Shown here one piece after another: positions 1-64,000 of a stretch of DNA of 64,000 bases. The DNA is from an uncultured Alphaproteobacteria bacterium (GTDB taxonomy: Bacteria > Pseudomonadota > Alphaproteobacteria > CAAHEQ01 > UBA3637): contig CANPXT010000001.1 of assembly GCA_947586835.1 (NCBI GenBank), positions 136,395-200,394 on the forward strand, read 5' to 3'. The translations under genes and the position numbers were made by a program. The notes beneath the pieces are model-generated. The model was not told the DNA's origin. It saw only the letters and a list, made by a program, of their open reading frames with translations, and made no database searches. Positions within the stretch are counted from its first letter, which is position 1. Each line of letters opens with the position of its first letter.

Positions 1-309
1 GATGCGCTTATTCACGAAACGGAAAAACTCTTGAAAGAAAACGGTGATAAAATCGGTACTTCCGAAAAAGAAAGTATCGAAAAAGCCGTGCAAGAACTCA
101 AAGATGTTTTAGACAGTAACGATGCCGAAAAAATTAAAGATAAAACAAATGCTTTAACACAAGCTTCTTTAAAACTCGGTGAAGCTATGTATAAACAATC
201 GGCTGATGCAGCCGCTGCCGGCACTACATCCGGCGAAAGCGGTACCTCAACCGACGAAAAAAAGGATGATACGGTTGTTGATGCGGATTTTGAAGAAGTT
301 AAAAAATAA
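1..309 (+). CDS. dnaK: Chaperone DnaK (Hsp70), C-terminal fragment; 5' end outside window
   Basis: The frame is open from base 1. The text ...[25 protein letters not shown]...[14 protein letters not shown] is a typical DnaK lid and acidic tail. dnaJ follows, as in the canonical operon. Confidence 0.9.
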
Positions 310-328
310 AAAATTATAACTTTACCTT

Positions 329-378
329 GAAAGGTCTTTTCCTAAAGCATAAATAAATATGCACGGAAAGGACCTTTC
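329..378 (+). terminator. Stable hairpin between dnaK and dnaJ (partial terminator/attenuator)
   Basis: GAAAGGTCTTTTCC (329-342) pairs with GGAAAGGACCTTTC (365-378), giving a 14-bp stem with one G-U pair and a 22-nt loop. A T-rich stretch follows. Confidence 0.45.
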
Positions 379-421
379 GGTGTTTAGTTGTTAAACTAAA
401 AAAACGGCACAGAGGTTGAAT

Positions 422-1558
422 ATGGCAAAAAAAGATTACTATGATATATTAGGTGTTTCAAAAAATGCGTCTGCCGAAGAAATTAAACGTGCGTTTCGCG
501 TTAAGGCAAAAGAATGTCATCCCGATATGCATCCGGGTGATGTAAAAGCCGAAATGCAGTTTAAAGAAATTAACGAAGCGTATGAGGTTTTAAAAGATGA
601 CCAAAAGCGGGCAGCCTATGACCGTTACGGACACGATGCGTTTACAAGCGGACAAGCCGGTTTCGGCGGAGGCAACGGATTCGGCGGCTTTGGATTCGGA
701 GAAAGCGGGTTTGAAAGCATTTTCGAAGAAATGTTTCGCGGATTCGGCGGTACGACACAGGGCGATTCCGATGCCAATTTACGTGGTGCCGATGTGCGAT
801 ACGACATATCCATTACACAACAAGAAGCTTATGAAGGTGTTAAAAAATCTATTACGGTCGATACATGTATCCCTTGTAAAACTTGTAACGGAAAAGGGGG
901 TAAAAAACTGGAAACCTGTTCGACATGCGGGGGATACGGACGTATTCGCCAACGACAAGGCTTTTTTGTAATGGATACTACTTGTCCCGATTGTCATGGC
1001 ACGGGCAAAACAGTAAAAGATCCGTGTTCCGATTGTAAAGGCACCGGCTGCGTTCATAAAAAAAGAAAGCTGGAAATTACCATTCCGAAAGGCGTTGATA
1101 CCGGAGTCAGAATGCGTCTTGCCGGTGAAGGTGATGCCGGCAGAAACGGAGGGCCCGCCGGTGATTTATATGTATTCGTCGAGGTAAAAAAACATGCTAT
1201 TTTTGACAGAAAAGGTGCCAATTTATATTGTGAAATGCCCGTACCGATGACAACGGCGGCTTTGGGTGGAACAGTCAATGTACCCTCAATGGACGGAACA
1301 CCGATTCCAACCGATATTAAAGCCGGTATGCAATCAGGATACCAAATTAAACTCAAAGGAAAAGGTATGCCGCAATTGAAAAGTGATCAATTCGGCGATT
1401 TATATGTAACTTTCCGAGTTGAAACACCGACCCATTTAAGTGCCAAACAAAAAGACTTACTCAAACAGTTTGCCGCCGAATCTAAAGAATCAAATCAAGA
1501 AGCCTGTAACGATTTTTTGTGTCAGATTAAAAAAATCTGGAACGATTTTACCAGTTAG
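422..1558 (+). CDS. dnaJ: Co-chaperone DnaJ
   Basis: Shows the J-domain (DYYDILGV...HPD), a G/F-rich linker and four CxxCxGxG zinc-finger repeats. ATG 422 is preceded by GAGG; the ORF-track TTG at 416 is less likely. Confidence 0.95.
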   Translation: MAKKDYYDILGVSKNASAEEIKRAFRVKAKECHPDMHPGDVKAEMQFKEINEAYEVLKDDQKRAAYDRYGHDAFTSGQAGFGGGNGFGGFGFGESGFESIFEEMFRGFGGTTQGDSDANLRGADVRYDISITQQEAYEGVKKSITVDTCIPCKTCNGKGGKKLETCSTCGGYGRIRQRQGFFVMDTTCPDCHGTGKTVKDPCSDCKGTGCVHKKRKLEITIPKGVDTGVRMRLAGEGDAGRNGGPAGDLYVFVEVKKHAIFDRKGANLYCEMPVPMTTAALGGTVNVPSMDGTPIPTDIKAGMQSGYQIKLKGKGMPQLKSDQFGDLYVTFRVETPTHLSAKQKDLLKQFAAESKESNQEACNDFLCQIKKIWNDFTS

Positions 1559-1577
1559 CTGAAAAACATATCAAATT

Positions 1578-2564
1578 TTATTCTTGCCGTAACGGTCTGG
1601 CTAACATTTCTTTTAATACATCACAAATTGGCTTTTTATGATATAAAACAGCCTCAACCGATTCACAAATCGGTAACTCGACATGAAGCTGCCGCGCTCT
1701 TTTCATCACAGATGAAGCCGTTGCAACCCCCTCCACCGTTTTGGTGCTGTTTTTTAAAACACTTTCGGCTTCCCCGACTTCTCCGACGGCAAACCCGAAT
1801 GAATAATTACGTGATTGGCGACTGTTCGCCGTTAACATTAAATCGCCGATACCGCAAAGACCTAAAACGCTTTCTTTTTTACCGCCCAATGCAACTGCAA
1901 AACGTGACATTTCCGCCAAACCGCGTGTTAACAGCGCTGCACGGGCATTATCTCCCAATCGACAACCGTCGGATATGCCTGATGCAATGGCTAACACGTT
2001 TTTAATGGCACCGCAAACTTCCGGCGTGATTAAATCGGTGGAAGAATACGGCCGAAAATAATCGGTTTTCAAATAGCGACACACTCTGTCTGCCAACATT
2101 TGCGAAGGCGAAGCAATAGTCACCGCCGTCGGACAACCTTTTGCCACTTCCGTTGCAAAGTTTGGCCCTGATAAGACGACTAACGGTGTTTGCGGACGAA
2201 TTTCATTCACAATTTCGCTTAATAAATATCCGGTGGACAATTCAATTCCTTTGGCACATAAAACAACCGGTGTGACGGTTTTTAAAAACGGCGCCATTTG
2301 CATAAAAACCGAACGCGTAAATTGTGCCGGAGACACCAGCAAAACACAATCCGCCCATGAAAGTACTTCTTTCATATCATTAGTTGCCTCAATTGCTTCG
2401 GGAAGTATCGCCGTCGGCAAAAATGACGTTTGATGCGTTTTATTGATTTCATGCACCGTTTTTTCTTCCAACGCCCATAAACGAACATTGTTTTTTGCCT
2501 TTGCTGCCGTTATAGCCAAAGCCGTTCCCCAAGCACCTGCTCCGATAACACCGATATTTGCCAT
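1578..2564 (-). CDS. gpsA: NAD(P)H-dependent glycerol-3-phosphate dehydrogenase
   Basis: N-terminal Rossmann motif IGVIGAGAWGTALA and GpsA-like text throughout (GPNFA.EV, GLGDN). Confidence 0.93.
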   Translation of the reverse strand: MANIGVIGAGAWGTALAITAAKAKNNVRLWALEEKTVHEINKTHQTSFLPTAILPEAIEATNDMKEVLSWADCVLLVSPAQFTRSVFMQMAPFLKTVTPVVLCAKGIELSTGYLLSEIVNEIRPQTPLVVLSGPNFATEVAKGCPTAVTIASPSQMLADRVCRYLKTDYFRPYSSTDLITPEVCGAIKNVLAIASGISDGCRLGDNARAALLTRGLAEMSRFAVALGGKKESVLGLCGIGDLMLTANSRQSRNYSFGFAVGEVGEAESVLKNSTKTVEGVATASSVMKRARQLHVELPICESVEAVLYHKKPICDVLKEMLARPLRQE

Positions 2565-2574
2565 TTACACTCCT

Positions 2575-5500
2575 TTATTTTCCTGTTTCTTTTAAAGCCA
2601 TTTCCTTGGCAGCGACATAATCGAATTTGCCGGTTCCCAAAAGCGGCGGTTGATCGGTTACGATAATGCGAGACGGTAATCCAAGTTCGGTAATACCTGC
2701 CGCTTTAAAGGCACTGACCAATTCATCGCGCGTAATATCTTTGCACGTGGTAATCAAAACAATCTGTTCACCTTTTTTGGCATCGGGAATGTTAACGGCA
2801 CCTGAAATAAAATCGGGATACCGTTTTTCAACAACCATTTCCACTGCCGGCAATGATACCATCTCTCCACCGATTTTGGCAAATCGCTTACAACGCCCTT
2901 TAATGAATATATAGCCTTCCTCATCGATAGAAACAATATCTCCCGTATCATACCAACCGTCATGTGGCGGATCTAATTGAAGCGGTGCGGTATGACGCAT
3001 ATAACCTTGCATAACATTCGGCCCCTTTACCCACAATTCTTGTCCCTCGGTAATTCCATCGACCGGTTTTAAGTTATAACTCATACCGGGCAGAATGCGT
3101 CCGACAGAATCTTTTTTCGAATGTAAAAACGTATTAACGGCAATAAACGGCGAACATTCCGTTGCACCGTATCCTTCCAAAATACGAACACCGAATTTTT
3201 CCGCCCAAATTCGTCGTGTTTCTTCTTTGACCTTTTCGGCACCTGACGCCACAATACGCAAACTGTTAAAATCATACGGATTGGCACATTTGGCATAGCC
3301 TGCTAAAAAAGTATCCGTACCGAAGAAAATGGTCGCTTTCACGGATGCACAAATTTCCGGTATAATTCGATAATGCAGCGGTGTGGGATATAATACCGTT
3401 TTAATACCCAACAACAACGGTAAAACAACACCGGCCCCCAATCCGAAAGAGTGAAACATCGGTAAACAGTTTAAAAACACATCATTCGGATACACATCAA
3501 AAATTGACGGTAATTGATAACAGTTGGATAAAATATTTTTATGCGATAAAAAGACGGCTTTCGGAAACCCTTCCGTTCCAGATGTAAACAACACCACTGC
3601 CGTATCATCGGGCAAAATTTTTCGTTCACACATTTTTTGATAAACCGTTTTCGGACACAAAGCGCCCGCCATACCGATCAATTCATCTTTCGGCTTTAAC
3701 GATGATTTTAAATCTTCCAAATAAACGACTCGAATTTTATTTTTTTCCAACGCCTCAATCAAGTGTTCCAATTTTGCCATATTCACGACTTTGTGCGCCG
3801 TAATAACAGTTTTTAACCCGATAGTTTCACATGTAGAAACAACTTGTTTCGGTCCGGACGTAAAGTTAATCATTGCCGGAATTTTACCGAAAGCGTGTAA
3901 GCCGAAAAAGGCAATAGCGCAGGCATTTGAGGTGGGAATCATTAACCCGACGTATTTTTCATTACTGACGGCTCGCTGCATTAATCGTCCCAAAATAAAG
4001 GCTTTCAAGAAAAACAAGCAAAACTTAATCGGTTTTCGTGATGTATCTTCCATAATGGGTTTTAAATATCCCGCCATATGCATGGAATCGGAAACAGCTT
4101 CAAATAAGGTTCTGTTTTTATCATAGCTGTCAAATGTCATTTGCATTAAAATATCATGCAATCGCGAACTTGATTTTTCACGAATTTCCCGCGTAGTCAT
4201 TTCTTCGGGGAATCTGAAACTCACCGGTTCTAAAATATTTAAAGTTATTTTCGGTAATAATTTAAAGACAAATTTTGTACCTAAAATTCGAGAAAAAACA
4301 GCATTTGAAGCACCATCAATTCGAATGGGCAACAAGGGCGCATTACTTTTAACCGCCATCATGGCCGGCGCTTCATAAATTTTCATACGCGTATTACCGC
4401 CATCAATAATTCCTTCGGTTAAAATCATACACGGTTTATTTTCATTTAATTGTTCCACCATATATTTAACGGCAAAAGGGCTTTGCGGATCCAACGGACG
4501 CACATCCATTAAATTCGTCATAAACTTCACAAGTGTTTTTTCAATTAATTTATCGCTGACGGCGAAAGTGATTTCTTCATCCAAAAAAGCAGAAATCAAC
4601 AACACATCCAGATATGAAGTATGATTGGGAATAATTAAAACTTTTCGTCCGGCTTTTTTTAAGTTTTCAATCCCCTTTACTTCCACTTTAAACAAAAAGC
4701 TTAAAACCCGACGAAACACTTTTTTGCGTGCTTCTAACGGAAGCAATCGAATCATATAAACGGCAATTAACAAATTAGCAACGGCATAAATAAGCAATAT
4801 ATTCAATACGCCGAATGATAAAATCGTTAAACTTAATGTAATCATTAATGAAGCTACAACGGCACAAGCATTAACCATATTGGAAAAAGCCATCATTCGC
4901 CCCATGATAAACTTGGGTGTTTTTAATTGAATTAATGTATAAAAGGGAATAACATAAAATGCCGATAATGCTCCCAATGCAAAAACATCAATCATAATAC
5001 ACCAATAATTGAAATTCGTGGTCAGCATTTTGAAAACGGTAATATCGCGCGCCAAAACAATATGTTCCGCATTTGAACTGACAAAAATAAAATTAAATAA
5101 AAATAGTGAAATTAACAAACACACCACGGATGTATGCGCGCCCATATTGTTTTTTCGAGAGAATCGCGCGTAAAGGACGCCGCCCAAAATATAACCGATT
5201 GTAAAAATCCCGGCAGATAAAAACATAACCACCGACCATCGAGCATGCAATACGGTTCGTCCGTAATCAGCGGAAAAGAAGAAAATAACCGTTGAAATCA
5301 TCCAAAACCAAGCGATTCCGACCAAATAAGCCCACATATCGAAATGATGTTTCAGTTTTTCCGACACAAACCCAAAGGCTTTATACGGGTTGCGATAAAT
5401 AACGGTCTCTTTATCCGCCGGTTCGTGCGGTTCAATTTTTAAAGAAAAAAGAAAACTGACAATGGACAAAACAAATCCCATCAAACACACAACCATATAA

Positions 5501-6000
5501 GCAACATCAAACTTTAAAATGCTGGTCAGCAACAAACATGATAAGCCGGAAGCAAAAATCACTCCGATTTTCATTAAAACATTGCCGATATTTAATTTTA
5601 CGGGAGCAATCAATTCGGTAATCAGCGATGTATCCAAAACTTTTTGGCAGGCATTTATCAATCCCATGGCAATTATGATGCTCAAAAACAAAACGGGAGA
5701 ATTCAGCGAAATACCGATGAGTGCCATTCCCATAATGCCGATTTCACACACACGGACAAAGCGCAAACACATTGCTTTGGAATATTTGTCGGTTATTTGT
5801 CCGATATAACAGGTTGCAAAGCAAAACGAAAGCGCATATAACACAACGGCCATAATCATAAAAACGGGATTGGGTTGCGTCAGTTTATATGTGACTAAAA
5901 AGAGGAAAACATACCGAATAAATCCCTCGTTAATAGCTGATAAAAAACGGGATACCAACAACGGTAAAAATTTTTTATTTTTAAATAATTGCGCAAACAT
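2575..6000 (-). CDS. aas: Triple-domain fusion: MFS lysophospholipid transporter (LplT-like) + PlsC-type acyltransferase + acyl-ACP synthetase (Aas)
   Basis: About 430 aa of a roughly 12-TM N-terminus, then the HX4D acyltransferase motif (PNHTSYLDVLL), then the AMP-binding motif (FTSGTEGFPKAV) and a GEMVS tail. The start at ATG 6000 (MFAQLFKNKKF) is preceded by GAGGT. Confidence 0.85.
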   Translation of the reverse strand: MFAQLFKNKKFLPLLVSRFLSAINEGFIRYVFLFLVTYKLTQPNPVFMIMAVVLYALSFCFATCYIGQITDKYSKAMCLRFVRVCEIGIMGMALIGISLNSPVLFLSIIIAMGLINACQKVLDTSLITELIAPVKLNIGNVLMKIGVIFASGLSCLLLTSILKFDVAYMVVCLMGFVLSIVSFLFSLKIEPHEPADKETVIYRNPYKAFGFVSEKLKHHFDMWAYLVGIAWFWMISTVIFFFSADYGRTVLHARWSVVMFLSAGIFTIGYILGGVLYARFSRKNNMGAHTSVVCLLISLFLFNFIFVSSNAEHIVLARDITVFKMLTTNFNYWCIMIDVFALGALSAFYVIPFYTLIQLKTPKFIMGRMMAFSNMVNACAVVASLMITLSLTILSFGVLNILLIYAVANLLIAVYMIRLLPLEARKKVFRRVLSFLFKVEVKGIENLKKAGRKVLIIPNHTSYLDVLLISAFLDEEITFAVSDKLIEKTLVKFMTNLMDVRPLDPQSPFAVKYMVEQLNENKPCMILTEGIIDGGNTRMKIYEAPAMMAVKSNAPLLPIRIDGASNAVFSRILGTKFVFKLLPKITLNILEPVSFRFPEEMTTREIREKSSSRLHDILMQMTFDSYDKNRTLFEAVSDSMHMAGYLKPIMEDTSRKPIKFCLFFLKAFILGRLMQRAVSNEKYVGLMIPTSNACAIAFFGLHAFGKIPAMINFTSGPKQVVSTCETIGLKTVITAHKVVNMAKLEHLIEALEKNKIRVVYLEDLKSSLKPKDELIGMAGALCPKTVYQKMCERKILPDDTAVVLFTSGTEGFPKAVFLSHKNILSNCYQLPSIFDVYPNDVFLNCLPMFHSFGLGAGVVLPLLLGIKTVLYPTPLHYRIIPEICASVKATIFFGTDTFLAGYAKCANPYDFNSLRIVASGAEKVKEETRRIWAEKFGVRILEGYGATECSPFIAVNTFLHSKKDSVGRILPGMSYNLKPVDGITEGQELWVKGPNVMQGYMRHTAPLQLDPPHDGWYDTGDIVSIDEEGYIFIKGRCKRFAKIGGEMVSLPAVEMVVEKRYPDFISGAVNIPDAKKGEQIVLITTCKDITRDELVSAFKAAGITELGLPSRIIVTDQPPLLGTGKFDYVAAKEMALKETGK

Positions 6001-6149
6001 ATCTCTACCTCGTTTTGTTAAAAACAAGTTTTTATAGCACATAAACACATATTATTCAAGAAAAAAGCGCAAAAAACATACAATTTACAATTTTCAAAAT
6101 TTAAGGTGAATAAATAATAAAATATTCCGAAAAATATGTATTTTCTTTT

Positions 6150-7184
6150 TCATAATTCATGATTATTTTGATTTTGATATCGCATAAACGGAAAAATCTT
6201 TTTTGTATGAATATTTGGCATGTCACCGAAAGTATAATCATGAATGTTTTGCAATGTCATTGAATCTTTAAAAAGATGCAATCGTGATTTTTTGTTTGTG
6301 TTAAAATAATTGCAAACGTTTTTAATTTGATACCCTAATTTTTCATGAGCCGGATATGTGGCCTGATAAACCGGTTTGTTGTTTTGATAAACACTTATTT
6401 TATCAAGCACTTTTCCCACGGATTCCGCCACATCAAGCGATAAAACCATTTTGCATGATTGATTTTGATTATCTTTTAATTCAAATACAAACTCTCTTTT
6501 ACGATGAGGCTTCAAATAAGAAAAGAAAATATTTAAATCTGTTTTTTGCCGGTGAAAAGTCAGCTCATATTTTACTTTTGCCTCAACCGTTTGCTTTGAT
6601 TTTAAATCATTAATTAATTTTTTTTGTTTAACAACCGTTTTTTGTGCTTTTTTAAAATTTAAACAGCAAAATAATAAATCCCACGGATGACAACATTCTT
6701 CCCATGCATTCATTTGCTTTAAAGAAAAATCATGCGGCTTAATATAGGTTACGTTGCATTGTGTTAAAGAAAATCCGGCATGCGCATATTGCTTTAAAAA
6801 ATGTTTTAAATCGCGTAAGGCTTTTGATTGTCGCAAAATATAACCGACGGCAATTTTTTGATTTTGAATAAGCGGCAAAACTGCTTGAAACTCATCTTTT
6901 GATTGTAACGCAGGCTTTTCGATAAAAATATTTTGAATACCCGCTTTCAAAACTTGTTCTAAACACGATTGATGCGCCGAAACCGGTGTCATAATAAAAG
7001 CCGCATCTATTTGCGCTGATGACGGTAATTGTGAAAAGTTTTTTAAGTAAGTAACACGTTTTGTTGAAAGTGTTTGAAATTTGGGATCAACGACATAAAT
7101 ATGCTCAATTGTTTTATCGTTTTTAAAGTAATCGAGTGTTAATTGTCCCATTTTTCCAATGCCGACACATAAAATATGTTTCAT
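6150..7184 (-). CDS. Gfo/Idh/MocA-like NAD(P)-binding oxidoreductase (divergent)
   Basis: N-terminal ILCVGIGKMGQ Rossmann fold, ...FIMTPVSAHQ...FIEKPA pattern typical of the family. The C-terminal half is unrecognisable. The region is visibly more AT-rich than its neighbours. Confidence 0.5.
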   Translation of the reverse strand: MKHILCVGIGKMGQLTLDYFKNDKTIEHIYVVDPKFQTLSTKRVTYLKNFSQLPSSAQIDAAFIMTPVSAHQSCLEQVLKAGIQNIFIEKPALQSKDEFQAVLPLIQNQKIAVGYILRQSKALRDLKHFLKQYAHAGFSLTQCNVTYIKPHDFSLKQMNAWEECCHPWDLLFCCLNFKKAQKTVVKQKKLINDLKSKQTVEAKVKYELTFHRQKTDLNIFFSYLKPHRKREFVFELKDNQNQSCKMVLSLDVAESVGKVLDKISVYQNNKPVYQATYPAHEKLGYQIKNVCNYFNTNKKSRLHLFKDSMTLQNIHDYTFGDMPNIHTKKIFPFMRYQNQNNHEL

Positions 7185-7354
7185 ATCATCCTCACTGATT
7201 TTATTTTACCACAAATACTGACAAAATCAATAAAAATTTTTGAACGAATGCGCATTATGCGGGTACTCAAATTTTCCTAAACAGAAATTATTTATTACAC
7301 ACGGGAATCGGAAAACAGATCAAAATCAGAATAAACGGTTTTTTATGACGGTTA

Positions 7355-7384
7355 TAAAAAAACCACCTCGAAAGGTGGTTTTTA
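7355..7384 (-). terminator. Rho-independent terminator downstream of tRNA-Lys
   Basis: AACCACC-tcgaaa-GGTGGTT hairpin flanked by an A-run and a T-run. On the minus strand it reads as stem plus TTTTT directly after the tRNA 3' end. Confidence 0.6.
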
Positions 7385-7386
7385 AA

Positions 7387-7462
7387 TGGTGAGCGCGCTG
7401 GGATTCGAACCCAGGGCCACCTGATTAAAAGTCAGGTGCTCTACCAGCTGAGCTACGCACTC
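7387..7462 (-). tRNA. tRNA-Lys (anticodon UUU), CCA encoded
   Basis: The reverse complement folds as a cloverleaf: acceptor GAGTGCG/CGCGCTC, D-arm GCTC AGCTGGTA GAGC, anticodon stem CCTGA/TCAGG with loop CTTTTAA, T-arm CTGGG TTCGAAT CCCAG, then ACCA. Confidence 0.95.
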
Positions 7463-7481
7463 ATCAGCTCAACAGAGCTTT

Positions 7482-7510
7482 TTTATACAGAATAATTTAC
7501 CGTTTGTCAA
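7482..7510 (-). promoter_or_regulatory. Sigma70-like promoter for tRNA-Lys
   Basis: On the minus strand: TTGACA, a 17-nt spacer, then TATAAA, about 20 nt upstream of the tRNA 5' end. Confidence 0.45.
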
Positions 7511-7625
7511 TAGTTTTTTTTCATTTTATTCATTTTTTTTATGCCTTTTTATTTTTGCTCCCGTTTAAATATTGACAATTTTTTATTTTTGCGTATGATT
7601 ATTAAAAAAATACAAGGGACTATAA

Positions 7626-8726
7626 ATGAATTTAATTTTATTTAAATATATTTTAAAACATTATGTCTTTATTTTCTTTGCAACCTTGTTTGCATTAACG
7701 GCTGTTGTTTTGTTGTTTGATATTATTGAATTGTTACGCATGGCCGCCAAACGGGAAAACATTGCTTTTTGGGATATTTTGGTTTTAGGTGTGTTAAAAT
7801 CGCCTCAAATGATTCACATTATTCTCCCCTTTGTTGCCTTAATTGCCGGCGTTATTTTCTTTTTAAAATACAGCGCTTCATCGGAATTGATTATTATGCG
7901 TTCCATTGGGATGAGTGTATGGAATTTTATGACGCCGATTGTTGCTTTTGTTTTTCTGCTAGGTGTTTTCAACATTACGATTTTTAATCCTTTTGCTGCC
8001 ATGACATCTAAGCAGTTTGAACGATTGGAAGAAAGAATCGGAATGACGAGTTCACATCCCTTTTCATGGTCGGAAAACGGGCTATGGCTTCGCGAAGCCG
8101 ATGAAAAACAAACACTGGTAATGCGTGCCGGACGGGTTCGGCAAAAAGGAAAAGATGTTATTTTAGATCGGGTTTCTTTGTTTGAATTATTGCCAAACGG
8201 TACCTTAAAACGGCAAATTGAGGGAAATAACGCCATTTTATTAAACGGACAACTCACACTTCCGAATGCTTTTATTATTAATCCGATAACGGAAGAAGCC
8301 TTTACAAAGCCTGTTGAAAGCATTAAAACCGGTTTTAGTTTAGAGCGCATTTTAGAGCGTTTTGATGAACCGAGAACCATGTCGTTTTGGCGATTTCCGA
8401 AGTTTATTCATTTCTTGCGTGAATCAGGATTTACCATTGCCGAACATGCCATGTATTTCAATGAATTGTTGGCTTATCCGATTATGCTGGTTGCCATGCT
8501 GTTTATTGCCGCCGTTTTTACGCTTCCGCCCAATACACGTCAAGGCAAAATGCTGACACGAATTGTGCTGTCCATTCTTGGCGGATTTGTTCTTTATTTT
8601 TTGGGACGTGTGACCAACGTATTAGGATTGTCACAAAGCTTACCCTATGTTTTAGCGGCTTGGGGACCGTCTTTGGTGGTTATACCGCTTTGTATTACTG
8701 CTCTGCTTCATTTGGAAGACGGTTAA
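7626..8726 (+). CDS. lptG: LPS export permease, LptF/LptG family (LptG-like)
   Basis: 366 aa with the family architecture: three N-terminal TMs, a periplasmic beta-jellyroll-sized insert, and three C-terminal TMs. The N-terminus follows the YI.K....F......L....LLFD.IE.LR pattern. Confidence 0.8.
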   Translation: MNLILFKYILKHYVFIFFATLFALTAVVLLFDIIELLRMAAKRENIAFWDILVLGVLKSPQMIHIILPFVALIAGVIFFLKYSASSELIIMRSIGMSVWNFMTPIVAFVFLLGVFNITIFNPFAAMTSKQFERLEERIGMTSSHPFSWSENGLWLREADEKQTLVMRAGRVRQKGKDVILDRVSLFELLPNGTLKRQIEGNNAILLNGQLTLPNAFIINPITEEAFTKPVESIKTGFSLERILERFDEPRTMSFWRFPKFIHFLRESGFTIAEHAMYFNELLAYPIMLVAMLFIAAVFTLPPNTRQGKMLTRIVLSILGGFVLYFLGRVTNVLGLSQSLPYVLAAWGPSLVVIPLCITALLHLEDG

Positions 8727-8732
8727 AAATTA

Positions 8733-8765
8733 AAAACCGATGTTTTTTAAAACACCGGTTTTTTT
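8733..8765. terminator. Bidirectional hairpin terminator between lptG and the flavodoxin-like gene
   Basis: AAAACCGATGTT-ttttaa-AACACCGGTTTT forms 12 bp with one mismatch, with an A-run on one side and a T-run on the other. Confidence 0.5.
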
Positions 8766-8782
8766 ACAGGCAAAAAGCATGA

Positions 8783-9346
8783 TTATTCTTTAAATCCGTT
8801 ATCTTTTAACCAACCGCCCATGCGTCCGAGCGTCATGGTTTTATAACTGACCCATGGATGAGCGGAAACGTTACATCCTGTGCATTGCGCAGTTAAATCC
8901 TTAACGGTATTTTGTTCACCGCCGCCTCCGTGTGTAATAAACGGAATGACGGTTTTGCCGTTCAAATCATATTCCGCCAAAAAGCTGCTGACGGCTGGTG
9001 CAATGGTACCCCACCAATTGGGCGAACCGATAAAAACAGTATCATATTGTGCCATATTTTCAACTTTTGTTTTTAATTCCGGCTTAAAATGATCGTTAAT
9101 TTCCTTTTTGGCTTGTTCCGTCGTTGCACGATATTCTTCCGGATAACTTTGCACGGTTTGAATTTCAAAAAGTGTACCACCAACGGTTTTTTGAATATCC
9201 TCGGCAATTTCCTTTGTGTTTCCCGACCACGAATAATAGGCAATTAATACTTTCGGATTTTGATTTGCCACGGCTGTTTCATCGGCATGCGCCACACCGA
9301 ACGGCAAAAGCGTTCCGGCTAATAAACCAAACAATAATTTTTTCAT
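8783..9346 (-). CDS. Exported flavodoxin-like protein (Flavodoxin_4-type) with Sec signal peptide
   Basis: Signal peptide MKKLLFGLLAGTLLPFGVAHA/DE. The mature part has YYSWSGNTKEIAE...FIGSPNWWGT...IPFITHGGGG, the short flavodoxin-like fold pattern. A perfect AAGGAGG SD is present. Confidence 0.75.
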   Translation of the reverse strand: MKKLLFGLLAGTLLPFGVAHADETAVANQNPKVLIAYYSWSGNTKEIAEDIQKTVGGTLFEIQTVQSYPEEYRATTEQAKKEINDHFKPELKTKVENMAQYDTVFIGSPNWWGTIAPAVSSFLAEYDLNGKTVIPFITHGGGGEQNTVKDLTAQCTGCNVSAHPWVSYKTMTLGRMGGWLKDNGFKE

Positions 9347-9403
9347 TTTTTCCTCCTTTTTTGTTTTTCTCTTTATAGTATGTCATTCAAAACAAACAAA
9401 ATG

Positions 9404-10141
9404 TCAAGCGTTTTTTTTCTTTTTTTCAGGGTTGCAAAAAAATAGCCCGAGCTCAAACAAACAATATGTCGGAAGTGCTAACAAAAGCTGACTGATAATA
9501 TCCGGCGGAGTCAACAGCGCCGATAAAATTAAAATCCCCAAAAAAACGGCCGGACGCTTTTGTTTGACTTTTTCTTTCGAAACAATTCCCAATCGAATGA
9601 AGGCATAAGTCATTAACGGAAATTGAAACATCAATCCGAAAACAACAGAAAGTTTTAATACTAAATCAATCAATGCATACACACTCCACACGGCGTGCAA
9701 ACTGCCGGTTTCAAAGCTTAATCCGAATCGAATGACCGTCGGCATAATGAAAAACAAACAACAACAAACACCGATTATAAACAAACCGGCAGCACAAAAA
9801 GATAAATACCGAATAATTCTGCGTTCCGATTCATAAAGTGCCGGCAATAAAAAGCGCCAAACCGAATAGGCAATCCACGGTGCACAAAAGATTAAATCAA
9901 TCACAAAAGCCAGTTTTAATTGTACCCAAAAAACTTCCAGCGGCGAAAAATAATTTAAAGATTGTTGTGAATCGATGAGCAAAAAAATTAAAGTATTCAA
10001 ACATATCGGCGCCATAAAAAATGCCGGTATAAAAACACACCCCAACGCAATAAGACAGCGTAACAATAATTGTCGGAACGCTTCCAAATGCGGTAAAAGC
10101 GTTTCGTTTGAAGAAACTTTATTTTTTTTCATTTTCCGCAT
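9404..10141 (-). CDS. tatC: Twin-arginine translocase subunit TatC
   Basis: Six-TM TatC text (HLEAFRQ.L..., FSPLEVFW, LTPPD). The start is taken at MRKMKK (10141 or 10132), overlapping the tatA end. The ORF-track extension to 10270 runs through tatA and is rejected. Confidence 0.9.
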   Translation of the reverse strand: MRKMKKNKVSSNETLLPHLEAFRQLLLRCLIALGCVFIPAFFMAPICLNTLIFLLIDSQQSLNYFSPLEVFWVQLKLAFVIDLIFCAPWIAYSVWRFLLPALYESERRIIRYLSFCAAGLFIIGVCCCLFFIMPTVIRFGLSFETGSLHAVWSVYALIDLVLKLSVVFGLMFQFPLMTYAFIRLGIVSKEKVKQKRPAVFLGILILSALLTPPDIISQLLLALPTYCLFELGLFFCNPEKKKKNA

Positions 10142-10310
10142 CAAGAGCTTCTTTAATTTCCCGTGCTTCATTTTGAAGCAGATTTTTAGCTTTTTTGTAT
10201 TCATAATGCGCCCGTCCCAATCCGCGCGCCAATTCAGGTAAACGCTTGCCCCCGAACAGCAATAAAGCAATCACCAAAATTAATCCGAGTTCCGTTAAGC
10301 CGATTGACAT
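10119..10310 (-). CDS. tatA: Twin-arginine translocase subunit TatA/E
   Basis: 63 aa. MSIGLTELGLILVIALLLFGGKRLPELARGLG is the canonical TatA TM segment, hinge and amphipathic helix. Confidence 0.85.
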   Translation of the reverse strand: MSIGLTELGLILVIALLLFGGKRLPELARGLGRAHYEYKKAKNLLQNEAREIKEALDAENEKK

Positions 10311-10330
10311 TGTTTTCTCCTTTCATTCTT

Positions 10331-11602
10331 TTATACATTCATTTGTTTTTCAACACCCTTTACCGAAACAGCCTGCACGGGACATACCACCTTACAAGCA
10401 CCGCATCCGATACATTTTTCCCGTTGCACGCGCGATGTTGTCGCCTCTTGTATAATAGCACCGCGCGGACATTCCATAGCACATAAACCGCAATTAATAC
10501 AAATTGTTGCATTAATAGAGGCTGTCCCGATTTTAGTGTGTTGTTTTTGTGATAAGGAAAGGCGTTTCAATGCCCCTGAGGGGCATATTTGCGAACAGCG
10601 ATGACACGAATCGGAACAAAAACTGTTGTTGTATTCCAAATGAACGGCAGGATAAGTTGTTGTTGCTTTTTTTAACACTTTCATCGGACAATTTTGCACA
10701 CATAAATTACAATTCAAACACCGATTCACAAAGGTATCCGGCGATTCACCTCCCGGCGGGACAATAATATTTTTAAATCGATGCGCTGTTTTTTGAACAA
10801 AAGTCAATCCGCTTTTATAAGCAATACCGACTGTCGCTAATGACAAAACACCCAATAAAAATTCTCGGCGTTTTAAGTTAAATGCAACCGGCGACGCTGT
10901 TTTTTTACCCAAACGCATGGCTTGAAACGGACATACCTTCAAACAATACAAACACCGCACACATAACTCATTATTGACAAAGTGATTTTTATAATCGATA
11001 CATCCGCTCGGACAGATTTTGGCACATTTACCACACTTACGACACTTTATATCATCAATAAACACACGAAATAGTGCAAAACGAGATAAAAAGCCCAAAA
11101 TCACACCGACAGGACAAATATCCGTACAAAAAAACCGACCTTTAAACACCGTTACAACTGTTATACCCGCTAAAAAGCACATTCCCCAAACGGCACCGCT
11201 CATAGCCGCACCAAACAAGGCATACGGATCGAAAAAACGAGTCACAAACACTGTTCCGCCCAACAACATTCCCACCAAAAACAGTGCTAAAACATATTTA
11301 AAAAACCGATTAACACGATAAGGCAGTTGCCGATGAAATATAAGTCTGATAAGCTCTTGATATAACCCGAGCGGACAAAGAATCGAGCAATAAATTCGTC
11401 CGAATAAAAGCGTTAAGATAACAAGAAAAATTAACAGTGTACCGGCAAAAAGCAAATCTCGCACCCAAAATCGTTCCAATAAAGAAATACCTTGAATATT
11501 AAAAAAAGAAAGCGGATAAAACGCTTTTACAAAAGCCAAAACACACAAACAAAAAAGAACGATTGCCGCTGTATTTCTGATAAACCGTAAAATGCGATAC
11601 AT
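10331..11602 (-). CDS. Membrane-bound polyferredoxin, NapH/MauN-like (4Fe-4S binding)
   Basis: Several TM helices carry two NapH-type CxxxCP(L/V)G motifs (CSILCPLG, CTDICPVG). There are also six ferredoxin-type CxxCxxCxxxCP motifs (one is a CxxxCxxCxxxCP variant). Confidence 0.75.
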   Translation of the reverse strand: MYRILRFIRNTAAIVLFCLCVLAFVKAFYPLSFFNIQGISLLERFWVRDLLFAGTLLIFLVILTLLFGRIYCSILCPLGLYQELIRLIFHRQLPYRVNRFFKYVLALFLVGMLLGGTVFVTRFFDPYALFGAAMSGAVWGMCFLAGITVVTVFKGRFFCTDICPVGVILGFLSRFALFRVFIDDIKCRKCGKCAKICPSGCIDYKNHFVNNELCVRCLYCLKVCPFQAMRLGKKTASPVAFNLKRREFLLGVLSLATVGIAYKSGLTFVQKTAHRFKNIIVPPGGESPDTFVNRCLNCNLCVQNCPMKVLKKATTTYPAVHLEYNNSFCSDSCHRCSQICPSGALKRLSLSQKQHTKIGTASINATICINCGLCAMECPRGAIIQEATTSRVQREKCIGCGACKVVCPVQAVSVKGVEKQMNV

Positions 11603-11694
11603 TTTTTATCCTTCTCGATAACTTTCTATACAGTTTATCAGTGAAAGCCGGATTGAAGTCAAGAACTTTTTTTAAAAAAAAAGATAAAAAGGGA

Positions 11695-12279
11695 TTATTT
11701 ATTCAACGCCTCATAAGCCTGTTTAATTTTTTTAATATCTTCCCACATTAAAGCTTTGGGCGATCCCGGATTATGTGACGGATTGCGCAATAAATACGAC
11801 GGATGAAAAATCGGCATCATTTTCGATCCGTAAGGACCGTCAAACCACTGCCCGCGCACTTTGGTAATGCCAACCGTTAAATCAGGCAGAAAAGAAGTTA
11901 ACGCCACTTTACCGCACAACAAAATCAAGCGCGGTTTTAAAATTTCAATCTGCTTATCCAAAAAAGACCGACACGCGGCTTTTTCTTCCGGCAACGGATC
12001 GCGATTTTCGGGCGGACGACATTTTACGGTATTACAAATATACACATCTTTTTCCCGAGATAACCCGACCGATTCGAAAATTTTATCCAACAGCTGTCCC
12101 GCGCGTCCGACAAACGGCTTTCCTTGCATATCTTCATTATAACCGGGTGCCTCACCGATCAACATTAATTTTGAGTTGGGAATACCGTCAGAAAAAACAA
12201 GATTATTTCTTGTTTTTCCGAGCACGCATTTATGACAATTCAGCGCACAGGCACGTACTTCTTCCAATGCTTCATACAT
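11695..12279 (-). CDS. Uracil-DNA glycosylase, family 4
   Basis: GEAPGYNEDMQGKPFVGRAGQLLD and HPSYLLRN motifs, plus an N-terminal Cys cluster. The start at MYEALEEV (12279) overlaps the terC-family stop by 8 nt. Confidence 0.85.
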   Translation of the reverse strand: MYEALEEVRACALNCHKCVLGKTRNNLVFSDGIPNSKLMLIGEAPGYNEDMQGKPFVGRAGQLLDKIFESVGLSREKDVYICNTVKCRPPENRDPLPEEKAACRSFLDKQIEILKPRLILLCGKVALTSFLPDLTVGITKVRGQWFDGPYGSKMMPIFHPSYLLRNPSHNPGSPKALMWEDIKKIKQAYEALNK

Positions 12280-13225
12280 TTTTATGCTCCTTGTTTTTTG
12301 TGAAATAAAGCGAGGCAATAATCCCCATTGCCAATAATGAAAACGTTACGCTCAACGACATCAGATTTGAAACGGTTATACCGATATGGGGTAAAAATAT
12401 TTTCAAGCCGATAAAAATAAGAACCAATGACAGCGCATGCTTTAAATATGTAAATCGATTAACGGCAGCCGCCAATAAAAAATATAACGACCGTAAACCT
12501 AAAATGGCAAAAATATTGCTGGTATAAATTACAAAAATATCTTGCGTAATCAAAAATATAGCCGGAATACTGTCAACAGCAAAGACAACATCCATTAACT
12601 CAATACTCATTAACGCAAAAAAGAGCGGAGTCGCAGCCCATTTTCCTTTTTCTTTTACAAAAAACCGTTCACCGTGAAACGCCGGCGTTACATGCATAAA
12701 ACGTTTTAAAAAAGCAATGACTTTGTTTTCGGATAAATCCCTTCTTTCCTCTTTCTTTTCCAAAAGCATTTTAACGCCGGTATAAATTAAAAACGCCGAG
12801 AAAAGGTATAAAATCCAGTGAAACGAGCTGACCAATCCGGCACCGAGTAAAATCATAACGGCACGCATGACAATAGCGCCCAGAACGCCCCAAAACAAAA
12901 CCCGATGTTGATAAGCCGATGCTACATGAAGCCCTGTAAAAACAAGCGACATGACAAAAATGTTATCCATCGAAAGACTGAATTCCACCAAATAACCGGT
13001 ATAATACAAAAATCCCGTTTCCTTGCCTTTTTCAAAAATAACAAACACACCGAAAAGCAAGGCCACGCATAAATAACCCAAACAAATGTGAAACGTGCTT
13101 TTTAAAGACGGTTCTTCCGATTTTTTATGAAAAACAAACAAATCCAAAAATAAAATCAAACCGATAACACAAGCGAAAACCACCCAAAGCGCACCGGTTG
13201 ATAAATGTGAAACCCACTCAAACAT
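12272..13225 (-). CDS. TerC family integral membrane protein
   Basis: Multi-TM protein with the TerC-type repeated S.DN.F / A.DSIPA pattern (EFSLSMDNIFV, VFAVDSIPAI). Confidence 0.85.
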   Translation of the reverse strand: MFEWVSHLSTGALWVVFACVIGLILFLDLFVFHKKSEEPSLKSTFHICLGYLCVALLFGVFVIFEKGKETGFLYYTGYLVEFSLSMDNIFVMSLVFTGLHVASAYQHRVLFWGVLGAIVMRAVMILLGAGLVSSFHWILYLFSAFLIYTGVKMLLEKKEERRDLSENKVIAFLKRFMHVTPAFHGERFFVKEKGKWAATPLFFALMSIELMDVVFAVDSIPAIFLITQDIFVIYTSNIFAILGLRSLYFLLAAAVNRFTYLKHALSLVLIFIGLKIFLPHIGITVSNLMSLSVTFSLLAMGIIASLYFTKNKEHKNV

Positions 13226-13760
13226 TTTTGTTCCTTTCATCTGATTGTTGAGCAATCAAAGGTCTGCGCAACGGATTTTCCGCCAATCCCGCCAACCAAA
13301 AACGCTCCCACGGAAACGTGCGTCCCGGATCGACCTTGCGTTCGGGTGCAATATCAGAATGAGCGACCACATTATGCGGTGAAATTTTATATTTTTCGAC
13401 CAACATGCGACACAATTTTATTCCGGCTTCAATTTGCGCCGATGAAAACGCTTCAAAAGACCGATCATCAATTGCGGCACATTGAAATTCAATACCGACG
13501 GATCGACTGTTAATATCGGTTTGCCCGTCCCATTCACTCACACCTGCATGCCATGCACGTTTTGATTCATCAACCAACTGATAAATCGTACCGTCCGTAT
13601 CAATGACATAATGGGCACTGACACGACCGCCCTCCTCTTTTTCAATTAGGTAATAAAATGTTTCCCGTAAAGAGTTTGTTGCCGTTGCATGCAACACAAT
13701 CATATCAATTGCACCGATTCGTTCATTAAAATGCGTGGAAGGTTTTTGAATGATTTGCAT
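13218..13760 (-). CDS. ampD: N-acetylmuramoyl-L-alanine amidase (AmpD-like, Amidase_2)
   Basis: IVLHATAT...SAHYVID.DG.IYQLV...AWHAGVS.W...NSRSVGIE...H.DIAP.RK.DPG matches the Amidase_2 zinc-site layout. Confidence 0.85.
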   Translation of the reverse strand: MQIIQKPSTHFNERIGAIDMIVLHATATNSLRETFYYLIEKEEGGRVSAHYVIDTDGTIYQLVDESKRAWHAGVSEWDGQTDINSRSVGIEFQCAAIDDRSFEAFSSAQIEAGIKLCRMLVEKYKISPHNVVAHSDIAPERKVDPGRTFPWERFWLAGLAENPLRRPLIAQQSDERNKNV

Positions 13761-13769
13761 AAATCCTCT

Positions 13770-14267
13770 TTAATAAGAAACAGTGTGTGTGACGGTTGAC
13801 CGCATAAATCCGTGACAAAGTGCTATTGCCAACGCATCAGATGCATCGGGCGGAATATGCTCGGGAACGCTTTTTAAAAGTGTTCGCACCATCATATCCA
13901 CCTGCTTTTTATCGGCATGTCCGGCACCTACAACCATTTTTTTTATTTGATTCGGCGTATATTCGGCAACCGATAATTGATATAAAGCTGGTGTTAATAA
14001 AACAACACCGCGCGCTTGCCCGAGTTTTAACGTTGATGTCGGATTATTGTTGACAAATGTTTGTTCAACCGCTGCTTCATCGGGCTGATAAGCTTCAATG
14101 ATTTTTTTGAGTTCTCCGTGCAGTTCCGCCAGTCGCTCCGATAAGGCACCCGTTTCCGACGGATTAATCACACCACCTGCAATAAAGCGTAAACGTGTTC
14201 CGTCTTTTTCAATAATGCCCCAACCGGTATGACGTAACCCCGGATCAAGCCCCAAAATGCGAATCAT
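13770..14267 (-). CDS. ruvC: Holliday junction resolvase RuvC
   Basis: MIRILGLDPGLRHTGWGII..., ...AVEQTFVNNN..., ...DASDALAIALCH are all canonical for RuvC. Confidence 0.93.
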   Translation of the reverse strand: MIRILGLDPGLRHTGWGIIEKDGTRLRFIAGGVINPSETGALSERLAELHGELKKIIEAYQPDEAAVEQTFVNNNPTSTLKLGQARGVVLLTPALYQLSVAEYTPNQIKKMVVGAGHADKKQVDMMVRTLLKSVPEHIPPDASDALAIALCHGFMRSTVTHTVSY

Positions 14268-14269
14268 TG

Positions 14270-15028
14270 TTATTCGGCACTTTCCAATTGCGCTAAAACA
14301 TCGGCGGCAATGTCGGCATTTGTAATCACACGTTGCACGTCATCGTCTTCATTCAACAAATCAATGAAATGAAACAATTTTTGTGCTGTTTCCAAATCGG
14401 TAATTTCTTTTTGCACCAACGGTTTCCAATCTAACCGCGCAATATTGGGCGTTCCGAGTTTGATTTCCATACTTTCGCGCACGCTTGATAAATCTTCCGG
14501 TGTACAGGTAATCTCATGCGCTTCATCGGTAGTTGTCACATCTTGCGCACCGGCTTCCAATCCGGCCTCAAAAATAGCATCAGCCGAACCAACGGTTAAC
14601 GGGTATTCAATATAGCCGATTCGCTCAAAGTTAAATGTAACAGAACCCGTTTCGCCCAATGCACCGCCGTTTTTGGAAAAAGTTGAACGCAAATACGGTG
14701 CCGTTCGCGCACGATTATCCGTTAAGGCTTCAACTATAACGGAAACTTTGCCGGGTCCGAAACCTTCATACCGTACTTCTTCATAATTTGTCGTATCGGC
14801 ACTTTGCGAACCCTTAGCAATGGCACGTTCAATATTATCTTTCGGCATATTTTCCGAGCGCGCATTTTGAATAGCCAAGCGCAGTCGCGGATTCGAAGAA
14901 ATATCAGCCCCGCCGGCTTTTACGGCAACCGTAATTTCTCGTGCCAGTTTTGAAAATACTTTGGCACGCAATTTATCTTGAGCACCTTTGCGATACATAA
15001 TATTTTTAAATTGTGAATGTCCTGACAT
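14270..15028 (-). CDS. yebC: YebC/PmpR family DNA-binding transcriptional regulator
   Basis: MSGHSQFKNIMYRKGAQDKLRAKVFSKLAREITVAVK is the family's signature N-terminus. Confidence 0.93.
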   Translation of the reverse strand: MSGHSQFKNIMYRKGAQDKLRAKVFSKLAREITVAVKAGGADISSNPRLRLAIQNARSENMPKDNIERAIAKGSQSADTTNYEEVRYEGFGPGKVSVIVEALTDNRARTAPYLRSTFSKNGGALGETGSVTFNFERIGYIEYPLTVGSADAIFEAGLEAGAQDVTTTDEAHEITCTPEDLSSVRESMEIKLGTPNIARLDWKPLVQKEITDLETAQKLFHFIDLLNEDDDVQRVITNADIAADVLAQLESAE

Positions 15029-15077
15029 AATTTTTTCCTCTCATTTAAGTTTTAAAAAAACAATTTTTTCCTTTATA

Positions 15078-15893
15078 TCATATTTGATGTGTATTTTCAA
15101 GTATTGCTCCGATTCGAACTGGAAAAATTTTTACGGCCGCACCGGTTTTTTCATCAATTTCCGTATAAACAGCACAAAAAGTTCCTATATTTTCAGCCGG
15201 TTGCAAGCGTCCTCTGTTTTCAGGCGTCAAAAATCGGGATAAAGCGCCTTCCACAACCATACCAATGACGGAATGATAATCACCGCACATGCCGACATCT
15301 GACATAAACGCTGTTTTTTGAGGCAAAATGCGTGCATCGGCCGTCGGAATATGCGTATGCGTGCCAACGACCAACGAGGCTTTGCCGTCCAGAAAATAGC
15401 CCATACTTACCTTTTCAGCTGTTGCTTCGGCGTGAAAATCAACAATCAGTACATCATAATCTTTGCCGCGCGTGTGTGATGAAAGCCAATCTGCAACGGT
15501 CGCAAACGGATCATCCGCGATACGCATAAAAATATGCCCCAATAGTTGCACGACCGCCACTCGAACGCCGGCGGACGTCGTAAATAAACAGCTGCCTTTT
15601 CCAATCGTGTTATCGGGACAATTCAACGGCCGAATAATATTAGATTCGGAATCCAGAATCGGAAAAATATCGGCTTTATCAAATGCATGATTCCCAAGTG
15701 TAATTACATCGGCACCGGCCCGGCACAATTCGGCATAAATTTTCGGGCTGATACCAAACCCGTGTGCCGCATTTTCACCATTGACAATAATCATATCAAG
15801 CGCCAATTGCTGCTTGAGTTTCGGCAAACATTCATTTATTACCTTTCTGCCGGATTTTCCGACAACATCACCGCAAAACAATATTTTCATCAT
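15078..15893 (-). CDS. YmdB-like metallophosphoesterase (TIGR00282 family)
   Basis: KILFCGDVVG, GENAAHGFGI, LGNHAFD, DFHAEATAEK and GTHTHIPTAD are the calcineurin-like metal ligand blocks in YmdB order. Confidence 0.85.
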   Translation of the reverse strand: MMKILFCGDVVGKSGRKVINECLPKLKQQLALDMIIVNGENAAHGFGISPKIYAELCRAGADVITLGNHAFDKADIFPILDSESNIIRPLNCPDNTIGKGSCLFTTSAGVRVAVVQLLGHIFMRIADDPFATVADWLSSHTRGKDYDVLIVDFHAEATAEKVSMGYFLDGKASLVVGTHTHIPTADARILPQKTAFMSDVGMCGDYHSVIGMVVEGALSRFLTPENRGRLQPAENIGTFCAVYTEIDEKTGAAVKIFPVRIGAILENTHQI

Positions 15894-16221
15894 TCTTCTT
15901 CGGATTTGTCACTAAATCATTTAACCCTTTCGCCGTTACGCTGATTTTAGCGGCAATATTTTGGATTCGCTTGGCCAGTTCTTTGGCTGATTCATCTATA
16001 ACAGCAGCATTGGTTGTTCGTTCCAGTTTATTTTTTTCCTCTGCCAAAATTAAACACATCATGGCAAGCAGTTGTCCCTCCTGCATAAAGCCGACCGATT
16101 TAATCAGCTGGGCAGCTCGCGTATCTAAATTTTCGGCGAGCGAGCGCATATAATTTTCTTGTCCGTCAGCGCAGGAAAATTTATAAAATTTTTCACCGAT
16201 TTTTAACGAAACAATAGCCAT
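15868..16221 (-). CDS. zapA: Cell division protein ZapA
   Basis: 117 aa. The pattern SLKIGEKFYKFSC.DGQE.YMRSLAE.LD is ZapA-like. Its ATG shares one base with the upstream gene's stop (TAATG). Confidence 0.75.
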   Translation of the reverse strand: MAIVSLKIGEKFYKFSCADGQENYMRSLAENLDTRAAQLIKSVGFMQEGQLLAMMCLILAEEKNKLERTTNAAVIDESAKELAKRIQNIAAKISVTAKGLNDLVTNPKKNDENIVLR

Positions 16222-16409
16222 TATTCTTCTCCCCGCTTAAAAGTTGTCAGCATATCATCAATTTTATCATATGCCGTTTTAACGGCTTTTTTCAAAATCT
16301 CTGCTCTCTCCGATGACTGACCGTAATTTTTTTTCACCGTATAAACGGCATTTTCCAATTCCATAACGGCTTCTTCCAAACGGGAAACGGCATTTTTAAT
16401 TTCTTCCAT
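16221..16409 (-). CDS. Small coiled-coil protein upstream of zapA (ZauP/DUF4164-like)
   Basis: An approximately 62-aa heptad-rich sequence (MEEIKNAVSRLEEAVMELENAV...) with a GAGG SD. Position immediately 5' of zapA matches the alphaproteobacterial zauP-zapA arrangement. Confidence 0.4.
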   Translation of the reverse strand: MEEIKNAVSRLEEAVMELENAVYTVKKNYGQSSERAEILKKAVKTAYDKIDDMLTTFKRGEE

Positions 16410-16416
16410 TTTTTCC

Positions 16417-17010
16417 TCACAAACTGCGACGGGCTTTAAACGCCATTTGAAGCGTTCCGTCATCTAAATAATCCAATTCACCGCCAACAGGGACACCGCG
16501 CGACAAAGTTGATATTGAACATAAACCGTTTACCAGTTTATCGGACAAATAATGTGCGGTAGTTTGACCTTCAACCGTTGTCGGCAGTGCAAAAATAACT
16601 TCACAATTTTTATTCATATCCACTTTTTCCAAAAGCGATTGAATATTTAACTCATCGGGACCGATACCGTCCAAAGCCGAAAGCAATCCGCCCAAAACAT
16701 GATATTGACCTTTAAACACACCGGTTCGCTCAATTGCCCATAAATCGGCAACATCCTGCACCACACATATTTGATGATTTAATCGCGTGGAATCACTGCA
16801 AATGGTACATGGTGTTATCGTATCAAGGTTACCGCAAACCGGACAAGTTTTAACCTTTTCCAATACGGTTTGCATGGCTGCTACCAACGGAGCAAACTGC
16901 GTTTCTTTTTGTCCGAGCAAGCTTAATACGGCTCGTCGTGCCGAGCGCGGACCCAGCGCCGGCAATTTTGCCAACAATGCAATTAAATGTTCCAATTCCG
17001 GAGCAGCCAT
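16417..17010 (-). CDS. recR: Recombination protein RecR
   Basis: LPALGPRSARR helix-hairpin-helix, a C4 zinc finger (CPVCGN...CTIC) and the Toprim block VVQDVADLWAIE. Confidence 0.93.
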   Translation of the reverse strand: MAAPELEHLIALLAKLPALGPRSARRAVLSLLGQKETQFAPLVAAMQTVLEKVKTCPVCGNLDTITPCTICSDSTRLNHQICVVQDVADLWAIERTGVFKGQYHVLGGLLSALDGIGPDELNIQSLLEKVDMNKNCEVIFALPTTVEGQTTAHYLSDKLVNGLCSISTLSRGVPVGGELDYLDDGTLQMAFKARRSL

Positions 17011-17033
17011 TTGTTTTAAACCCGTTCCGTCAA

Positions 17034-17357
17034 TTAAAAGGGCAATTTAAAGCCTGCCGGAAGCCCGAGAGATGATTGAATACGCTCCATTTCCGAAGCA
17101 ATGGTGCCATCTGCTTTTTCGCGGGCATCGCGAACCGCCAACAAAACTAAATCTTCCAACGTTTCCACATCTTCTTTATCAACAATATCCGGATTGATAC
17201 TCACTTTGACGGGATACCCTTTTCCCGTCATCATAATTTTAACGGCACCGTTTCCGGAAACACCTTCAAACTCCTGTTTTTCCATTTTGGCCTGCAAAAT
17301 GTTCATTTGTGATTGAACCATTTGCGCTTTTTTCATTAAATCACCGATATTTTTCAT
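17034..17357 (-). CDS. ybaB: Nucleoid-associated protein YbaB/EbfC
   Basis: 107 aa. The pattern MKKAQ..Q......Q..M....FEG.SGNGAVK....G matches the family, and the gene lies directly upstream of recR. Confidence 0.9.
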   Translation of the reverse strand: MKNIGDLMKKAQMVQSQMNILQAKMEKQEFEGVSGNGAVKIMMTGKGYPVKVSINPDIVDKEDVETLEDLVLLAVRDAREKADGTIASEMERIQSSLGLPAGFKLPF

Positions 17358-17450
17358 TCTGAAAACTCCTTAAATTAAAAAATACATGTATGAGTATAAA
17401 GAAAAAAGATGTAAATGTAAATTGTAAATTTACAAAAATCGGTAATTTCT

Positions 17451-18419
17451 TTATTTTTTTGCACCGGACGTATTCAAAAGGCTTAAAATGCGTTCGGCAA
17501 TCAAAAGAGAAGGATTAAATCCGCCTTTAACGGCTTTTAAAGCACTGCCGAGAGGTAATGCATAGCCGTTTTGAAAAAGGGTTTGATGAAAGCGTTTGTG
17601 TTTTATGCTCATCATTTCATCGGGTGCAAAAATAAAAACGGGAACTTTGCCGGCACAACACTCCGAACACATGGACATTGAATCACCCGTTACCACAATC
17701 ATATCGGCGCAGGCAAGCAATCCGAAATACGGGTTTTCGCCTTGATCACCGAAAGCATAAAAAAATGTTGTTTTCGGCGGAAACGCCGTTTTAAGAAATG
17801 CTACCACGTCGGCAGGCGTTCGCCTTGATGTCGTAACCAAAACGGAAGCCGGACGCAATTGTTGCACTGCCGACACAATTTTTCGGGCATCGGCAACGGT
17901 AAAGGGCTTATTTTTGGTGGCTCCGCCGATTATTAACGATAAGCGCGGCGCGGGATAATCGGCAAAAACAGGCAACCATTTTCGACGCTCTTCTTGTAAG
18001 CGTTTTTCCGTCACACGATGCGGCGATCCGTCAACAATCATCACGTTTTTTGCTTTGCCTTTATATAAATCATGCGCAGGCAACACTATTAAATCAGCGC
18101 TTTTAAACCCTCTGACACCCGGATTCATCAATTGTACGACTTTTGTTTTGCCTCTTGATTTTTTTTGTATATATCTTGCCACGGGAAAGGCACGCCGACC
18201 GGCACTTAACACCACATCGGGATAAACGGTTGTCTGTACCGCTTTTTTTGACTCTTTCGTTAACCCGATTAATGTACCGTCCCGCAAAAAATTCGGCAAT
18301 TTAACGGCTTTTGTATAAGCAATGTTTTTGCGTTCGAAAGAATATCCCAATGCTTCGGCAATACCCAACAACTGATTAACGTTTCCGGCGCGATCATCTG
18401 CCAAAATCCATACAAGCAT
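17451..18419 (-). CDS. ELM1/DUF1022 family (mitochondrial-fission-ELM1-like) protein
   Basis: VWILADDRAGNVNQLLGIAEALG N-terminus and a size of about 320 aa are typical of the family common in alphaproteobacteria. Confidence 0.7.
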   Translation of the reverse strand: MLVWILADDRAGNVNQLLGIAEALGYSFERKNIAYTKAVKLPNFLRDGTLIGLTKESKKAVQTTVYPDVVLSAGRRAFPVARYIQKKSRGKTKVVQLMNPGVRGFKSADLIVLPAHDLYKGKAKNVMIVDGSPHRVTEKRLQEERRKWLPVFADYPAPRLSLIIGGATKNKPFTVADARKIVSAVQQLRPASVLVTTSRRTPADVVAFLKTAFPPKTTFFYAFGDQGENPYFGLLACADMIVVTGDSMSMCSECCAGKVPVFIFAPDEMMSIKHKRFHQTLFQNGYALPLGSALKAVKGGFNPSLLIAERILSLLNTSGAKK

Positions 18420-18427
18420 TTTTGATC

Positions 18428-19183
18428 CTATTGTTGATATAATTCGTTTAAAATTGATTCAAACCCGTCATTATGCGTTGCTTTCCGAACGGTTACGATC
18501 GGCGCCGCCTCTTGCACGAAAGCCTTTGTCAGTGCGGGCGGAACAACTGTATCTTTTTCGCCGACGTAATGAATTTGCGGAATTTTTAAAAATTCAATTT
18601 GATAATCTTTTAAATTCAGTGATTCTTTTAAAAGCGTGTCATGATGATAAGCCGTCCATGCATCGGTATCCAACACACCGGCAACGGTAATCACTTTTAC
18701 CACATGCGGATTTTGAACAGCAATCAATCCGGCAATTTGCGCACCGCCCGAATAACCGATTAACACGACCTGATCGGTTTGCGCTTTTTTCATCAGCGCC
18801 GTTACGGCACTATTCATACTGCGTACAATTTGCGGTGAAAACCGACCGGTTGTCCAATCAACTTGCGAACAGGCACCCGCTTGCATATATTGGCAGGGAC
18901 GCCCCAAATAAGCCGTATTGGCATGCGGATCATCAGCTGCAACGTTGCGCCAAAACGCCTCTTGCGGCGTAGGGTTATCCGAAGGAGTTCCGTCGGCATG
19001 AAAAGCGGCACCATCGCCTTCAATATAAATGCGAACGGGTTCACCGGGGGCATTAATGCGATACCAGCTTGCCAAAATGTACGGCGGAGCCGGTTGCGTT
19101 TGAAATCGAAAATCCGTCAACGGATTTTGCGTGGCACAAGCCGTTAAAAAAAGAAACCCTAAAAGAGCAAATAATTTTTTCAT
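18428..19183 (-). CDS. Lipoprotein, alpha/beta-hydrolase fold
   Basis: Lipobox signal MKKLFALLGFLFLTAC and nucleophile elbow GYSGGAQ (GxSxG), with a C-terminal His-containing block (ATHNDGF). Confidence 0.6.
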   Translation of the reverse strand: MKKLFALLGFLFLTACATQNPLTDFRFQTQPAPPYILASWYRINAPGEPVRIYIEGDGAAFHADGTPSDNPTPQEAFWRNVAADDPHANTAYLGRPCQYMQAGACSQVDWTTGRFSPQIVRSMNSAVTALMKKAQTDQVVLIGYSGGAQIAGLIAVQNPHVVKVITVAGVLDTDAWTAYHHDTLLKESLNLKDYQIEFLKIPQIHYVGEKDTVVPPALTKAFVQEAAPIVTVRKATHNDGFESILNELYQQ

Positions 19184-19212
19184 AAACGTTAATATAACAA
19201 ATTCAAATCATC

Positions 19213-19262
19213 TTGACAAGAGTTATTTTAACTCTTACATAGAGTTTGTGAGATACGATAAT
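19213..19262 (+). promoter_or_regulatory. Candidate promoter(s) of the mini-ORF unit, with an embedded 7-bp inverted repeat
   Basis: Option one is TTGACA (19213-18), a 17-nt spacer and TACATA (19236-41). Option two is CTTACA (19234-39), a 17-nt spacer and GATAAT (19257-62). The inverted repeat AAGAGTT-n5-AACTCTT lies at 19218-19236. Confidence 0.4.
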
Positions 19263-19286
19263 ATGTTCGAAAGGAGGGGGAGCATT

Positions 19287-19319
19287 ATGCCGGGTTGCGG
19301 ATGTGGAACAAAGAAATAA
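19287..19319 (+). CDS. 10-codon mini-ORF MPGCGCGTKK (small peptide or leader; could instead be part of an sRNA)
   Basis: A strong SD (AAGGAGGGGGAG) lies 5-9 nt before the ATG. The stop codon sits in the loop of hairpin CAAAGAAA-taag-TTTCTTTG. A strong terminator lies 18 nt downstream. Confidence 0.3.
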   Translation: MPGCGCGTKK

Positions 19320-19331
19320 GTTTCTTTGCGT

Positions 19332-19362
19332 AAAAAAGCACTGCGAAAGCGGTGCTTTTTTC
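19332..19362 (+). terminator. Strong rho-independent terminator after the mini-ORF
   Basis: AGCACTGC-gaaa-GCGGTGCT forms 8 bp with a GAAA tetraloop, followed by TTTTTT and preceded by AAAAAA. Confidence 0.7.
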
Positions 19363-19481
19363 ATTGCCGTTTTTTTTATTGACATTTTTCTTTAAATATG
19401 TAATGTGGTGTTATACATGGAAAAGTATATGAAAAAATTACCACATCTTTTAAAGATGAGAAAAATGCTCATCAGCAAGAT

Positions 19482-19519
19482 ATACATACATACATACATA
19501 CATACATACATACATACAT
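19482..19519. repeat. Tetranucleotide microsatellite (ATAC)9 plus AT
   Basis: Nine perfect ATAC units were counted from 19482 to 19517, plus AT. The tract lies inside the 5' coding region of the first AlgJ-like paralog. The second paralog has only two units at the homologous site. Confidence 0.95.
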
Positions 19520-19526
19520 TCTTTTC

Positions 19527-20633
19527 TTGTTCATTTTTTTTCCTTTATGTGTTTTATTAACCATTGGTCTTACGCTTGATACGACACAAACAAAAAGCGT
19601 TCGTGAACAGCGCAATTTAGAAATATTTTCACCTTATTTTTGGACGCAAAGTGAACAACTTGAAAAATATATCTCCGATCATTTACCGTCCCGCTCAAAA
19701 TTAATTGATTTTTATTTCGAATCGGGTTTAGGGTACGATTTAGGTACTAAAGACCGCATTATCGGTAAAGAAAATTTTGTTTTCTATACTGCCTCATATC
19801 ATAGAAACATAAAACCGTTATCCATTTATCAAAATTCTTATTTACTTACGTCCGAACAAACTAATCTCCTTCAAAAAAACGTTCAAAAAATTGCTGGTTT
19901 TGCCAAAGAACATAACATTAAAGTCTATTTTATGATTCCGCCGGAAACCTCACGCGTTTATCACAAATGGATGCCTGATTATATTTTAAGAGAAAACAAT
20001 CCTTCCGTTTTGAAACAGGTTGAAACGGCACTTCAAGACATTGTGACCGTCGTTCCGATTGAAAAACACCTTATTTCTCAAGCACGCAGTCAATTTCCTC
20101 TCATTTATAAAACCGACACGCACTGGTCGGAAGACGGGGCATTTGAAGCCTACAAACTTTTAATGAAAGCCATACAAAAAGACTTCAAAGACATTCGCGC
20201 CGTTACACCCGATGATTATCATATTGAACGGACACAAAAAGTGTGGTCACCTTATCAATATGTGCAAAAACCGTATTTCTATGACGGAAACACTTATTTA
20301 AACGGACTTGATTACGGCAAAACGCAATATCAACATTATATTTATAAAGATAAAGCCGCCTTAAAAATTAACCGTGATGTACAGTTTCGTTTTTCGGATT
20401 ATGAAAAAGGTGCTCCGTATCGGGCTTATATCATCGGTGACAGCTTTTCTTACTATATGCTTCCGTTTTTAATGCCCACATTTTCCCATATCAGAATGCA
20501 CCGATTTAATGAAAACGGTGACACGGGCATTCGTTGGCAAGAGCGTGAAAAAGAATTGGCAGATGACAAAATTGATATTTTAATTTTAAGCATTTCCTCT
20601 CAAAAACTGGAAGAGTTAATGAGGTATTTTTAA
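19527..20633 (+). CDS. AlgJ/AlgX-like SGNH-type O-acetyltransferase, paralog 1 (body of gene; paralog-like ATG starts at 19417/19429 are out of frame across the ATAC tract)
   Basis: KTDTHWSEDGA (D-x-H) and IIGDSFSYY (catalytic Ser block), plus the N-terminal TM FIFFPLCVLLTIGLTL. It is about 85-90 percent identical to paralog 2. There is no SD before the TTG at 19527. Confidence 0.7.
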   Translation: MFIFFPLCVLLTIGLTLDTTQTKSVREQRNLEIFSPYFWTQSEQLEKYISDHLPSRSKLIDFYFESGLGYDLGTKDRIIGKENFVFYTASYHRNIKPLSIYQNSYLLTSEQTNLLQKNVQKIAGFAKEHNIKVYFMIPPETSRVYHKWMPDYILRENNPSVLKQVETALQDIVTVVPIEKHLISQARSQFPLIYKTDTHWSEDGAFEAYKLLMKAIQKDFKDIRAVTPDDYHIERTQKVWSPYQYVQKPYFYDGNTYLNGLDYGKTQYQHYIYKDKAALKINRDVQFRFSDYEKGAPYRAYIIGDSFSYYMLPFLMPTFSHIRMHRFNENGDTGIRWQEREKELADDKIDILILSISSQKLEELMRYF

Positions 20634-20648
20634 CGGGTTATTTTTTTA

Positions 20649-20676
20649 TTGACATTTTTTATTGAACAGATATAGT
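20649..20676 (+). promoter_or_regulatory. Promoter of AlgJ-like paralog 2 (duplicated with the gene)
   Basis: TTGACA, a 16-nt spacer and TATAGT. The same TTTTTTATTGACATTTTT block precedes paralog 1 at 19371-19389. Confidence 0.4.
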
Positions 20677-20699
20677 GAATGGTATGCATAGGAAACCAA

Positions 20700-21881
20700 A
20701 TGAAAAATTTATCCTCTTTATTAAAGCCGACAAAAATGCCCGTCAACAAAGGTATACATACGTTCCTTCTTTGCTTATTTATTCTTTTTCCTTTATGTGT
20801 TTTATTAACCATTGGTCTTACGCTTGATACGACACAAACAAAAAGCCTGCGCGAACGGCGCAATTTAGAAACTTTTCCCTTTCATTTTTGGGCACAGAGC
20901 AAAAAGCTTGAAAAATATATCTCCGATCATTTGCCGAAACGACCCGAACTGATTGATTTTTATTTTGAATCAGGTTTGGGACACGATTTAGGTACCCAAG
21001 ATCGCATTATCGGCAAAGAAAATTTTATTTTCTATACAACCTTATATTATAGAAACATAAGTCCGTTATTAATTTACCAAAATTCTTATTTATTCACGCC
21101 AAAACAAATCAGATTGCTTAAAAAAAATGTTCAAAAAATTGCCGATTTTGCCAAAGAGCATAATATTAAAGTTTATTTAATGATTTCACCCACAACCTCA
21201 CGCATTTATCACAAATGGATGCCTGATTATATTTTAAGAGAAAACAATCCTTCCGTTACAGAACAAGTTGAAACGGCAGTGCAAGATATAATAACCGTCG
21301 TTCCGATTGAAAAACATCTTATTTCCCAAGCACGCAGTCAATTTCCGTTAATTTACAAAACCGACACGCACTGGTCGGAAGACGGGGCGTTTGAAGCCTA
21401 TAAGCTGTTAATGAACGCCATACAAAAAGATTTTAAAGACATTCGCGCCGTCACACCCGATGATTATAATATCAAGCTGATAAAAAAAGTATGGGAATCT
21501 TATCAATATGCGCAAAAACCGTATTTTGATAACGGAAACACTTATTTAAAAGGGCTTGATTACGGCAAAACACAATACCGACATTATATTCATAAAGATA
21601 AAGCCAATTTAAAAATTAACCGTGATATACAGTTTCGGTTTTCGGATTATGAAAAAGGCGCTCCGTATCGGGCTTATATCATCGGGGATAGTTTTACTTA
21701 TTATATGCTTCCGTTTTTAATGCCCACATTTTCCCATATCAGAATGCACCGATTTAATGAAAACGGTGACACGGGCATTCGTTGGCAAGAGCGTGAAAAA
21801 GAATTGGCAGATGACAAAATTAATATTTTAATTTTAAGCATTTCCGATCAAAAACTGGAAGAATTAATGGGGTATTTTTAA
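20700..21881 (+). CDS. AlgJ/AlgX-like SGNH-type O-acetyltransferase, paralog 2 (intact)
   Basis: MKNLSSLLKPTKMPVNKGIHTFLLCLFILFPLCVLLTIGLTL TM anchor, with the same DTHW and GDSF motifs. The start at 20700 is chosen by analogy with MKKLPHLLK of paralog 1. Confidence 0.75.
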   Translation: MKNLSSLLKPTKMPVNKGIHTFLLCLFILFPLCVLLTIGLTLDTTQTKSLRERRNLETFPFHFWAQSKKLEKYISDHLPKRPELIDFYFESGLGHDLGTQDRIIGKENFIFYTTLYYRNISPLLIYQNSYLFTPKQIRLLKKNVQKIADFAKEHNIKVYLMISPTTSRIYHKWMPDYILRENNPSVTEQVETAVQDIITVVPIEKHLISQARSQFPLIYKTDTHWSEDGAFEAYKLLMNAIQKDFKDIRAVTPDDYNIKLIKKVWESYQYAQKPYFDNGNTYLKGLDYGKTQYRHYIHKDKANLKINRDIQFRFSDYEKGAPYRAYIIGDSFTYYMLPFLMPTFSHIRMHRFNENGDTGIRWQEREKELADDKINILILSISDQKLEELMGYF

Positions 21882-23291
21882 ATGATTTTTTCTTCATTCA
21901 CATTTCTTTGTTATTTTTTGCCGATTGTTGTGGGTATTTATTATATATTACCCAATCGCCTTCGCAATGTATTTCTGCTTTTGGCGTCGCTTATTTTTTA
22001 CGGTTGGGGACAACCTGCGCATTTGCTGGTGTTACTGTGTTTAATTGTCATCGGCTTTTATGCCGCCAAAGACATAACGCGTTACCCTCAAAAAGCCAAA
22101 ATGATATGTACGGCAAGCTGTTTTTACATTTTAGGTAATTTTTTCTTTTTTAAATACGGTGATTTTGTTCTGACTTCCTTCAACGATTTAACGAAAAAAA
22201 ATTTACCGTTGTTTTATATTACCCTGCCGCTCGGCATTTCGTTTTATGTATTTCAACTGCTCTCTTATGTGATTGATGTTTATCGTAAAAAAGCCAATGC
22301 GCAAAAAAGTTTTTCCGCGCTGGCGCTGTATGTCAGCAGTTTTCCGCAACTGATTGCGGGTCCGATTGTGCGTTACGATACCGTTGCCAAACAGTTAACA
22401 CATCGGCGGCACTCCATAGCAAAAGTTTATCAGGGGTTTCGACGCTTTTTAATCGGTCTTGCCAAAAAAGTGATTATTGCCGATATGTTGGGACATAGCG
22501 TTGATATGATTTTTGAAAGTTCCGTTTCTTCTTTAACACCTGCCATTGCGTGGCTCGGTGCATTTTTATATGCTTTACAAATTTATTTCGATTTTTCGGG
22601 CTATTCGGATATGGCCATCGGATTGGGGCGCATGTTCGGTTTTCGCTTTTTGGAAAACTTTAATTATCCCTATCTTTCCAAATCGATTTCCGAATTTTGG
22701 CGTCGGTGGCATATTTCGTTGTCAAGTTGGTTTAAATCATATGTATATATTCCCTTGGGCGGCAACCGACACGGCTTGTTACGAACCGTTTTCAATTTGG
22801 CAGTCGTGTTTTGCTTAACCGGATTTTGGCACGGTGCCGCGTGGACCATGGTTGTGTGGGGATTATGGCAAGGCTTTTTCGTGATTTTTGAAAAACTGTT
22901 AAAAGCAGCGGCGCATTCCCTGCATATCACACACATATCCGCCGTTTTTTATGCCGTTATCGGTCGGTGTTACGCTTTAATCGCATTACTGCTCGGCTGG
23001 GTTGTTTTTCGGGCAGAAACACTCTCGCAAGCTTATGATTACATTCGGTTAATGTTCGGACTTCTTCCCTATAAACAAGCGTTCGGCATTTCTTATTACA
23101 TACAAGGGTTATTGTGGCTCATTATTGTCTTTGCCGTCATTGCTTCAACGGGCGTGTTTAAATCTGTTTTACGGTATCGGGGATTTTGGACGCATTTTTT
23201 CATCAATCTCTGGCTGATTTTCCTGTTGTTCATTGTAATTGTTCTGTTAACGGGCAGCGGATACAGTGCCTTTATTTATTTTCGGTTTTAA
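21882..23291 (+). CDS. MBOAT family O-acyltransferase (AlgI/PatA/DltB-like)
   Basis: A polytopic 469-aa protein with the MBOAT signature FWRRWHISLSSWF...YIPLGGNR. Its ATG directly abuts the stop of paralog 2. Confidence 0.88.
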   Translation: MIFSSFTFLCYFLPIVVGIYYILPNRLRNVFLLLASLIFYGWGQPAHLLVLLCLIVIGFYAAKDITRYPQKAKMICTASCFYILGNFFFFKYGDFVLTSFNDLTKKNLPLFYITLPLGISFYVFQLLSYVIDVYRKKANAQKSFSALALYVSSFPQLIAGPIVRYDTVAKQLTHRRHSIAKVYQGFRRFLIGLAKKVIIADMLGHSVDMIFESSVSSLTPAIAWLGAFLYALQIYFDFSGYSDMAIGLGRMFGFRFLENFNYPYLSKSISEFWRRWHISLSSWFKSYVYIPLGGNRHGLLRTVFNLAVVFCLTGFWHGAAWTMVVWGLWQGFFVIFEKLLKAAAHSLHITHISAVFYAVIGRCYALIALLLGWVVFRAETLSQAYDYIRLMFGLLPYKQAFGISYYIQGLLWLIIVFAVIASTGVFKSVLRYRGFWTHFFINLWLIFLLFIVIVLLTGSGYSAFIYFRF

Positions 23292-24074
23292 TTACCAAAA
23301 CAAATAAAACAACACAATCCCCAACACAATGCGATAAACGGCAAACACGGCAAAAGACGCCGTTTTTAACCAGCGCATTAAAAACCATACGGCAACCAAC
23401 CCGAAAACCGCTGCTGCCAAAATACCCGTTCCGATTTGCGATAAACTTTCAACCGATAACGATTGATTGAGATAAGCTTCTAATAACATATATGCCGCAC
23501 CGCAAAAAATAACGGGAATTGACATTAACATGGAAAATTTGGCACTATCGGTGCGAGAATAGCCTAAAAAACGGGCACATGTCATGGTAATACCCGATCG
23601 ACTGGTACCCGGAATTAAAGCCAACGCCTGCGCCAATCCGATATAAAGAGCATTGCGATAGGTCATTTGCCCGATTGTTTTTGTTTTGGGTGCTTTTTTA
23701 TCGACAATCCACAGTAAAATACCGTAAAAAACTGCCGTAAAAGCAATTACCAACGGCGAACGCAAGGTTGTTTCAACAATTTCTTTCAAAAAAAAGCCGA
23801 CAATTAACGCCGGAATCGTGGCAATAATTAATTCAAACCCCAGTTTCTGCTCGGCACCTTTATGCCAAAAACCGATAAGCAATCGGACAATATCTTTGGC
23901 GAAAAAAGCCATAACGGCAATTAACGTTCCCAAGTGCAAAGAAATATCCATTAACAAAGTTTGATGTGAAAAATTAAATTTTTCCATTAAAATTAAATGC
24001 CCTGACGAACTCACGGGCAAAAATTCGGTGGCACTTTGCACAAACGCCAATAAAAGGGTCGAATCAAATGACAT
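23292..24074 (-). CDS. uppP: Undecaprenyl-diphosphate phosphatase (BacA/UppP)
   Basis: EFLPVSSSGHL and PGTSRSG motifs in an 8-TM protein. Confidence 0.93.
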   Translation of the reverse strand: MSFDSTLLLAFVQSATEFLPVSSSGHLILMEKFNFSHQTLLMDISLHLGTLIAVMAFFAKDIVRLLIGFWHKGAEQKLGFELIIATIPALIVGFFLKEIVETTLRSPLVIAFTAVFYGILLWIVDKKAPKTKTIGQMTYRNALYIGLAQALALIPGTSRSGITMTCARFLGYSRTDSAKFSMLMSIPVIFCGAAYMLLEAYLNQSLSVESLSQIGTGILAAAVFGLVAVWFLMRWLKTASFAVFAVYRIVLGIVLFYLFW

Positions 24075-24154
24075 TTTATTTTCTCTCTTTTGAATTTAAC
24101 AATATGCACAAAACAAAAGGCTTGTCAATCGAAAAAAGAAATTTTATAAAAGCC

Positions 24155-24193
24155 GAAAAACAAAAACGGCCTTTGAGTTGCCCCAAAGACCGT
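24155..24193 (-). terminator. Terminator downstream of pgk
   Basis: ACGGCCTTTG / CAAAGACCGT stem (9 of 10 bp). On the minus strand it is followed by TTTTTGTTTTT. Confidence 0.55.
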
Positions 24194-24213
24194 TCTTTTA
24201 AAGCGTAAATGCT

Positions 24214-25401
24214 TTACTTTTCCAAAATGGCAACGCCCGGCAATGATTTACCTTCCATCCACTCCAAGAAAGCACCACCGGCAGCGGATACATAAGTCAA
24301 TGCTTCGTTTATACCTGCTTTTTTCAAAGCGGAAACCGTATCACCGCCACCCGCAACGGAAGTGAGCTTGCCCTCTTTCGTTAAAGTGGCAACCGCGGCG
24401 GCAATTTCATTCGTACCTTTATCAAACGGCTTAATTTCAAACGCACCGACAGGCCCGTTCCAAATTAACGTTTTACATTGAGAAATAACGCGAATGAACG
24501 CTTCAACCGATTTCGGTCCGATATCCAACAAAACCTTGCCCGCAGGAACGGCAGCAGCATCGGAAACATGCGGCGTTTGTCCTTCGCCGAATTGATCCGC
24601 CCACGTTAAATCACTCGGCAGAACAATTTTGCAATTTCCGGCATTTTCCAAAATGGATTTTGCCGTATCAATCATGGACGGCTCAACCAGCGATCCTTCT
24701 CCCATGGCAATACCTTGCGCTGCCAAAAAGGTATGCGCCATACCGCCGCCAATGCATAAATAATCAACTTTTTTAACTAAATTTCCCAACAAATCAAGCT
24801 TGGTGGAAACTTTGGATCCGCCGACCAATGCGACCGCCGGTCGAACCGGATTACCCAACGCTTTATCCAACGCTTCCAATTCTTCCTGCATTAACCGACC
24901 GGCACCGCGCGGCAACAAATGTGCCATTCCTTCGGTGGAAGCATGCGCCCGATGCGCCGTTGAAAAGGCATCGTTAATATAAATATCAATACCGCTTGCC
25001 AAGTGTTCGGCAAATTCTTTGTCGTTAGCTTCTTCGCCTTTATGGAAACGCAAGTTTTCCAGCAAAATGACATCGCCTTTTTGCATGCCGCGCACCAGCA
25101 TATCGCGTTTATCGCCGATACAATCTTCCGAAAACAAAATTTTTAATCCCGACGCTTTGGATAACGCATCGGCAATAAATGTCATGGAATATTCCGAATT
25201 TTTTTCACCTTTCGGACGACCGAAGTGAGAGGCTACAACAACTTTTGCGCCCTTTTTAACCAATTCTTTCAGTGTGGGCACAAAGCGATCAATGCGTGTC
25301 ATATCCGTAATTTTGCCCTCTTTGGCAGGCACATTTAAATCAGCGCGCACAAAAACCGTTTTATTGTTAAAATCAAAATCATCCAATGTTTTATAAGTCA
25401 T
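24214..25401 (-). CDS. pgk: Phosphoglycerate kinase
   Basis: VFVRADLNVP, ASHFGRPKG and GGGDT blocks. The start is taken at MTYKTLDD (25401). Confidence 0.95.
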   Translation of the reverse strand: MTYKTLDDFDFNNKTVFVRADLNVPAKEGKITDMTRIDRFVPTLKELVKKGAKVVVASHFGRPKGEKNSEYSMTFIADALSKASGLKILFSEDCIGDKRDMLVRGMQKGDVILLENLRFHKGEEANDKEFAEHLASGIDIYINDAFSTAHRAHASTEGMAHLLPRGAGRLMQEELEALDKALGNPVRPAVALVGGSKVSTKLDLLGNLVKKVDYLCIGGGMAHTFLAAQGIAMGEGSLVEPSMIDTAKSILENAGNCKIVLPSDLTWADQFGEGQTPHVSDAAAVPAGKVLLDIGPKSVEAFIRVISQCKTLIWNGPVGAFEIKPFDKGTNEIAAAVATLTKEGKLTSVAGGGDTVSALKKAGINEALTYVSAAGGAFLEWMEGKSLPGVAILEK

Positions 25402-25481
25402 TTTTTTGTTCCTTTTCAAATAAAAAGAGGGAATCAATGCCTTTCAGACAACGAATCCCTCCATTTTGCCAAAAAACCGAA

Positions 25482-26492
25482 TTACTTAATCAACGCGCCC
25501 ATATAAGCGGCTGTGTCAAGCATTCTGTTGGAGAAACCCCACTCGTTATCATACCAGCTCATTACGCGTAATTGCGTGCCGCCGATAACTTTTGTACCGT
25601 TCGCATCAAACGTAGAGGAATGTGCATTATGCGTAAAATCAATGGAAACGAGCGGTAAATCATTGTAACCCAAAATGCCGTTCAATTCGCCTTCGGCATA
25701 TTTTTTCATGGTGGCATTCACTTCTTCCACCGTTACCGTGCGCTTCATAATAAGGTTGGCATCAACCAACGAAACATCGGGTGTGGGAACACGAATGGAA
25801 ACACCGTCCAGTTTGCCTGCTAATTGCGGCAAGACCAATCCGACGGCTTTCGCAGCGCCGGTGGAAGTAGGAATCATACTCATGGCAGCTGCCCGAGAAC
25901 GATACAAATCTTTATGCACCTGATCCAAAATCTTTTGATCATTCGTATAGGAGTGAATGGTTGTCATAAAGCCTTGTTCGATACCGAATTCTTTATCCAA
26001 TACATAAGCTACCGGCGATAAGCAGTTTGTAGTGCATGAAGCATTGGAAACAACAATATCATCAGCCGTTAATGTTTTTTGGTTCACACCGAACACGATT
26101 GTTTTATCGGCTCCTTGTGACGGCGCGGAAACCAAAACCCGTTTGGCACCGGCTTGAATATGAACCATGGCTTTTTCTTTGGCGGTAAAGATCCCTGTGC
26201 ATTCCATCACGATATCAATATCCATTTCTTTCCACGGTAATTGAGTCGGATCCCGTTGGGCAATTACTTTTGTTTTATAATCTCCGGCAATAATGTAATC
26301 GCCTTCCGCCCGAACATCAAAGCTGGTAGCCCGATGAACGGAATCATATTTTAACAGATAAGCATTGGCTTTGGCATCACCCAAATCATTGATGGCGACG
26401 ATATCAATATCTTTTCGTCCCGATTCCAAAAATGCCCGATAAACCAACCGACCGATACGACCGAAGCCGTTAATTGCAACACGAATTGTCAT
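25482..26492 (-). CDS. gap: Glyceraldehyde-3-phosphate dehydrogenase (type I)
   Basis: INGFGRIGR and [10 protein letters not shown] active-site blocks. The start is at MTIRVAING (26492), preceded by AAGGAG. Confidence 0.95.
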
Positions 26493-26686
26493 TTTTTTCT
26501 CCTTCATTTTAAATTACATACGAAATTTTTTCCGTATTTCAAAAATCAGTTGCTATTTAGGCATATATTTTATAAAAAAGCAAGTACCTTTTTTAAGTTT
26601 TTATAAAAAAACAAAAGAAAACCTTTTCAAAAGTCTTACAAAAACTTTTTTATACTTTAAAAACGCAAAAAAAACAAAAAATAAAC

Positions 26687-26715
26687 TTGCAAAGAATGAA
26701 AAACACTTGTACAAT
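26687..26715 (+). promoter_or_regulatory. Promoter of the acidic repeat protein gene
   Basis: TTGCAA, a 17-nt spacer and TACAAT, 36 nt upstream of ATG 26752. Confidence 0.4.
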
Positions 26716-26751
26716 AAAATAATGTGATAAGTTTATCAAAGGATTATTTGC

Positions 26752-28635
26752 ATGGAAACACCTGAAGTCTTACCCACCGAAAATAAGAAAAATGAGCCGA
26801 AAAAAACAACGGCTCGTCCGCCGAAAATGTCCGTCGAGCCAAAAGAGGATGAGAAAACATCCGCTCAAAAAGATATGAAGAACGGTAAATCGAAAGCCAA
26901 TTCGGATGATGCGTGCAAGGACAAACCCCGCAACGCGGATAAAGAAAATTCCGACGATAATAACGACGAAGACAATAAAGAAAATCCCGATGATGATGGG
27001 GACAACGATGAAGACGAAAATCCCGACGATGACGATGATGATGACGACGGAGATAATGACGAAGATCCCGACGATGACGATGATGATGACGACGGAGATG
27101 ATGACGAAGATCCCGACGATGACGATGATGATGACGACGGAGATGATGACGAAGATCCTGACGATGACGATGATGGTGAAACGGGTAGCGGAACAAGCGG
27201 CGAAGAAGATGAAAACGAGCTGATTTGGCTTACAAAAGAAGAAACAAGTACTAAAAATCCATTTTCAAAACCCCAAAACATTCCCTCACCGACACCTAAA
27301 AAAGAAAAAATTCAAGGGCCTGAAAAAGTTGAACGAACTCCTTGGCAACAAATGATTGATTTTATTGTGCATGGTGCCAAAGGTGCCATGATTAAAAACG
27401 GTGATATTTCCATTAAAGAACAAATTACCGATAAGCTGTTGCTCGGGCTGGGCTTTAAGTCATTTAAAGAAGATATTATGTTGCAACAACAGGCTAAAAA
27501 ATATTGGATTCAAAGATTAACGGGACAAAAAACCGATGTTTCATTATTGAATACGGATAAAATCGTCAAAAAAATAAAAAATGAAGAAACGTTTCAACAA
27601 AAAAAACAACGTTCCCAAGAACAAGTTACTGAGCATAAAAACTTTTTGACGCGCCTGATCGGGCAGAAGCAAAAAGAATCTGTTTCAATTCAACCCAATC
27701 AACAAACGGAAAACTTAAAATCACGCGTGATAAATCAAAAAACAGAAAAACAACCCGTACCGACTCAACCGCTTATTCAACAATCACATCTTACGGTCAA
27801 TGAAACTAAAACAACTTCAACATCTATACCATCAACGTCCATACCATCAACATCCGTACCGACATCAAAACCCCAAACAACGGAAACGCACGGATTAAAA
27901 GAAAAAATCGGACTGGCAGTTCAATTGACGGAAGAAAAATTACCTTTACGACCGGATCATACCATCAATCAAAACGAATTGCATGCTGAAAGACCTTTAA
28001 CCGTTACCGAATTAAAACAAAAAGAAAAAAAAGAAGCCGAAATCAATCCGACAACCGAACAAAGTGTTCAAAAACAACAAAAACATGATCAAAAAGATTT
28101 TCAAAATTTAATCATCATGCAGCAAATGCAAATACAAAATAATATACAAAACAATATGCAACACACCGTGCAAAGTAAGCTGCAAAATGAACTACAATTG
28201 CAAAATTTACAACAACAAATGGAATTTGTTGCCGCTGCCAGAGCAGCAGGACAACAACATCTTCATCAATCGCGACCGCAGCACAGACCGATACAGCCTT
28301 TCCCTGAGGAATTACTCCAACCTGTCGCTCCCACCAATAACCTTACACCTGCCGAAAAACAATTGATTCGCAAAGACTCGGAAACATTTGCCAATGTAGT
28401 TCATACATTAAATAACTTGAAATCAAACCCTTCGGAATCAAAAGCTCCGAATCCGAAATCTACAGACTCGACATCTGCGGATTCAACATCTGCGGATCCG
28501 AACGATCAATTGAAAAACACGGGCATGGGCACGAGCACAGAAGTACTTACTAATAATGCAATACCCGTTGATGAAGGAGCTATGAATCAAGAGAATCAGC
28601 ACCTACTGAATGAGAGTTTAAGCAAAAACAGATAA
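26752..28635 (+). CDS. Orphan low-complexity protein: poly-Asp/acidic tandem repeats, Ser/Thr-Pro repeats, Q/N-rich C-terminal half
   Basis: A 627-aa ORF with a promoter and AAAGGA SD. It has no signal peptide or TM. Composition is D/E/K/Q/N/T-rich. It is the only long ORF across 1.9 kb; the other-frame ORFs here are repeat artefacts. Confidence 0.6.
   Translation: METPEVLPTENKKNEPKKTTARPPKMSVEPKEDEKTSAQKDMKNGKSKANSDDACKDKPRNADKENSDDNNDEDNKENPDDDGDNDEDENPDDDDDDDDGDNDEDPDDDDDDDDGDDDEDPDDDDDDDDGDDDEDPDDDDDGETGSGTSGEEDENELIWLTKEETSTKNPFSKPQNIPSPTPKKEKIQGPEKVERTPWQQMIDFIVHGAKGAMIKNGDISIKEQITDKLLLGLGFKSFKEDIMLQQQAKKYWIQRLTGQKTDVSLLNTDKIVKKIKNEETFQQKKQRSQEQVTEHKNFLTRLIGQKQKESVSIQPNQQTENLKSRVINQKTEKQPVPTQPLIQQSHLTVNETKTTSTSIPSTSIPSTSVPTSKPQTTETHGLKEKIGLAVQLTEEKLPLRPDHTINQNELHAERPLTVTELKQKEKKEAEINPTTEQSVQKQQKHDQKDFQNLIIMQQMQIQNNIQNNMQHTVQSKLQNELQLQNLQQQMEFVAAARAAGQQHLHQSRPQHRPIQPFPEELLQPVAPTNNLTPAEKQLIRKDSETFANVVHTLNNLKSNPSESKAPNPKSTDSTSADSTSADPNDQLKNTGMGTSTEVLTNNAIPVDEGAMNQENQHLLNESLSKNR
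27025..27180. repeat. 45-bp tandem repeat, about 3.4 copies (encodes DDDDDDDDGD(N/D)DEDP)
   Basis: Units at 27025-27069, 27070-27114 and 27115-27159 differ by 1-2 nt. A partial fourth unit follows. Confidence 0.9.
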
Positions 28636-28659
28636 TTACCTTTTTTTATTCATTCTAAA

Positions 28660-29355
28660 TTATTTTATTTCATTTGTTGACAATAAAATCTCGCACGATT
28701 GCAAATCTTCCGGCGTGTTAATATCCAACGTAAAATAATTGTCAATTTCATACCCGTGCCGCGCATCATTCAATGAAGTTTGCAAAGATAATATATTTGT
28801 TTTAAAAAGACATAAGTATCCGTCAACATAATAAGCCTGCGCCATATCTTGTCTCCGAACGGTTGACGTGTGATTCAGCACATTTGCTAAAGAATCGCCG
28901 CGTTTATAACGAATGAGAATGGGGTTATAAGAAATCGGCGAAACACTCACGCCGTCATCATAATTCTGATTAATTTGCCATCGAATCATTCCATCAATAT
29001 GCATGGCACGCCGAAGCGGTGATGTCGGCTGTAAAATCATCATATAATCGAAATGTTCCCCCTTTTTCTCATAAGCACTCAACGTGTGCATGATGCATTC
29101 AATGGTTTTGGATGTATCGAGTGCCAATTCGGGCGGACGCTCCACAACCGAAACGCCTTGAGATTGCGCAAAAGCTTTAATATCGGCACCGTCTGTCGAA
29201 ACAACGATTTCATCTAATAATTCACTTTCTTTGGCAGATTTTATTGTCCAATAAATAAGCGGCTGCCCGTTTAAAAGGACCATATTTTTATTGGGAATGC
29301 CTTTACTGCCCGCACGGGCGGGAATAATACCGATAATTTTTTTTCCTTGATACAT
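28660..29355 (-). CDS. Acylneuraminate (NeuA/CMP-nonulosonate) cytidylyltransferase family protein
   Basis: IIGIIPARAGSKGIPNKN glycine-rich NTP-binding N-terminus and LQPTSPLR block, characteristic of the CMP-sugar synthetase family. Confidence 0.8.
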   Translation of the reverse strand: MYQGKKIIGIIPARAGSKGIPNKNMVLLNGQPLIYWTIKSAKESELLDEIVVSTDGADIKAFAQSQGVSVVERPPELALDTSKTIECIMHTLSAYEKKGEHFDYMMILQPTSPLRRAMHIDGMIRWQINQNYDDGVSVSPISYNPILIRYKRGDSLANVLNHTSTVRRQDMAQAYYVDGYLCLFKTNILSLQTSLNDARHGYEIDNYFTLDINTPEDLQSCEILLSTNEIK

Positions 29356-29496
29356 TTGTCCGTTTATCTTTCATTAAAAAAATATGTTTTTTATCATACA
29401 AAACTATTTTCTTTTTTGCAACAAAAAATTAAATAAAACGAAATGCTTGCTTTTTTTTCATAAATCACGCATAATTTCCGAAAAGGAGTTTTTGAA

Positions 29497-30372
29497 ATGA
29501 CACGATATATCAATTATGAAACAAAATTTTTACTACCTCAAAAAGCCGTTCCGTTTTTTGAAGCGGCTTTGGAAGAAATGGCAGCCGCTGTTTTAACCGT
29601 GATGATTGAAAAAGGCGCACAAAAAGGTTTATGGGAATTGCAAGCCATTTTTGAGGGAAAACCCGATGAAAAAGTACTTCAAAACTGCTTAAAAACGGCA
29701 GCCGAAAGCGCGCATATTGCCGTTCCGTCTTTTAATATAACGCCCATGCCGAATAAAAACTGGTTGCAGGAATGTTATCAAAGTTTTCAACCGATTACAA
29801 TCGGCAAATATTATATTTACGGCTCGCATGTGACCGATCAACCGCCCGTTGATAAAATCGCATTAAAAATTGATGCCGCAACGGCATTCGGGACGGGAGA
29901 ACATCAAACAACGCACGGGTGTTTAGAAGCTTTAAACGATTTGGATTTTCAGCCGAAAAACGTGATTGACATCGGGTGCGGATCGGGTATTTTGGCAATG
30001 GCCTATGCCAAAACATATCATCAACCGGTTGACGCGGTGGATATTGATCCCGAATCGGTGCGTATGGCTTTAAAAAATGCTGAAACAAACGGGTTAAGCC
30101 AACTGGTGCATGTGTGGGAAAGTACGGGATACAGCGCCGTTTCGGGACAATATGATTTAATTTTATGCAATATTTTGGCGCGCCCCCTCATTGAAATGGC
30201 ACCTGATTTAAAAGCACATTTAACCACAGGCGGACAAGCCGTTCTCTCGGGGTTTTTAACACGTCAGGAACGGTGGGTATTAAAGGCGCATACCGATATC
30301 GGCTTGCACTTGGTACGCCGATATCGTATTAACGGGTGGAGTACGCTTGTTGTTCAAAAGGGGGAGGAATGA
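29497..30372 (+). CDS. prmA: Ribosomal protein L11 methyltransferase
   Basis: FGTGEHQTTHGCLEAL and DIGCGSGILAMA SAM-binding motifs. Confidence 0.88.
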   Translation: MTRYINYETKFLLPQKAVPFFEAALEEMAAAVLTVMIEKGAQKGLWELQAIFEGKPDEKVLQNCLKTAAESAHIAVPSFNITPMPNKNWLQECYQSFQPITIGKYYIYGSHVTDQPPVDKIALKIDAATAFGTGEHQTTHGCLEALNDLDFQPKNVIDIGCGSGILAMAYAKTYHQPVDAVDIDPESVRMALKNAETNGLSQLVHVWESTGYSAVSGQYDLILCNILARPLIEMAPDLKAHLTTGGQAVLSGFLTRQERWVLKAHTDIGLHLVRRYRINGWSTLVVQKGEE

Positions 30373-32039
30373 AAAACGCTTATCAACAAATTAAAAACTT
30401 TGTACGCACACATCAAAACAGTGCCGTCCTTGTTTCCAGAATCGATTCGTTTTTAGGGGAATATTATCCGCCCGAAGCTAAACGATTGAGCGCTGTTTCG
30501 GGCTTTACGGGATCGGCTGGACTGGCGTTTATCGATTCTTTTCAAGACGTGTTGTTCGTTGATTCGCGCTATACGGTTCAAGCAAAAAAACAATCATCTT
30601 TTCAAGTTTTTGAAGTACCGACACAAACAACACCGTTAAAATGGATTATTGAAAACTTTAAAGGAAAAACCGTTTATTTTAATCCGCAAACGCATTCGGT
30701 ATCTTGGGCTCAAAAAAGCGCGGAAGAGTTACAAAAAGCAAACATTTGTTTAAAACCGCTATCACTCAAACAACTCACACAATTTTTTGCAAAACAATCT
30801 TTTCGGCAGAAAGATGTCTTTGATTATTCCGTTCAATTTTGCGGTGAATCATCGGAGAATAAATTAGCGCGTTTGGGAAAGCACATTCGTCAAAACAAAT
30901 GGGATGCTTATCTTGTTTCAACGCCCGAAAATGTTTCATGGCTGTTAAATAAACGCGCGCGCACGGTTTTAGAATATCCCGTTCTTTTTGAAAGAGGGTT
31001 TGTCGATAAACAAGGCGTTTATACCCCCTTAAATAAGCAAACCGTTTCTTTGTTAAAAGGAAAAAAAGTGGCACTTTCGGAATCTTCAACATCTTATTTT
31101 TTATATCAGACTTTAAAAAAAGTTGCCGTTTTGGAAAATGCACCTGATATTGTTAATTATTGGAAAGCCGTTAAAAACAAAACGGAAATTCAAAACATTC
31201 GCTTGGCATGCCTGTATGAAAGCGCGGTTATTTGTCGCTTTTTGGCATGGGTAGAAGAAAATAAGCAATCGGCAGATGAATGTGCCTGTGATGAAAAACT
31301 CATTGCTTTACGCAAAGAAAATCCGCTTTACTTCGGTGACAGTTTTGAAACAATTGCCGCTGTCGGCGCCCATGCGGCACTGGCGCATTATCGCGCGGAT
31401 AAAACGTCAACCGTTTCCCTGATGAGCGCGCCGCTTTTATTGGTTGATACCGGCGGGCATTATTTAAACGGCACCACCGATATGACGCGAACAATTGCCG
31501 TTCAAAAACCGACAAAACTGATGAAAAAACGATATACACAAGTGTTACAGGGGCATATTGATTTAGCTGGAACCCTTTTGCCGAAAGGCGCAAAAGCTTC
31601 GGTGTTAGATGAAAAAGCGCATGCTTATTTACGCGCAGATTCGGTTGATTTTCTGCATGCGACGGGGCATGGTATCGGATTAATGCTTGCCGTGCATGAA
31701 ATGCCGCCGACCGTATCGCCCTATGACACATTCGGCCTTCAAGCCGGTATGATTTTCTCAAACGAACCGGCATTTTACAGCGAAACAGACGGATTCGGCA
31801 TTCGGTTGGAAAATATGTTGTTGGCGGTTGAGAGTTCAAACGAACTTTCTTTTCAAAACTTAATTTTTGCGCCGTTTGATTATCGATTGATTGATTTTAA
31901 CGCTTTGACAAAACAACAATTATTATGGCTGAAAAATTATCATCAAACAATTTATGATACCGTTTTTCCGATGTTAAGTCTTAAAGAACAAGAAATTTTA
32001 TTACCGTTTATCACGGCATTTCAAAAGGATAAAAAATGA
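30369..32039 (+). CDS. pepP: Xaa-Pro aminopeptidase (M24B, aminopeptidase P family)
   Basis: DTGGHY..GTTDMTRT, HATGHGIG, SNEPAFY and RLEN metal-ligand blocks. The ATG is preceded by GGGGGAGG and overlaps the prmA stop (ATGA). Confidence 0.85.
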   Translation: MKNAYQQIKNFVRTHQNSAVLVSRIDSFLGEYYPPEAKRLSAVSGFTGSAGLAFIDSFQDVLFVDSRYTVQAKKQSSFQVFEVPTQTTPLKWIIENFKGKTVYFNPQTHSVSWAQKSAEELQKANICLKPLSLKQLTQFFAKQSFRQKDVFDYSVQFCGESSENKLARLGKHIRQNKWDAYLVSTPENVSWLLNKRARTVLEYPVLFERGFVDKQGVYTPLNKQTVSLLKGKKVALSESSTSYFLYQTLKKVAVLENAPDIVNYWKAVKNKTEIQNIRLACLYESAVICRFLAWVEENKQSADECACDEKLIALRKENPLYFGDSFETIAAVGAHAALAHYRADKTSTVSLMSAPLLLVDTGGHYLNGTTDMTRTIAVQKPTKLMKKRYTQVLQGHIDLAGTLLPKGAKASVLDEKAHAYLRADSVDFLHATGHGIGLMLAVHEMPPTVSPYDTFGLQAGMIFSNEPAFYSETDGFGIRLENMLLAVESSNELSFQNLIFAPFDYRLIDFNALTKQQLLWLKNYHQTIYDTVFPMLSLKEQEILLPFITAFQKDKK

Positions 32040-32515
32040 GTAAAACGTTAATTTCAAGCGGTACAATTGCTACCAATAAAAAAGCACGATTTAATTATGT
32101 GATTCAAGAAACATATGAAGCAGGCATCATGTTAACCGGCGGGGAAGTCAAATCCCTGCGAGCGGGACGAGCTACCATTAACGAAAGTTACGCTTCCATT
32201 GAAAAAGACGGCGCCGTTTATTTAATCAATGCCCATATTGCCGAATATACCAATGCCAAAGGCGGTTTTATCGAGCAATCGGCAACACGAAAACGCAAAC
32301 TGTTGCTTCACGCCAAGGAAATCAATAAATTACGCGGTGCCATCGAGCAAAAAGGAAAGACACTTGTGCCTTTAGAGCTTTATTTTAACGCACGCGGTAT
32401 TGCCAAAGTGAAAATTGCCGTTGCCATCGGTAAAAATCATGCCGATAAGCGCGAAGATATTAAAAAACGCGAATGGGATATTGTGAAACGGCGTATTTTA
32501 ACGCAACATAATTAA
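32036..32515 (+). CDS. smpB: SsrA-binding protein SmpB
   Basis: IATNKKARFNY.I...YEAGI.L.G.EVKSLR is the canonical SmpB text. Confidence 0.95.
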   Translation: MSKTLISSGTIATNKKARFNYVIQETYEAGIMLTGGEVKSLRAGRATINESYASIEKDGAVYLINAHIAEYTNAKGGFIEQSATRKRKLLLHAKEINKLRGAIEQKGKTLVPLELYFNARGIAKVKIAVAIGKNHADKREDIKKREWDIVKRRILTQHN

Positions 32516-32534
32516 CAAACCAATTCATTTTTTA

Positions 32535-32885
32535 TCACCGATGCGGTTTAAAGCCTTTATGTCCGCCAAAATGCAGACGCGGCGGTGCCGGACGATAATG
32601 ATGATGTCTGTCCCAAATACTATGCAATATAGCACCGCCGATAAGCGTGCCGGCACCTGCCAGAAAGAGCGTTTCATCCGAAATGCGTGGCGCTTCTTGC
32701 ACATAAACGGTCGTGGGTGCCGGTTCGCGAACAATAACCGTTTGTGCCGGTGCTTGTTGATAAACAACAGTTTGTGTTTGCGGGACCGTATCGGGTACAT
32801 AAACATAACCGGCCAATGCGGGCGTTCCGCTTAAAAACGCAAAAGCTGCCGTTAAAGAAAGAGTGATGAATTGATGATATAACAT
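32535..32885 (-). CDS. Small exported/anchored protein with His/Pro-rich basic tail (hypothetical)
   Basis: GGAGGA SD, a signal peptide ending ALAG, one TM (LFLAGAGTLIGGAILHSIW) and the tail RHHHYRPAPPRLHFGGHKGFKPHR. Confidence 0.5.
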   Translation of the reverse strand: MLYHQFITLSLTAAFAFLSGTPALAGYVYVPDTVPQTQTVVYQQAPAQTVIVREPAPTTVYVQEAPRISDETLFLAGAGTLIGGAILHSIWDRHHHYRPAPPRLHFGGHKGFKPHR

Positions 32886-32951
32886 TTTATTCCTCCGTTT
32901 TTTTTATTTCATTTGTTTAAAACGAAGAAATCGTCAAAATGTTCAAAAAAA

Positions 32952-33257
32952 CTATTCTTCAAAAACGTAAAGACTGTCAAACCGCGCGGCATACATCACA
33001 TCTTTCACTTTTCCTTTCACGCCACGAATGGATAAGTTGACCGCATGGGAAGAAGCTTCATCATGCGCAATGACAAACATACCGAGTGCCGCCGAATCAA
33101 TAAAATCACAGTCTGATAAATCAAAAACAATTTTTGGAACTGTCGCTGATTTAATTAAAGAAACAATTTCAAAAAAACCGTCATGATCCCGAAACGTGAA
33201 AGAACCCGAAAAAAAGATTTCTTTTCCGTCTTTGACATCTGTTGTTTTATAATTCAT
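32952..33257 (-). CDS. STAS-domain protein (anti-sigma-factor-antagonist-like)
   Basis: 101 aa with an AAGGAGG SD. The F.GSFTF.D...F......IVFDLS.C.FIDSAALGM pattern is typical of SpoIIAA/STAS folds. Confidence 0.65.
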   Translation of the reverse strand: MNYKTTDVKDGKEIFFSGSFTFRDHDGFFEIVSLIKSATVPKIVFDLSDCDFIDSAALGMFVIAHDEASSHAVNLSIRGVKGKVKDVMYAARFDSLYVFEE

Positions 33258-33310
33258 GCAACCCTCCTTTTTTATTTAATATTGACCTGTTTTTATGGCT
33301 TCGTCAAGTA

Positions 33311-34039
33311 TTATTTCGTTCTTTTTTTTGAAAAAACAAGATAGATCGGTTTTCTTCCGGCTTCAATGCCTTTTTTTTCATAACGTGTAGGCACCCAATC
33401 GGAAGGCGGACGTGTAACATCTTTATTGGTTTGTTTAAAACAGCCGTCTAATGTTACCTGTTCCATTGCCCAAGCAGCATAATCGGCAACATCGGTGGCA
33501 ACAAATAATTGACCGTCTTGAGATAAAAGTCGATATAAATGTTTTAAATTGGCAGCATTAATAAATCGCCGTTCGGCATGACGTGCTTTCGGCCACGGAT
33601 CGGGATATAACAAAAAAACTCGTTGAAACAATCCGTCTTTAAAAAACGGGAATAAATCTCTCACGTCATCCGGCCAAATGCGCACGTTATCGACTCGCCC
33701 CTCTTCCAAGTGCGCATGTGTTGTTTGCTTTTCGTGCGATCCGTTTAAATGAGCCAAAAGAGATGCTACTCCGTTTATAAACGGTTCGGCTCCGATAAAT
33801 CCAACAGACGGATAAAGCTTGGCCAACTCGGCAACATGTTCACCGCCGCCGAACCCGATTTCCAGCCACACCTCCCGCGGTTGAATGCCGAAAAAGGTAT
33901 TCATATCAAATTGTTCGCCCTCTTTCGGCAAAACAGGTTTGAGTTTCGGAAGCAATTCATCAATCAACCGTTGTTTTGAAGGCTTAATCGCTTTTCCTTT
34001 GCGTCGTCCGAAGAAACGCAAATCACGCAATTGAGGCAT
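33311..34039 (-). CDS. trmB: tRNA (guanine46-N7)-methyltransferase
   Basis: EIGFGGGEH, YPDPWPK and RYEKK blocks. Confidence 0.9.
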   Translation of the reverse strand: MPQLRDLRFFGRRKGKAIKPSKQRLIDELLPKLKPVLPKEGEQFDMNTFFGIQPREVWLEIGFGGGEHVAELAKLYPSVGFIGAEPFINGVASLLAHLNGSHEKQTTHAHLEEGRVDNVRIWPDDVRDLFPFFKDGLFQRVFLLYPDPWPKARHAERRFINAANLKHLYRLLSQDGQLFVATDVADYAAWAMEQVTLDGCFKQTNKDVTRPPSDWVPTRYEKKGIEAGRKPIYLVFSKKRTK

Positions 34040-34042
34040 TGC

Positions 34043-36502
34043 CTATTTCTCCGAACTCGGTTTGACATGCCAAATATCGCGCGCATACTCGGCAACCGTT
34101 CTGTCAATGGAAAATTTACCTGAACGCGCAATATTAATCAAAGCTTTCTTTTCCCATGCCAAGTGATTGAGATAATCCGTTCTGATTTTATCATGTGCTT
34201 CGCAGTACGAATTAAAATCACCCAACAACATATAATAATCGCGGAACATAATATTTTGGAAAATCGGCGCAAACAAATTTTTATCTTCATTCGGGGTAAA
34301 TAAACCGGACGTTATGGCATCCATCACGCGTCGAATTTGCATGTCGGCATTATAAAAATCCCACGGACGATATGAATCGGAAGCATGCTTTTGCGACACT
34401 TCTTCGGCCGTCATACCGAAAAGATAAAAGTTTTCTTTTCCGACTTCTTTCAAAATTTCCACATTGGCACCGTCCAGCGTTCCCAACGTTAAAGCGCCGT
34501 TCATCATAAACTTCATATTGCTGGTACCGGATGCTTCAAACCCGGCGGTTGATATTTGCTCGCTGATATCCGACCCCGGAAATACCACTTCGGCAACCGA
34601 TACTTTATAATCAGGAATAAACACAACTTTTAATTGATCTTTCACACGCGGATCATTATTGACCACTTTGGCAATATTATTAATGAACTTAATGATCAGC
34701 TTGGCAAAATCGTAACTGGGTGCGGCTTTTCCACCGAAAATATACGTTTTACCGATTGGTAACATCACGCAGTCTTCCACAATTTTCAAGTATTCATAAA
34801 CAATATGCAACGCATTCAAAAGCTGCCGTTTATATTCGTGAATGCGTTTTACCTGACAATCAAAAATGGTATTGGGATTCACATGAATACCGGTTGTACA
34901 ATCAATCAATGCCGCCAATCGTTTTTTATTTTCAAACTTAATGCGATGCAATTTATCTAACGAAGAATCATCGTCAACAAACTGTTCCAGTTTTTTAATT
35001 TTCGATAAATCGGTAATCCATTCTTTTCCGATTCGTTCGGTAATAAATCGTGCCAATCCTTCGTTTGAATCTAAAATCCAGCGGCGCGGAGTCACACCGT
35101 TTGTTTTATTGTTAAACTTTTCCGGCCACATTTCATAAAAATCAGGCACCAGTTTTGTTTCCAACAGTTTGGTATGAATTTCCGCCACACCGTTTACGGA
35201 ATGACTGCCCGTAATAGCAAGGTTTGCCATGCGAATTTGTTTTTGCGGTCCTTCTTCAATTAAAGAAACGCGACTTAGTCGACCGTTATCTCCGGGGAAG
35301 CGTTCCATTACCTCTTTCATCAGATGATCGTTGATTTCATAGATAATACCCAAATGACGCGGCAAATGTTTTTCAAACAACGAAACCGGCCATTTTTCCA
35401 ACGCTTCGGGAAGCAGGGTGTGATTGGTATAAGCCATGGTTCGACGCGTAATATCAAACGCCTGATTCCAATCTAATCGATAAACATCAAGCAACACGCG
35501 CATTAATTCCACAATAGCCAGCGTCGGATGCGTATCGTTCAACTGAATAGCCACTTTTTCCGGTAATAAATTAAAGTCGGTATGATTTTCCAAGAATCGA
35601 CGCATAATATCGTTAATAACACACGACGTAAAGAAATATTGTTGCACTAATCGCAAAAATTTACCTTGTTCAACGGCGTCTGACGGATAGAGAACTTTTG
35701 AAATGGTTTCCACCTGAATGTTTCTTTCAACAGCTTCCACATAACCGCCCCGATTAAACACTTCAATATCCAATACATTAGTGGATCGCGCTGCAAACAA
35801 ACGCAAATAATTAACCGTTTTTCCGCCGTAACCGACAATCGGCATATCATACGGCACACCGAGTAATTGATTGGTTCCGACCCAATGCGGTTCACGTACA
35901 CCGTTTTTTTCTTCATAAACGACATAACCGTTAATTTGCACCAAACAAGACCGATCGGCACGTTCAATCTGCCACGGCGAAGAGCGTTCCAACCAAGAAT
36001 CGGCGCGTTCTTTTTGCCAACCGTTTTCAAAATATTGCTTAAACAAGCCGAACTGATAATTAATACCGTAACCGTATCCCGGCATTCCCTGCGATGCAAT
36101 GGAATCCAAAATACACGCAGCTAACCGACCCAATCCGCCATTTCCCAACGCCGGATCATATTCACAATCCAACACTTCTTTCAACGAAATCTGATTATCC
36201 AAATGCACTTCATCCAATAAATCCATAATTTCAAAATTATACAAATTATTGGGCAACAAACGTCCGAGCAAATATTCCAAAGATAAATAATAAATGCGTT
36301 TCGGATCATTCGCTTCATGACGAGCAGCCGTTTCAAACATGCTGTCAATGCATAAATCACGCACGGCCATTGCCAATGCCGTAAATAAGTGATCTTTATC
36401 GGCTTCACATACGCGTTTTGACAGCGAATATTTAATATGCCATTCAATTCGTCGTTGTAATTCGGCAGCGGTTATTTTATGTGTTGATTGTTTTTCAGTC
36501 AT
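34043..36502 (-). CDS. glgP: Glycogen/maltodextrin phosphorylase
   Basis: 819 aa with the PLP-lysine block EASGTSNMKFMMNGA and the LGNGGLGRLAAC block. Confidence 0.95.
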   Translation of the reverse strand: MTEKQSTHKITAAELQRRIEWHIKYSLSKRVCEADKDHLFTALAMAVRDLCIDSMFETAARHEANDPKRIYYLSLEYLLGRLLPNNLYNFEIMDLLDEVHLDNQISLKEVLDCEYDPALGNGGLGRLAACILDSIASQGMPGYGYGINYQFGLFKQYFENGWQKERADSWLERSSPWQIERADRSCLVQINGYVVYEEKNGVREPHWVGTNQLLGVPYDMPIVGYGGKTVNYLRLFAARSTNVLDIEVFNRGGYVEAVERNIQVETISKVLYPSDAVEQGKFLRLVQQYFFTSCVINDIMRRFLENHTDFNLLPEKVAIQLNDTHPTLAIVELMRVLLDVYRLDWNQAFDITRRTMAYTNHTLLPEALEKWPVSLFEKHLPRHLGIIYEINDHLMKEVMERFPGDNGRLSRVSLIEEGPQKQIRMANLAITGSHSVNGVAEIHTKLLETKLVPDFYEMWPEKFNNKTNGVTPRRWILDSNEGLARFITERIGKEWITDLSKIKKLEQFVDDDSSLDKLHRIKFENKKRLAALIDCTTGIHVNPNTIFDCQVKRIHEYKRQLLNALHIVYEYLKIVEDCVMLPIGKTYIFGGKAAPSYDFAKLIIKFINNIAKVVNNDPRVKDQLKVVFIPDYKVSVAEVVFPGSDISEQISTAGFEASGTSNMKFMMNGALTLGTLDGANVEILKEVGKENFYLFGMTAEEVSQKHASDSYRPWDFYNADMQIRRVMDAITSGLFTPNEDKNLFAPIFQNIMFRDYYMLLGDFNSYCEAHDKIRTDYLNHLAWEKKALINIARSGKFSIDRTVAEYARDIWHVKPSSEK

Positions 36503-36627
36503 TATCAGTCCCTTTCTTGTTGCTTTACCTAATATAGCCGCAAAAAGATTAACAGATTACTAACAAATACTTTTAAAATAAAACATATTATAAAAAAACA
36601 AATTTTTAAAGAATATTTTTTATATTT

Positions 36628-37512
36628 TTAAGAACGGCACCGATCGCGTTCCAACAAAATACCGCTCAAAGATTTTGCCACTCTGATTTTTTCCACAAAA
36701 AGCACGTTACATTGCCGTCCGACAGTTTTTCCTTTTTGAATTAAAGCGCGATCTCCGTCATGATAATGACTATCACCGACAAGTTGGGCATTTCTGTCAT
36801 CATAAGGATTTACCACATCAACGGTTACGGTGGAATCGGCAGAAATAATTTCTTGAAACGGTTTATCACAGGTTTGATCGTTCGGCATGGCATGAACGGT
36901 GCTCATCCGCCAATGTGCCGTATCGGGAATGGATAAAATCTCTTCGGGACCCGTATAATTACAAGCATTTGAAGCATTTTCACCGATTTTGGTTGCAATC
37001 ATCAATCCTCCGCGAATGTTTTTTTGATGCCAAACATTATCTTTCCACACTATATGCAATTTCGTAATATTACCATACGGTTTTAAAATCACTTCATTAA
37101 AGAAAGTATGATACATAACTTTTTCGCAAAAAGTTGTTTTTACTTCCAACGGCTGAATCAACTGATACGAAAGCGTTTTCAAGCGTTGCGGTAAATCATA
37201 AATATTGCCGATATCGTTTGATAAAGCCCCGATATGTCCGCAATTCAACCCAAACACCCGAACAGGATGTTGTGACTCATTTCCTTTTGATAATTCAAAA
37301 GCAACCTGCATGGCTTTTAAGCAAGCTCCGTCTCCGCCCACGGCAATTAACCGACACATATTTTTATACGGTTGCAATTTCTTTTTGAGCGATTCATCTT
37401 GTGAAAACGCAATATCAACCACCGTCGCCGGTAAAATATTTAAAAGCTCACCGGCAACTTGTTGTGCTTTCGGATTCGGACTGACAATCAAACCGATTGA
37501 ACCATCATTCAT
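36628..37512 (-). CDS. NAD kinase-like protein (divergent)
   Basis: GGDG motif (IAVGGDGACL) and NE motif (FFNEVILK) are present. The usual TPTGSTAY block is replaced by TKIGENASNAC. Confidence 0.55.
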   Translation of the reverse strand: MNDGSIGLIVSPNPKAQQVAGELLNILPATVVDIAFSQDESLKKKLQPYKNMCRLIAVGGDGACLKAMQVAFELSKGNESQHPVRVFGLNCGHIGALSNDIGNIYDLPQRLKTLSYQLIQPLEVKTTFCEKVMYHTFFNEVILKPYGNITKLHIVWKDNVWHQKNIRGGLMIATKIGENASNACNYTGPEEILSIPDTAHWRMSTVHAMPNDQTCDKPFQEIISADSTVTVDVVNPYDDRNAQLVGDSHYHDGDRALIQKGKTVGRQCNVLFVEKIRVAKSLSGILLERDRCRS

Positions 37513-37645
37513 TTTCTCTCATCCTTTTAAGGTTCATTTTACTCTTTTTTTCTTATTTTGTGAAGAATATTTTTTTACTTTTTGCATAAAATATAAAAAA
37601 GATTAAATGCACAACTTTAAAATAACATATTTTTATAACGGGATC

Positions 37646-38581
37646 TTATCCGAGTGTTTTTGACTTTTTAAAACCTTTCCGACGTTTATAAAAATATAAT
37701 CCGAACCCCGCCAATAAAGCACTTCCCGTTAATAAAAAGCCGACTCCCGTACCGATCGGGTTTGAAAATGATTGAAAATAAAGTAACAACAGCCGTAATA
37801 CAATAAAAAAGACCGTTACATTAAACAAAACCATTCGCTTGGCAATAACGGCAAAAAAGCCCAACAATGCCAAAAACGCCAGAGATACTAAAAATCCCAA
37901 AAACGGATTATGCATCGCCATATCGCCCAAAAAAACAACGGGAAAATATAAAATAACCGACCAATGATATAAACTTTGCGCCATTCTGTCCGAAAAGAAA
38001 TGCGATAAATAAATTAAACAAATTAAAATACCGCCCAATAAAGTTGTGGCAAATAACGGTGTCTGTTCAAAAAACAATAATAACAATTCAAGCTTCATAT
38101 AGCCGACGATTCCGCCGAAAAATAAAGGAACCCATAAAAAAGCCAACAATTTACGTTTGCTGATTAACACAATTCCCAAAGATAACACTGCCCATAACAA
38201 AAGCCCTTTGGCTCCCTCCATCGGTAAATTAAATATTTGAGCCACCAATCCGATACCGCCGCCGATTGCCAAAAACGTAAAGAATAATGCTGTTTCCGCT
38301 AATTTATTACGCTCTTTTTTAATAGCCAAATAAGATAAAATCAGTCCGCCGAAAATGAGAACACCGACAATGGTTAATTTAACACTATCAGGAATTTGAT
38401 ACCAGTAAGCGCGCATAATGGCAGCAATTCCCAAACATAAACAGAGTACCGCCGTCCACAATAATGTTAAAAACAAAAACGGTGGTTGTTTTATCTTTTC
38501 CGCTTCTAAAATTTCTTGCCGCTGCGCCGCAGAAATAATATTATGTTGAACCCAATTGTTTGTTTTTTGATTTAAATCCAT
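37646..38581 (-). CDS. DUF2157-like polytopic membrane protein
   Basis: The N-terminal soluble segment W.....IS..Q...IL is followed by about 9 TM helices. Confidence 0.5.
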   Translation of the reverse strand: MDLNQKTNNWVQHNIISAAQRQEILEAEKIKQPPFLFLTLLWTAVLCLCLGIAAIMRAYWYQIPDSVKLTIVGVLIFGGLILSYLAIKKERNKLAETALFFTFLAIGGGIGLVAQIFNLPMEGAKGLLLWAVLSLGIVLISKRKLLAFLWVPLFFGGIVGYMKLELLLLFFEQTPLFATTLLGGILICLIYLSHFFSDRMAQSLYHWSVILYFPVVFLGDMAMHNPFLGFLVSLAFLALLGFFAVIAKRMVLFNVTVFFIVLRLLLLYFQSFSNPIGTGVGFLLTGSALLAGFGLYFYKRRKGFKKSKTLG

Positions 38582-38641
38582 ATTCGCCTCCTTTTTTCTT
38601 AAAAATAAGGCGTCGAATTTATTTTCTCAATACTGTTAAGA

Positions 38642-40606
38642 TTACAACAATAATTTTTTAACAATTTGAACAACGTTTTCGGGCGTAAATCCAAAGTGTT
38701 TCAATAAGTCTTCGCCTTTACCGGAAGCTCCGAAACAGTCAACGGATAAAATCGCGCCCGTTTCACCGATAAATCGATCCCATCCCAAGGAAGAGGCAGC
38801 TTCAATTACCAAACGCGGAGCCGATCCCAAAACCGTTTCACGATAAGACGCCGATTGCCTTTCGAACAATTCACGACACGGCATGGAAACAACAGCCGCA
38901 TAAATGTTTTCAGCTTCTAACAGTTTGGCTGCTCGACAAGCTAATGAAACTTCCGACCCTGTTGCAATCAGCGTAACGGTTCGTTTGTGTTTCGGCTCTT
39001 TTAAAACGTATCCCCCTTTTTCGGAAAGATTTTCATTGATATTTTCTCTTAAAAGGTCTACAGCTTGCCGCGAACAAATAATGGCTGATGGTGTTTTTTT
39101 ATGCGTCAGAGCCGTTTCATAGCATTCGGCAGTTTCCACACTGTCTGCCGGACGCATCACAAGCAAATTCGGTGTTGCGCGTAATGAAACAAGCTGTTCA
39201 ATCGGTTGATGTGTCGGTCCGTCTTCTCCGACACCGATTGAATCATGCGTTAATACATAAATTTCTTGCAACTCCATGAGACAAGCCAAGCGAATGGCCG
39301 GTTTCATATAATCAACAAAAGATAAAAACGTTCCGGCTAACGGAATAAATCCCCCGTGAGATGCCAATCCGTTCATAATCCCGCCCATGGCGTGCTCCCG
39401 AATACCGTAATGAATGTATCGACCGGCATAATTTTCTTTGGTAACAGCATTTGCCGTTTTGGGTTTTGTATAAGAAGCACCCGCCAAATCAGCTGAACCG
39501 CAAACCAGTGTCGGCAAATTTTCTGCCAATAAGTTAATGATGTTTTGTGAAGATTTTCGCGTGGCAACCGTCTCTTTTTGTTGAATCGCCGATTTTTTAT
39601 ATTGTTTTAAAACCGTTGAAAGACAAGCGGGAATATCTTGATTCAAGCGCTTAAGAAACTCTTGCCGACAAGGATCTTTTTCCAATTCTTTTTCCCATTT
39701 TTGACGCAGGCCTTCCCATTGTTTTGCCTGTGTACGAATTTCAGTTAATAACGCTTGCGGTATTTCAAACGGTGCTGATGTCCAATTAAGTTTTTTGCGT
39801 AATCCGGCTATTTCGTCAACCCCTAACGGTGATCCGTGACATTTGGGCGTACCGGCTTTTGTCGGTGCACCGAAACCGATGGTTGTTTCACAATCAATCA
39901 GCACCGGTTTATCGCTTGTTTGCGCTTTTGTTAAAGCTTTTTCAATCGATTGATGAGAATGTCCGTTACATTTTAAAACAAGCCAGTTATTTGCTTCAAA
40001 ACGTTTTTTCATATCGGTTGAAGAGGCAATATCGGTCGAACCGTCAATGGTAATATGATTATCGTCCCATAACACAATCAATTGATTGAGTTTCCAGTGA
40101 CCTGCCAACGCAACGGCTTCTTCGGATATGCCTTCCATTAAACATCCGTCTCCCACAAAAACATAAGTTTTGTGATTCATAAGCTTATCACCAAATTCGG
40201 CATTAAGTAATCGTTCCGCCAAAGCCATACCCACGCCGCCGGCTAAACCCTGTCCCAAAGGACCGGTTGAAAAATCAATGCCGTTTACAAGCGTTTTTTC
40301 CGGATGACCCGCTGTTTTGGATCCTAATTGCCGAAAGGATTTAAGGGCGTTTAAATCAACATCTTTAAAGCCGAATAAATACATCAAGCTGTATAATAAT
40401 GCCGATCCGTGACCGTTGGATAAAATAAATCTGTCACGATTGAACCAATCAGGACACGTCGGATCAATCCGCAAAAACTTTGCCCACAAAACAGCGGCGA
40501 CATCAGCCATACCGAGCGGCATTCCCGGATGTCCCGATTGTGCTTTTTCAATCATATCCACCGATAAAATACGAATAGCCGCGGCTAAATCTTTTAAGTT
40601 GATCAT
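38642..40606 (-). CDS. tkt: Transketolase
   Basis: SGHPG.P.G.A, GDGC.MEG and HDSIG.GEDGPTHQP(I/V)E blocks. Confidence 0.95.
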   Translation of the reverse strand: MINLKDLAAAIRILSVDMIEKAQSGHPGMPLGMADVAAVLWAKFLRIDPTCPDWFNRDRFILSNGHGSALLYSLMYLFGFKDVDLNALKSFRQLGSKTAGHPEKTLVNGIDFSTGPLGQGLAGGVGMALAERLLNAEFGDKLMNHKTYVFVGDGCLMEGISEEAVALAGHWKLNQLIVLWDDNHITIDGSTDIASSTDMKKRFEANNWLVLKCNGHSHQSIEKALTKAQTSDKPVLIDCETTIGFGAPTKAGTPKCHGSPLGVDEIAGLRKKLNWTSAPFEIPQALLTEIRTQAKQWEGLRQKWEKELEKDPCRQEFLKRLNQDIPACLSTVLKQYKKSAIQQKETVATRKSSQNIINLLAENLPTLVCGSADLAGASYTKPKTANAVTKENYAGRYIHYGIREHAMGGIMNGLASHGGFIPLAGTFLSFVDYMKPAIRLACLMELQEIYVLTHDSIGVGEDGPTHQPIEQLVSLRATPNLLVMRPADSVETAECYETALTHKKTPSAIICSRQAVDLLRENINENLSEKGGYVLKEPKHKRTVTLIATGSEVSLACRAAKLLEAENIYAAVVSMPCRELFERQSASYRETVLGSAPRLVIEAASSLGWDRFIGETGAILSVDCFGASGKGEDLLKHFGFTPENVVQIVKKLLL

Positions 40607-42150
40607 TTTTCTTCTCCTTTATCAAATAATGAATTGACAAAATCAACCGTTCCCGAAAATCCGACCGGTTTTTCTCCGTTAATTATCGGTTTATCCGATT
40701 CATTTCCTTTATAGAACATAATCAGCGGCGTATCAAGAGCATCGGCATCAGGCGCGTTATGATCGCCGTATAAAATAACAAAACTATCGTTTGGCAAAGC
40801 TTCATAAAAGCTTTTAAATCCCAAATCCAATTCAAAAGCGCCGTTCATATAGTTTTCACGTACCGTTGTTGCTTTCGGATAAGGATATGTTTCATTGGGG
40901 TAAGAAATAAACGGCGGATGCATATTCGTTGTAATGATAAACGCAAATGTTTTTTGATCAAGAGGCGTTTGAAGCGCAGCAAATTGTAACATTTGCCCGT
41001 CAGATACACCCCACTCCCCACGTACCCAATCGGCAGGATAATCTTCCATAAAATAAAGTTTTTGAAAGCCCATATGAGAATAATGCGTTAATCGATTAAA
41101 AAACGTTTTTTCAAAACTATGATAAAAACTTGATTGATATCCTTTTTCCGCCAACCGCTTCGGCAATGGCTTAATAATCTTATAAATATTCGGCGTATAA
41201 GAAAAATAAACCATTAAATGGCAAACAGACTGGTCTAACGGCAATCCGCTCATCATACTGAAATCAGTATTGCCCGATCCCAAACAATGATAGTGATTGA
41301 CATCGGACCAAACGGCACTTGTTTTTTGAAGAGATGATAAAAACGGCATCACATTCGGTTGAATGGCTTGTGTTGTTAAACTTTCAGCCTGAATCAGATA
41401 AATATGTTGCGGTAACCGTGAAAGAAAAATGTTATCGGTTTGATATTTTTTCAATTTTTCGTGATTTCCGGGAATGATAAGCTGATTCAACTTCTCTAAC
41501 GGATTTTTGAATAATATTTCCGCCGGATACGTTATCTTATAAAGCATACCCTGTTCATAAGAGATATAAACGCTCGGAAACAAGAACAAACAAAGTTCTG
41601 CCCAATAAAAAATACCGGTTATATAGGAAAGCCCTATCAGTATTGCACCGGTTAAAAAACCGATTGTCGCTTTTTTAAAACTGAAAAACGGATGTTTTAT
41701 AACCCAAATAAGCGTAAAAACAGAATAAAAAAGCAAAATGAAAAAAGGCATATCAAACAAAGAGTTTTTATTGCTTAATCCGGCTCGAATGCCCTCTTTA
41801 AAAGCCGATAAAATATCGTAAAATAAAAGAGAAGTAACATTCACTTTATAATATTCTTTAAACACGCAAAACATTAAAAAATTAAAGCAAATGAAAAAGC
41901 AAGTGACGATTCGACCGAAAAACAAAGCAATCAACCAGCCAAGCATATACAAAATTAAAATAACCGCATAACCGAACGTATAAAGAAAATTTCCGTTACG
42001 AAAATATAAAAACGCATCGGTTAAAAAAGAACCCAATACCAATAAAAACAAACAAAATCCGATAGAATGCAAAATCCGACGAAACTCTTCCTTTGTCGGA
42101 AGCGGATTTTCTTTATCCGGAATAAAAAACGAAAAAGATTTCTGTGTCAT
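40603..42150 (-). CDS. LTA-synthase/sulfatase-family membrane phosphotransferase (OpgB/EptA-like)
   Basis: The N-terminal roughly 5-TM region is followed by an alkaline-phosphatase-superfamily domain (ESLT, GSGNTDFSMMSGLP, YGDHN). The ATG overlaps the rsmD stop (ATGA), and its stop overlaps the tkt start. Confidence 0.7.
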   Translation of the reverse strand: MTQKSFSFFIPDKENPLPTKEEFRRILHSIGFCLFLLVLGSFLTDAFLYFRNGNFLYTFGYAVILILYMLGWLIALFFGRIVTCFFICFNFLMFCVFKEYYKVNVTSLLFYDILSAFKEGIRAGLSNKNSLFDMPFFILLFYSVFTLIWVIKHPFFSFKKATIGFLTGAILIGLSYITGIFYWAELCLFLFPSVYISYEQGMLYKITYPAEILFKNPLEKLNQLIIPGNHEKLKKYQTDNIFLSRLPQHIYLIQAESLTTQAIQPNVMPFLSSLQKTSAVWSDVNHYHCLGSGNTDFSMMSGLPLDQSVCHLMVYFSYTPNIYKIIKPLPKRLAEKGYQSSFYHSFEKTFFNRLTHYSHMGFQKLYFMEDYPADWVRGEWGVSDGQMLQFAALQTPLDQKTFAFIITTNMHPPFISYPNETYPYPKATTVRENYMNGAFELDLGFKSFYEALPNDSFVILYGDHNAPDADALDTPLIMFYKGNESDKPIINGEKPVGFSGTVDFVNSLFDKGEEK

Positions 42151-42704
42151 TTCACCTCTCGAATTTTTACAAAAGAAAACATATTGCGTCCGTAAGTGCA
42201 TTGACGTGTGATTTCAAATTCTTCGGATAAAACAAGATTTTCACCGGTTTGAGTTTCCAACACAATTAATGTTGATTGATTAATCCAACCGTTGTCATAA
42301 AAAGCTTTCAATGCCTGTTCGGTTAATTTTTGCCCGTATGGGGCATCACTGAAATAAATATCCATGCTTTGAGCGGCCGGCGGAGGGGTTAATGCATTGA
42401 TAAACAGTGCATAATTTTCTGGAAATCCGCGCGCATTTAATTCAATATAATGGCGGGCAACATGATGACTTTCAAATAAGAAAACGTGATCGGCCCCTCT
42501 GGATAAAGCTTCAAAACCGATAGCCCCTGATCCGGCAAACACATCGGCAAACAAAATATCTTTCCAATTTTTCCCCTGCGTCAATAAATAATGCGATAAA
42601 ATATTAAACAATCCTTCTTTGGCTCTGTCTGATGTCGGACGAGTAATTGATTCATCGGCTGCCAACAGTTTTTTACCGCGATATGTTCCGCTGATTATTC
42701 GCAT
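42147..42704 (-). CDS. rsmD: 16S rRNA (guanine966-N2)-methyltransferase
   Basis: MRIISG.YRGKKL......TRPT.DR.KE.LFNIL and DVFAGSGA.G.EALSRGA, with the DAPYG variant of the DPPY motif. Confidence 0.88.
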   Translation of the reverse strand: MRIISGTYRGKKLLAADESITRPTSDRAKEGLFNILSHYLLTQGKNWKDILFADVFAGSGAIGFEALSRGADHVFLFESHHVARHYIELNARGFPENYALFINALTPPPAAQSMDIYFSDAPYGQKLTEQALKAFYDNGWINQSTLIVLETQTGENLVLSEEFEITRQCTYGRNMFSFVKIREVK

Positions 42705-43414
42705 AATATCTCTTTCACTGCCTTTTTGCTCACTTCACGCACTTCGCCTTTTCCTAAATTACCCAATTGAAACGGACCGTATGCCACACGAATTAACCGA
42801 GTAACAGGCAGATGAACAAAATCCATCATTCTACGAATTTCTCTGTTTTTACCTTCCGTTAAAGTAATCAACACCCATGTATTTGTTCCTTGAACGCGTT
42901 CAATTTCTATTTGACACGGCGCATATCGAATGCCTTGTACGGTAATTCCCTTTTGCAGTTTTTCCTGAATACTTTTTGTTAATATCCCGTGAATGCGCAC
43001 GCGGTATTTTCGTTTCCACCCGAGAGAAGGATGTTCCAATTTTCGTGCCAAAGCTCCATCGGTTGTGAGTAACAATAATCCTTCGGAATTTAAATCCAAG
43101 CGTCCGACGGAAATTACGCGCGGTAAGTAGGCAGGTAAGTGATCAAAAACGGTCGGACGTCCCTGCGGATCTTTATGTGTGGTCACCAATCCCGTCGGTT
43201 TGTGATAACACCAAAGCCGTGTTTCCTGCTTGGTACCGATCGGTTTACCGTCAACATAAATCACATCGGTTTCACCAACCAAAAAAGCCGGTGTTGACAA
43301 TTTTTGACCGTTTACCGTTACTCTGCCTGATAAAATATAACTTTCTGCCGTTCGTCGGGAACAAATACCGGCTCCGGCAATTACTTTTGCTATTCTTTCT
43401 TGTTTTTCCGTCAT
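42695..43414 (-). CDS. rluB: Pseudouridine synthase, RsuA/RluB family
   Basis: S4 domain (RIAKVIAGAGICSRR.AE..I..GRV.VNG) and catalytic VGRLDLNSEGLLLLT.DG. Confidence 0.85.
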   Translation of the reverse strand: MTEKQERIAKVIAGAGICSRRTAESYILSGRVTVNGQKLSTPAFLVGETDVIYVDGKPIGTKQETRLWCYHKPTGLVTTHKDPQGRPTVFDHLPAYLPRVISVGRLDLNSEGLLLLTTDGALARKLEHPSLGWKRKYRVRIHGILTKSIQEKLQKGITVQGIRYAPCQIEIERVQGTNTWVLITLTEGKNREIRRMMDFVHLPVTRLIRVAYGPFQLGNLGKGEVREVSKKAVKEILCE

Positions 43415-43485
43415 AAAACACTTTCTTTTTTTTAATAATTGTTATAATATACAAAAAAACAAAAAGAAGGAAGAAAAAAACGCAT

Positions 43486-43947
43486 ATGGATGAAAAAATT
43501 TTAAAAAAAGCGTTTCATTTGGCTCAAAAAGCCGCCGAAAAACAGGAGGTACCTGTCAGTGCTGTTATTTTTGACTCACAAACACGTCAAATTGTTGCAT
43601 CGGCTTATAATCAAACGGAAAAATTAAAAAATCCCGTCGCCCATGCCGAAATATTGGTTATTCAAAAAGCGTGTCGGAAACTCAATACCAAAAGATTAAA
43701 TGGCTATTCCTTATTTGTTACACTGGAACCGTGTGCCATGTGCTCCGGCGCCATATCAAATGCCAGATTAGATGCTCTTTACTTTGGCGCATTCGATCAA
43801 AAATCGGGCGGCATCTGCCAGGGTGCTCGTGTATTTGAACAAAAGCAAACACACCATAAACCTAAAATTACGGGGGGAATTTCCAAAGATATTTTCGGTA
43901 GTATCCTCACTTCATTTTTTCAACAAAAACGATCGTCGGAGAAATAA
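43486..43947 (+). CDS. tadA: tRNA adenosine(34) deaminase
   Basis: HAE...I and PCAMCSGAI zinc-binding deaminase motifs in a 153-aa protein. Confidence 0.9.
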   Translation: MDEKILKKAFHLAQKAAEKQEVPVSAVIFDSQTRQIVASAYNQTEKLKNPVAHAEILVIQKACRKLNTKRLNGYSLFVTLEPCAMCSGAISNARLDALYFGAFDQKSGGICQGARVFEQKQTHHKPKITGGISKDIFGSILTSFFQQKRSSEK

Positions 43948-45273
43948 ATGGAAGCTGAAAAACCCGTTTTAACCGTTACCGAAATTTCGCTTTCTTTGAA
44001 AACTTGTGTCGAACAGGTTTTCGGCGATATTCGTGTTCGCGGTGAAGTTGTCGGTGTTAAAAAAGCACCGTCTGGACATACATATTTTTCATTAAAAGAT
44101 GCGGATAGTGTTTTATCGGCTATTTGTTGGCGCGGACGTGATCATGAAACCATAACGGCGCTCACGGAAGGCTTGGAAGTTGTGTGTACGGGCAAATTAT
44201 CTACCTATCCCGGACGCTCCAATTATCAAATGATTGTTCAAGAAGCAAGACCGGCCGGAATCGGTGCTTTGCTGAAATTATTAAACGAACGCAAAGAAAA
44301 ACTGGAAAAAGAGGGATTGTTCGATTCTGCCCGAAAGAAAAAAATTCCTTTTTTACCGGAGGTCATCGGTGTTATCACCAGTCCGACCGGTGCCGTTATT
44401 CGTGATATTATGCACCGATTAAACGAACGATGTCCGCGACGGGTTCTTTTGTGGCCGGTATTAGTTCAGGGAGAGGGAGCAGCCGAACAAATTGCCACAG
44501 CCATTGAGGGATTTAATATTATTCCGAAAGAGGGACTTTTCATTCAAAACAAGCACATTCCCCGCCCCGATGTGTTGATTGTCGCGCGTGGTGGCGGCAG
44601 TTTTGAAGATTTATTTTGTTTTAATGAAGAAATTGTCGTTCGTGCCGCTGCTCATTCGAAAATTCCTTTAATTTCTGCCGTCGGTCATGAAACAGATACC
44701 ACCTTAATTGATTACGCTGCCGATTTACGAGCCCCCACACCGACCGGTGCTGCGGAAAAAGCCGTTCCCGTACAAGCCGAATTGACGGCGTGGTTTAATG
44801 AACGCGAAAATCGATTGATTGACGGATTGTATCGTGTTATGGAAACGGCCCAAACAAAACTGCAAGCTTTAACACGCTCTTTACCTGATCTTTCACAAAT
44901 TATACAATTATTTCAAGAGCGTTTGACAGATAAATCAGCACGATTACAAAATGCTTTGACAATTTATTTAAAAACAATCACAGCCGAATTGAATTTAAAA
45001 TCAACATTATTGCAATCTTATTCCTATCATGCCGTATTAGCACGAGGCTTTGCGCTTATCGTTAATGACTCGGGCAAAATTATTTCTCATCGAGAAGAAG
45101 CGATGAAAACGCAACACTTTCATATTCGTTTTGCCGACGGTTCTTTAAAAGCTTCACCTTGTACAACACATGAAAAAGTGATTTCATCAAAATTCAACCC
45201 AAATACATCGAAACAACCAGAAAAAATGTTTCAACCGGATTTATTTTCCGTATCTACCCGTAAAAACACATAG
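43948..45273 (+). CDS. xseA: Exodeoxyribonuclease VII large subunit
   Basis: N-terminal OB fold (V.GEV...K...SGH.YF.LKD), then GVITSPTGA..RD and RGGGS.EDL blocks. Confidence 0.92.
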   Translation: MEAEKPVLTVTEISLSLKTCVEQVFGDIRVRGEVVGVKKAPSGHTYFSLKDADSVLSAICWRGRDHETITALTEGLEVVCTGKLSTYPGRSNYQMIVQEARPAGIGALLKLLNERKEKLEKEGLFDSARKKKIPFLPEVIGVITSPTGAVIRDIMHRLNERCPRRVLLWPVLVQGEGAAEQIATAIEGFNIIPKEGLFIQNKHIPRPDVLIVARGGGSFEDLFCFNEEIVVRAAAHSKIPLISAVGHETDTTLIDYAADLRAPTPTGAAEKAVPVQAELTAWFNERENRLIDGLYRVMETAQTKLQALTRSLPDLSQIIQLFQERLTDKSARLQNALTIYLKTITAELNLKSTLLQSYSYHAVLARGFALIVNDSGKIISHREEAMKTQHFHIRFADGSLKASPCTTHEKVISSKFNPNTSKQPEKMFQPDLFSVSTRKNT

Positions 45274-45307
45274 TAATTACACAATGTATTAACAAAAGAA
45301 TAACAAA

Positions 45308-46189
45308 ATGATACACATACATGTTTTTTCATTACATAAAGAAATAAATACAACAAATTATTTTAAAAAGAATAAAACGATAAATATTTTTATTCTCTCA
45401 CTATTGTGTTATTCCTCTGTAATTACCGAGTTAAAAGCCTTGACTTTTCACAATTCAGTGCAAGACGGACGCTTAATTCAAGGTAGTTTAACCAAAGATG
45501 AAAAGCTTTTTTATCAAAATAAACAAATTGTTCCCCATCAGACAGGTTTATTTTATTTCGGAATTCCTCATTCGGCAATAACACCGCTTTTATTAATATA
45601 TCAAAAAGAAAAAATACAAAAGACTCTTTCTTTTCCGTATGAAATGCGTCAATGGCAAACAGATGTTGTTAACGGTTTACCCAAAGAAAAAGTTGTCGTC
45701 AATACTCAAAATGAAAAACGAATTGCTACCGAAAATGCTTTACTAAAAACAGAAAGACAAAAGTTTATTACCGACTTTTTTCCGACTTGTTTTTCAAGAC
45801 CGGTTCATCATTATCGATTATCCGGTTCTTTCGGGACACAACGTATTTTAAACGGTATAAAAGGCAGCGGACATGGTGGAACAGACTATGCCGCACCCGT
45901 CGGAACACCCGTATATGCGCCGGCAGACGGTGTTGTAACGATTGCACATCCCGATATGTTTTTAACAGGACAAACCGTTTTAATTAATCACGGATATGGT
46001 TTATTTTCCTCTTATTCGCATTTATCGAAAACAAATGTAACTATCGGCGATAAAGTAAAGCGCAATGATAAAATCGGCGAAATCGGACAAACGGGACGTG
46101 CTACCGGTCCGCATTTGCATTTTTCGTTTTTCTGGTATGAAACACGCGTAGATCCCGAACTTGTTTTTACCGATTTTCCGTGTCAATAA
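45308..46189 (+). CDS. M23 family metallopeptidase
   Basis: HGGTDYAAPVGTPVYAPADGVV...G.TG.ATGPHLHF, which are the HxxxD and HxH zinc motifs. Confidence 0.85.
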   Translation: MIHIHVFSLHKEINTTNYFKKNKTINIFILSLLCYSSVITELKALTFHNSVQDGRLIQGSLTKDEKLFYQNKQIVPHQTGLFYFGIPHSAITPLLLIYQKEKIQKTLSFPYEMRQWQTDVVNGLPKEKVVVNTQNEKRIATENALLKTERQKFITDFFPTCFSRPVHHYRLSGSFGTQRILNGIKGSGHGGTDYAAPVGTPVYAPADGVVTIAHPDMFLTGQTVLINHGYGLFSSYSHLSKTNVTIGDKVKRNDKIGEIGQTGRATGPHLHFSFFWYETRVDPELVFTDFPCQ

Positions 46190-46317
46190 TTTACTTTAAA
46201 ACTTTTTCTTTTTTCACAACCTAAAAATATATCTAAAAAAGTCGTCTGCTTTTTGCTTGTTAAGATATTTAAAAAAAATGTTCAGCTAAAAAATTTCGCA
46301 GAAGTATAAAAAAACAC

Positions 46318-46345
46318 TTGCAATAATTTATTTTTTTGTTATAAT
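46318..46345 (+). promoter_or_regulatory. Promoter of rpsU
   Basis: TTGCAA, a 16-nt spacer and TATAAT. Confidence 0.45.
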
Positions 46346-46371
46346 GTTTTTCACTTTATATCGAAAGAGAG

Positions 46372-46587
46372 GTGAGTAACATAGTTACAATCGTTGTACA
46401 CGACAATAACGTTGAACAGGCTTTGCGCGTTTTAAAAAAGAAAATGCAACGGGAAGGCAGTTTTCGCGAAATGAAGCTGCGCCGCTACTACGAAAAACCG
46501 TCTGAAAAGAAGGCTCGTAAAGCAACGGAATGTATTCGCCGTTCACGGAAAATGCGTCGCAAACGTTTTAGCATTGAGGGTTATTAA
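46372..46587 (+). CDS. rpsU: 30S ribosomal protein S21
   Basis: [38 protein letters not shown] is canonical S21. The start is a GTG after AGAGAG. Confidence 0.9.
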
Positions 46588-46611
46588 TTTCTCTTTTTTA
46601 AACGTTTAAGT

Positions 46612-46646
46612 CTCCCTTTGGGTTCATGACTCAAAGGGAGTTTTTT
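46612..46646 (+). terminator. Terminator after rpsU
   Basis: CTCCCTTTG-11 nt-CAAAGGGAG followed by TTTTTT. Confidence 0.65.
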
Positions 46647-46711
46647 ATGAAATATTTGACATTTGAAAAAATTTAATGCATAGTATATTAGGTTTTTATT
46701 GCGGAGGAATT

Positions 46712-47257
46712 ATGCGTATTCATTTTTTGATTCTATTTTTTGCTTTAACCCTCTCTTCGGCAGCCTTTGCCGGCAACGGTTACTTCGGTGCACGTGGCGG
46801 TATTTCCGATATTCGCGAAACAGATGTGGCTGATAAATATAAAAGCGCCGGTTTTATTTCTGCCTACATCGGAGGACAAACCGGCATTTTTCGGGCAGAA
46901 GCCGAATATACGGCTTTAAGTAAAGTTAAATTTGAATCCATTCAAACCGATTCTCAAATGCAACGATTAATGGCCAACGGATATATCGACATGCATGTTT
47001 CACGCTATGTTCATCCTTATTTCGGTGCCGGTATCGGGTCGGCTTTTTATTCGGTCAATGATAAAAAATCACATAACAAATCAAGCGGAACAAACTTTGC
47101 TTGGAATGCAACCGTCGGTGTCGGTGTAAAACTGACAAAAAATGTCACGTTTGATACCGGCTATCGCTATGTCGATATGGGCGACGTATCTGCCGAAAAT
47201 CAAAATCTGCACTTTGATGCTCATGAAGCTTATGTCGGTTTGCGATTTTCATTTTAG
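46712..47257 (+). CDS. Outer-membrane beta-barrel protein (OMP_b-brl / Omp25-31-like)
   Basis: GGAGG SD, signal peptide MRIHFLILFFALTLSSAAFA, alternating-hydrophobic strands and a C-terminal YVGLRFSF with terminal Phe. Confidence 0.65.
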   Translation: MRIHFLILFFALTLSSAAFAGNGYFGARGGISDIRETDVADKYKSAGFISAYIGGQTGIFRAEAEYTALSKVKFESIQTDSQMQRLMANGYIDMHVSRYVHPYFGAGIGSAFYSVNDKKSHNKSSGTNFAWNATVGVGVKLTKNVTFDTGYRYVDMGDVSAENQNLHFDAHEAYVGLRFSF

Positions 47258-47357
47258 ATCATCGATTGAATTGTCATAAAAGTGTCATTTGATTTTTAGA
47301 ATGATTTTGTGTATAAAAAAAATATCACTGTAACAAACTAATGAAAGAGGTAAAAAA

Positions 47358-48191
47358 ATGTCAACAGGTATTATGAACGGAAAAAAAGGGTTAATTATGG
47401 GTGTTGCCAATGATCATTCCATTGCATGGGGTATTGCTAAAGAAATGGCGGCACAAGGCGCGGAACTTGCTTTTACATATCAGGGAGAAACCCTTGAAAA
47501 ACGTGTGCGTCCGCTGGCTGAATCTGTCGGTTCAAACTTATTGATTCCCTGTGACGTATTAGATAAAGAATCAATGGACAATACGTTTCAAACCATTAAA
47601 GAAAAATGGGGAAAACTTGATTTTGTTGTACACGCCATTGCTTTTTCCGATAAAAATGAATTAAAGGGACGGTATGTCGATACATCGGTTAATAACTTTA
47701 CCAATTCCATGTTAATTTCCTGCTATTCGTTCACTGATGTTTGCCGCAGAGCTTCCGAATTAATGACAGACGGCGGCGCTTGTTTAACCCTTACTTATTT
47801 AGGCGCCGAAAGATATTTGCCGAATTATAATGTGATGGGGGTTGTGAAAGCGGCATTGGAAGCGTCTATTCATTTCATTGCTTTTGATTTGGGACATCAA
47901 AACATTCGCGTCAATGCCATTTCTGCCGGTCCGATACGTACATTGGCTGCCGCCGGTATCGGTGATTTCCGGCAAATTTTGGGATGGACGGAAAATAATT
48001 CCGCTTTATGTCGCAACGTGACCATTGAAGATGTCGGCAAGACCGGTATGTTCCTGTGTTCCGATTTGGCATCAGGTATTACATCGGAAATCATCCATGT
48101 AGATGCGGGATATAATAAAAACGCGATGATAAATCCGAAAAATGCGGCAAAATCCGCTGAATTATTGGCTAACTTTAAATTGTCCGATTAA
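47358..48191 (+). CDS. fabI: Enoyl-ACP reductase (NADH), FabI
   Basis: GKKGLIMGVAN..SIAWGIA and the Y-x6-K region (YNVMGVVKAALE). Confidence 0.93.
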   Translation: MSTGIMNGKKGLIMGVANDHSIAWGIAKEMAAQGAELAFTYQGETLEKRVRPLAESVGSNLLIPCDVLDKESMDNTFQTIKEKWGKLDFVVHAIAFSDKNELKGRYVDTSVNNFTNSMLISCYSFTDVCRRASELMTDGGACLTLTYLGAERYLPNYNVMGVVKAALEASIHFIAFDLGHQNIRVNAISAGPIRTLAAAGIGDFRQILGWTENNSALCRNVTIEDVGKTGMFLCSDLASGITSEIIHVDAGYNKNAMINPKNAAKSAELLANFKLSD

Positions 48192-48210
48192 TTCATTTAA
48201 TCATTCTTTA

Positions 48211-48252
48211 AAAAGCGTTTTGCGATTCACAAAATCAAAAAACGCTTTTTTT
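48211..48252 (+). terminator. Terminator after fabI
   Basis: AAAAGCGTTTT-17 nt-AAAACGCTTTT followed by a T-run. Confidence 0.55.
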
Positions 48253-48353
48253 GTTTGTTCTTTTTCACTTAATTTTCAGAAAAACATTAAAAAATATTTG
48301 CTTTTTCAAGGAAAGTTCTATATAATAATGAGATAAAATTTTAAGGATAAATC

Positions 48354-49712
48354 ATGTTTGAATCAATTTTTTTATTGCTGATTGTACTTTTTGTTTTGTA
48401 CAAGCAAAACAATAATGACTTTCTGCATTTTTTAAAACATTCAAAAGTATTATCCCAAAAACAATTAACGCAAATTAAATTATCGGAAAAAAAGTATAAA
48501 ATCGATTGGTTATATCAAAAAAAGCTTATATCAAAAGAACAGAAAACTACCTTATTAAAACACATAAAAGAAACAAAAAAATTTCAAATGAAACAAAATT
48601 TACGTCGTCATATTATTTGGGGCGGTCTCGGATGTGTTTTAATGGGAATAATCGCCTTAATTGCCTCTAATTGGCAAGAAATTTCTTCAATTGTTAAACT
48701 TGGCGTTTATTTTGCCGTTTTTGCGATGATTACCACACGCCTTTTTATCTTACTGAAAAAAAATAAATATGCCGAACGCTGGCTTTGGCTCAATATCGGT
48801 TGGATATTTATCGGTATTGCACTCATCGGGCAAATTTTTCATTTAAACGGATCACCTTGGGATGTGCTCTTTTTCGGGGCGCTTTTATCCACGCCTTTTA
48901 TTTATTTTTTTCGTGTAAAACATGTGGTTACGCTATGGGCTTTAACTTACGGTTGCGGCGTTGCTTTCGGCTCTTCTCCCGAATGGGCAGTATTCGGTGT
49001 TTTATTAGTTTTACCTCTTGTTCTTTACTTTAAAAACAATGCTTTTTCAGCCTGGATTTGGTTTTTTGCCTTAATTGTTTCTCTTTTAAATACGTTATGG
49101 TTCAGTCAATGGGCAAAAGCGTTTATTGATACTTTTATGCCGCTTTCCGGTGCATGGATTTTCTTATCTGCTCTTTTTGCTTGTGTGTCTGTCTGTCAAC
49201 GAATAATCGGATCCTGTGCTTTTACAAAAGTTATGCGCAGTGTATTTTACATTATTTGCTTTGCCACACTTTTCGGTGTTGATTATTCGTACAGTATACA
49301 AAATGTTGTTTTAACGCCTCAAAAAATGTTAGTTTCCGTTTGGGGAGTATTTATTTTAGCCGCTCTTCCCTTTTGTACTGTCGGACTTTTCTTAAAAGAT
49401 AAAAAATCAGCTTATATTATTTGGGCATTAAGTTTAATTTTAGCATTTACCTATTCGTTTATTACTTTTCAATCTGCCGGATTGATTTTAGCTCTTATTG
49501 TTTTTGCCGTAGCAGCGCTTTTCTTTGCTTACAAGCAAAAAATCAAATCTTTTTATGCATGTCTTTTCTTAATTATTTTCAGACTTTGTCTGCAATATTT
49601 TGTTTATACCGTTTCCTTAACCGGAATCGGCTTCGGATTAATCGGTATCGGAATTTTATTGCTTGTCGGCAGATATTTTTTATTTCATGTCTCGCAAAAG
49701 GAGTTATCGTGA
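48354..49712 (+). CDS. Large polytopic membrane protein (DUF2157/DUF4401-like), partner of the GDYXXLXY gene
   Basis: 452 aa. A soluble K/Q-rich N-terminus is followed by about 11-12 TM helices. Its stop overlaps the GTG of the next gene (GTGA). Confidence 0.5.
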   Translation: MFESIFLLLIVLFVLYKQNNNDFLHFLKHSKVLSQKQLTQIKLSEKKYKIDWLYQKKLISKEQKTTLLKHIKETKKFQMKQNLRRHIIWGGLGCVLMGIIALIASNWQEISSIVKLGVYFAVFAMITTRLFILLKKNKYAERWLWLNIGWIFIGIALIGQIFHLNGSPWDVLFFGALLSTPFIYFFRVKHVVTLWALTYGCGVAFGSSPEWAVFGVLLVLPLVLYFKNNAFSAWIWFFALIVSLLNTLWFSQWAKAFIDTFMPLSGAWIFLSALFACVSVCQRIIGSCAFTKVMRSVFYIICFATLFGVDYSYSIQNVVLTPQKMLVSVWGVFILAALPFCTVGLFLKDKKSAYIIWALSLILAFTYSFITFQSAGLILALIVFAVAALFFAYKQKIKSFYACLFLIIFRLCLQYFVYTVSLTGIGFGLIGIGILLLVGRYFLFHVSQKELS

Positions 49713-50137
49713 AACAACATTCTTTCTTCTTATGCGTTTTATTCCTGCCTCTCTTGGTGTTATTAAGCTGGACAGGGTATCTTGTTTTTACTTTATACAC
49801 CGCTCAGCAAGTGGTTCTCGCCGTAAAAGGATATGATCCGTTGGATTTATTTTCGGGACATTATATTCAATACGAAATTGATTGGGAAAAAACAAATTGT
49901 CGCCAATTTCCAGAAGGATATTGTCCTAAAGCACAATTCGCAAAAATTTTACATCGCTATTATTTGCCTGAACAGGCAGCCGAAGAAATTGATCGGTTAA
50001 TGCAGGCACAAAACTCGGTTTCCGTGCGTTTTGATATGGTTTTTTCCTACATCAAAGGTCGGCAACCGATTGCACGTATGCTTTTGATTAATAATCAAAA
50101 GTGGTTTGATTATCTTAACAATGAAAGGAAAAAATAA
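49709..50137 (+). CDS. GDYXXLXY-domain protein
   Basis: GTG start with AAGGAG 7 nt upstream, and an N-terminal TM anchor. VKGYDPLDLFSGHYIQYEIDW fits the G.DP.DLF.G.Y..L.Y signature. The ORF-track start at 49421 lies inside the upstream gene and is rejected. Confidence 0.6.
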   Translation: MKQHSFFLCVLFLPLLVLLSWTGYLVFTLYTAQQVVLAVKGYDPLDLFSGHYIQYEIDWEKTNCRQFPEGYCPKAQFAKILHRYYLPEQAAEEIDRLMQAQNSVSVRFDMVFSYIKGRQPIARMLLINNQKWFDYLNNERKK

Positions 50138-51202
50138 ATGGCTCTCGTCTCTTTAAGACAATTACTTGATGATGCTGCCGAACATAATTACGGTATTCCG
50201 GCATTTAACGTAAACAATATGGAACAGGTATTGGCAATTTTAGCCGCCGCCAAAAAAACGGATTCTCCCGTTATTATTCAAGCCAGTAAAGGTGCGCGCG
50301 GTTATGCCAATGATGCTGTTTTAAAGCACTTAATGATGGCCGGTGTTGAAATGTATCCGGAATTGCCGATTTGCGTTCATCAAGATCACGGTTCCGGTCC
50401 GGATATTTGCTTCTCCGCCATGATGAATGGTTTTACTTCTGTTATGATGGACGGCTCTCTTACCTCTGACGGTAAACCGGCTACACATGAATATAATGCA
50501 CAAGTCACAAGCACGGTTACAAGCGTTGCGCATCCGGTCGGTGTATCGGTTGAAGGCGAACTCGGCTGTATCGGTTCATTGGAAACGGGAAAAGGTGAAA
50601 AAGAAGACGGACATGGCTTTGAGGGTGCCATTGATAAATCTAAATTATTAACCGATCCCGATGACGCCGTTCGTTTTGTCGAAGAAACAAAAGTTGATGC
50701 TTTGGCTGTTGCTATCGGAACATCGCACGGAGCTTATAAATTTACGCGTAAACCGGACGGTGCGATTTTGTCCATTGATACCATCAAAAAAATCCACCAA
50801 AAATTACCGTACACACATTTGGTAATGCACGGCTCTTCTTCCGTTCCGCAAGAGTTGCAAGATATTATTAATGCTTACGGCGGACAAATGCCGCAAACAT
50901 ACGGCGTACCGGTTGAAGAAATTCAGGAAGCCATTAAACACGGTGTTCGGAAAGTGAATGTCGATACCGATCTCAGAATGGCTTTAACCGGTGCAATCCG
51001 AAAAGTATTTACGGAAAAACCGGCAGAATTTGATCCGCGAAAATACTTAAAACCCGCCATGGATGCCATGCAAGCCGTTTGTGAAGCTCGGTATGAAGAA
51101 TTCGGTGCGGCAGGCAATGCTTCTCATATTAAACCAATTTCTTTGGCAGATATGGCAAAACGGTATAAATCGGGTGAATTAGATCCGAAAATCGTAAAAT
51201 AA
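50138..51202 (+). CDS. fba: Fructose-bisphosphate aldolase, class II
   Basis: [17 protein letters not shown] and [11 protein letters not shown] blocks. Confidence 0.95.
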
Positions 51203-51267
51203 TTTATTGGTTCAAGGGGCGGTTTATATGATAAAATATAAACCGTCTCTCTGTTGAAAGGAAAGAA

Positions 51268-51468
51268 ATGAACAAAAAATCAATGTTATTTTTAACCTCA
51301 ACCGGCGGAATTGTCGCGTTGGTAACATGTGCTTATTTAATTAAGCAATATCAAGAGATAAAAAAGTTATATAACGAACATTTAAACCCAAAAGAAAAAT
51401 CGTTTTATGAAAAAAAACAACTTATCCGACAAAAAAGAATACAAGAACAACATCAAAGACAGGATTAA
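51268..51468 (+). CDS. Small single-TM hypothetical protein
   Basis: 66 aa with AAAGGAAAG upstream, one TM (LFLTSTGGIVALVTCAYLI) and a K/Q-rich tail. Confidence 0.35.
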   Translation: MNKKSMLFLTSTGGIVALVTCAYLIKQYQEIKKLYNEHLNPKEKSFYEKKQLIRQKRIQEQHQRQD

Positions 51469-51469
51469 A

Positions 51470-51793
51470 ATGGAAAAAAATTTTATTGAACAAGTTAAAA
51501 ATGAAATAAAGTCAGCGCAAGCTCATCATCAGCCGTTTAGCGTGAGAAAAATTGTTTATCAACTTGAAGCGCAAAAATATAAATCATTAATGGGTATTTT
51601 CCCGCAGCAATATCATCAAATGAAAAATAAAACAAATAAACGCCTTTATGATGTACGTGCAAAAGCGTTATGTGTTATTTATAACTCAGCCGAAAATAAA
51701 AACATAGACAATCTGCGCATTTTGGCAACGCATCACTTAAGTTGTGCCAGAATGTTAAAACGATACAGAAAACATATTTTGGAAAGATGGTAA
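51470..51793 (+). CDS. Hypothetical protein (107 aa, basic)
   Basis: The ATG lies 1 nt after the previous stop, and the gene ends 1 nt before the rpe ATG. No motif was recognised. Confidence 0.35.
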   Translation: MEKNFIEQVKNEIKSAQAHHQPFSVRKIVYQLEAQKYKSLMGIFPQQYHQMKNKTNKRLYDVRAKALCVIYNSAENKNIDNLRILATHHLSCARMLKRYRKHILERW

Positions 51794-51794
51794 A

Positions 51795-52439
51795 ATGACT
51801 CTTATTGCTCCCAGCATTCTTTCAGCTGATTTTTCCCGACTTGGTGCCGACATTAAAAAAGTAACGCGTGCGGGAGCCGATTGGTTACATATTGATGTGA
51901 TGGATGGGCATTTTGTTCCCAATTTAACTATTGGTCCCTGCGTCATTCAATCGATACGCGCGCAATCAGCTCTTCCGTTTGATGTTCATTTAATGATGAC
52001 ACATCCGCAAAATTATATACATGATTTTGCTCAAGCCGGTGCCGATTATATAACCATTCATGTTGAAGCACAAACAGAGATTGAAAAAACGCTTTTTGCC
52101 ATAAAAAAAGAAGGGAAAAAAGCCGGTTTATCCGTAAAACCGGATACAAATATTTCCCGTTTAATTCCTTTTCTTCCTTTTATTGATTTGGTTTTAATTA
52201 TGTCGGTTGAACCGGGATTCGGCGGACAAAGTTTTATTCCTCAATCATTAAATAAAATTGCCGCCGTTAAAGAATTAATCGGGCGAAAAAAAATTTTAAT
52301 TTCCGTTGACGGCGGTATTAATCAGATAACTGCGCCGGCCTGTCAATTAGCCGGAGCTGATGTTTTGGTTGCCGGCAGTTTTATATTCAAAAACAGCTCT
52401 TATCAAAAGGCTATTCAAACTTTAAAAGAGGGCAAATGA
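51795..52439 (+). CDS. rpe: Ribulose-phosphate 3-epimerase
   Basis: IAPSILSADF..LG, H.DVMDG.FVPN and PGFGGQ.F blocks. Confidence 0.95.
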   Translation: MTLIAPSILSADFSRLGADIKKVTRAGADWLHIDVMDGHFVPNLTIGPCVIQSIRAQSALPFDVHLMMTHPQNYIHDFAQAGADYITIHVEAQTEIEKTLFAIKKEGKKAGLSVKPDTNISRLIPFLPFIDLVLIMSVEPGFGGQSFIPQSLNKIAAVKELIGRKKILISVDGGINQITAPACQLAGADVLVAGSFIFKNSSYQKAIQTLKEGK

Positions 52440-53134
52440 CAAAAATTTTAATTGTGGAAGATGAAGTCGGATTGGTAACCCTTCTTAAATATAATTTAGA
52501 GAAGCAAGGGTATGAAACTCTTGTTTGTATGGACGGAAAAAATGTTTTAACAACTGCTCTGACCGAAAAACCGGATTTAATTTTATTGGATTGGATGTTA
52601 CCCAGTATTCAAGGCATTGATTTATGCCGAGAAATGCGAAAAACTTATGAATTACGCACAATTCCCATAATTATGTTAACGGCACGCGGAGAAGAATCTG
52701 ATAAAGTCAAGGGATTATCGTACGGTGCCGACGATTATATCGTCAAACCTTTTTCCGTGCCGGAGTTAATGGCTCGAATTATGGCATTGTTACGCAGAAC
52801 AACCCCTACTCCCGTCGTACATAATTTATCATATGGTGATATTGAAATTGATTTTTCAAAACGACGGGTTTTGCGTGCCGATCGACCAATTCATTTAGGT
52901 CCGACCGAATTTCGTTTACTTCAATTTTTAATGGAAAAGCCGGGCGTTGTTTTATCGCGAGAATACTTATTAAAAGCCGTTTGGGGCGGATCCATTCATG
53001 TTGAATTACGGACGGTTGATGTTCATATTCGTCGGTTAAGATTAGCTTTAAATGAAAACGGCGATAAAGATATTATTCGAACCGTTCGATCCGTCGGTTA
53101 TTCCTTGGATTATCATCTTCAAGAAGAAGAATAA
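52436..53134 (+). CDS. phoB: OmpR-family response regulator, PhoB-like
   Basis: The receiver domain (ILIVEDE...DLILLDWMLP...MLTARGEE.DKV.GL..GADDY..KPFS..EL.ARI.ALLRR) closely parallels E. coli PhoB. A winged-helix C-terminus is present. The ATGA overlaps the rpe stop. Confidence 0.8.
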   Translation: MTKILIVEDEVGLVTLLKYNLEKQGYETLVCMDGKNVLTTALTEKPDLILLDWMLPSIQGIDLCREMRKTYELRTIPIIMLTARGEESDKVKGLSYGADDYIVKPFSVPELMARIMALLRRTTPTPVVHNLSYGDIEIDFSKRRVLRADRPIHLGPTEFRLLQFLMEKPGVVLSREYLLKAVWGGSIHVELRTVDVHIRRLRLALNENGDKDIIRTVRSVGYSLDYHLQEEE

Positions 53135-53135
53135 T

Positions 53136-55007
53136 TTATTCTTTAACTTCGCCACCGTTTAAATTATCAAAAAATTGCGTTTCAATTTTATTATACTGTG
53201 TGAAAAGCCATTTCGAACGGGTTAAAACAATAACCGACAGAAAAACAAGAACTGAAATCACTTTCGGATTTTCGGTCAAAAATTGATGAACAACCGTCAT
53301 GACAAAAAAACAAACAATCAGCAATCTGAAACTTGTTAACAAAATTAAAATCGGACGATTGTTTTTTTTCTCCATCCAAAGACGATAATATATTTTTCCC
53401 AATCGATCATGAAACCCAAACATATTTAAAATATTTGTTTTTTCACTGATTGTCTCTTCAACTTTTTGAACAATTTGATGATGTGTCAATTTCGAAAATA
53501 ATATTTTTTTCAAAACAGTAACATTGGGAATTTTTTCTCTGAACGCTTGAGGTAATAATGTTTCCCAACCTAACAAAGCCTTTAAAAACGGTGACATCAT
53601 AAGTAACGTTAAAAAAGTAACCGTTATACGCGCGGGTATATTCGGTAATAACCAATAAACAACAGGTTTAATTAAATATTTACCGAAACCGATTAAGGCA
53701 TAATTAATCATAACAAATAAAATCAGTCGAATAAAATAATTTTTAAATACAATATTCCATAACCGCTCTTCTTGTTTGGTTGTTTTATTATTTTGAGTGT
53801 TTTGCTCTAAATACAGCAACCATTTTTCGGGAAGAATCTTTGCAATTACCCCATATATCGGCATGGCTGACTTAATCATCATCGGTGTTAAGAAAGTTGT
53901 GATGACCGAAACGGCAATAATAATCGGATAAACACGTTCGTTAATAACACCTAAACTCATACCGAGCGATGCAATAATAAAAGCAAACTCACCGACTTGT
54001 GCTAAAGAAAAACCTCCTTGAATGGCAGTTTTTAAATTTTGCCCGGAAATTAAAAATCCCATACAGGAAAATAAAATTTGTCCGCAAATCACAATAACGG
54101 TAATGACCAAAATCGGATAAGCATATTGCATAAACAGAACGGGATTAACCATCATACCGACTGACACAAAAAATACGGCACCAAAAAAATCTTTTAACGG
54201 TTTAATAATTTTTTCAATGCGTGTGACACACCCGGTTTCGGCTAAAATAGATCCCATAATAAAAGCGCCCAATGCCGATGAAAAACCAAACGATGTTGCA
54301 AGCCATACCATAGTAAAACAAAGCGCCAACGTTACTAAGAGTAAAATTTCTTCATTTAAATAATTTTGAATTTTTTTAAAAAACGTAGGAATTAAATAAA
54401 TACCCGTAACAAAACACAAAACCAAAAAGAACATTAATTTCGTCGCGCTGATAATAAGAGCCGAACCGTTTATGGCATTACTTAAAGCAACAGTCGGTAA
54501 TAATACCAACAATAAAATACCGACTAAATCTTCCACAACCAAAACACCGAAAACCAAATGAGTAAAAGGTTGTTTTTTAATATTTAAATCTTCGAACGCT
54601 TTAATAATAATTGTCGTTGAAGACATAGAAATCATACTGCCCAGAAAAAAACTGTCCGATGTTGACCAACCCAGCAATAAACCGGTATTATATCCTAAAA
54701 ACAGCAAAAAAAACACATTCGATGTTGCCGTAATGATGGCCGCCTTTCCGACATTCATCATTTTTTTAAAACTAAACTCCAATCCCAAACCGAATAAAAG
54801 AAAAATAACTCCGATATCAGCCCAAATCGTCAAGTTTTCTTTTTCGGTCACTGTCGGTAAAAAAGCCAAAAACGGACCGGCAAAAATCCCGGCTAGAATA
54901 TAGCCCAAAACCGTCGGTTGTTTTAATTTTTTGAAAAGAAGTGTGATTATGGCTGCATAAACAGAAATTAACGTTAAATCAATTAAAAGCGAGTGTAATT
55001 CATGCAT
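53136..55007 (-). CDS. Cation:proton antiporter (CPA2/Kef-type) with extra C-terminal membrane region
   Basis: The N-terminal roughly 390 aa are Na+/H+-exchanger-like (LKQPTVLGYILAGI.AGP...). The C-terminal roughly 230 aa are further TM helices, not an RCK/KTN domain. Confidence 0.8.
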   Translation of the reverse strand: MHELHSLLIDLTLISVYAAIITLLFKKLKQPTVLGYILAGIFAGPFLAFLPTVTEKENLTIWADIGVIFLLFGLGLEFSFKKMMNVGKAAIITATSNVFFLLFLGYNTGLLLGWSTSDSFFLGSMISMSSTTIIIKAFEDLNIKKQPFTHLVFGVLVVEDLVGILLLVLLPTVALSNAINGSALIISATKLMFFLVLCFVTGIYLIPTFFKKIQNYLNEEILLLVTLALCFTMVWLATSFGFSSALGAFIMGSILAETGCVTRIEKIIKPLKDFFGAVFFVSVGMMVNPVLFMQYAYPILVITVIVICGQILFSCMGFLISGQNLKTAIQGGFSLAQVGEFAFIIASLGMSLGVINERVYPIIIAVSVITTFLTPMMIKSAMPIYGVIAKILPEKWLLYLEQNTQNNKTTKQEERLWNIVFKNYFIRLILFVMINYALIGFGKYLIKPVVYWLLPNIPARITVTFLTLLMMSPFLKALLGWETLLPQAFREKIPNVTVLKKILFSKLTHHQIVQKVEETISEKTNILNMFGFHDRLGKIYYRLWMEKKNNRPILILLTSFRLLIVCFFVMTVVHQFLTENPKVISVLVFLSVIVLTRSKWLFTQYNKIETQFFDNLNGGEVKE

Positions 55008-55089
55008 ATGCGTATCCTTATTTTACAAAAGTTTTCTTCAGCATACCAATGACTTTCAAAAAAATCAATCTTTTTTTCAAAAAATAATC

Positions 55090-55118
55090 TTGCTTTTTCA
55101 TTTCTTTTATTTTATAAT
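55090..55118 (+). promoter_or_regulatory. Promoter of greA
   Basis: TTGCTT, a 17-nt spacer and TATAAT. Confidence 0.4.
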
Positions 55119-55143
55119 AGTTTTAATGATAAAAACAATGACC

Positions 55144-55176
55144 GCTGCGGTTTCAAAAACCGTGGTTTTATTTTTT
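55144..55176 (+). terminator. Hairpin plus U-tract inside the greA leader (possible attenuator)
   Basis: GCTGCGGTTT-caa-AAACCGTGGT (including G-U pairs) is followed by TTTTATTTTTT. It lies between the predicted promoter and the greA SD. Confidence 0.35.
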
Positions 55177-55202
55177 AAACTTAAATCAACAGGGAGAAAA
55201 CT

Positions 55203-55679
55203 ATGGAAGAAAAAATTCCCATGACAACTCAAGGATATGTCGACTTAACGGAAGAATTAAAAAAATTAAAATTTGTTGAAAGACCGCGCATTGTTGCCGC
55301 AATTGAAGAAGCACGGGCACATGGCGATTTATCCGAAAATGCCGAATATCATTCGGCGCGTGAACAACAAAGTTTTAATGAAGGACGTATTTTGGAATTG
55401 GAAAACGCGCTTTCACATGCTCAAGTTATTGATGTTAAAACCTTATCCGGTGATAAAGTTTTATTCGGATCAACGGTTCAATTGGAAGATTCCGAAACTG
55501 CTATGCATTACACATATAAAATTGTCGGTAAATATGAAGCTAATCTTGAAAAAGGTTATATTTCTCTGCTTTCACCGATTGCTCATGCTTTGATCGGAAA
55601 ACAAAAAGGAGATTTTGTTGACGTGAAAACACCGAAAGGTGAAAAATCTTACGAAATACTGGACGTTCAGTTTATTTAA
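55203..55679 (+). CDS. greA: Transcription elongation factor GreA
   Basis: [17 protein letters not shown] is the canonical GreA coiled-coil tip. Confidence 0.95.
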
Positions 55680-55682
55680 TCC

Positions 55683-55712
55683 TATATAAAGCCTCAAAGG
55701 AGGCTTTATATG
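55683..55712 (+). promoter_or_regulatory. 12-13-bp hairpin sequestering the trxB SD and start codon
   Basis: TATATAAAGCCTC-aaag-GAGGCTTTATATG. The AGGAGG SD spans the loop and 3' arm, and ATG 55710-12 lies in the 3' arm. No U-tract follows. Confidence 0.5.
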
Positions 55713-56630
55713 ATTGAAACAGATGTTCTTATTATCGGTTCGGGACCTGCCGGTTACACGGCGGGTCTTTATGCAACACGTGCCGGACTGCATACCACTT
55801 TATTTACCGGTTCAAATATCGGCGGTCAATTAATTTATACACATGAAATTGAAAACTTTCCCGGTTTTGATAAAATTTCAGGCGTTGATTTAACAGATAT
55901 TTTTTATAAACAAAATCAACAAGTCGGCACAGCCATTTTTAATGAAATGATTACCGAAATCAACTTAAAAATTCATCCGTTTTCTTTTAAATCGGAAACA
56001 AGCGGCGGAACGGCAAAAAGTGTAATTATTGCAACCGGATCCAAAGCCAGATGGCTCAATGTTGATGGCGAAGAAAAATTTAAAGGATCAGGTATATCCG
56101 TTTGTGCTACTTGTGACGGCTTTTTTTATCGTCGAAAAACGGTTGCTGTTATCGGTGGCGGTAATACAGCTTTATATGAAGCATTATTTTTATCAAAAGT
56201 TGCCGATAAAGTATATTTGCTTAACAAATTTGATTCGTTTACCGGTGAAAAGTTATTACAGGAACAAGTTTTACAAAATGATAAAATCGTTATTTATAAA
56301 AATGCCGATGTTCTTTCTTTTCAAGGAAATGAACGATTAGAAAAATTAATATGGAAAAATACTCAAACCAATCAAACATATGAATTATTTGTCCAAGGTG
56401 TTTTTGAAGCCGTCGGAACCGTTCCGCAAATTGATTTGGTAAAAGATCAACTTCAAATTACTTCTGCCGGTTATATTGAAACAAATAAACGTACCATGGA
56501 AACTTCCGTACCGGGTGTTTTTGCCTGCGGGGACGTGCAAGAAGAAAAATACAGACAAGCCGTTATTGCCGCCGGCAGCGGTTGCATCGCCGCCTTAGGT
56601 GCTGAAAAGTTTTTACTGGATTTTCATTAA
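55710..56630 (+). CDS. trxB: Thioredoxin-disulfide reductase
   Basis: GSGPAGYTA FAD motif, redox-active CATCDG and GGGNTA NADPH motif. Confidence 0.93.
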   Translation: MIETDVLIIGSGPAGYTAGLYATRAGLHTTLFTGSNIGGQLIYTHEIENFPGFDKISGVDLTDIFYKQNQQVGTAIFNEMITEINLKIHPFSFKSETSGGTAKSVIIATGSKARWLNVDGEEKFKGSGISVCATCDGFFYRRKTVAVIGGGNTALYEALFLSKVADKVYLLNKFDSFTGEKLLQEQVLQNDKIVIYKNADVLSFQGNERLEKLIWKNTQTNQTYELFVQGVFEAVGTVPQIDLVKDQLQITSAGYIETNKRTMETSVPGVFACGDVQEEKYRQAVIAAGSGCIAALGAEKFLLDFH

Positions 56631-58021
56631 CCGATTGTCCAAATGGGACCTTTAGGTGTATCTTTTACTATAATTCCCATATCAGCAAGTTGCTTTTTGA
56701 CGGCATCGGCATTTGCCCAATCTTTCACCGCCCGATAGGCTTCTCTTTTTTGAATGAGTTCTTCTTGCTCAACGGTTAATTTTTGCTCTTTCTGTTTAGG
56801 TAATAATGCCAAAACCGTATCAAACTTTAATAATTGTTGCTTGATCTTGTCAGCTTGTTCAATCGTTAAATCATTGAAATTTTTATTAACCTCAGATATA
56901 AAATCAAAAAAGGCAGCTAATGCCATCGGCATATTTAAATCATCATCAAGAGCCTTTTCAAACCCGTTGGCAACACATTCAAGTGCTTCATCACATGATG
57001 GCCATCCTTGACCCTCTTTCGGTTCATCCAACCGATGAATTAAATTAACAAACCGCTCAATAACTGTTTGATTACCTGATAAATTTTCTTCTTTAAAATC
57101 CATAGTTACCCGATAATGCGCCTTCAACAACTCATATCGTACGGCTTCCGGCGAATATCCTTTATCGGTTAAATCTCGTAACGTGTAAAAATTATTAGCC
57201 GATTTTGACATTTTTTTACCGTTTACCATTATATGCGCATTATGAATCCAGTAATTTACGAATTTACATCCGTAAGCACATTCTGATTGAGCAATTTCAT
57301 TCGTATGGTGCGGAAAAATTAAATCAACACCACCCAAATGCATATCAAGCGGTTGTCCTAAATATTTTCGCGCCATGGCTGAACATTCCAAAGACCAACC
57401 CGGCCGTCCTCTTCCAAAAGGAGCATCCCAAAAAACATCGCCATCTTTTTCGGTGTAAGCTTTCCACAGCGCAAAATCATTAACATCTTCTTTTTCATAT
57501 TCGTCTGACAATCTTCCGTCGGCATTGGCTCTCAATTGACTCGATTGAATACCTGCCATCTGTCCATATTCTTTAAAAGCTTTGATTTTAAAGAATATAT
57601 CACCGGTTTTTGATTTATAGGCATATCCTTTTTCCAATAACAAATTAATGAGCTCAATCATAGCATCAATTTCTTCGGTTGCTCGAATGATATAATCCGG
57701 CTTTTTAATATGTAAAGCTTCCATATCTTTAAAAAAAGCTTCAGCATAAAAATCGGTAAATGCACGCAAAGATATTCCCTCAGCCCGTGAATTTCGAATT
57801 GTTTTATCATCAACATCGGTTAAATTCATGGCGAATGTTACTTTAAAACCTTTATAACGTAAATAACGATTCATTAAATCATAAAACACGAATGCTCTGA
57901 TATTACCGATATGAGCATAATTATAAACAGTCGGGCCGCAACCGTAGAAACGAACTTCATTGTTGCGAATGGGGATGAATTCCTGTTTTTGATGCGTTGC
58001 CGAATTATATAAAGAAAGCAT
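56627..58021 (-). CDS. cysS: Cysteine--tRNA ligase
   Basis: HIGN and KMSKS class I motifs. The start is at MLSLYNS (58021) after GGAGGA. Confidence 0.95.
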   Translation of the reverse strand: MLSLYNSATHQKQEFIPIRNNEVRFYGCGPTVYNYAHIGNIRAFVFYDLMNRYLRYKGFKVTFAMNLTDVDDKTIRNSRAEGISLRAFTDFYAEAFFKDMEALHIKKPDYIIRATEEIDAMIELINLLLEKGYAYKSKTGDIFFKIKAFKEYGQMAGIQSSQLRANADGRLSDEYEKEDVNDFALWKAYTEKDGDVFWDAPFGRGRPGWSLECSAMARKYLGQPLDMHLGGVDLIFPHHTNEIAQSECAYGCKFVNYWIHNAHIMVNGKKMSKSANNFYTLRDLTDKGYSPEAVRYELLKAHYRVTMDFKEENLSGNQTVIERFVNLIHRLDEPKEGQGWPSCDEALECVANGFEKALDDDLNMPMALAAFFDFISEVNKNFNDLTIEQADKIKQQLLKFDTVLALLPKQKEQKLTVEQEELIQKREAYRAVKDWANADAVKKQLADMGIIVKDTPKGPIWTIG

Positions 58022-58051
58022 GGTATCCTCCAAAATCAAATCAAAAAACAT

Positions 58052-58425
58052 ATAACACAGTCCCCCGTTTTTTGCAAGAAAAACTTATCCACTTTTCTTT
58101 TTTCGAATTCTTATATAAAAATATATAATAGTGATAAACCCTGCGTATAATGTGGATAAAAAAAAATTATTTTAGTTGACATAAATTTTTAAGCTTGTCC
58201 GACTCGTTGAAATCGGTGTTTTTCATTATCTTTATTTCCGATTTTGGTTGAACACTTATTGAAAGATACGACTGTTCAATTTTTTTTGAAAAAAATGTAT
58301 GTTTCTTTTTGAGGTGAGAAACATTTTTTTTGTTTTTAAGACTTATCCACAAAATTAACAATATCCATGAAAAAATCTTGCGTCTTTGAAAAAATTTTTG
58401 TATGGTAGAATAAAGAGGGATTAAA
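58052..58425. other. AT-rich divergent intergenic region with three DnaA boxes (candidate oriC or DnaA-regulated promoter region)
   Basis: TTATCCACT at 58085-93 (8 of 9), TGTGGATAA at 58151-59 (perfect, reverse orientation) and TTATCCACA at 58343-51 (perfect). I found no other TTATCCAC in the window. Confidence 0.45.
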
Positions 58426-59127
58426 ATGAGAGAAATTGTTTTTGATACTGAAACAACCGGGTTATTTCCCGATTCTGACAGAATTATTGATATCGGGTGT
58501 ATTGAGCTGATTAATCATGTTCCGACAGGTCGAACATATCAATGCTATATTAATCCCCAACGCGCTATGAGCGAGGAAGTGATCGCTGTTCACGGTTTGA
58601 CGGAAGAATTTTTGTCTGACAAGCCGAAATTTGAGGAAATTGTTGATGATTTTTTGAATTTTATCGGTGAAGATTCCATCTTAATCGCTCATAATGCAAT
58701 CGGTTTTGATATGAAGTTTATAAACGCCGAGCTTGCCAGATGTCATCGTCCTGCTATTGCTTCCGAGCGCATCTTGGATACTCTTTTAATGGCGCGTAAA
58801 ATGTTTCCCGGATCCCGAGTAAATTTGGATGAGTTATGTAAACGTTTTCATATAGATAATTCTTCGCGAACAAAACACGGTGCATTGTTGGACAGTGAAT
58901 TATTGGCTGAAGTTTATTTAGAATTGATCGGAGGGCGTGAGCCGGAGTTTTTATCTGAGAAAACAAAAGAAAAAGAAGTAACAAATGTATCCGTACAGCC
59001 GGTTCATTTAAAAGCGGAAAATTTAGAATATCATAAACCGCGATTATTTGTCGTTTCAGCGGAAGAAGAAAAGCAACATATTGATTTTATTAGAAAAATA
59101 AAAAATAATTTATGGGAGATTGAATGA
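58426..59127 (+). CDS. dnaQ: DNA polymerase III epsilon subunit (3'-5' exonuclease)
   Basis: Exo I EIVFDTETTGL, Exo II AHNA.FD..F and Exo III H.AL.D...LA.VY. Confidence 0.92.
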   Translation: MREIVFDTETTGLFPDSDRIIDIGCIELINHVPTGRTYQCYINPQRAMSEEVIAVHGLTEEFLSDKPKFEEIVDDFLNFIGEDSILIAHNAIGFDMKFINAELARCHRPAIASERILDTLLMARKMFPGSRVNLDELCKRFHIDNSSRTKHGALLDSELLAEVYLELIGGREPEFLSEKTKEKEVTNVSVQPVHLKAENLEYHKPRLFVVSAEEEKQHIDFIRKIKNNLWEIE

Positions 59128-59549
59128 AAAAAATTCTCTTTTTGTCTTGTTTATTGATTACCGTTCCTGTTTTTGGACAAATGATTGATTTATTGTCAAA
59201 TATGGCTATTCAAGGACAAATGGATGCTCAATCAGCCAAGCAATTAAAAACAGGGTTTAATGCTCTTCAACAAAATGAATTAATTAATAAAATCAATTTG
59301 TTAATTATGGATGCTACTTCAAGGTCAGATAAATCAAACTTGCAAAAATCACAATTTTCTTATCAATTAAACCCGCTGGAATGGAATATTCAAGGCATTG
59401 ATTCTCAAAGATTTTCTTTGACGTTTCAAAATGTTGATCAATCACTTTGTTTTAAATTAATCCACTCTCTTTCTTATCAATCTTTATGGGTGAATCAGCA
59501 AAACAATAAAGAGTGCAAAGAGAGAAATAGTCTAAAATTTATTTTTTAA
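59124..59549 (+). CDS. Secreted hypothetical protein translationally coupled to dnaQ
   Basis: The ATGA overlaps the dnaQ stop. It has a signal peptide (MKKILFLSCLLITVPVFG), Q/N-rich text and a terminal Phe. Confidence 0.45.
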   Translation: MKKILFLSCLLITVPVFGQMIDLLSNMAIQGQMDAQSAKQLKTGFNALQQNELINKINLLIMDATSRSDKSNLQKSQFSYQLNPLEWNIQGIDSQRFSLTFQNVDQSLCFKLIHSLSYQSLWVNQQNNKECKERNSLKFIF

Positions 59550-59583
59550 TTAATTTATTGTTATTATTAATGTTTTTTATGAT

Positions 59584-59599
59584 TGTTTCACGGGAAACA
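59584..59599. promoter_or_regulatory. parS-like centromere site
   Basis: TGTTTCACGGGAAACA matches the TGTTNCACGTGAAACA consensus at 15 of 16 positions. It lies about 80 nt upstream of rsmG-parA-parB. Confidence 0.65.
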
Positions 59600-59671
59600 T
59601 ATGAATATAAAAAATAATGCTTGCATTTAAAATAAAAAAAAGTTAATGTTTTGTTAATATGAAATTGAGGA

Positions 59672-59687
59672 TGTTTCACATGGAACA
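59672..59687. promoter_or_regulatory. Degenerate parS-like site overlapping the rsmG start
   Basis: TGTTTCACATGGAACA matches the consensus at 14 of 16 positions. Confidence 0.4.
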
Positions 59688-60279
59688 ATTGAGTCAAAAA
59701 ATTATGCCGGCAAAAAATCTTTTTGAGCGTTATGCTCACTTGATAACACATTGGCAAAAAGCGTTGAATATTGTTTCAAATCGTGATGTAAATAACTTGT
59801 GGAAGCGACATATTTATGATTCCGCACAACTTTATTTTTACCTGCCGAAACAAGCAAAAGTGTTGGTCGATTTTGGTTCGGGAGGTGGTTTTCCTGCGCT
59901 GGTTTTGGCAATTTTAAATCAATGTTTAAACGGAACACTGACTGATTTTTATTTAATTGAAAGTGATGGAAAAAAATGTGTTTTCTTGCAGGAAGCATCA
60001 CGAGAGTTAGGAATTAATGTTCATATTTTAAATGATAGAATTGAGAATATTCAAAATTTGAAAGCTGATGTTATTACTGCCCGCGGATTCGCAAAATTAA
60101 ATCGAATTATTGAATACGGATTACCTTTTTTAAAAGAAAATACAGTTTTTTTGTTATTAAAAGGAAAAAATGTATCCGAAGAGTTAAAAGAAATCGATTC
60201 TACCGTGTCGATTGATTGTATTAACGGTATCAATGAAGGTTATATTGTTCAAATATCTGGGGTTCAAAAAAAATGCTAA
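59680..60279 (+). CDS. rsmG: 16S rRNA (guanine527-N7)-methyltransferase RsmG (GidB)
   Basis: DFGSGGGFPALVLAI SAM motif. The start at 59680 (MEQLSQ) is favoured by GAGG 9 nt upstream. In-frame ATGs at 59659 and 59671 are alternatives. Confidence 0.9.
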   Translation: MEQLSQKIMPAKNLFERYAHLITHWQKALNIVSNRDVNNLWKRHIYDSAQLYFYLPKQAKVLVDFGSGGGFPALVLAILNQCLNGTLTDFYLIESDGKKCVFLQEASRELGINVHILNDRIENIQNLKADVITARGFAKLNRIIEYGLPFLKENTVFLLLKGKNVSEELKEIDSTVSIDCINGINEGYIVQISGVQKKC

Positions 60280-61052
60280 AACCTTATATTTTTTCTGTTT
60301 CAAACCAAAAAGGCGGTGTGGGAAAAACAACAACAGCTGTTAATTTGGCTACGGCTTTAGTTGCTGTCGGTAAAAAAGTTTTAATTATTGATTTGGATCC
60401 TCAGGGAAACGCAACTGTCAGTGTGGGATCAACGAGAAGAAAAGGATTGAATTCCTATACCTTCATAACAGGACATCATACCTTGTCACAAGTTATTACC
60501 GAAACACAAATACCGCAATTATATATTATGCCATCCGGCAAAGAATTGTTGGGTATAGATATTGAGTTGGCAGATAGAGAAAAACCGCAATTTTTCTTAA
60601 AAAAAGCTTTAAAAGATGTCCATGGTTTTGATTATATTTTTATCGATTGTCCGCCAGCTGTCGGGTTATTAACAATGAATGCGCTTGTTGCCTCTGACTA
60701 TGTCATTATACCGGTTCAATGCGAATATTTAGCTTTGGAAGGTGTTGCCGATTTAATGAAAACCATTCAAAAAGTTAAACAAAATTTTAATTCAAAATTA
60801 GTTTTGCATGGCATTGTTTTAACAATGTTTGACGGGCGATCAAACTTATCAAAATCTATTGTTGCAGATGTTAAATCATATTTTAAAGATTATGTATATG
60901 ATACCATTATTCCCCGTAACGTACGTATTCCTGAAGCACCGTCACACGGAAAACCTGTTGTAATTTATGATGTGAAAAGTATGGGTTCTAAAAGTTATAT
61001 TCGATTGGCAGCAGAGGTGTTAAGTAAAGGAAAGGAGTTGTTCAATGGATAA
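60273..61052 (+). CDS. parA: Chromosome partitioning ATPase ParA
   Basis: Deviant Walker A motif NQKGGVGKTTTAVNLA, and DCPP. Confidence 0.95.
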   Translation: MLKPYIFSVSNQKGGVGKTTTAVNLATALVAVGKKVLIIDLDPQGNATVSVGSTRRKGLNSYTFITGHHTLSQVITETQIPQLYIMPSGKELLGIDIELADREKPQFFLKKALKDVHGFDYIFIDCPPAVGLLTMNALVASDYVIIPVQCEYLALEGVADLMKTIQKVKQNFNSKLVLHGIVLTMFDGRSNLSKSIVADVKSYFKDYVYDTIIPRNVRIPEAPSHGKPVVIYDVKSMGSKSYIRLAAEVLSKGKELFNG

Positions 61053-61920
61053 AAATTTAGGATTAGGGCGAGGATTACAAGCTTTAATGGGTGATGAATC
61101 GTTTGAAGAACAAGAGTTAACCTTACAAAATAATTCCGTAAATACCGTTTTATATATCGATAGTTCTCAATTGGTTGCCGGTTCATTTCAGCCGCGGCGC
61201 GTTTTTACAACGGAAGCTTTAGCCGATTTAGTGGTTTCTATTAAAGAAAAAGGTGTTTTACAGCCGCTTTTAGTACGGAAAAGCGCGCAGAAAAATCAAT
61301 ATGAAATTATTGCCGGTGAGCGGCGGTTTCGTGCTTCTAAAATGGCAGGCTTGACAAAAGTTCCCGTGATTGTAAAGGATTTTACGGATAAAGAAGCATT
61401 AGAAGTTGCCATCATTGAAAACTTACAACGGGAAGATTTAAATCCGTTAGAAGAAGCTGAAGCTTATAAACGCTTAATGAAGGAATTTCATTATAAACAG
61501 GAAGATTTGTCACGGGTTATCGGAAAAAGTCGTAGTCATTTAGCTAATATGATTCGATTATTAGATTTGCCGGATGAAGTAAAAATGTTATTGGAAAAGA
61601 AGGAAATTACGGTTGGTCACGCGCGTGCTTTATTAACCGCTAAAGATCCGATTACATTGTGTCGCGAAGTGATTAAAAAAGGTTTAAATGTTCGTCAGAC
61701 CGAAAAATTGGCAACACAACGCAGTAAAACACATTCGATTATGAAAGAAAAGAATAAACATATTGAAGCATTAGCAACGCAATTTAGTTCATTATTGAAT
61801 ACAAAGGTTTCAATTCAATGGAGCGGTATGTCCGGAAAAGTAATTGTTCATTGTCAATCTGCTGATGAATTGGATGATGTTTTGCAACGCTTAAGTTATG
61901 GCGGTTCTTTAAAAAAGTAA
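61045..61920 (+). CDS. parB: Chromosome partitioning protein ParB
   Basis: GLGRGL..L, Q.R and GERR(F)RA box, plus a helix-turn-helix. Confidence 0.95.
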   Translation: MDKNLGLGRGLQALMGDESFEEQELTLQNNSVNTVLYIDSSQLVAGSFQPRRVFTTEALADLVVSIKEKGVLQPLLVRKSAQKNQYEIIAGERRFRASKMAGLTKVPVIVKDFTDKEALEVAIIENLQREDLNPLEEAEAYKRLMKEFHYKQEDLSRVIGKSRSHLANMIRLLDLPDEVKMLLEKKEITVGHARALLTAKDPITLCREVIKKGLNVRQTEKLATQRSKTHSIMKEKNKHIEALATQFSSLLNTKVSIQWSGMSGKVIVHCQSADELDDVLQRLSYGGSLKK

Positions 61921-61922
61921 TA

Positions 61923-62957
61923 TTAAAAAGTTTGTCTTTTAAGTTTTCTAGCCAAACCGCAAACCATGGTAATGGTGCGATGTAATACAACATTAGCCGG
62001 TGTACCTGTTTTTTTGATTTGTTCTTCCGTTTCGTTTAATAAAAGTAAAGTTTTTAAAATCAAATCTTTATTCCATAAATGAATATGCATTAAAAGCGTA
62101 TCTTTATACATATATTGATTGGCACGTAAAAGTTTTTTCAAAATCACGTCACCGGCAGTTTGTTTTGAAATCAGATCTTTTCCAATCATTAATTTATTAA
62201 AGTATTGCATCAAATTGTGAACGATTGTAACAGGCATTTCATTATTTTCTAACAATATTTTAATGGCTGAATCGGATTGTTTTTGATCACCGCCTGCTAC
62301 ATAAAAACACAATTGATCCATTGTTGAATTTTTTAAATCCGGAATAACATTTTCAACATCAATCGTTGTGATTTCTTTATTTTCACCCATGTATATCAAT
62401 AATTTTGATAGTTCGTTTTTTGTAATAAAGCGATTTTCATTCAGGCGACTTTGTAATAAATTCAACACATCCTCAGAGCAATAATAATTATTTGATTTTA
62501 AAAACTCTTTAATAAAAAAACGTGTATCACTTTCATTATCTTCGTAACAAGCAATTGTTAAAGCGCTTTCGTGATTTTCACACAAAACACGCAAAGAGGC
62601 GTTTTTTATTAAGTTTTCGGTTGTAATTAATAACAGTGTATTTGTTTGAATGTTTTCCAAATAAGATTCAATTATTTCCGTTTGATTATTATCAGCATCT
62701 TTGAGCCAAATAATTTTTTTATTTGTCCAAAACGAAACAGTATTTGCTTCATCCAATAACAAGGATGGTTGTTCCTTTAATTGCGTTTTATGTACTTTAA
62801 TGAGAGAAAAATCATCTGTTTTAGGCAGAACCATTTGTATGATTTTATCGGCACAATCCGAAACAACGCTAAAATCGGTTCCGAAAAGTAAAATCACTCG
62901 ATAATGCTCGGTGATTTGTTTTTTTAAAGCGTCAATTTGAAACGGTTTTGCTTTCAT
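61923..62957 (-). CDS. holA: DNA polymerase III delta subunit
   Basis: 344 aa with a family-like N-terminus (..ILLFG.D....) and helical C-terminal domains. The position (lptE-holA convergent with parB) matches alphaproteobacterial synteny. Confidence 0.75.
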   Translation of the reverse strand: MKAKPFQIDALKKQITEHYRVILLFGTDFSVVSDCADKIIQMVLPKTDDFSLIKVHKTQLKEQPSLLLDEANTVSFWTNKKIIWLKDADNNQTEIIESYLENIQTNTLLLITTENLIKNASLRVLCENHESALTIACYEDNESDTRFFIKEFLKSNNYYCSEDVLNLLQSRLNENRFITKNELSKLLIYMGENKEITTIDVENVIPDLKNSTMDQLCFYVAGGDQKQSDSAIKILLENNEMPVTIVHNLMQYFNKLMIGKDLISKQTAGDVILKKLLRANQYMYKDTLLMHIHLWNKDLILKTLLLLNETEEQIKKTGTPANVVLHRTITMVCGLARKLKRQTF

Positions 62958-63459
62958 TTTTCTCCTCTTGTGATTTTAAGAAAGAGATAATACGTACAGA
63001 AATATTATTTGCTATAATTTTCAGTAAGTTTGTTTTAAGTTTGTTTCGAGCCGTTTGTGTTGCATAAGGATCCTGCACAATATTATAAGCACCCGTTGCT
63101 ATTGTAGAATCAGTTAAAACAATTTTTTGAGTTTGCGTGTTTTTTAATTGAAAGGAAGCGCTGACGGTTGTGTTTTCACGGCTGGAAAAATTATCACCTT
63201 GAATAGTTTGATCTTCGTAGACGGGTGATTTTAATAACACCGTTAAAACATACTCTTTCGGTGCATTAGATTTGTTGGGATTTAAAAGATTTTGCAATTC
63301 TTTTTTTAATAAATACCCGTCATAATTCGGAATGTTGGCAATAGTGATTTTTTCTGTTTCAGAGATGATATTTTGTCCGTTATTGATTTGATTCATCGGT
63401 GTAAAACCGCACCCTGTCAATAAAATAGTTGTAAATATCAGTAGATTTTTATAAAACAT
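62932..63459 (-). CDS. lptE: LPS-assembly lipoprotein LptE
   Basis: Lipobox MFYKNLLIFTTILLTGCGF, a size of about 175 aa, and position immediately upstream of holA. The ORF-track N-terminal extension to 63642 is rejected because it runs into the divergent miaA. Confidence 0.7.
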   Translation of the reverse strand: MFYKNLLIFTTILLTGCGFTPMNQINNGQNIISETEKITIANIPNYDGYLLKKELQNLLNPNKSNAPKEYVLTVLLKSPVYEDQTIQGDNFSSRENTTVSASFQLKNTQTQKIVLTDSTIATGAYNIVQDPYATQTARNKLKTNLLKIIANNISVRIISFLKSQEEKNESKTVSN

Positions 63460-63528
63460 TATGTTATCCTTTTTCTGATTTATTTCATCATAATTCATTT
63501 TTTTTAAAAAAACAAGGATTATATCTTT

Positions 63529-64000
63529 ATGAAACGAAAAATAAACATAATTGTCGGGCCGACTGCCGGCGGAAAGTCTTTGTTCGGATTTCGTTTGGCC
63601 GAAAAAATAAAAGGGGAAATCGTTAATGCAGATTCCATACAAGTTTACAAAGATTTAAAAATTTTATCCGCCCGATCGGATTCGGGAATTATTAACGGTA
63701 TTAATCATCATTTATACGGGTATATGAATGCCTTTGAAAAAAATTCGGTCTATGATTGGTTGCTTAAAGCCGTAGAAGTTGTGAAAAATATTGAAAATCC
63801 CATTTTTATCGGCGGGACGGGATTATACATTGATGTTTTAATGAATGGTGTTTCTCCCATTCCGCCGGTTGATTTAAAAATTCGTGAAGAAGTACGCCAA
63901 ATGGATTTAGATGAAGTGCGTCAAAAAGTTCTTGATTGCCATTTTCACGATTCTCAACGATTACGGCGCGCGTTAGAAGTTCAATTAACAACGGGAAAAC
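63529..64000 (+). CDS. miaA: tRNA dimethylallyltransferase MiaA, N-terminal part (continues beyond window)
   Basis: My own translation from ATG 63529 gives MKRKINIIVGPTAGGKSL...ADSIQVYKDL.ILSA...GGTGLY...; the frame is open to the window end. It is absent from the ORF track because no stop falls within the window. Confidence 0.9.
   Translation, partial: MKRKINIIVGPTAGGKSLFGFRLAEKIKGEIVNADSIQVYKDLKILSARSDSGIINGINHHLYGYMNAFEKNSVYDWLLKAVEVVKNIENPIFIGGTGLYIDVLMNGVSPIPPVDLKIREEVRQMDLDEVRQKVLDCHFHDSQRLRRALEVQLTTGK

Follow-up and report, generated by a model that had tools for sequence, protein, structure and literature searches.

Between a minus-strand lipoprotein gene and a phase-variable AlgX/AlgJ-MBOAT acetylation locus of an uncultured alphaproteobacterium lies a 230-nt space with a ten-codon open reading frame (ORF) framed by expression signals, raising the question of whether so short a frame is a gene and, if so, what its product does. 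The locus was analysed within a window of 64,000 nt (GCA_947586835.1, contig CANPXT010000001.1, positions 136,395 to 200,394), and all coordinates below refer to this window. The first-pass annotation had read the space as an autonomous unit of roughly 100 nt encoding the peptide MPGCGCGTKK, with CGCG as a potential thiol or metal ligand, or alternatively as a Cys/Gly-sensing leader or a dual-function sRNA. Comparative evidence supports the first of these readings well, although no transcript, ribosome footprint or peptide has been seen, whereas the function of the peptide as a thiolate ligand or thiol buffer is inferred. All sequence elements listed in that annotation are present, with coordinates refined by one base:

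18428-19183, minus strand: divergent neighbour, a lipoprotein with lipobox LTAC and a weak alpha/beta-hydrolase match (FSH1, 1.2e-6)
19213-19218, plus strand: -35 hexamer TTGACA
19218-19236, no strand assigned: perfect 19-nt palindrome AAGAGTTA-TTT-TAACTCTT in the 17-nt promoter spacer
19236-19241, plus strand: -10 hexamer TACATA, with a predicted transcription start near 19247-19250
19270-19280, plus strand: Shine-Dalgarno sequence (SD) AAAGGAGGGGG, with GGAGG ending 9 nt before the ATG
19287-19319, plus strand: ORF of ten codons plus TAA, encoding MPGCGCGTKK
19309-19328, plus strand: hairpin CAAAGAAA-TAAG-TTTCTTTG, pairing the Thr-Lys-Lys codons with the first bases after the stop, with the stop codon in the loop
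19332-19361, plus strand: intrinsic terminator AAAAAAGCACTGC-GAAA-GCGGTGCTTTTTT (A-run, stem GCACTGC/GCGGTGC, GAAA loop, T6), symmetric and thus possibly bidirectional

No plus-strand gene lies upstream, and the two hairpins form the centroid structure of the folded plus strand. A consensus promoter scan did not list the TTGACA-17-TACATA pair (8 of 12 matches, below its threshold of 9), and the terminator it listed is a neighbouring stem at 19349-19367. It did report a 10-of-12 minus-strand promoter for the lipoprotein gene, whose -35 (TTGTCA) overlaps the plus-strand -35 in the palindrome CTTGACAAG. An Rfam scan with permissive thresholds gave only sub-threshold matches to unrelated sRNAs, the best scoring 17-21 bits against thresholds of 47-115 and driven by the terminator.

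Conservation of the ten-codon gene

The unit is single-copy in its 1.3-Mb genome. A BLASTN search with positions 19200-19400 against 40 related genomes retrieved it in 19 of 20 species of the same genus and in three further genera, with only the SD plus ORF (query 70-120) matching in the more distant ones. In the 18 distinct loci of this set, found by DNA similarity alone, all 8 third positions of codons 2-9 vary and none of the 16 first or second positions does (hypergeometric P = 1.4e-6). Pairwise identity is 1.00 at first and second positions, 0.64 at third positions, 0.57 in the 30 nt upstream and 0.40 in the 30 nt downstream. This is the signature of selection on the amino-acid sequence in this frame, ruling out a minus-strand 60-aa ORF (19203-19385) and a purely RNA-level or DNA-level element. 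Ten-codon ORFs are abundant by chance and gene callers do not report this one, but the confinement of substitutions to synonymous sites, the retained expression signals and the single, syntenic copy effectively refute a chance ORF in a divergent promoter region. We consider it very likely that this is a real, translated and selected gene.

A degenerate pattern for the peptide found 32 contigs among 185,579 species genomes, of which 31 are titled uncultured Alphaproteobacteria MAGs and one Pseudomonadota, with names pointing to ruminant, rabbit and other gut samples. A sequence-only profile of SD plus ORF, together with reading of weaker hits (one of which, within the order, was false) and of the region upstream of the lipoprotein ortholog in genomes without a hit, places the unit once per genome in 47 of 80 species genomes and 9 of 16 genera of the order. 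Outside the order, the profile found nothing credible in 401 genomes of the class, the weak hits being unrelated frames or the IscA C-terminus. Diverged members within the order include MPGCGCGTKKK, MPGCGCGCGTKKK, MPGCGCGSKGTKK, M(M)DGCGCGTKKK, MPGCGCGTKKGK, MGCGCGDKKKK, MPGCGCGCGTKKGGKPKETKK, MTGCGCGCGTKKGTKKGGK, MAKIKGCDCGCGTKKGPKK, MAGNKDCGCGCGTKKGGSKKGAK, MAENQDCGCGTKKGSKK and MILYADGCGCGSKGGKKGSAK. They are 10-23 aa long and keep the core C-G-C-G-(C-G)-T/S/D-K, whereas the N-terminus and the Lys/Gly tail vary.

The expression signals are retained as well. A perfect TTGACA lies 61-85 nt upstream of the ATG in 32 of 32 distinct loci, followed exactly 17 nt later by a TAnnTn hexamer in 28 of 32, and (G)AAAGGAGGGG is near-invariant in the alignment of 27 loci while the surrounding UTR varies. 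A hairpin plus T-run lies within 110 nt of the stop codon in 26 of 32 loci, and the stems have unrelated sequences, so the terminator is kept by function and not by descent. The locus is a complete, autonomous gene with a consensus sigma-70-type promoter, an inferred 5' UTR of roughly 40 nt, a very strong ribosome-binding site and its own terminator. In contrast, the spacer palindrome is not kept even in the closest relatives (AAGTGTTATTTTAATTCTT in the loci L002-L004), making a function as an operator doubtful, and a MerR-type operator is rejected because the spacer is also 17 nt rather than 19-20 nt.

The only constant neighbour is the divergent lipoprotein gene, which is adjacent in all loci of the order that were read. 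It is present in 80 of 80 genomes, including those without the mini-gene, so no dependence is shown, and as an uncharacterised hydrolase it says nothing about metals. The downstream gene differs between relatives and is convergent in most: in the locus L015 and similar loci, a MerR-like gene is followed by ihfA and fabH. The phase-variable acetylation locus follows the mini-gene only in the small clade of the window and has its own promoter. These findings do not support a Cys/Gly-sensing leader of the algJ-like gene or an sRNA tied to the phase-variable locus. More generally, a regulatory device in which translation rather than the peptide matters, including a strong promoter competing with the overlapping promoter of the lipoprotein gene, could draw on the overlapping -35 hexamers, the repeated Cys and Gly codons and the hairpin around the stop codon. 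This hairpin recurs with 6 or more pairs in 15 of 32 loci in shifted registers (mean 4.8 pairs against 1.75 in shuffles). However, all ten residues are conserved and not only the Cys/Gly codons, the UTR sequences are not conserved beyond the SD, no conserved antiterminator pairing is found as in attenuation leaders such as trpL, hisL and pheL, and the same peptide motif recurs in unrelated phyla with unrelated UTRs and neighbours. We regard this reading as very unlikely, although an added RNA-level role cannot be excluded.

Occurrence of the motif outside the order

Scans for CGCGCGTKK and MxCGCGTKK revealed stand-alone mini-ORFs with an SD and a terminator in Omnitrophota (M[SG]CGCGCGTKKKKKK[AS]KKK), Saccharibacteria (MACGCGCGTKKKKPKK), AT-rich gut MAGs labelled Rickettsiales (MACGCGCGTKKDAGTKKK and others), NC10/Methylomirabilota (MACGCGTKKAPEKSKPAAKPATKKK) and several unassigned metagenome contigs. 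The motif is also found at the C-terminus of 32-42-aa proteins of Bacteroidales and Tidjanibacter, at the N-terminus of a Cys-rich 78-aa Clostridium protein, behind a membrane anchor in one locus, and inside a 156-aa Photobacterium protein. Its distribution is patchy, with only 3 of 301 Omnitrophota genomes encoding it, and identity of a 7-9-residue motif across phyla may reflect homology, transfer or convergence. None of the mini-proteins of 20 aa or more matches a Pfam or NCBIfam family. Similarity searches of protein databases were limited by the short queries; the 42-aa Tidjanibacter relative found only itself, and the 32-aa Bacteroidales relative is on record only as 'hypothetical protein'. 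None of the four alphaproteobacterial sequences looked up by exact match is present in a collection of 15 billion proteins, and we found no paper describing the peptide. Genes of this size are rarely supported by anything beyond an open frame, and divergent intergenic regions that contain a terminator deserve a search for mini-genes.

Three of these contexts are informative, and all concern iron, Fe-S clusters or oxygen stress. In Omnitrophota, MGCGCGCGTKKKKKKAKKK sits between an Rrf2 regulator and genes for rubredoxin, a peroxiredoxin/Pterin-4a fusion, an FNR-like reductase and a flavodiiron protein. In Saccharibacteria, the mini-gene follows a NifS-like cysteine desulfurase, NifU and a further ORF with a short N-terminal CxxC stretch without a Pfam match and an SDR-like remainder. 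In Photobacterium, DUF134 is followed by a Nitro_FeMo-Co (NifX/ORP-like) domain carrying CGCGCGTKK and then by NqrM, the maturation factor for the iron centre of Na+-NQR. These contexts come from only three lineages and were found with a motif-constrained pattern, and those in NC10, Bacteroidales and the 'Rickettsiales' MAGs are uninformative.

Inferred function of the peptide

The peptide belongs to an undescribed family with the core x-C-G-C-G-(C-G)-[T/S/D]-K-[K/G] and a Lys/Gly/Pro-rich basic tail, 10-25 aa in all. Removal of Met before Pro would be expected to yield PGCGCGTKK. We favour, with moderate confidence, a cytoplasmic and abundant peptide acting through its two thiolates, held one flexible glycine apart. 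Several copies, or the peptide plus a partner protein, would ligate iron, an Fe-S cluster or another thiophilic metal such as Ni, Cu or Zn, or the peptide would serve as a gene-encoded low-molecular-weight thiol, with the lysine tail giving solubility and docking to acidic partners. Thiolate-based metal or redox chemistry is about as likely as not, and iron or an Fe-S cluster specifically is less likely than not. Two cysteines cannot hold a cluster alone.

A-type Fe-S carriers (PF01521) are absent from 80 of 80 genomes of the order and from 6 of 6 other carriers of small CGCGCGTKK proteins, but present in the controls and Photobacterium. Glutathione synthetase (GshB) is absent from the genus of the window and from the other carriers tested, while most other Alphaproteobacteria sampled have it. 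However, genera of the order that lack the mini-gene also lack PF01521 and GshB, so there is no complementary distribution, and both absences are common in anaerobes. If the peptide binds a metal or buffers thiols, it would show how bacteria without glutathione and A-type carriers fill that gap, and would provide a minimal natural metal-binding peptide accessible to chemical synthesis. A more speculative and rather unlikely possibility is that a Cys-Gly-repeat peptide of 10-25 residues, made in bulk by the ribosome, does the work that glutathione, phytochelatins or A-type carriers do elsewhere. It would then be one of the shortest stand-alone protein-coding genes known to be under purifying selection, and a natural counterpart of the Cys-Gly peptides used as proto-ferredoxin models.

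Two other readings in which the peptide is the product appear unlikely. It could be a RiPP-like precursor whose Gly-Cys repeats, which resemble azole-forming cores such as that of microcin B17, are converted, for example to thiazol(in)es or thioether links, and the product exported. The Bacteroidales and Tidjanibacter versions look like a 25-33-aa leader followed by a C-terminal CGCGCGTKK, and there is a weak, non-significant resemblance to a putative sactipeptide family (TIGR04067, 15.9 bits against a cut-off of 45). In the Alphaproteobacteria, however, the core starts at residue 2-7, leaving no leader, and the tail is only 3-12 residues. No YcaO, radical-SAM, lanthionine enzyme, protease or exporter lies next to the gene in any locus read, although a maturase elsewhere in the genome is not excluded, and the conserved neighbours in other phyla are Fe-S and redox genes. 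Alternatively, a polycationic micro-protein could bind a polyanion (ribosome, RNA or DNA, polyphosphate or acidic membrane), with the cysteines serving only for zinc binding or disulfide cross-linking. The strongly basic tails (KKKKKKAKKK in Omnitrophota and KAPEKSKPAAKPATKKK in NC10), which resemble histone-H1-like or ribosomal-protein tails, the very strong expression signals and the retention in small, reduced genomes are in line with this. Yet the tail of the peptide studied here is only T-K-K, the invariant part is the Cys-Gly core and not the freely varying tail, and no ribosomal or nucleoid genes are nearby.

Tiny functional ORFs and Cys-rich metal-binding peptides are both known. Like mccA, the 7-codon microcin C precursor gene of E. 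coli plasmids, the mini-gene has its own SD and is followed at once by an intrinsic terminator, but MccA (MRTGNAN) has no Cys, must end in Asn and is followed by mccB-E for modification and export. Here, the peptide ends in Lys and the neighbours are the lipoprotein hydrolase, an Elm1-like protein and AlgX/MBOAT or MerR-like/ihfA genes. Metallothioneins (the 25-26-aa fungal copper metallothionein, SmtA/BmtA and MymT) share the small size and Cys-X-Cys motifs, and variants such as MDGCGCG and NKDCGCGCG seem to resemble the fungal N-terminus (GDCGCSG...). The Cys content of 20-23% is also high, but there are only 2-3 Cys per chain against 7-20, and variants of 20 aa or more match no Pfam or NCBIfam metallothionein model. 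Phytochelatins, of which PC2 appears to have the same Cys spacing, and glutathione, which also ligates Fe-S clusters, are likewise short, abundant thiol peptides, but they are made by enzymes, contain gamma-glutamyl bonds and lack a basic tail. The Cys-Gly-Cys unit is further reminiscent of the N2S2 nickel site of acetyl-CoA synthase. NqrM (PF04400) and NifX/NafY/ORP-type proteins are small accessory proteins handing over iron or metal clusters, but are larger, folded or membrane-anchored and have no sequence relation outside the motif. Finally, the C-G-C-G motif corresponds to the cluster-ligating C-terminus of IscA/SufA/ErpA, often followed by T/S/E (CGCGTSF in L099, one of the weak hits outside the order), although these are 110-aa HesB-fold proteins with a third, distant Cys ligand, of which the mini-protein is not a member.

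Overlapping promoters and gene order around the mini-gene
The divergent lipoprotein gene facing the mini-gene appears to be leaderless; its promoter ends 7 nt before the start codon. The relevant elements lie within 19181-19219:
19219-19214, divergent from the mini-gene, -35 hexamer TTGTCA of the lipoprotein gene promoter, followed by a spacer of 17 nt
19196-19191, same direction, -10 element TG-TATATT
19183, same direction, ATG of the lipoprotein gene
The -35 hexamer overlaps that of the mini-gene in the palindrome CTTGACAAG, so the two promoters probably cannot be occupied together. The same spacing is visible in relatives (loci L005 and L007). Across the order, most genomes encode 2-3 paralogues of this alpha/beta-hydrolase lipoprotein, and in genera g22, g25, and g5 the best ortholog follows another gene on the same strand instead of facing a mini-gene.

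Comparison of 19365-23291 with the locus of a relative (L015) showed that in most relatives the mini-gene is followed by the convergent MerR-like/ihfA/fabH genes. In contrast, in the window's clade the AlgX/AlgJ-MBOAT locus with the (ATAC)n repeat is located there instead, followed by uppP, pgk, and gap. The acetylation module therefore sits at a rearranged or inserted position.

A-type carriers and glutathione synthetase in the order
This order of gut Alphaproteobacteria has no A-type Fe-S carrier (PF01521, 0 of 80 genomes), and almost none of the 44 genomes tested has a glutathione synthetase match, with weak ATP-grasp-level hits in four. Caulobacter and most other Alphaproteobacteria sampled have glutathione synthetase, and Caulobacter also has PF01521.

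Genomic settings of the motif in other lineages
In Photobacterium (loci L151 and L146), the region from about 700 nt upstream to 310 nt downstream of the motif contains a conserved three-gene cluster, which encodes a DUF134 regulator, a Nitro_FeMo-Co (NifX/ORP-like) protein with an internal CGCGCGTKK and a hydrophobic tail, and an NqrM paralogue. The motif-bearing protein is kept in at least 11 Photobacterium species genomes, in two of which the neighbouring genes were read. In the Omnitrophota (loci L143, L168, and L205), the mini-gene, with its own hairpin, is part of an oxygen-stress-type operon, in which it follows Rrf2 and precedes genes for rubredoxin, a peroxiredoxin fused to a pterin-4a-carbinolamine-dehydratase domain, an FNR-like reductase, and a flavodiiron protein. 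The peroxiredoxin/Pterin_4a fusion is unusual.

Further settings were found on metagenome contigs. On L182 and L206, the motif occurs in two other contexts, one being a membrane-anchored 47-aa protein (MKMVKIILVVAVVAVALFLLKKSGICGCGCGTKKEEGKDVKKDSCCK) and the other a 185-aa Cys-rich protein with further CxC motifs (CRCNPCRCDP, GCGCSCS), which looks metallothionein-like. On L208 and L183, the mini-ORF MACGCGCGTKKGDSKKDSGKKEGKKK lies directly after nadB and nadC. Quinolinate synthase NadA of that pathway is an Fe-S enzyme. NadA was not seen on the contig.

Follow-up and report, generated by a model that had tools for sequence, protein, structure and literature searches.

A perfect (ATAC)9 tract in the 5' coding region of an O-acetyltransferase gene probably acts as a hypermutable slipped-strand switch, a reading to which we assign a probability of roughly 0.78. 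The gene (copy 1) belongs to the ALGX/PatB1/AlgJ family and lies beside an intact paralog (copy 2) in a 64,000-nt stretch of DNA from an uncultured alphaproteobacterium, which was analyzed as a whole and is referred to below as the window. The repeat is perfect and of a non-triplet unit, its length sets the reading frame, it is polymorphic between assemblies, ON and OFF alleles both occur, and the affected ORF is under selection; on this sequence evidence, membership of the known class of SSR contingency loci is well supported.

The ATAC tract and the reading frames of copy 1

The tract was scored by TRF as 9.5 copies with 100% matches (19482-19519), and the periodic stretch around it spans 19480-19519. 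No other tetranucleotide array in the 64 kb window exceeds three units, and 200 first-order Markov simulations of the window yielded maximal tetranucleotide runs of 2-4 units. Upstream of the tract, ATG 19417 and ATG 19429 open one and the same frame, which passes through it as IYIHTYIHTYIHT, ends at TAA 19558-19560 and, at nine units, is one frame apart from the acetyltransferase body (Table 1). The body frame is open from 19404 and ends at 20633; the first ATG, GTG or TTG within it is TTG 19527, which would give 368 aa and has no purine-rich stretch 5' of the codon. We thereby reproduced the tract, frames and stop from which the first-pass annotation had concluded that copy 1 is out of frame with its upstream ATGs, as well as its view of TTG 19527 as the only body-frame start, lacking an SD. 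Its prediction that the gain of one unit or the loss of two would re-fuse the frames also held in silico, where 7, 10 and 13 units gave full-length fused proteins of 398, 402 and 406 aa, and 8, 9, 11 or 12 units gave peptides of 43-52 aa only. Copy 1 of the window is thus ON in one of three frames.

A T8 run had additionally been proposed as a second slip site at 19533-19540, coordinates that are off by one (Table 1). We rejected it as a second switch on account of its ordinary frequency (one of 36 A/T runs of at least 8 nt in the window) and the lack of variation between the window and the same-species contig L004.

Table 1 Features of the acetyltransferase locus, in window coordinates.
Feature	Position	Strand	Remarks
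Copy 1 promoter-like site, TTGACA (19379-19384), 16-nt spacer, TAATGT (19401-19406)	19379-19406	+	Homologous to TTGACA-16-TATAGT of copy 2 and relatives
In-frame starts ATG 19417 and ATG 19429	19417-19431	+	GGAAAAG between them, a weak SD for 19429
(ATAC)9 tract, putative slippage site	19482-19517	+	Stop-free in all forward frames (IHTY/YIHT/TYIH)
Predicted membrane-anchor codons ILFLFIFFPLCVLLTIGLT, body frame, immediately 3' of the tract	19518-19574	+	Kyte-Doolittle mean 2.67, 19 residues
Copy 1 body, ALGX/PatB1-like O-acetyltransferase, 368 codons from TTG 19527	19527-20633	+	PF16822; PatB1 match; dN/dS 0.18-0.22
T8 run	19534-19541	+	Ordinary; identical in L004
TAA closing the ATG frame in the OFF (nine-unit) state	19558-19560	+	From frame reading
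Copy 2 promoter-like site, TTGACA-16-TATAGT	20649-20676	+	11/12 matches
Copy 2, intact paralog, locked in frame	20700-21881	+	Two-unit interrupted remnant ATACATAC at 20754-20761
MBOAT (AlgI/PatA/DltB-like) membrane acyltransferase, putative partner enzyme	21882-23291	+	PF03062, E = 1e-31; start abuts the copy 2 stop

Family, fold and selection on the enzyme body

Both copies exceed the gathering cut-off (26.5 bits) of the Pfam ALGX family PF16822, copy 1 with 48.7 bits (E = 1e-12) and copy 2 with 47.9 bits; NCBIfam yielded no model for either acetyltransferase copy. The initial label "AlgJ-like" therefore stands as far as the ALGX family is concerned, but the closest solved relative is Bacillus cereus PatB1 rather than AlgJ. 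Copy 1 carries DTHW at 20115-20126 and GDSF at 20436-20447, which align with the DHHW and DSF of PatB1 in a sequence match to 5v8d (E = 2.6e-8); the sequence match to AlgJ is weak (E = 0.021). An AF2 fold model (pLDDT 85.7) was made from copy 2, which is 86% identical to copy 1, and the top PDB fold matches of the model were PatB1 5v8e (E = 2.7e-14), DHHW 4nzk, AlgJ 4o8v and AlgX 4knc, with an identity to solved structures of only 11-15%. The model has a helix at residues 17-40, and the ON form of copy 1 would place a +6 N-terminal tail ahead of the predicted anchor.

The DxHW and GDSF motifs are intact in copy 1, copy 2 and orthologs, and 20 homologs share their His, Trp, Asp and Ser without exception. 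Pairwise dN/dS ranges from 0.14 to 0.26 (about 0.2), and the two copies lie at nearly the same distance from the sister-lineage locus L001 (dN 0.102 for copy 1 and 0.099 for copy 2). Synonymous/nonsynonymous counts are 12/21 on the copy 1 branch and 17/19 on the copy 2 branch (Fisher p = 0.47), and the copy 1 body runs for 363 codons without a stop or frameshift. By these estimates, the copy 1 body is under purifying selection, retains its catalytic motifs and has diverged no faster than copy 2, so that every test favours an enzyme body that has kept its function.

These figures bear on the possibility that copy 1 is a redundant duplicate, frameshifted by the SSR and becoming a pseudogene, in which case the tract would be a hotspot of mutation rather than a switch that is maintained. 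In the window's own species the 9-unit and 3-unit alleles are both OFF, the -10 hexamer has decayed to TAATGT where copy 2 and relatives have TATAGT, and the alternative-frame ATG is gone, so that copy 1 could be drifting towards loss; moreover, an intact paralog adjoins it and the nonsynonymous/synonymous ratio is slightly higher on its branch (21/12 vs 19/17). We nevertheless regard pseudogene formation as unlikely, given the uninterrupted codons and intact catalytic motifs, a dN/dS of about 0.2 with no significant acceleration relative to copy 2, and a tract that is still perfectly pure. A frame-variable tract is also kept in single-copy species, in which the gene is non-redundant.

Copy 2, the duplication and the gene neighbourhood

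Copy 2 is intact and holds two units at the tract site, as had been reported at first. The accompanying claim that the tract expanded specifically in copy 1 had to be abandoned: single-copy orthologs in three other species-level lineages carry the tract at the same codon, so it is older than the duplication and no copy-1-specific expansion took place. On this comparison, copy 2 is the copy in which the tract was lost. Paralogs with a collapsed tract are locked to an upstream ATG, ATG-2 for copy 2 of the window and ATG-1 for L003b, and the duplication junctions differ between the window and L003.

The cassette has recR, ybaB, an ELM1-like gene, an alpha/beta-hydrolase lipoprotein gene, uppP, pgk and gap as neighbours. 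Genes for the synthesis of alginate or another polysaccharide are absent from its surroundings, and AlgJ sensu stricto, which is defined by an alginate biosynthesis cluster and by alginate as substrate, does not describe a locus with these neighbours. A distant, 37%-identical homolog (L015) likewise belongs to a stand-alone cassette among housekeeping genes, and its gene context gives no substrate clue beyond this arrangement.

Tract length in other assemblies

Relatives were drawn from ENA, NCBI and Logan, and every tract count was taken from short-read metagenome assemblies, not from reads; a scan of JGI metagenomes with the 3' tract junction ATACATACATTCYTTYYTTGYTYRTT gave 0 matches. Across 12 other assemblies, the homologous site holds 1-12 units, and the source samples of the relatives with varying tracts are rabbit gut. 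A contig of the same species (ERZ27249446, L004) has 3 units against 9 in the window, with 0 mismatches over 4,107 nt. The loci L001, L006, L008 and L009 of sister lineage B have 10, 6, 5 and 2 units with 0 pairwise mismatches over ~4.1 kb, which corresponds to at least three changes in the tract against none at ~4,100 sites. Lineages C and D add tracts of 12, 5, 4, 3, 2 and 1 units, and one of their contigs ends inside a tract of at least 7 units. Being polymorphic between otherwise identical loci, the tract behaves as a slipped-strand on/off switch would.

All three frames occur among the 13 alleles, five of which are OFF, four in frame with ATG-1 and three or four in frame with ATG-2. The first-pass annotation had named a tract length fixed at nine units and a conserved start at 19527 as observations that would speak against a switch; neither was found, as tract length varies within the species and between related lineages, and of the 11 related alleles, 7 (or 8, counting the degenerate-tract L007) have an upstream ATG that shares the body frame.

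The same assemblies allow us to weigh whether the nine units are an assembly or sequencing miscount in a plain intact gene (of, for example, 10 units) with no biological OFF state. Short-read metagenome assembly is error-prone in repeats, and real assembly artefacts are present at the locus in L005 and L007. However, at 40 nt the periodic stretch does not reach the largest k-mer that SPAdes usually applies (55), and nine units match none of the minimal loops that would be expected (5, 8 and 13 units for k = 21, 33 and 55). An independent assembly (L004) shares the OFF frame with its 3 units, tracts of 1-4 units fall below the length of every k-mer used and must therefore be read-supported, and polymorphism elsewhere would point to a switch even if the count of nine were wrong. 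We consider a miscount very unlikely. The five-unit alleles could be collapse artefacts, five units being what the minimal de Bruijn loop gives at k = 21.

Two sequences were removed from consideration. P0026 (L005) had been a candidate for a naturally repaired copy 1 in which the N-terminus of copy 2 is joined to a copy 1 body, and is an assembly artefact; its contig begins in the copy 1 3' end and loops via a 63-nt stretch that is identical in both paralogs. The ~100-nt degenerate tract of L007, whose locus is otherwise identical to its sisters, was set aside as low-quality or unresolved sequence. Contigs are broken or scrambled by assemblers at the tract locus, and gene callers truncate or misannotate copy 1-type genes, with called lengths of 355, 356, 368 and 371 aa vs 393-429 aa for one and the same gene.

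Start codons, promoter and leader

The copy 1 -10 hexamer matches at 3 of 6 positions and falls under the scan threshold. Relatives (L001-L003 and L006-L013) possess a second-frame start, ATGCAT, 16 nt upstream of an ATGAAAA that sits behind AGGAG and is thus SD-led. ATGCAT lies only 7 nt past the -10 hexamer and may therefore be leaderless. Because the two ATGs of the relatives are in different frames, two frames would be ON and one OFF. Such licA-type two-frame starts are absent from copy 1 of the window, which reads ATACAT where relatives read ATGCAT. The second-frame start codon of the relatives had been overlooked in the first-pass annotation.

In either start frame, the 57-nt leader would be translated into a tail with a net positive charge (+4 to +6). 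An Rfam search of the whole window returned one tRNA only, and a search of 19150-19600 at E ≤ 1 returned only sub-threshold chance matches, so the leader is not explained by a known RNA element. That the tract belongs to an untranslated leader, with translation always starting downstream (at TTG 19527, or at the ATG of MLDTTQ in relatives) and tract length without effect, is very improbable: the three frames are about equally frequent among the alleles and gene callers chose downstream starts for P0001, P0006, P0029 and P0030, but the downstream start is unconserved (lineages A and B have a TTG within the anchor, C and D an ATG past it), TTG 19527 lacks an SD and leaves 16 hydrophobic residues with no positive N-tail, all more distant homologs have a K/R-rich tail and start ahead of the anchor, and the collapsed-tract paralogs are locked to an upstream ATG.

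A proposed switch in O-acetylation

In the slipped-strand switch that we propose, the tract would encode part of the short, cytoplasmic N-terminus of an SGNH-like enzyme that would be anchored in the membrane, face the periplasm and work with the downstream MBOAT. Slipped-strand mispairing at replication would lead to the gain or loss of 4-nt units, each change joining ATG 19417/19429 to the frame of the anchor and the catalytic domain or separating them from it. With nine units, copy 1 would be OFF and yield a peptide of 43-47 aa ending at TAA 19558; with 7, 10 or 13 units, it would yield an enzyme of 398-406 aa whose tail varies merely in its IHTY count. With a putative promoter of its own and its tract collapsed, copy 2 would be constitutive, so that the switch in this species would toggle a second, 86%-identical acetyltransferase. 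Toggling would presumably alter the pattern or extent of cell-envelope glycan O-acetylation, with peptidoglycan, LPS or another surface polysaccharide as candidate targets. In related single-copy species, the sole such enzyme would be switched, with two ON frames and one OFF frame. Slippage as the cause of the length changes, their reversibility, the protein-level effect, the topology and the adaptive value are all points that we infer.

Tetranucleotide slippage has been placed at ~1e-4 per generation (PMC2651432). Nine units are short next to Haemophilus tracts, and switching may therefore be slow; the phenotype may also change little on switching, given an intact, highly similar paralog.

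A more far-reaching reading, which we advance tentatively and at somewhat less than even odds, is that of an evolved multi-state translational switch with two ON frames and one OFF frame, kept in at least four species-level lineages and split by duplication twice. Here, tandem duplication may twice, independently, have given an upstream variable copy and a downstream copy locked ON.

Comparison with known systems

The closest layout is that of Haemophilus influenzae licA (lic1), in which a CAAT repeat is combined with initiation codons in two frames (alpha/beta and gamma; PMC2212159). In both cases the coding region has a tetranucleotide repeat close to its 5' end, the unit number sets the alignment of start and ORF, and the product acts, or here would act, on a surface glycan; lineages B-D also share the starts in two of three frames, with two frames ON and one OFF. 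Differences are the ATAC unit, an acetyltransferase in place of a choline kinase, a host among uncultured rabbit-gut Alphaproteobacteria, tracts of 1-12 units rather than about 15-40, and the start in one frame only in copy 1 of the window.

OafA, IcaC and WciZ are integral-membrane AT3-type acyltransferases. Phase variation of surface-glycan O-acyl modification through a GCAA repeat is known for H. influenzae oafA (PMC10505976), slipped-strand phase variation through a TTTA repeat for Staphylococcus aureus icaC (PMC4117637), and slipped-strand mispairing within an acyltransferase gene for Streptococcus pneumoniae wciZ (PMC4432689). Our locus resembles these in that mispairing would occur inside a gene for surface-glycan O-acyl modification; unlike them, the switched gene would encode the periplasmic SGNH-like partner of an MBOAT in a two-component pathway. 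No phase-variable gene of the ALGX/AlgJ/PatB1 family emerged from a full-text literature search that combined phase variation with AlgJ.

As in AlgI/AlgJ/AlgX and in B. cereus PatA1/PatB1, which acts on a secondary cell-wall polysaccharide, the MBOAT gene adjoins that of an ALGX-domain protein. The fold, which matches PatB1, AlgJ and AlgX, and the conserved DxHW...GDS motifs are likewise shared features, as is the predicted N-terminal membrane tether, which has been described for AlgJ (PMC4432689). In contrast to the alginate system, the cassette lies among housekeeping genes, without polysaccharide synthesis genes nearby.

Implications

In practical terms, gene calling and assembly both go wrong at the tract locus, and the number of units offers a potential within-strain marker for metagenomes. 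The best-known SSR contingency loci are those of a small set of host-adapted pathogens (Haemophilus, Neisseria, Campylobacter, Helicobacter and Mycoplasma), and phase variation in gut commensals is mostly ascribed to DNA inversion. If the multi-state reading is true, this would be the first described contingency locus for MBOAT/ALGX O-acetylation and for this bacterial group. If the proposed switch is true, uncultured commensal Alphaproteobacteria of the rabbit gut would use a tetranucleotide strategy on the periplasmic half of an MBOAT/SGNH-like pathway, which would imply that selection on envelope acetylation fluctuates in this niche, whether through phage, antibody or lysozyme.

An ATAC tract separates the start codons of copy 1 from its enzyme frame

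The 5' end of copy 1, the first of two neighbouring ALGX/PatB1-like genes, carries the sole period-4 array of the window, which was detected as 9.5 ATAC copies with 100% matches by TRF and as nine perfect units by a regular expression. A simple-repeat census of the 64-kb window returned no other tetranucleotide run of more than three units, and the longest such run in 200 first-order Markov simulations was 2–4 units, so the length of this tract is far beyond chance. Two upstream ATGs share one frame, read as MEKYMKKLPHLLKMRKMLISKIYIHTYIHTYIHTFFSCSFFFLYVFY, which ends at a TAA. The enzyme frame is open across the tract (...DIHTYIHTYIHTYILFLFIFFPLCVLL...) and contains no ATG, GTG or TTG between 19404 and a TTG at 19527, which lies within a hydrophobic segment with a pyrimidine-rich stretch in front. 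When the unit number was edited in silico, 7, 10 and 13 units gave fusions of 398, 402 and 406 aa, respectively, and 8, 9, 11 or 12 units gave peptides of 43–52 aa. Direct reading and frame translation thereby bore out the nine units, the two frames and their joining by +1 or −2 units, as described in the first-pass annotation. The T8 run that it had offered as a second slip site required corrected coordinates; the window contains 36 A/T runs of at least eight, of which this is one.

Coordinates of features in the window and in related loci
Feature	Position	Remark
alpha/beta-hydrolase lipoprotein gene	18428-19183 (-)	lipobox LTAC
Small-ORF element	19220-19361
ORF MPGCGCGTKK*	19286-19318
Terminator hairpin	19338-19361	downstream of the ORF
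Enzyme frame of copy 1, open	from 19404
Upstream ATGs	19417; 19429	same frame
ATAC tract	19482-19519 (TRF); 19482-19517 (regex)
Copy 1 body	19527-20633	first start TTG 19527
T8 run	19534-19541
Stretch shared by both copies	19537-19599; 20785-20847	anchor + TLDTTQTKS
TAA of the ATG frame	19558-19560
DTHW motif, copy 1	20115-20126
GDSF motif, copy 1	20436-20447
Copy 2	20700-21881	intact paralog
MBOAT gene	21882-23291
45-nt-period repeat	26988-27212
Second paralog L003b	L003 7100-8399	downstream of tract-bearing copy
Degenerate tract	L007 1550-1650
Rearranged copies	L005 1-1430

Copy 1 encodes an MBOAT-paired member of the ALGX/PatB1/AlgJ family

Both copies exceed the gathering score of Pfam ALGX (PF16822), and the next gene encodes an MBOAT protein. 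The best solved sequence match was B. cereus PatB1 (E=2.6e-8), with AlgJ matching weakly and the DxHW and DSF motifs aligning. An AlphaFold2 model of copy 2 (mean pLDDT 85.7) comprises disordered residues 1–15, a helix at 17–40 and then an alpha/beta domain. For this model, Foldseek hits in the PDB were PatB1 (E=2.7e-14), a DHHW-family protein, AlgJ and AlgX. Copy 1 keeps both motifs intact, and 20 homologs share their His, Trp, Asp and Ser without exception. The copy 1 protein is therefore an MBOAT-paired member of the ALGX/PatB1/AlgJ structural family. Its earlier label "AlgJ-like" holds for family and fold, but not in the alginate sense, since PatB1 is closer and the cassette's neighbours are housekeeping genes (yebC, recR, ybaB, an ELM1-like gene, the alpha/beta-hydrolase lipoprotein gene, uppP, pgk and gap). 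A 37%-identical homolog likewise sits in an isolated ALGX+MBOAT pair between housekeeping genes. In the ON form, with the upstream ATG in frame with the enzyme body, copy 1 has an N-terminal tail of net charge +6 followed by a 19-residue segment of mean hydropathy 2.67; initiation at TTG 19527 would yield a tail-less product with a truncated anchor.

The region of the paralogs (20001-22000) has a G+C content of 0.353 versus 0.40–0.44 in the flanking housekeeping genes, which fits lateral gain of the ALGX+MBOAT cassette. The lipoprotein gene, divergent from the cassette and syntenic in all related loci, could, speculatively, encode a matching O-acetyl esterase, as Ape does in peptidoglycan O-acetylation clusters. 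A separate element contains the tiny ORF MPGCGCGTKK* with a very strong SD upstream (aaaggagggggag), downstream of a perfect palindrome (AAGAGTTAtttTAACTCTT) and of a CTTACA-17-GATAAT site that resembles a promoter; the element is kept nearly base for base in L001–L003 and matched no Rfam family. The 45-nt-period tandem repeat (4.3 copies, 92% matches) is an Asp/Glu-rich coding stretch of GAT/GAC/GAA codons.

Tract length varies between loci with identical flanks

Among species-representative genomes, a scan identified three loci with conserved synteny (L001–L003), all in MAGs from rabbit gut ('Lapin') whose titles read uncultured Alphaproteobacteria; protein identity is 80–83%, and in each locus the ATAC units occupy precisely the codon position seen in the window. 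In the protein database, clusters shared identical bodies and differed in their N-termini, and the DNA behind them was retrieved for tract comparison. By assembly consensus, the tract is not fixed at nine units, ranging from 1 to 12 in related assemblies, with 3 in a second locus of the same species (L004). Among 13 alleles, five are OFF, four are open from ATG-1 (ATGCAT) and three to four from ATG-2 (ATGAAAA), the two start codons of the related loci. The window and L004 are identical across 4,107 nt save a 24-nt gap at the tract. Within lineage B, every pair of L001, L006, L008 and L009 shows 0 mismatches over ~4.1 kb, tract length being the sole difference. Their tracts of 10, 6, 5 and 2 units imply that at least three tract changes arose while none of ~4,100 flanking sites changed, which, as a rough lower bound, would make tract change faster than change per site by some four orders of magnitude.

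Tract alleles by species-level lineage (A, species of the window; B–D, related)
Lineage	Locus	ATAC units	State
A	window	9	OFF
A	L004	3	OFF
B	L001	10	in frame with ATG-1
B	L006	6	OFF
B	L008	5	in frame with ATG-2
B	L009	2	in frame with ATG-2
B	L007	long, degenerate	open from ATG-2; probable artefact, set aside
C	L003	12	OFF
C	L010	5	in frame with ATG-2
D	L002	2, without ATTC junction unit	in frame with ATG-1
D	L011	4	in frame with ATG-1
D	L012	1	in frame with ATG-1
D	L013	3	OFF
D	L014	at least 7; contig begins inside tract

Every count is a short-read assembly consensus value. Assuming SPAdes defaults, the 5-unit alleles may be collapsed, as they equal a minimal loop traversal at k=21; alleles of 1–4 units would be shorter than any k-mer used, and those of 6, 9, 10 and 12 units would not match minimal-loop lengths. 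In L007 (ERZ27249395 NODE_528), a locus that does not otherwise differ from its sister loci, the tract region consists of ~100 nt of degenerate ATAC-like sequence. Low-quality reads or a long tract that the assembly failed to resolve probably account for it; were the sequence genuine, this allele would be far longer than the others. L005 (ERZ27249451 NODE_4435) starts in the 3' end of copy 1 and continues with a copy 2 leader fused to a copy 1 body and then another full copy. Rather than a three-copy strain, the contig probably reflects an assembler looping through the ~63 nt that are identical between the paralogs. This stretch, in genes only ~86% identical overall, has sufficient length to misdirect assemblers at k=55 and may itself stem from gene conversion.

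Start codons in two frames and apparently independent duplications

In lineages B–D, the two ATGs are separated by 16 nt and occupy different frames, and the third leader frame contains stops. ATG-2 is preceded by AGGAG or AGGAAA. ATG-1 has no SD and lies 7 nt downstream of a TATAGT -10 hexamer, so it may be at the transcript 5' end, i.e. a leaderless start. Both frames encode K/R-rich tails (MKNLSPFLKPKKMLANKD..., net +4; MHRKPNEKFIPLFKAEKNARQQR..., net +5). The same layout has been described for H. influenzae licA, whose alpha/beta and gamma initiation codons occupy two frames upstream of the repeat (PMC2212159). Window copy 1 differs: ATACAT replaces ATG-1, ATG 19417 has been gained in the ATG-2 frame so that both ATGs share a single frame, and one frame in three is ON.

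The first-pass annotation held that the tract had expanded specifically in copy 1. Its presence at the identical codon in three other lineages, whose orthologs are single-copy, shows instead that the tract is older than the duplication and that copy 2 is the one that collapsed, down to GGTATACATACGTT. L003 also carries a second paralog, L003b, a copy locked in the frame of ATG-1 and with a degenerated tract (TGTACATATATAAGT). Because the two window copies pair with each other in a neighbour-joining tree, as do L003a and L003b, and because the L003 junction includes the initial 24 nt of the MBOAT coding sequence (MIFSSFTF), which the window junction lacks, the two duplications look independent, a pattern that gene conversion could mimic. 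In both cases, a long tract persists in the upstream copy and its downstream partner is locked ON. The lock is to ATG-2 in window copy 2 and to ATG-1 in L003b, which supports the view that translation can start at either ATG.

Copy 1 remains under selection

Alternatively, copy 1 could be in early decay in the species of the window alone, where both alleles (9 and 3 units) are OFF, the -10 hexamer is TAATGT versus TATAGT in relatives, and ATG-1 has been lost. We consider this improbable, as the body is under selection (dN/dS 0.14–0.26 in all pairs, those with copy 1 included), contains no stop or frameshift and follows a tract that is still pure. Moreover, both copies are equidistant from the outgroups, and parsimony branch changes (12 synonymous/21 nonsynonymous in copy 1, 17/19 in copy 2) do not differ significantly (Fisher p=0.47). 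Together, these observations argue against long-standing inactivation of copy 1.

A candidate phase-variable switch in O-acetylation

Phase-variable O-acylation by in-gene slippage has been described for oafA (GCAA repeats; PMC10505976), icaC (TTTA repeats; PMC4117637) and wciZ (PMC4432689), which copy 1 resembles as a candidate slippage-type switch within an O-acylation gene, and Haemophilus tetranucleotide tracts slip at ~1e-4 per generation (PMC2651432). Full-text searches of a collection of open-access papers found no paper on an SSR-driven phase-variable gene in Alphaproteobacteria or on phase variation of an AlgJ/ALGX-family gene. The mechanism is classic, and by these searches the host group and enzyme family are new for such a switch; further points of interest are its leader with starts in two frames and the recurrent division into one variable and one locked paralog.

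We propose that slipped-strand mispairing alters the count of 4-nt units. Because ATAC contains no stop codon in any forward frame, ribosomes would read through the tract as IHTY repeats in a cytoplasmic tail that should tolerate length change, and the resulting frame would decide production of the anchor and catalytic domain; at nine units, copy 1 of the window would be OFF. We infer that such slippage would be reversible and would act on protein levels and phenotype. Copy 2 has its own promoter-like site (TTGACA-16-TATAGT), so copy 2 and the MBOAT gene should stay unaffected by the tract state. Switching is predicted to alter the pattern or extent of envelope-glycan O-acetylation, and relatives with a single copy would turn acetylation through this pathway fully on or off.
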